Origin: Chiloscyllium plagiosum
Taxonomy: Eukaryota
Length of the DNA: 20,000 nt
Direction: 5' to 3'
Assembly: GCF_004010195.1 (NCBI RefSeq)
Contig: NC_057752.1
Coordinates: 12,204,517-12,224,516 of the forward strand
The notes below the pieces were generated by a model, which saw nothing but the letters and a program-made list of their open reading frames with translations, searched no databases and had not been told where the DNA came from. Positions 1-20,000 of this stretch are shown here, piece after piece. The first letter of the stretch is position 1; each line of letters opens with the position of its first letter. A program made the translations under genes and the position numbers.

Positions 1-324
1 CCTTCCTAATTATTGATAAAATTTCTCAAATATTCCATTCCAGGTCTTATTTATCCTATAACTAAGGCCGAAAATGGCAACTTAAATCATATTTACTTCC
101 CTCAATTTGTGCTTTTAAATCTTTTACTTTGTTATGAATGTTGCAAGCATTCAGAGTGCCCTTAACATTCTGGCAAGTTTGATTTAGTTGACATACATAA
201 CTTGCATAGTTGATGAGAAGGAAAAATAAAAAATTTGCTTTCACATAGATTTATGTAAAACTTCATGTTCTACTCTGAGTAGCTAATAGAGCTCAACTCC
301 TATGGAAAAAGGTAATCAAACATT

Positions 325-1830
325 CATTCATGGGACACTGGCTTCACTGGCATTATTGCCCATCCATAGTTGCCCTTGAGAAAGTGATAGCGAGCTGTCT
401 TCTTGAATCGCTGCAGTCCATGTGCTATAGGTACATCGACAATGCTGTGAGGGAGATCGTGCCACGATTTTGATCGGGAACAGCGATATACTTTCAAGTC
501 AGGATGGTGAATAGTTTGGAGAGGAACTTGCGGATGGTACCAGCTGTACAAAACTCTGGTGCGGCCGCACTTGGAGTATTGTGTACAGTTCTGGTCACCG
601 CATTATAAAAAGGATGTGGAAGCTTTGGAAAGGGTGCAGAGGAGATTTACTAGCATGTTGCCTGGTATGGAGGGAAGGTCTTACGAGGAAGGGCTGAGGG
701 ACTTGAGGCTGTTCTCGTCAGAGAGAAGAAGGTTGAGAGGTGACTTAATAGAGACATACAAGATAATCAGAAGGTTAGATAGGGTGGACAGTGAGAGCCT
801 TTTTCCAAGTACGGGAATGGCAAACACGAGGGGACACAACTTTAAAGTGAGGGGAGATAGGTATGAGACAGATGTCAGAGGTAGTTTCTTTACTCAGAGA
901 GTAGTAAGAGTATGGAATGCTTTGCCTACGACGGTAGTAGATTTGCCAAGTTTAAGTGCATTTAAGTCATCATTGGACAGGCATATGGACATACATGGAA
1001 TAGTGTAGGTGGGATGGGCTTCAGGTTGGTATGACAGGGTGGTGCAACATCGAGAGCCGAAGGGCCTGGACTGTGCTGTAGTGTTCTATGTTCTATGGTG
1101 TTCCCATATATCTGCTGCCCTTGTTCTTTGACATTGCAGTGGTCATGGTTTTGGAAGGTACTGTTGAAGGAGCCTCGGTCAATTTATACAGTACATCTTG
1201 CAGATAGTACACACAGCTGCGACTGAACATTGGTGAGGGAGGGAGTGAATGTTGGTGGATGTAGTGTCAATCAAGCGAGCTGCTTTGTCCTGGATGGTAT
1301 CAAGCTTATTAAGAGTTATTCTCATTCAGGCAAGTGGAGAGTTTCCTATACTTGTGCCTTGTAGATAGTAGACAGGCTTTGGGGAGTCAGGAAGCGAGTT
1401 ACTTGCTGCAGTATTCCTAGCCTCTGACCCGCTCTTGTAGCCACAATACTTATATGGATAGTCCAGTATGATTTCTGGTCAATGATAACCCCTAGGATAT
1501 TGATAGTGGAGGGGAACTAGGTGATGGTAATGCCACTGAACATTATGGGGTAGTGGTTACATTCTCTCTGGTTGGAGATGATTTTTATGACGCATGTGCA
1601 GCTCAAGCTTGGATATTCTCCAGCTCTTGATGCAGTTAGATGTGGAATGCTTCTGTATCTGAGTCATTGCGAATGGTGCTGAAAATTATGCAATCAAATG
1701 CAAGCAACCCACTCCAACCTTCTAATGTGAGCAAGGTCATTGATGAAACAGATGAAAACGTTTGGACCTAAGACATACCCAGAGGAACCTCTGCAGAGAT
1801 GTCATGAAGTTGGAACATTTGACTTTCAAC
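325..1830 (-). mobile_element. Decayed 3' part of a CR1/L2-type non-LTR retrotransposon (host LINE copy 1), split by a CR1 insertion at ~541-1096
   Basis: Minus strand of ~1280-1370 reads as a decayed RT C-terminal block (IYKAQV...KLDTIQDKAARLI). The 3' tail lies at ~325-380. Homologous to 11670-12905 (shared GGAGAGGAACTTGC and TTCCCA..TCTGCTGC.CTTG). Ends approximate. Confidence 0.75.
541..1096 (+). mobile_element. 5'-truncated CR1 LINE (ORF2 C-terminus, 3' UTR, GTTCTAT tail)
   Basis: Open frame to the stop at 1008 has canonical CR1 motifs RPHLEYCVQFWSP, LERVQRR, RRLRGDLIE, TRGH and FFTQRVV..WNALP. Ends in tandem GTTCTAT repeats (1083-1096). Confidence 0.95.
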
Positions 1831-1911
1831 AACTATGTTTCATGATTTTCACAAGCAGCGCGTTGAGAATCTCACTAGATACCAGGGAAGTGCCAATTGA
1901 CAGGGATTAAC

Positions 1912-2096
1912 TGGGAGACAGTAAGGACTGCTGGAAGTCAGAGTCAATAGATGTGAAGCGGGAAGAGCATAGCAGGTCAGACAGTATCGGAGGAGCAGGA
2001 AAGTCAACGTTTCCGGCCAAAACTCTTTGTCAGGACTTTCATGCTCTTCAGATGTTGTCGGACCTGCTGTGCTCTCCCATCTTCACATCTATTGAC
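1912..2096. mobile_element. Fold-back PLE-terminus mini-element 1 with 16-bp TSD and a degenerate hammerhead
   Basis: ATTGACAGGGATTAAC occurs at 1896-1911 and 2091-2106. Inverted arms 1943-2005 and 2034-2096 (63 nt, ~10 mismatches). Loop on the minus strand reads CTGACAA-AGAGTTTTGGCCG-GAAACGTT. Homologous to 16553-16794. Confidence 0.85.
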
Positions 2097-3070
2097 AGGG
2101 ATTAACGCTTGATGGTACCAATCAATTCTTTAACATTCAGTCGCCTATTTTGTCAAACTCGCCAAACAAGCTAGACATCAGGAAAACTTTACATCGAAAC
2201 CAGAACAGATAACTGGGAACTTCAGCTCGCCGCTTGCTCTGGATGACCTCCATGTTGGACACTAGGCACCAACAGCTCATGGCAAGGTCCATTGAGACCA
2301 GCCATGTGCACCCCATATCCATGGACATTGGCATCCAACATGTGCCACCTTCTGAGAACCTGTATGGAATATTCCAATCCACTTACAGGAAGCTTCTGCA
2401 CTTTAATGCAGCACCTGCGATTATCATTGTAAGGTTGCAGCTCCGCTAATGAACTGGACAAGGTTGCATCTCCAGCCCCTTTGGTCACTGTCACTCACTT
2501 TGACCCTACTTCGATGCTAACAGCATCTCTTCCTTGCATTGTTTTGCCTTGCCCCTAAGCCAGAGATTCCAGGCTCATATCAGTTCTATCTTGCCATGCC
2601 ATTTAATGCATGCACAAAGCCAGGAAGATTGTCATTTTCATGAGCAGGCCTCCCCTCAGGGGTCCTAGTAGAGTAAGTCAAGGCAGCACAGAAACCAGTC
2701 CAGCCCCTGCTTGAGACAGTCAGACTCAAGATTCTCTCCTCATAACGGATAAAGAGCTGAACAATGGGTGGTCTTGACTCTTTCTACCCTACTGAGAGTT
2801 TTTTCCTCACGGAATGAGAAAGAGGCAGGTATAACGGAAAACAAAAGTTGTCTATCACTATTAGTGCAGGTGGAGAGGTGTCTCGAGCGAGTAAATAGAC
2901 AAGTCAGAGGGCATGCAGGATTAGTGGTGTTCAGGGTTGGAGTAAGTGAAGATGAATGGGGAAGATGTTGCAAGCAATAACAAGAATGGCAGAACATGAA
3001 TTTTGGTAGGTGGTGGGTATAGTAATAGAGATAGAGTGAGTGCGAGTTATCAAACAGAAGATGGTGGTAC

Positions 3071-3262
3071 TTATGCTAGTGAAGCTGTTGTCCAGACAGC
3101 GGAGACTGCTTTAACTTGGGTGGTAACCTGAGACCAGGTTGATATGGTCAGGTGTCTTAGCCTCCATTGTGGTTTCAGGGGGAAGAGGAAGTTCTGCCTG
3201 TGCACCACCTTGTCCAGACAGACCTCCAGGAAGTGGGGTACAGATTTCCTCTTATTTGCCAT
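3071..3262 (-). pseudogene. Myb/SANT-like DNA-binding domain remnant, PIF/Harbinger-transposon type
   Basis: KRKSVPHFLEVCLDKVVHRQNFLFP...TWSQVTTQVKAVS resembles the Harbinger Myb/SANT pattern R..P.F...LE.L...V......LFP...W..VA..V.AVS. The surrounding ~1850-3520 is probably the element body, but no TIRs were resolved. Confidence 0.5.
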
Positions 3263-4006
3263 GCCCAGATCAAATGTCAGGAACTATGCAGGGCTCCAGA
3301 TTGACAGTGCTTCCCTGCATCCACAACAGGCTTTTAAAGATAGCATAGTTGCAAGGGTCTGTAGGATATCCAGCGCACAGCAAGTTGTTCTGAGAATGGC
3401 ATGTAATAAGACGGGGTGAAAATCAGATTTGTGACAGACTATAGAGATGGGATAGGTAATTAAGGATGTAGGTCTGGTAAGATGGGGCAAGAGAACTTGC
3501 TAGGTCTCACAGCGAGAAACCCTCCAAAAAAAAACTCAACACAATTCAGATGTTTCAAACATGTAAGATTCAGCTCCTACTTTTAATTGTCTTAATTAAA
3601 AGCTGCCCCTTCTATTTCGAATTGCAGCCCACAAATTACACTTTGACTGAAAACCCAACTTATAAGCAAAATTAGACTTGTTTAGCTGACACTTACTTCC
3701 ACTGCAGGTACTTGTAGTTTTCCAAATCACTGTGTCCTTTAATATCTTAGGAATCCTACAAGCCATATGCTATTATAAAAACTTAAGAATTCAAGTAGAT
3801 CCCACCAGTGTTGTAAAGTCAATTCTTAATAGGAGCCAAATCAGTACGAATATACTTTAGAAAGGCCAGTTGCATTCACAACATTTGACCAGGATTCTAT
3901 AGAAAGTTTATGCTTTCATTTTAGGGTGTGCCTGTGTAGTGTAGTGTTTAAGGCCAAGTACAATCCCCACATTTATTTCCATAAAAATCGGCCATTTTGT
4001 ATATAT

Positions 4007-4272
4007 CGAGGCTGATACCTGGGATGAAGGGTTGACTTATGAAGAATGGCTAAATGGTTATGCCTTTATTCATAAAAATGAGAGATGATCTTAAATGATT
4101 TCAAGAAGAGGTGGGTGGATTTGTCAAATATCAGGGATTTAAAGGCTGTGAAGAGCTGACACAAACAAAGGAGTTGAGGCCTAGAGCAAATTAGCCATGC
4201 TCTTATGAATTGGCAGGGAATGTTTGAGGGGCCGAATGGCCTCCTCCTGATCCTATTTCTCATGTTCTTATG
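4007..4272 (+). mobile_element. Old, internally deleted CR1 3' fragment
   Basis: RLIPGMKGLTYEEWL-like coding remnant, then a CR1 3' UTR motif GGGCCGAATGGCCTCCTCCTG..TATTTCTCATGTTCTTATG. Confidence 0.7.
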
Positions 4273-5579
4273 TGCGCGCCAGCCGAAAAAGAACTACTGG
4301 ATGAATTTACCATGCCTGCCTGGAACTTTAGAGCAGCAGGGGATAATGTAATTGGGTGGGATGCAAAAATTCAGTTTCTGGTGGTGTTTACGTTTTGCTG
4401 TTAAATTCTCAGAGCTTTGGAGACAGGTCATTTTTGCATCTATTAGCATGCCATGAATATTTATTAACATCCCAGCCTGCTGCAATTGTGTTCAAAGTTG
4501 CAACCTTGTTTGGGAAAAAAAAACAGAAAACATGTACATTCACACACCCAACTACTGTATATATATGAGATCCACGCTCAGTGCCCTGCGCAGCCATACG
4601 CATACTCTCGACCTCTCCCTCCATCAGCACTGCACTCAACCTGTTTGTTGAGAACTGTCGACGTGACATCAGTCAATTTAACTTCTCTGCTACCCACCTC
4701 ACCTATTCAAACCCATCTCCCTGTAAACAGACTGCACTCCATGCTCTCAGACCCAACCCTGGCTTCATACTCAAGGCTGCAGCCAAGGGTGGTGTTGTTG
4801 TTGTTGCCTGATTGACTGACCTCTACATTGCACAGGGTCACAGACACCTCTTCCTATCTCCCCCTGATCATGACCCCACCATGGAAACCAGGCTATTGTG
4901 TTTACGATGGTCACTAATCTCATCTTATTTGGGGATCTCCTCCCCCACAGCCTCCAAGCTCATAGCCTGTTTCTACTTTCTTCCCAATTCCACAAACAGG
5001 ACTGCCCAGAAAGAACCATTGTTTATGCCTGCTTCTGCTCCACAAAACTTATTTCTTCCTTCCTTGACTCCGTTTTTCCTCTCCCCCTGTCCAGTCCCCC
5101 TCCACGTACATCCGCAATTCTTCTGATACTTTAAGTCAGTTTCAGAATTTTCAGTTTACAGCCTCCAGCTGCCTACTTTTCATCAGGGACCTAGAATCCC
5201 TCTACATGTCCATCCCCCATCAGTTTAGTCTTAGATCTTCACTTCTTCCTGGAAAGGAGGCTTGAACCGTCCTGAACCACCACCACCACCCTGTTACATC
5301 TAACTCATCTTCTCCTCATTTTGGACAACCTCTCATGTAACTCCTCTCACTTTCTTCAGATCAAAGGTATAGCCGTAGGTACCCACACGGCACCATTACA
5401 CCTGTCTCTTTGTGGAGTATGTGGCACATTCCTTGTTTTCAATGCTACTCAGGTCCTTTCTCCAGTACTTACTCCACACTTCTAGTGCTTCTTGTAAAGG
5501 TTCCATTCCATTCTCCCAGTTTCTCTGTTGCATCTATTCTGACGATGCCATCTTCTGCAGGGGTCCTTTGTAAAACTTG

Positions 5580-6178
5580 GTCACAGGCTGGGGGCATTGC
5601 TGGCTAGGTCAACATTTAATTGCCCACAGGGCAGTTTAAGGGGCTAACCATGTTGCTGTGGGTCTGGAGTCAAATGTAGGCCAGACCATGCAAAGCTGGC
5701 AGCTTTCCTCTCTCAAGGACATTAACGAATCAGGTGGGTTTTTACAACAATGGTCAACATTGTGGTTAGCACTGCTGCCTCACAGCACCAGGGTCCCAGG
5801 TTCGATTCTAGCCTCGGGTGACTTGTCTGTGTGGAGTTTGCACATTCTCCCCGTGTCTGCGTGGGTTTCCTCCAGGTGCTCCAGTTTCCTCCCATAGTCC
5901 AAAGATGTGCAGGTTAGGGTGAATTGGCCATGCTAAATTGCCCATAGTCTTAGGTGCATTAGTCAGAGGGAAATGGGTCTGGGTGGGTTACTCTTCGGAG
6001 GGTTGGTGTGAACTGGTCGGGCCGAATGGCCTGTTTCCACACTGTAGGGAATCTAATCATTAAACTCAATGGCAGATATTTGTCGAATTCAAATTCCACC
6101 ATCTGGAATGATGGGATTTGAACCCGGGTCCCCAGAACATTGGGTCCCTGGATTAACAATCTAGTAGCATTATCACGA
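5580..6178 (-). mobile_element. tRNA-derived SINE sharing its 3' tail with the host LINE at 325-1830; interrupted by an HE1-type SINE
   Basis: B-box GGTTCAAATCCC on the minus strand at 6113-6124. The tail (ATTGCCCA..., GCTGGCTAGG at ~5595-5630) resembles the LINE tail at ~340-375. Confidence 0.7.
5761..6058 (+). mobile_element. HE1-type V-SINE (elasmobranch tRNA-derived SINE)
   Basis: GTGGTTAGCACTGCTGCCTCACAGC head, B-box GGTTCGATTC at 5799, V-domain GTGTGGAGTTTGCACATTCTCCCCGTGTCTGCGTGGGTTTCCTCC, and CR1-like tail GGGCCGAATGGCCTGTTTCCACACTGTAGGGAATCT. Confidence 0.9.
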
Positions 6179-6524
6179 GACTGTCGCGGCCCCTTGAAAC
6201 ACCCACCTTTTTCCTCCACCAAGGATTCCCACCACCGTGGTTGACAAGGCTCTTAGCAGAGTCCGATCCATTTCCCACACTTCTGCTCTCTCCCCTCCAC
6301 TGATGGAGGACCACGGAGTCTCTCTTTCCACCCCACCAGCCTCCACGTCCAAAGGACCATAAGCCACCATCTCTGCAACCTCCAGCAGGATGCCAGCATC
6401 AGACACATATTCCCCTCCCCTCCCTTGTCAGCATTTTGCATTCTCTCTGGGCTCCATCTCCACCTGTCTGCTCACTCCTTTTCCCCCTCATTAGCATATT
6501 TACCACCTTTTCCTAGCTACGATC

Positions 6525-6563
6525 AGTCCTGAAGAAGGGTTACTGGACTCAAAGCATTAACTC
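6525..6563 (+). ncRNA. Degenerate type I hammerhead ribozyme at the PLE 3' end
   Basis: CTGAAGA (6529-6535)-A-GGGTT-ACTG-GACTC, but GAAACGT has decayed to AAAGCAT. Probably inactive. Confidence 0.55.
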
Positions 6564-6899
6564 TGCCTTCTCTCCACAGATGCTGCGAGATTTGCTAAGT
6601 TTCTCCAGCAATTTCTGTTTTTTGTTTCTCCAGAACCTTAGCCTGGGCCTCTGGATAACTAGTCCAGCAACATCACCAGTGTATCTCAACACAGTTTTAC
6701 GGTGCCAATGGTGCTACACTGATATTTGCAATGAAGTGACTGACACACTTTGAGCATGAGGCATATGATGGAGAGGCTCAATACCCAACCTCCTGTGTAA
6801 TAGTCCTCTACAGTGGCAACCTTACAATACTAACTCTCATTCATTGAAGCATGAGGTATTGAGTAGACAGTAGGATGTATACAGTTAGAGTGCAACGGA

Positions 6900-7110
6900 T
6901 CTTCTTTTGGAGCAATGGAGTTAGTTTTCTTGACCTACACATGAACACGGACCTCCGCAGCCATCTCTATCCAGGCTGCCTTCATCAGCTGGGATTGGTT
7001 CTTGTTGCCATCCATAGGGAAGAAACATACCTTCCTTCTTGGACAGCCTCAGTAGAACCTTGAGGGAGATGTTGCTAAAGCGTGATGCCATTTTTTGCCT
7101 GGTCTCTGAC
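6900..7110 (-). pseudogene. Second Harbinger-type Myb/SANT remnant (frameshifted)
   Basis: Across frameshifts the minus strand reads KMASRFSNISLKVLL / EAVQEGR / FPMDGNKNQSQLMKAAWIEMAAEV, matching the RFS..L.VLL..V...FP.DG.....AW.E.A..V pattern. Confidence 0.55.
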
Positions 7111-7515
7111 ATCTTCAGTGGTGAGGCAAAGGGGATGGTGGGGAAGAGTGATGAGCTGAGATTGAGTGATGCTCCTGGATTGCAGAGAGTTAAGTGGGTG
7201 TCTTTTAAATATGGAGGGTGGAAGGTCCCAATGGGTCTCAGATATTCCTGCCCATAACGTTTGGTGTTTTATGGGTGCATATGGGATGATAAGAGCATAG
7301 AGTGTAAGCATTCAAGAAAACTTGTGTCGCCCCACAGCATAGGTCCCTTTTGGCCTCTGCCTAAAACTTCAAGCATTAATTTTACATGCAACACAGATGT
7401 CAAGTTCATTTGCAGCAATGATTTGCACTGAATTTCAGAGCACACTTGCACTTACACTGGAAGGGACTGAGTGTCCTGTAGGAAAAGGAGGACCAGAGGA
7501 GGGAGTTATGAGAGT

Positions 7516-8215
7516 ATGGGTAAAGTGTTGCATGAAAATATCCATCATGAATTGAAACTGGTTACTTTGAATCTCTTAGGTATTCAGTTACCATTGTGGC
7601 ACCCAAAACTTTTACCGAGAGTATATAAAGAATGGGTCAAAGGGTTATTTAATCAAGTGGGTTACAAAATTGAAGGGGAAAAACAGGAAGTGCACAAGTT
7701 TGGCAGGAGATGCTGCAGGCATTTATGGTGCAGGCATTTCTACAGTTAATGGCCTAGACATCAGTGTTATATGTGATTGATTTTCAATCAATTCACTTCT
7801 CAAGTTAACAGGTATATTAAGATGCAATGAATGAGAATACTAAACTGTGTATTCAGGCGGGGGCACAACTAAAAATGCTACATTTCACGTCGCTAATGTC
7901 GTAGAATCACATACCCGATGTGATTAACAAGTTAACAAAGGAAGCAGAAAAGAGCGGTCAACATCAGATAAATGTAACTTTGTGTAGTATATATGGCAAT
8001 TGGATGTTAGATGAACATTTGGAAGAAATAAAGGATTTTTTTGAGAAAGGCACACAGGTTATATGCTAAGGTTCAGAAAAATAATCAGAGAATCAAGACA
8101 GATTCTAAAACATTAAGGAACATTCTTGGCAGGATGACTTCTGGAACTGGGGGAGTAGTATAAACACAACTGCATGGGTTCACATTATTTCACATCCTGT
8201 AATCCTGTTAAGACA
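7516..8215 (+). pseudogene. Decayed, internally deleted env-like (class I fusion glycoprotein) gene of an endogenous retrovirus/LTR element
   Basis: Frameshifted pieces in expected order: GKVLHENIHHELKLVTLNL (7519-), RKCT|SLAGDAAGIYGAGISTVNGLDI (7685-7762; basic site plus Gly/Ala fusion-peptide-like stretch), DVINKLTKEAEK..NVTLCSIYGNWMLDEHLEEIK (7917-), WQDDFWNWGSSINTTAWVHIISHPVILL (8127-8210; Trp-rich then hydrophobic). Followed by a PPT and LTR. Confidence 0.6.
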
Positions 8216-8468
8216 TGATAATCTTAAAAGCTGCAATGCGTGAAGCACAATGTTTATTATTCTATTACTCTTGCAATTTATTTACTGATCATTGTTCTGT
8301 AATTCACTTATTGGTTTGCTTATATCTGTACCGCATAATGAAATGGTGCATCATTTTAAGTTGTGCACGGTGTAGCAACTCAGCTTGGATATAAATTGAT
8401 ATGATGGGAAGTAGCTAATTACTAAAAATATTACTAAATCTTAAAAGTAATGAACAAAGAAGAGGGGC

Positions 8469-9558
8469 TGCGATACTGTAAACTTCAAACCTTTGATAAC
8501 TTAATGGATTGAAATAATAAACAATAACTGTCTGGTATAAACTGTTTCCCGAGATGAAAAGGGCAAAGAGAAACTGTTATAAAGGAATTAAAAGCATCAT
8601 GCAAATTAACCATCTCTGGGAAGAAACAACATAAACAATCAGTTTCCTGGGAGAGAAGAGATAACAACTGCGTGATAATCTGTTCCCTCATGACAAATGG
8701 ACAATTAAGTCTGCCAGCAGAAGGGATGTCCTGATGTAAAGGAGGTAAATGCAGGAACAGCTTTGCTTTAAATGGACAGCTAACCCCCAATATAACAAAG
8801 AACAGGGGAGCTACTTCTGATAAAGAAGACAAGCTCCAGACTTGAGGTTTCCAGAAATGTAATCAATGTTGAGGATGAAAAATTCTATTGAGTCATCAAT
8901 AATGTCACAGCACAAACTTGAAAGAGAGAAAATTACTTAAGAATCCAATACCAGAACAAGTCTGTAGCAGAACTTCAAAAGGACAACACTGCACAATCAT
9001 AGAATCCCTACAGTGTGAAAACAGACCCTTCGGCCTAACAAGTCCAGACTGATCCTCGAAAGAGTAACCCACCCAGACGCATTCCCCCTACTCTAATATC
9101 CCACATTTACCCATGACTAATGCACCTAACCTACACATCCCTAAACACTATGGGCAAGTTCCCATGACCAATCCACCCCAACCTGCTCATCTTTGAATTG
9201 TGGGAGGAAACCAGAGCACCCGGAGGAAACCCACAAAGACATGGAGAGAATGTACAAACTCCATACAGACAGTCGCCTGAGGCTGGAATCGAACCTGGGT
9301 CCCTAGCTGCCCATAAGGATTGAATTCTGGACACTTCTAGAGCCAGACTGCTTTCAAGTGGAATCCTAGCCAGATTCCACCATTAAATTGGGTAATAGCC
9401 AAGTTGGGTTGAGAGGATTAACCTACTTACTTGAGTGGTCTTATTTTAGTTGCTACATGCAATAAAGTTTAAATTGTTGTTTCAGCATTTGATGGTCTTT
9501 GAGGTTGTTTAATAAGTAGCTGAATTAAAGGTAACTTGTAGTGAGTTTACCTACAACA
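8469..9558 (+). mobile_element. Putative 3' LTR of the env-bearing element (interrupted by an HE1-type SINE)
   Basis: Polypurine tract AAAGAAGAGGGG (8456-8467) one base before TG (8469). AATAAA at 9461-9466. Ends ...CTACAACA (9558), where Gypsy pol sequence begins. Confidence 0.5.
8995..9310 (-). mobile_element. HE1-type V-SINE, slightly 5'-truncated
   Basis: Reverse complement of the same V-domain (GGAGGAAACCAGAGCACCCGGAGGAAACCCAC...AAACTCCATACAGACAGTCGCC). B-box at ~9286-9296. Tail CATAGAATCCCTACAGTGTG. Confidence 0.9.
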
Positions 9559-11214
9559 CTGACTGTTCCATTAGGGGTACCACCTGGTAATGGAAAGCAG
9601 TCATGACACTGAATTTTCTGAACATGCTACCGGTCACAGCTAACATTTTAGACTCTGGACACAAAGATCCCATCCTTCCTAAAGTAAAATAATTGGTATT
9701 AATTGGGGAAGCAAAAGGGTCGTCGCAGCTCGAATTAAAGCCTTTTTGGACCTGAAGGGACCAGCTCACGATAGAGGATGGCATATTGTTATGGGGAGTA
9801 AGGCCATTGTCAAATACTGGCTGAACTCCACTGGGGCCATCCAGAGATCTCAAAAATGAAGATGTTGGCAAGGAGTTATGTCTGATCACCAGCCTTGGAT
9901 GCTGACATAGTGGCATTGGTGTAACAGTGCCCAGAGTGTCAACAAGGACAATAGTTACTGCCATCAGCTTCCCTGCATCCCTGGGAATGGCTGGGTAAAC
10001 CTTAGACTCAGTTGCATGTCGACTATGCAGGTCTTTTCATGGGTTCAATGTTCTTAGTCATTGTAGGTGCCTACTCAAAGTGGTTGGACATGTATAGGGT
10101 CCATGCATCAAACACTGCAGCAACGAGAGGAAGTCACATGCATCTTTTGCAACAGACGGAGTCCCAGAGATATTGGTCACAGATAACTAAATAGGTATTG
10201 GCCATCGTTTACCAGCAGGGACTTTAATTACTTCTTAAAAGTCAAATGAGATTTGACATATTAGACAGTTCCATATCACTCATCATCCAATGACCTAGCA
10301 GAAAGCACAGTCCAAACTTTGAAGGTTGAACTGAAGAAACAACCTATAGCCTCAACAGATACCAAGTTGTCATGGTTCTTGTTTGATTATGGAACCACCC
10401 CACATGCAATGACAGGGATAGCAGTGGCAGAGCTGCTAATGGGTAGAAGACTCCACCCTAGGTTAAGTCTGATCTTCCTGGACCTGAGGGTGGTGAAGCG
10501 GCATCAGAAACGTCAATGCCAGGCACAAGACTCCACCAAGTGAGACAAGTTGTTACAGGGGACAAAGTTTAGTGCAGGAATCATGTAAATGGGTAAGAAG
10601 CATGATCAACATGAGATCTGGAGCAGTGACTTCTGATGGTTACATAGATGTGACTGCCCCGATGTGGACCATTTGAAATCTGGAGGAAAACCTGCCCTGT
10701 CCCTTGAAGCCTTCAGAAATACTTCAGTGAAACATTGATTCATCGTCTCCATCAAACGTTGAATTAGAGATGGACATGACAAAAGTAGCCACCTTGATGC
10801 TTCTGCCTCCGGAAGAAGGAAGTGAAAGTCTATTGAGACATTCCAGGTGCAAGAGGTGAACTGCCATTTGTTACCCGCCATGTTGGATTCCGATTTGGAG
10901 GAACCTGACCCGGTGGTAAAACAGCCTAGGAGCCTCTCAAAGGAATCGGATTGTCCGGTATCCGTGGACTCAGAGAGAAAGGGACGTAGGGACTGTAATG
11001 AGATCAGCCAGCTGGACCTTAGAGAATCAGAGTTCCCTGATTGGGACTGTTAATCTGATGCAATCAGGGAGACCTGGCTGACACAAAAGGATAAATGTCA
11101 GGGCTATTGAACCGGAATGCCTGACTCAAGAGAGGCAGTGCTATTGTCAATGGCTATACACTTGTGAAGAAAGGTTGACTGGTGAATAATGCCAGCCTCA
11201 GAAGTGTTATATCA
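9559..11214 (+). mobile_element. Ty3/Gypsy LTR-retrotransposon remnant: integrase pseudogene, PPT and 3' LTR
   Basis: Zn finger ELHWGHP..MKMLARSYV...QCPECQ. Core LHPWEW...LHVDYAG..FLVIVGAYSKW, VPEILVTDN, PYHSSSNDLAE, FLFDYGTTPHAMTG..ELLMGRRL. Many stops and frameshifts. Confidence 0.9.
10985..11214 (+). repeat. Gypsy 3' LTR (~230 bp)
   Basis: Purine tract AGAGAGAAAGGGA (10972-10984) followed by CGTAGG (TG start mutated; alternative start TGT at 10994). Ends ...GTTATATCA. Confidence 0.55.
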
Positions 11215-11756
11215 CACAACTTCCAGCAACTGATGAAGGGAAACAAATAGGCCCTCTTCAGGCTTGAAATGCTATCATATAGAGCAAAACACAGTTTTTT
11301 TCCCTTACACAAGTCTGATGGCATCTCCTCTGATGACATTCACACCTCCGAACACTTCAGCTACGTAGGAGCCAATCACACAGTTGTTGGCTAGCAGGAG
11401 GCCTTTATCGTCGATAGTCTGTGGGCTACTTGTTGCTGACCTAATCTCTGTCAGACATACCCTTTGGCTCCATCATATCAGTAACTAGACCTTCCCCACT
11501 GCTTGAATCAACAGCTGTGTAAACAGCACCTACAATGAGGGTCAGGTGAACTTGCTTCTGAAAAATGCAGCAATCCTTCAACAATCCTTGGCTTTTAAAC
11601 TAGTCCTTTGCCTATTTCCAACTTCAATCAAAAACACAAAAAAAAACAAGATATGGTCCTTGTACTATACTTTTATTTATTCTTTCAAGGGATGTAGGCA
11701 TCATTGAAATAATATATTGGCCCTCTCCAACTGCCTTTGAGAACTGCTGCAATCCA

Positions 11757-11960
11757 TATGAACATACAAAAGGAAGAAGAGTAGGCCATTTGAGAATCCC
11801 AAGCCACTTAAGAGGATCATACTGTTTGGTTTACATCTACCCCTGATAATCGTAGATTCTTGTTTGGCAAAGGAATCAATCTATCTCTGCCTTAAAAGTA
11901 TTCAATGACCCTATTACCACTGCCTTGTAAAACAGGGAGTTCAAAAATCACATGACCCTC
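11757..11960 (-). mobile_element. Old CR1 3' fragment
   Basis: AAGAGTAGGCCATT tail motif, plus TCTATCTCTGCCTTAAAAGTATTCAATGAC (minus strand SLNTFKAEID). Confidence 0.6.
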
Positions 11961-11979
11961 CTTTGGTGTCAGTATGTAC

Positions 11980-12050
11980 CATATATCTATATAGCAATAT
12001 ATATTATAATATATCAATAATATTAGATATATATAATATAGATATAGTAA
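11980..12050. repeat. Degenerate (TA)n low-complexity tract
   Basis: Almost entirely A/T with TATA iterations. Confidence 0.7.
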
Positions 12051-12103
12051 TGTAGCTTCACCTCAAGGTGATGCGAGGCTTGGAGAGGAACTTGCAGGCA
12101 CTG

Positions 12104-12648
12104 GTCATAGTCATAGAGTCATGGAGATGTACAGCACGGAAACAGACCCTTCGGTCCAACCCGTCCATGCCGACCAGATATCCCAACCCAATCTAGTCCC
12201 ACCTGCCAGCACCCGGCCCATATCCCTCCAAACTCTTCCTATTCATATACCCATCCAAATGCCTCTTAAATGTTGCAATTGTACCAGTCTNNNNNNNNNN
12301 NNNNNNNNNNNNNNNNNNNNNNNNNNNNNNNNNNNNNNNNNNNNNNNNNNNNNNNNNNNNNNNNNNNNNNNNNNNNNNNNNNNNNNNNNNNNNNNNNNNN
12401 NNNNNNNNNNNNNNNNNNNNNNNNNNNNNNNNNNNNNNNNNNNNNNNNNNNNNNNNNNNNNNNNNNNNNNNNNNNNNNNNNNNNNNNNNNNNNNNNNNNN
12501 NNNNNNNNNNNNNNNNNNNNNNNNNNNNNNNNNNNNNNNNNNNNNNNNNNNNNNNNNNNNNNNNNNNNNNNGAGCTATGAACCTGCACTCCAAGGTCTCT
12601 TTGTTCAGCAACACTCCCTAGGACCTTACCATTAAGTGTATAAGTCCT
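12104..12648 (-). mobile_element. 5'-truncated CR1 LINE spanning an assembly gap
   Basis: Tail GTCATAGTCATAGAGTCATGG. Minus frames read GTIATFKRHLDGYMNRK (C-terminus) and RTYTLNGKVLGSVAEQRDLGVQVHS. Ns at 12291-12571. Confidence 0.9.
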
Positions 12649-12914
12649 TTCCCACGTGTCTGCTGCTCTTGTCCTTTTAAGGGATAGAGATTGTGGGTTT
12701 GGAAAGAGCTGTTAAAACAGCCTTGTTGAGTTACTGCAATGAATGTTATAGATGCTACACACTGCTGGCATTGTGTGCTAGTGGTGTACACAGTGAGCAT
12801 TGGAAGGTGGTGGACATGGTGCTGATGAAGCAGCCAGCTTTTTTCCTGGATGGTGTTGAGCTTCTTAAGTGTTGTTGGAGCTGCACTCATCTAGCAAGTG
12901 GAGGCAAGGGGGTG

Positions 12915-13925
12915 GGGGACAGAATCTCATTAGAAACCTATAAAATTATAACAGGACCAGACAGGTTAGATGTCAGAAGGATGTTCCCGCTGGTCCAGCA
13001 CCAGGTCATAATTTAAGGCTAAGGAGTTGTTGGCCGGGGGCTGCTCACACATAAAAACAGCAAGCTTGTAAACTGAAGTTACCTGAGCTCCAGCCACTGG
13101 TTTGAACCAGTTGAGCCCTGATGATGACATAAGGTGCAAGTCCTTATTTGGAGGAAGAATAATGAAGTAATCCTAAGGGTGTCCTTGGAGTGAGCCTGTA
13201 GTGGGAAGACACCAGCGCTCAGATGAGCTGAGAGCCAAAAAGAACAAGACACCACAATTCAGGAAGATAAGGAAAAAGGATAGGAATCAAAGATTTCAGT
13301 GTGCCATCAGCAAGAACTTTGGAGAGCAATCTTTGTGAAGTGGAACCCCATACTTGAAAGTGTGGAGAAGACACCCCAGACCTGGGAGAAGTGCCCAGCC
13401 AGCGTAATCTTCTATTGTTGGGTAACAGCTTTTATTTTGCTGACTGCTCAGAGAGAGCATCTTTCAAAAGCTAATGGGATTCAGGTTTAAATTTTAGCCT
13501 TGTTTGAATTGCATACTTGCTCTTAACCTTCTTCGAACCAAACGGTGTGAGTTGTATGTCTGTTTTAACTTAACTAACAAAGGTAGTCATTAGTAAATAT
13601 GAATTTGACTCTTTTCCTCTTTGTACTGAGCTAATAATTGCTGTTTAGGGAGTTAACAGGCAACAGGGTAAACCTTTTGGGACTGAGATGCGGAGAAATG
13701 TCTTCACCCAGAGCATAGTGAGCCTGAATTCACTGCCACACAAAGTGGTTGAGGCCAAAACAAGGTGTTTGCAGGGAGGGAGTAGATTTAGTTCTTATGG
13801 CTAAACGGATCAAGGGATTGGGGGGGAGGGGAGAAGAGGTAGGATAAAAAAAGGTACTGAGCTCAATGATCAGCCATGAACTCGAGGGGTTGAATGGCCT
13901 ACTCCCGCTTCTATGTTCCCACTTC
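12915..13925 (+). mobile_element. CR1 3' fragment split by a solo LTR
   Basis: LETYKIITGPDRLDVRRMFP up to 13027. Resumes at 13666 with GKPFGTEMRRNVFTQS. 3' UTR GAATGGCCTACTCC near 13895. Confidence 0.8.
13028..13665. mobile_element. Solo LTR (638 bp)
   Basis: TGTTG (13028-13032)...CAACA (13661-13665) inverted termini. Flanks GAGT/GGGT (4-bp TSD, one mismatch). Cleanly interrupts CR1 homology. Confidence 0.75.
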
Positions 13926-14539
13926 TCTTAATTTATCTGTATAGTGATTGTATCTTTCACAATTAAGTGACGACATTTATGACAATTTGGGAGCAGAGAA
14001 ACAAAATTAGTTAGACTTTAATGATTCCTGTCCCAGTAAATATGGAGGCATTGAGAAACACAAAATTAAGGAGGACAGTTATTATGTGATAAGCTGACAA
14101 AAACTTCAATTTTTAAGTGTGAACATTGAAACCTATAATGGAGAAAAGATCAACAATGATATGTGCATTCAGACATCTGATTGTATCATAAAACCTATAC
14201 GCTCCAGTGTATGGCATTGTTCTGAAGTCAGATTTCACAAGGACAGTATAGAAAAGAAAGTTTCTGCTGCTGGAGGTGGATGGGTATCACCTTTTTACCC
14301 AAAATTCTAACTATTACACACTATGTAATTCCTTGGTGCAAAAAAATCCAAACAGGTCAAACTCAATTTCTCTGAAGTCTGCAAACTGGATTCCAAAATG
14401 AAATGCCTGGTTTACCTTCTGCGTGAAATTGCTTGAGTTATTCTTTCATCAAAAGCCAGAGGCATTGCATTCCTACATGACAACCAAACCTCCAGTTTGT
14501 TGAATTTGTTCACACCACTCCTAAATCCAAAAAAAGAGC

Positions 14540-14747
14540 ACTTTTATCGCATTATTCATGGCCACCAAATGCCTCAAAGCACTTCACAGTCAATGCAATA
14601 ACACTTAATATTCTCTGCTGTAATTCAGGAAATACATCAACTAATTTTGCACACAGCAAACTCTCACAGATAACTATGTGATCATGACCTGAAAATCTGC
14701 TCTTTGTGGCGTTAGTTGAGCAATAAAATTTGGTCTGGACACCAGGT
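14540..14747 (-). mobile_element. DeuSINE-type (AmnSINE1/SacSINE1-like) fragment
   Basis: CAAAGCACTTCACAGTCAATG...TTTGCACACAGCAAACTCTCACA...TGACCTGAAAATCTG...TTGGTCTGGACACC resembles the reverse complement of the Deu domain and tail as I recall it. Confidence 0.6.
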
Positions 14748-15234
14748 TTAACCCCTTTTCCATCAACAGTATTGTATTCGCAGAAAAACTTACTACAAGC
14801 CGACAAACTTCTGTAACTATTGTCACGTGTACTCAAGTTTAGGAATACAGGAGTACAGTGAAAAGTGTACAAAATCACCATTCTCCGTCACCATCTTGGT
14901 TACAAAAAACAGAACTTAAAAAAACCCAGCAGAAATAAAAGAAACAGAGCCAAAAAGGAAAGAAAAATGTCCAGATATTAAAGTCCCAACTCAACAAAGG
15001 TTTATGGAGTGCTCAGCTTCCTATGCAGGTACCCAGGCCTAACTGTAGCCTGTAGCCCTTTACTGACTTAGATCACCAGAAGCTTTGCCAGCGCTGCCGC
15101 CACCGATCGCAGGGAGGATCACAGGGATGTGTGTCACATTTATTTTGACGTCTCCACCTTCAGTACTAGATCTTCTGAATGCCCTTTTCCCCTCATTCAT
15201 GGCATGAGGTCTACAGTCAACAATAATGCCCTTA

Positions 15235-15884
15235 ACCTTGCAATTTGCTTACCAGCGCAACAGCTCTCTAGCCTTACACTCATCCCTGTAACATCTGGAT
15301 ATTAAGGATACCAGTGTCTGGCTTCTAATTATTGACAAGCAACACCAAAACACTATAATCCCAACCAAACTAATCTCCAAATTCCAAGACCCTGGTCTCT
15401 GATCCACCCTTTGCACCTGGATCCTCGACTTCCTGACCCACAGACTGCAAATCAATGAAGATAGACGATAGTACCTCTTCCATGATAATCTTGAATACTG
15501 GTACCCCACAAGGATGTGTACTCAGTCCCCTACTGGACTCTCTGTACACTCATGACTGTGCGGCCAAATTTCATCTGAACGTCATTTACAGGTTTGCTGG
15601 CGACACCGCCATTGTAGGCTGGATATGAAACAATGATGAGTCAGAGTACAGGAAAGAGATAGAGTCCTTGGTGGCATGGTATAAAGGTAACAATCTCTCC
15701 CTCAACGTGAACAAACCTAAAGAGCTGATCATCGACTTTAGGAAGTAAGGAGGAGGACGCGCCATTATCTACATCAATGGAGCTGAAGTGGAGATGGTAG
15801 AGAGCATCAAGTTCCTAGGAGTAATGATCACCAACAATCTGCCCTGGACCACCCACGTTAATGCAATGGTCAAGAAGGCACAAC
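15235..15884 (+). mobile_element. Rex1/Babar-clade LINE reverse transcriptase pseudogene
   Basis: LQFAYQ, NTIIPTKL, LCTWILDFLT, LNTGTPQGCVLSPLL.SLYTHDC, YRFAGDTAIVG (FADD decayed), NNLSLNVNK.KELIIDFRK, KFLGV, VKKAQ. Truncated by the L1 at 15885. Confidence 0.9.
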
Positions 15885-15893
15885 GGGGGGATC

Positions 15894-15905
15894 CAAGATG
15901 GCGGC
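15894..15905 (+). promoter_or_regulatory. YY1-consensus site at the L1 5' end (internal promoter)
   Basis: CAAGATGGCGGC matches the YY1 consensus, ~10 nt from the G-run terminus, as in human L1. Confidence 0.6.
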
Positions 15906-16552
15906 GACCCAGCAAGTCTGAGTCTATAGTGCTCCTCCCAAGACTTGGGCAAAGTGGGTCACCCACCCCTACCACACTCACCAAATCATTTAAAATAGTT
16001 TTTACTTAATGTAATTAGTTGTTTAGTATTGAATTTAAAGAATTTAATCTCCAGTAAAAATGACTAAAAGGAAGGGAGCTCTCAGCAGGCAGGAACTCCT
16101 CCCCAACCCTCTCCGGCTGCAGCAGAGGCGTCCACAGCCGCCCCGGGGGACTTACCTACGGTGGCGAGCCTCGTGGAAATAATCTCTAAACTCGATGTGA
16201 AGATTGACACTTTTATTGAAGAATCCCGAAGCCGATGGGACTCACTCTCAGCCACGCTGCAAAAGCACGTCTGAGACTTCAAGGAAATCGAGCGCCAAGT
16301 CGGAGGGGCAGAGCTAAAGACCGCGACCTCCGAAACTACAGCACAATCGGCTGTGGATCGGGTCCGACTCTCGAACAGCGAGTCCGGACCTTAGGGAATT
16401 ACATTGACGACCTTGAGGTCGTCGAAAAAGTATTTGTTTGCTGGGCCTTCCCGAACGGGAAGAGGAAGGCCATCTTACAGCGTTCCTTGAACAGTGGTTT
16501 CCACAGCTTTTAAATCTGGAGGCTGGATCAGGCCAGGTAAGGGTAGAATGGG

Positions 16553-16794
16553 AGAAAGTGAGGACTACAGATGCTGGAGATCAGAGCTGAAAATGTGTTG
16601 CTGGAAAAGCGCAGCAGGTCAGGCAGCATCCAAGGAGCAGGAGAATCGACGTTTTAGGCATAAGCCCTTCTTCAGGAATCATTCATTCAGGAATTCTTCA
16701 TTCCTGAAGAAGGGCTCATGCCCGAAACGTTGATTCTCCTGCTCCTTGGATGCTGCCTGACCTGCTGTGTTTTTCCAGCAACACATTTTCAGCT
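16553..16794. mobile_element. Fold-back PLE-terminus mini-element 2 with 15-bp TSD and hammerhead motifs on both strands
   Basis: TAAGGGTAGAATGGG occurs at 16538-16552 and 16794-16808. 95-nt inverted arms 16585-16679 and 16700-16794 (6 mismatches). Removing the insert and one TSD copy restores ORF1 (..EAGSGQVRVEWACRV..). Confidence 0.92.
16700..16735 (+). ncRNA. Minimal type I hammerhead ribozyme motif
   Basis: CTGAAGA (16704-16710)-A-GGGC-TCAT-GCCC-GAAA-C-GTT. Mirror copy on the minus strand at ~16644-16679 reads CTGAAGAAGGGCTTATGCCTAAAACGTC. Confidence 0.7.
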
Positions 16795-17177
16795 AAGGGT
16801 AGAATGGGCCTGCCGGGTTGCAATACACGGGCCCGGCTCAAACCAGCGCCCCCGCCCGGTCCTGTTCCGGCTGCAGAGCTACAAGGAGAGCCAGATACTC
16901 TTAGAAGCCTCCAGAAATCTTGGAAAAGATCCCCAAGCCATGATCCATAAAGGATCCAAGATCATGTTATTCCAGGTCTTTTCCCCAGCTCTGGTCCGAA
17001 AGAGGAAGGCATTTGATGAGGCGAAGAAGTGTTTAAGGAACTTAAATATTCAGTACTCCTTGCACTACCCAGCGATGCTACGCTTTAACCATGAAGGGTC
17101 TGTGTGTAACTTCGGATCGCCAGAAAAGGCCAAGGAATTTTTGGACTCTCTTAGATAAATTGTAAGAGATAATTGAT

Positions 17178-17768
17178 GTTGTTGTTGTTCTGTTCGCCGA
17201 GCTGGGAATTTGTGTTGCAGACGTTTCGTCCCCTGTCTAGGTGACATCCTCAGTGCTTGGGAGCCTCCTGTGAAGCGCTTCTGTGATCTTTCCTCCGGCA
17301 TTTGTAGTGGTTTGAATCTGCCGCTTCCGGTTGTCAGTTCCAGCTGTCCATTGCAGTGGTCGGTATAGGGTCTAGGTCGATGTGCTTATTGATTGAATCT
17401 GTGGATGAGTGCCATGCCTCTAGGAATTCCCTGGCTGTTCTCTGTTTGGCTTGTCCTATAATAGTAGTGTTGTCCCGGTTGAATTCATGTTGGTTGTCAT
17501 CTGTGTGTGTGGCTACTAAGGATAGCTGGTCGTGTCGTTTAGTGGCTAGTTGGTGTTCACGGATGCGGATCGTTAGCTGTCTTCCAGTTTGTCCTATGTA
17601 GTGTTTTGTGCAGTCCTTGCATGGGATTTTGTACACTACATTGGTTTTGCTCATGCTGAGTATCGGGTCCTTCGTTCTGGTGAGTTGTTGTCTGAGAGTG
17701 GCTGTTGGTTTGTGTGCTGTTATGAGTCCTAGTGGTCGCAGTAGTCTGGCTGTCAGTTCAGAAATGCT
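17178..17768 (-). mobile_element. 5'-truncated Penelope (Poseidon-type) element: linker, GIY-YIG endonuclease and 3' pLTR
   Basis: Frame open from ~17768: ISELTARLLRPLG...HKP..TLRQQL...KD, then NVVYKIPCKDCTKHYIGQTGR...RIREH...REFLEAWHS...IN. Hammerhead and AAC-repeat terminus downstream. Inserted in the L1 inter-ORF spacer. Confidence 0.93.
17217..17256 (-). ncRNA. Minimal type I hammerhead ribozyme, catalytic core intact
   Basis: Minus strand: GCA-CTGAGGA-T-GTCACCT-AGAC-AGGGGAC-GAAA-C-GTC-TGC. Stem I GCA/TGC, stem II GTC.CCT/AGG.GAC, palindromic ACGT stem III, GUC cleavage triplet. Confidence 0.85.
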
Positions 17769-18303
17769 CCATACATCCCCCCCCCCCTTATAGAAATATA
17801 TATATATATATAGGCCGAGGGGTCTAGTTAATGTTGGTGGGGGGAGGTGGTTACCTTATTCTATTTTACCTCTGTCTCTAAGAGCGGGGTTGTTTTCCCT
17901 TGTTATTTTGTATTATTATATTTAACTATTACTTGTTGAGGTTGTAATTTTAGAGTTATATATGTTTATACATGGTATTAATATTACCAAATATATCCAG
18001 GTGTTGGTGTGGGTGAGGGGATGGGGGTAGGGTGCTCACTGTTAACTCTAGCTCTGTAGTATATTTGAATTTTTTTCATCCTATTGAGGAGTGCCTGGGT
18101 CAAGGGTGGGGCACTGGTTGGGAGAGGATACGATGGACCTTGGGAACAAGGGGGAAACTCTCCATTTAAATATGTTTTATATTTTTTTTATTTAGAAATA
18201 GTATTTTATTATACTGTTGTGAGTGTATGAGAGAGCCTTTATTTTTGTGAATTTTATATGCTCTATGCTCAGGATGTTCTGGATGGGGTTTCCCCTCACG
18301 ATT

Positions 18304-20000
18304 ATGGTTGATCAGTCGGTTAAGTGGTGCACCTGGAATGTCAAGGGGAGTGATTCACCAATGAAAAGGAAGAAAATATTATCAAACCTCAAGAAAGAAA
18401 GGGTTGATATAGCTCTCCTACAGGAGACACACTTATTGGATAAAGAACACTTGAAATTACGACAGGGTGGATTTGATCAGGCCTNNNNNNNNNNNNNNNN
18501 NNNNNNNNNNNNNNNNNNNNNNNNNNNNNNNNNNNNNNNNNNNNNNNNNNNNNNNNNNNNNNNNNNNNNNNNNNNNNNNNNNNNNNNNNNNNNNNNNNNN
18601 NNNNNNNNNNNNNNNNNNNNNNNNNNNNNNNNNNNNNNNNNNNNNNNNNNNNNNNNNNNNNNNNNNNNNNNNNNNNNNNNNNNNNNNNNNNNNNNNNNNT
18701 CGATATGTTTTTTTGCCCCCTCGATTTTTTAAAATTCCATATCATCCTGTAAAATAGGCAGTATAGCAATTTCAGATCATGCTGCTGTATATATGGAAAT
18801 CAAGGTGAGGAACAATGAGACATCCCCCCGGCAATGGCGTATGGACCCCTTCCTGATGAAAGATAGTAAATTTGTAAAGTACTTCCCTCAAGAAATTAAA
18901 ACTTTTTTAGAAATTAATTTAGGTACGGCTAGCAACCCATCAATGATGTGGGAGACCATCAAAGCTTACGCGCGAGGTTTGATCATCTCATACTCAGCGA
19001 CCCAGAAAAAATTAAAGGGAGAACAAGAGTGTCTGCTCGAAGCTCGCTTAAAAGCGGCTGAAACAGCATATGCTGACAGACCTTCTATTATCAAATTACA
19101 AAGGATTACGGCCCTTAGGACAGCTCTAAACATCACGCTTACCCAAATGGCTAAGAGGGAAATATTATTTGCAAAACAAAGGTTATATGAATTTGGCGAT
19201 AAGCCAGGTAGATACTTAGCATTTCTTGCAAAGAAAAAGAAGGCCCCTCAAACTATTACGTCTATCAAGGAAAGTACGGGTATTCTGACTCATGATCATA
19301 AAAGGATTAACGCAATCTTTAGAAAATTTTATTCTGATTTATATAAATCGCAGGATTGTGAAGACAGGACTAGGAGGATGCAATCATTTTTTAAAAATGT
19401 GACCTTTCCGGACCTAACTCCGGAACAGGTATCGGTCTTGAATCTTCCCCTAACAATCCAAGAAATACTTGATGCAATCAAGCAACTTCAGAGCGGTAAG
19501 GCACCTGGCCCAGATGGCTTTCAAGCTGAATTCTATAAAGAATTTACAGGAATATTGGCTGGTCCACTTATGGACATGGAAAACTACTCATACAGTCAGG
19601 GCTATCTCCCGCCTTCGCTGAAAGAGGCAAATATCTCTCTTATCCTTAAAAAAGGAAAGGACCCAGAAGATTGCGCATCATACAGACCAATATCCTTGCT
19701 AAATGTAGATTTTAAAATCCTCTCTAAAACGTTAGCATTGAGGCTAGAAAAGGTATTGCCACATATCATAAAGGAGGATCAGATGGGATTTATTAAGGGC
19801 TGTAATCATCCAATAATGTTAGAAGGGTTTTGAATGTGATTCAAGCCTGCCATCAGGGAAAGATACCAGAAGTAGTAGTCTCATTAGATGCAGAAAAGGC
19901 ATTCGACAGGGTTGAATGGTCATATTTGTTTTACACATTGGAAAGGTTTGGCGTTGGAAAGGTGTTTACCAAATGGGTCTCAACACTGTATACTGATCCC
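18304..20000 (+). pseudogene. L1 ORF2p (APE endonuclease and reverse transcriptase), partial and disrupted
   Basis: [76 protein letters not shown]. In-frame stop at 18730-18732, frameshift near 19805, Ns at 18485-18699. Confidence 0.95.

Follow-up and report, generated by a model that had tools for sequence, protein, structure and literature searches.

An old fold-back insertion, probably derived from the tail end of a Penelope-like element, in the genome of Chiloscyllium plagiosum

We analyzed a 20,000-nucleotide stretch of Chiloscyllium plagiosum DNA (hereafter referred to as the window) and found that positions 1896-2106 very probably represent an old, dead, 5'-truncated insertion that derives from a Penelope-like element (PLE), of which it keeps the tail end, lying on the minus strand as a fold-back stub; its clade may be Neptune-like. 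The insertion itself (1912-2096) forms a hairpin that is bounded on both sides by 16-bp direct repeats. Read on the minus strand, its left part runs from a minimal hammerhead through the end of the pLTR into the tail, and an inverted pLTR without a tail is added to it. This copy thus combines an inverted, 5'-truncated pLTR beside a sense pLTR, a tail at one end only and a hammerhead in the pLTR, and it has no ORF. We lean towards an origin as a dead-on-arrival 3'-end insertion of an endonuclease-bearing PLE, with priming at both target strands. The architecture is already published, and the rule for the outer boundary already has a biochemical basis in the accessible text of Frangieh 2024 (PMC11167929).

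The putative target-site duplication occupies 1896-1911 on the left, which is crossed by orthologous contigs from two related species, and 2091-2106 on the right. The 16-bp direct repeat reported in the initial annotation proved to be exact, and it was the sole repeat of at least 8 nt between the two end regions searched. By arithmetic, the expectation for a 16-mer common to two 80-nt windows is about 1.5e-6; in a sampled control, at least 16 nt were common to 277 of 20,000 random window pairs, a sample that took in N runs and both elements described here. Next to the left repeat lies the unpaired PLE tail (1912-1942, minus strand), which measures 31 nt in this copy and, once a 6-nt deletion near 1928 is allowed for, about 37 nt in terms of the family. 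It is followed by the left arm (1943-2005, minus strand), identified by self-complementarity and homology to a second insertion in the window as the pLTR end of the tail-bearing, sense copy, by a decayed minimal type I hammerhead (2006-2037, minus strand), and by the right arm (2034-2096, plus strand), an inverted pLTR copy that lacks the tail and begins one base after the predicted cut. The arms are 63 nt long, as had been described, and 84% complementary, differing at 10 of 63 positions. The 6 bp said to be common to arm and repeat were also recovered: ATTGAC (2091-2096) forms the last six bases of the right arm and the first six of the repeat, a microhomology that the element shares with its target where the inverted arm has its outer end. 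At the inner junction, a 4-nt microhomology, GACT (2034-2037), is common to both copies and coincides with helix I of the hammerhead.

The window also holds a younger sister insertion from another subfamily (16538-16808, minus strand), which was delimited by homology, self-complementarity, the hammerhead descriptor and the frame of its L1 host. It comprises a 15-bp duplication (16538-16552 and 16794-16808), a tail (16553-16584), two arms that each carry a hammerhead (16585-16679 and 16700-16794) and a filler at the inner junction (about 16680-16697). The homology claimed between the two elements was confirmed by a match to 16549-16677 (72% over 130 nt, E 3e-15), and the claim that the element at 1896-2106 is the older one was borne out by the differences between arms over the homologous part (10/63 vs 2/63; Fisher's test, P = 0.03); with the whole arms of the sister, the contrast becomes 10/63 vs 6/95 (P = 0.06). 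The two duplications, 16 and 15 bp, are alike in length and unrelated in sequence. The filler of about 18 nt (16680-16697) is assembled from short stretches copied from both arm ends and resembles re-primed templated insertions. The sister interrupts L1 ORF1 (16380-17155), whose right half matches L1 ORF1p structures (E 0.004-0.008), and removal of the sister together with one repeat leaves the ORF1 frame open, 15 bp being a multiple of three. Since the left half of ORF1 gave no useful structure or Pfam match, the single copy of the repeat at the sister's empty site is deduced from the open frame only.

A one-sided tail was found in both copies, at about 33-37 nt in aligned terms. The unpaired extension of about 31-32 nt noted initially is therefore present in both elements, but its equal length is coincidental, the copy at 1912 measuring about 37 nt in family terms. 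In the alignment with the sister, the tail at 1912-1942 shows a 6-nt gap and extends 4 nt further, and the first base of the sister beyond its repeat, 16553, is placed opposite 1916 rather than 1912. Of 94 raw reads, 40 carry the additional bases TGCAGA after 1928, and loose ends at 1929 occur in 86, 100 and 98 contigs, with a consensus that holds the six bases. We accordingly put the tail at about 37 nt, because this copy lacks six family bases seen in reads and contigs. The 6-nt gap is common to the orthologues (0 gaps in the spanning contigs of both relatives). The loose-end consensus at 1929 (agreement 0.65-0.7) also suggests that the family sequence runs past the tail end, where it agrees with the left repeat in its final two bases. 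These lengths stand beside published PLE tails of 31 bp in the rotifer Pen2a and 34-37 bp in D. virilis (Arkhipova 2013, PMC3846280; Craig 2021, PMC8557442; Schostak 2008, PMC2377424), and the short 3' extension that the initial annotation cited for D. virilis Penelope corresponds in the literature to a 34-37-bp repeat at the pLTR 3' end. When pieces of the tail and hammerhead were folded, the z-score went no lower than -1.4 in any of the 4, and we claim no tail stem-loop.

We further examined where the inverted arms end. The two endpoints fall within 1 nt of each other, as first reported, if the shared bases are counted as arm; otherwise they lie 6 nt apart. The ambiguity of the arm end is 6 nt in the copy at 1896-2106 and 1 nt in the sister, and these two copies, the ones readable at base level on which the outer-boundary reading rests, support a boundary window of 0-6 nt. 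The proposal that stereotyped priming fixes the outer boundary is thereby supported, as known biology, although "within 1 nt" overstates this 0-6-nt window. Given the local base composition, a 6-nt match between target and element has a chance of 2.8e-4 at a fixed place, and for this reason we think it more likely that the match served as primer pairing; in that case, the start of synthesis would lie 6 nt further upstream than in the sister. We did not use depth steps at the arm ends to place breakpoints, because subfamily divergence confounds them. The 5'-ATT-3' cut preference of the lizard enzyme matches one of four putative nicks, and we do not claim it.

A descriptor for type I minimal hammerheads gave 4 matches in the window vs 2 in 10 shuffles, located in the copy at 1896-2106, in both arms of the sister and in a third family at 17253. 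For the first of these (2006-2037), the assignment draws on the descriptor scan, on family reads and on the layout given in the accessible part of Cervera and De la Pena 2014 (PMC4209133). C3 lies at 2033, the 5' strand of helix I is formed by 2034-2037, and the predicted cut falls between 2006 and 2005. The G8 position (2028) is mutated and helix II has decayed, while the ACGT palindrome is intact; the core base at 2028 is present in 198/248 and 198/237 family reads. The intact core and helices that mark an active hammerhead are thus missing from this copy. The right arm opens with 2034, which corresponds by homology to 2005, the base that directly follows the predicted cut. The left copy, too, includes 2034-2037, to judge from the listed family contigs, which align to 2035-2038, and from 55 contigs that break at 2037. 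This position is not independent evidence for cleavage, because the 3' strand of helix I starts there by definition. In the sister, the hammerhead is uncut in both arms, whose inner ends lie 4-6 nt upstream of C3. The inner junctions therefore differ between the two elements, as had been stated, lying at the cut site and helix I in one and in a filler upstream of the core in the other. The idea of a variable junction at the hammerhead fits all four inner ends in the window (one at the cut site, three 4-6 nt upstream of the core). Joints of the "opposite strands" type at 2001-2034 (8 of the best 15, one contig each) were set aside, as they coincide with family variants that break alignments. 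A search of Rfam at E up to 1 returned 6 matches, none of which came near its gathering score or was to a hammerhead model; a microRNA precursor was rejected on the same search (MIR2118, 25.8 bits vs a gathering score of 85, E 0.27).

To follow the insertion in other genomes we used sequencing runs, of which 17 of 24 listed include part of 1500-2600 and come from three organisms. Four of the 24 were aligned to 1790-2260 at 80% likeness, and the figures given here come from the top-ranking rows, beyond which there were a further 165 letter rows, 909 loose ends and 9,341 pieces. Contigs of one relative (organism B) cover 1790-1957 with 4 differences and 1971-2260 with 6, and those of another (organism C) cover 1790-1955 with 6 differences and 1984-2260 with 5, including one gap. 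These two related species share the inversion point as well as both outer junctions, and the insertion is present at the same site in three species. An empty allele was sought in the two relatives, and no joint of 1911 to 2107 was found among the best 15 of 16 joints. This absence is expected, because the relatives diverge from the window by 2.2% and 2.5% and the arms from each other by 16% (95% interval 8-27%). Three organism-C contigs join the left flank (to 1857, 1859 and 1910) to 2154-2165 without the element and with undetermined letters between, which hints that both flanks are part of one older host repeat. Each run has one paralogue contig that connects 1910 with 2154 in this way. In the read sets, both flanks (1838-1910 and 2126-2260) occur in a moderate number of copies, and at other places single contigs connect the two. 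Within 1790-2260, the orthologous contigs of organism C have a depth of 16-21 vs 24-43 for single paralogue contigs, and the bins of unique flank sequence are covered by one contig alone. This could mean that the locus is hemizygous (e.g., on a sex chromosome) or that the other haplotype was filtered out. The peak depth of the family was about 4,340 in 1,934 Mb of raw reads, which corresponds to at least about 2 arms per Mb. Scans with a family-copy pattern found 0 viral contigs and 0 prokaryote genomes, and 81 metagenome matches to the pattern were dropped as chance, with no family alignment exceeding 38 nt.

Comparison with known systems places the copy at 1896-2106 close to insertions of endonuclease-bearing PLEs, in which an inverted 5'-truncated copy stands head-to-head with a sense copy, flanked by a duplication and with a tail of 30-40 bp at one end (PMC3846280, PMC8557442, PMC2377424). 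It differs from those published insertions in having no ORF, in that both copies are cut at the hammerhead and the junction passes through helix I, and in its duplication, which is 15-16 bp in the window vs 8-10 bp in the rotifer examples. The hammerhead resembles the minimal metazoan PLE hammerheads of PMC4209133, which have a short helix I (4-5 bp), no helix III and a palindromic 15.2-16.2; in contrast to those, as far as the accessible text describes them, G8 is mutated here, helix II has decayed and the motif occurs in one arm only. The same text reports mostly solo truncated copies, together with opposite-strand pairs 100-700 bp apart. Non-LTR retrozymes (bioRxiv 10.64898/2026.07.22.740005) are likewise short and non-coding, with a type I hammerhead and a relation to the PLE pLTR, but the available part of that source describes head-to-tail tandem arrays, whereas 1896-2106 consists of just one pair, which is arranged head-to-head and has a tail and a duplication, and we rejected this assignment on that ground. 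As a single decayed copy of a published pattern, the insertion matters little alone and is useful as a data point; at least about 2 family arms per Mb would be enough to decide between models of its origin and to test the cut site as a mark of inner ends.

In the origin that we lean towards, where both target strands act as primers, 3' overhangs would be left by two nicks separated by 16 nt. The top-strand end would prime at the tail-end site, and its copy would extend past the hammerhead and stop about 4 nt upstream of the core, while the bottom-strand end, with its last 6 nt complementary to the RNA just before the tail, would prime at the pLTR-end site and copy 57-63 nt. The two cDNA ends would then be joined via the 4-nt complementarity of helix I, and the duplication would be filled in by repair. 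The outer boundary would thus be confined to a few-base window that the RT start site determines, with fine adjustment through primer-RNA pairing, and the inner boundary would be set anew at each event. A related process is the twin priming of LINE-1, where both target ends prime and produce an inversion within the duplication, with microhomology at the inner junction. The parts of a twin-primed LINE-1 copy different segments of one RNA, whereas here both arms represent the same segment, giving a palindrome. Our literature search found no paper that applies the twin-priming model to PLE inversions.

Several observations argue for priming at both strands, namely the duplications of similar length and unrelated sequence, the one-sided tail, the 6-nt match between primer and RNA, the ACGT hammerhead of the tail-bearing copy and the restoration of the L1 ORF1 frame on removal of the sister, whose filler, drawn from both arm ends, is as expected when two ends join. 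The accessible text of PMC11167929 on PAc, a Poseidon element of Anolis with a pLTR hammerhead, offers a close parallel: in vitro, the lizard protein nicks and extends both strands, and the tail lies between two internal RT start sites, with starts spread over ORF positions 111-118. That text uses the two sites without strand preference, and neither inversions nor inverted products are modelled in it. PAc also belongs to a different sequence family, and its initiation sites are described there as not homologous to the cut DNA, which speaks against the pairing step that the 6-nt match indicates here. A further point against dual priming is that both arms copy the same RNA segment, requiring two RNAs or re-copying.

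How the head-to-head arrangement arises has been addressed for PLEs by a proposal of self-priming in 2013 (PMC3846280) and by the demonstration of 2024 that both strands prime at two sites. Self-priming would here take the form of a snap-back, in which a cDNA or antisense template ending upstream of the core folds via helix I, is copied backwards and is joined to the target by the 6-nt microhomology. One RNA suffices for this and no cleavage is needed, the inner junction is an exact 4-bp fold-back closed by helix I, and self-priming from palindromes at inverted junctions is what PMC3846280 proposed. The arms moreover share a variant (1981/2058) that is rare among the reads at 2058, being missing from 142/155 and 187/197 of them, which a snap-back fits as well as dual priming does. 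It leaves unexplained, however, why copying stopped at the tail boundary in both copies, the sister matching 1 base there (4/5 with one mismatch), and the right arm of the sister has the family base just beyond the end of its left arm, although a single base is a weak indication. We regard a snap-back as possible but rather doubtful. The start of the right arm one base after the predicted cut (2034, the homologue of 2005) could alternatively reflect dual priming in which the inverted arm is a run-off copy of a self-cleaved RNA, so that the hammerhead cut sets the inner end. Minimal hammerheads are thought to act as dimers in the accessible part of PMC4209133, and a dimer is predicted for the lizard PLE protein in that of PMC11167929, but joining via helix I reaches the same base without any cut, an uncut site is traversed by the other three inner ends in the window, and the available text of PMC11167929 reports insertion without cleavage and no RNA reads that end at the cut site. 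We therefore judge the run-off version unlikely.

An extension of this idea, two-RNA, two-nick integration, would have a dimer-forming hammerhead hold the transcripts together and pairing assign strands to start sites, with some of the RNAs self-cleaved, in which case one cDNA would run off at the cut and pair with its partner via helix I; we hold it to be improbable as well. If it were true, thousands of fold-back copies would be evidence that PLE hammerheads cleave in vivo and influence integration, in contrast to the in vitro work, which in its accessible text finds no such role for cleavage (PMC11167929). An origin other than retrotransposition, whether as a MITE or fold-back DNA transposon, by later rearrangement of solo pLTRs or as an assembly artefact, would agree with the short, non-coding, hairpin-shaped insertion and with the fact that no empty allele was seen in two relatives. 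We consider it very improbable. On the tail side, a 31-nt unpaired end keeps the inverted repeats from being terminal, the interiors differ between the copies, and the duplications of 15-16 bp are unrelated in sequence; a TIR transposon was accordingly rejected, with no terminal inverted repeats at both ends and no fixed duplication or common interior. An assembly artefact is excluded because contigs of two other species, with 4-6 differences per contig, span the junctions.

Finally, we looked for a candidate parent and for other features in the window. A decayed long element on the plus strand (about 4560-6630) shows PLE-like RT motifs, including a DKG-like one, by eye, and ends in a hammerhead-like repeat (6523-6611) that is 71% alike over 89 nt to an arm of the sister. 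The long element is interrupted by a SINE-like insert. Searches of it gave no Pfam, NCBIfam or homologue match; the Atlas lead for it was DUF8422, with low recognition. Just after the L1 ORF1 stop, the minus strand holds the 3' end of a PLE family (17170-17760) different from that of the element at 1896-2106, with a GIY-YIG piece (17334-17855, E 0.0076) and a minimal hammerhead whose core is intact (C3 at 17253). An L1 ORF2 piece was found at about 18223-19833 (RVT_1, E 3.5e-8). Two copies of one repeat, which we take to be SINE-like, lie in opposite orientation at 5790-6055 and 9000-9304 and are 82-88% alike.
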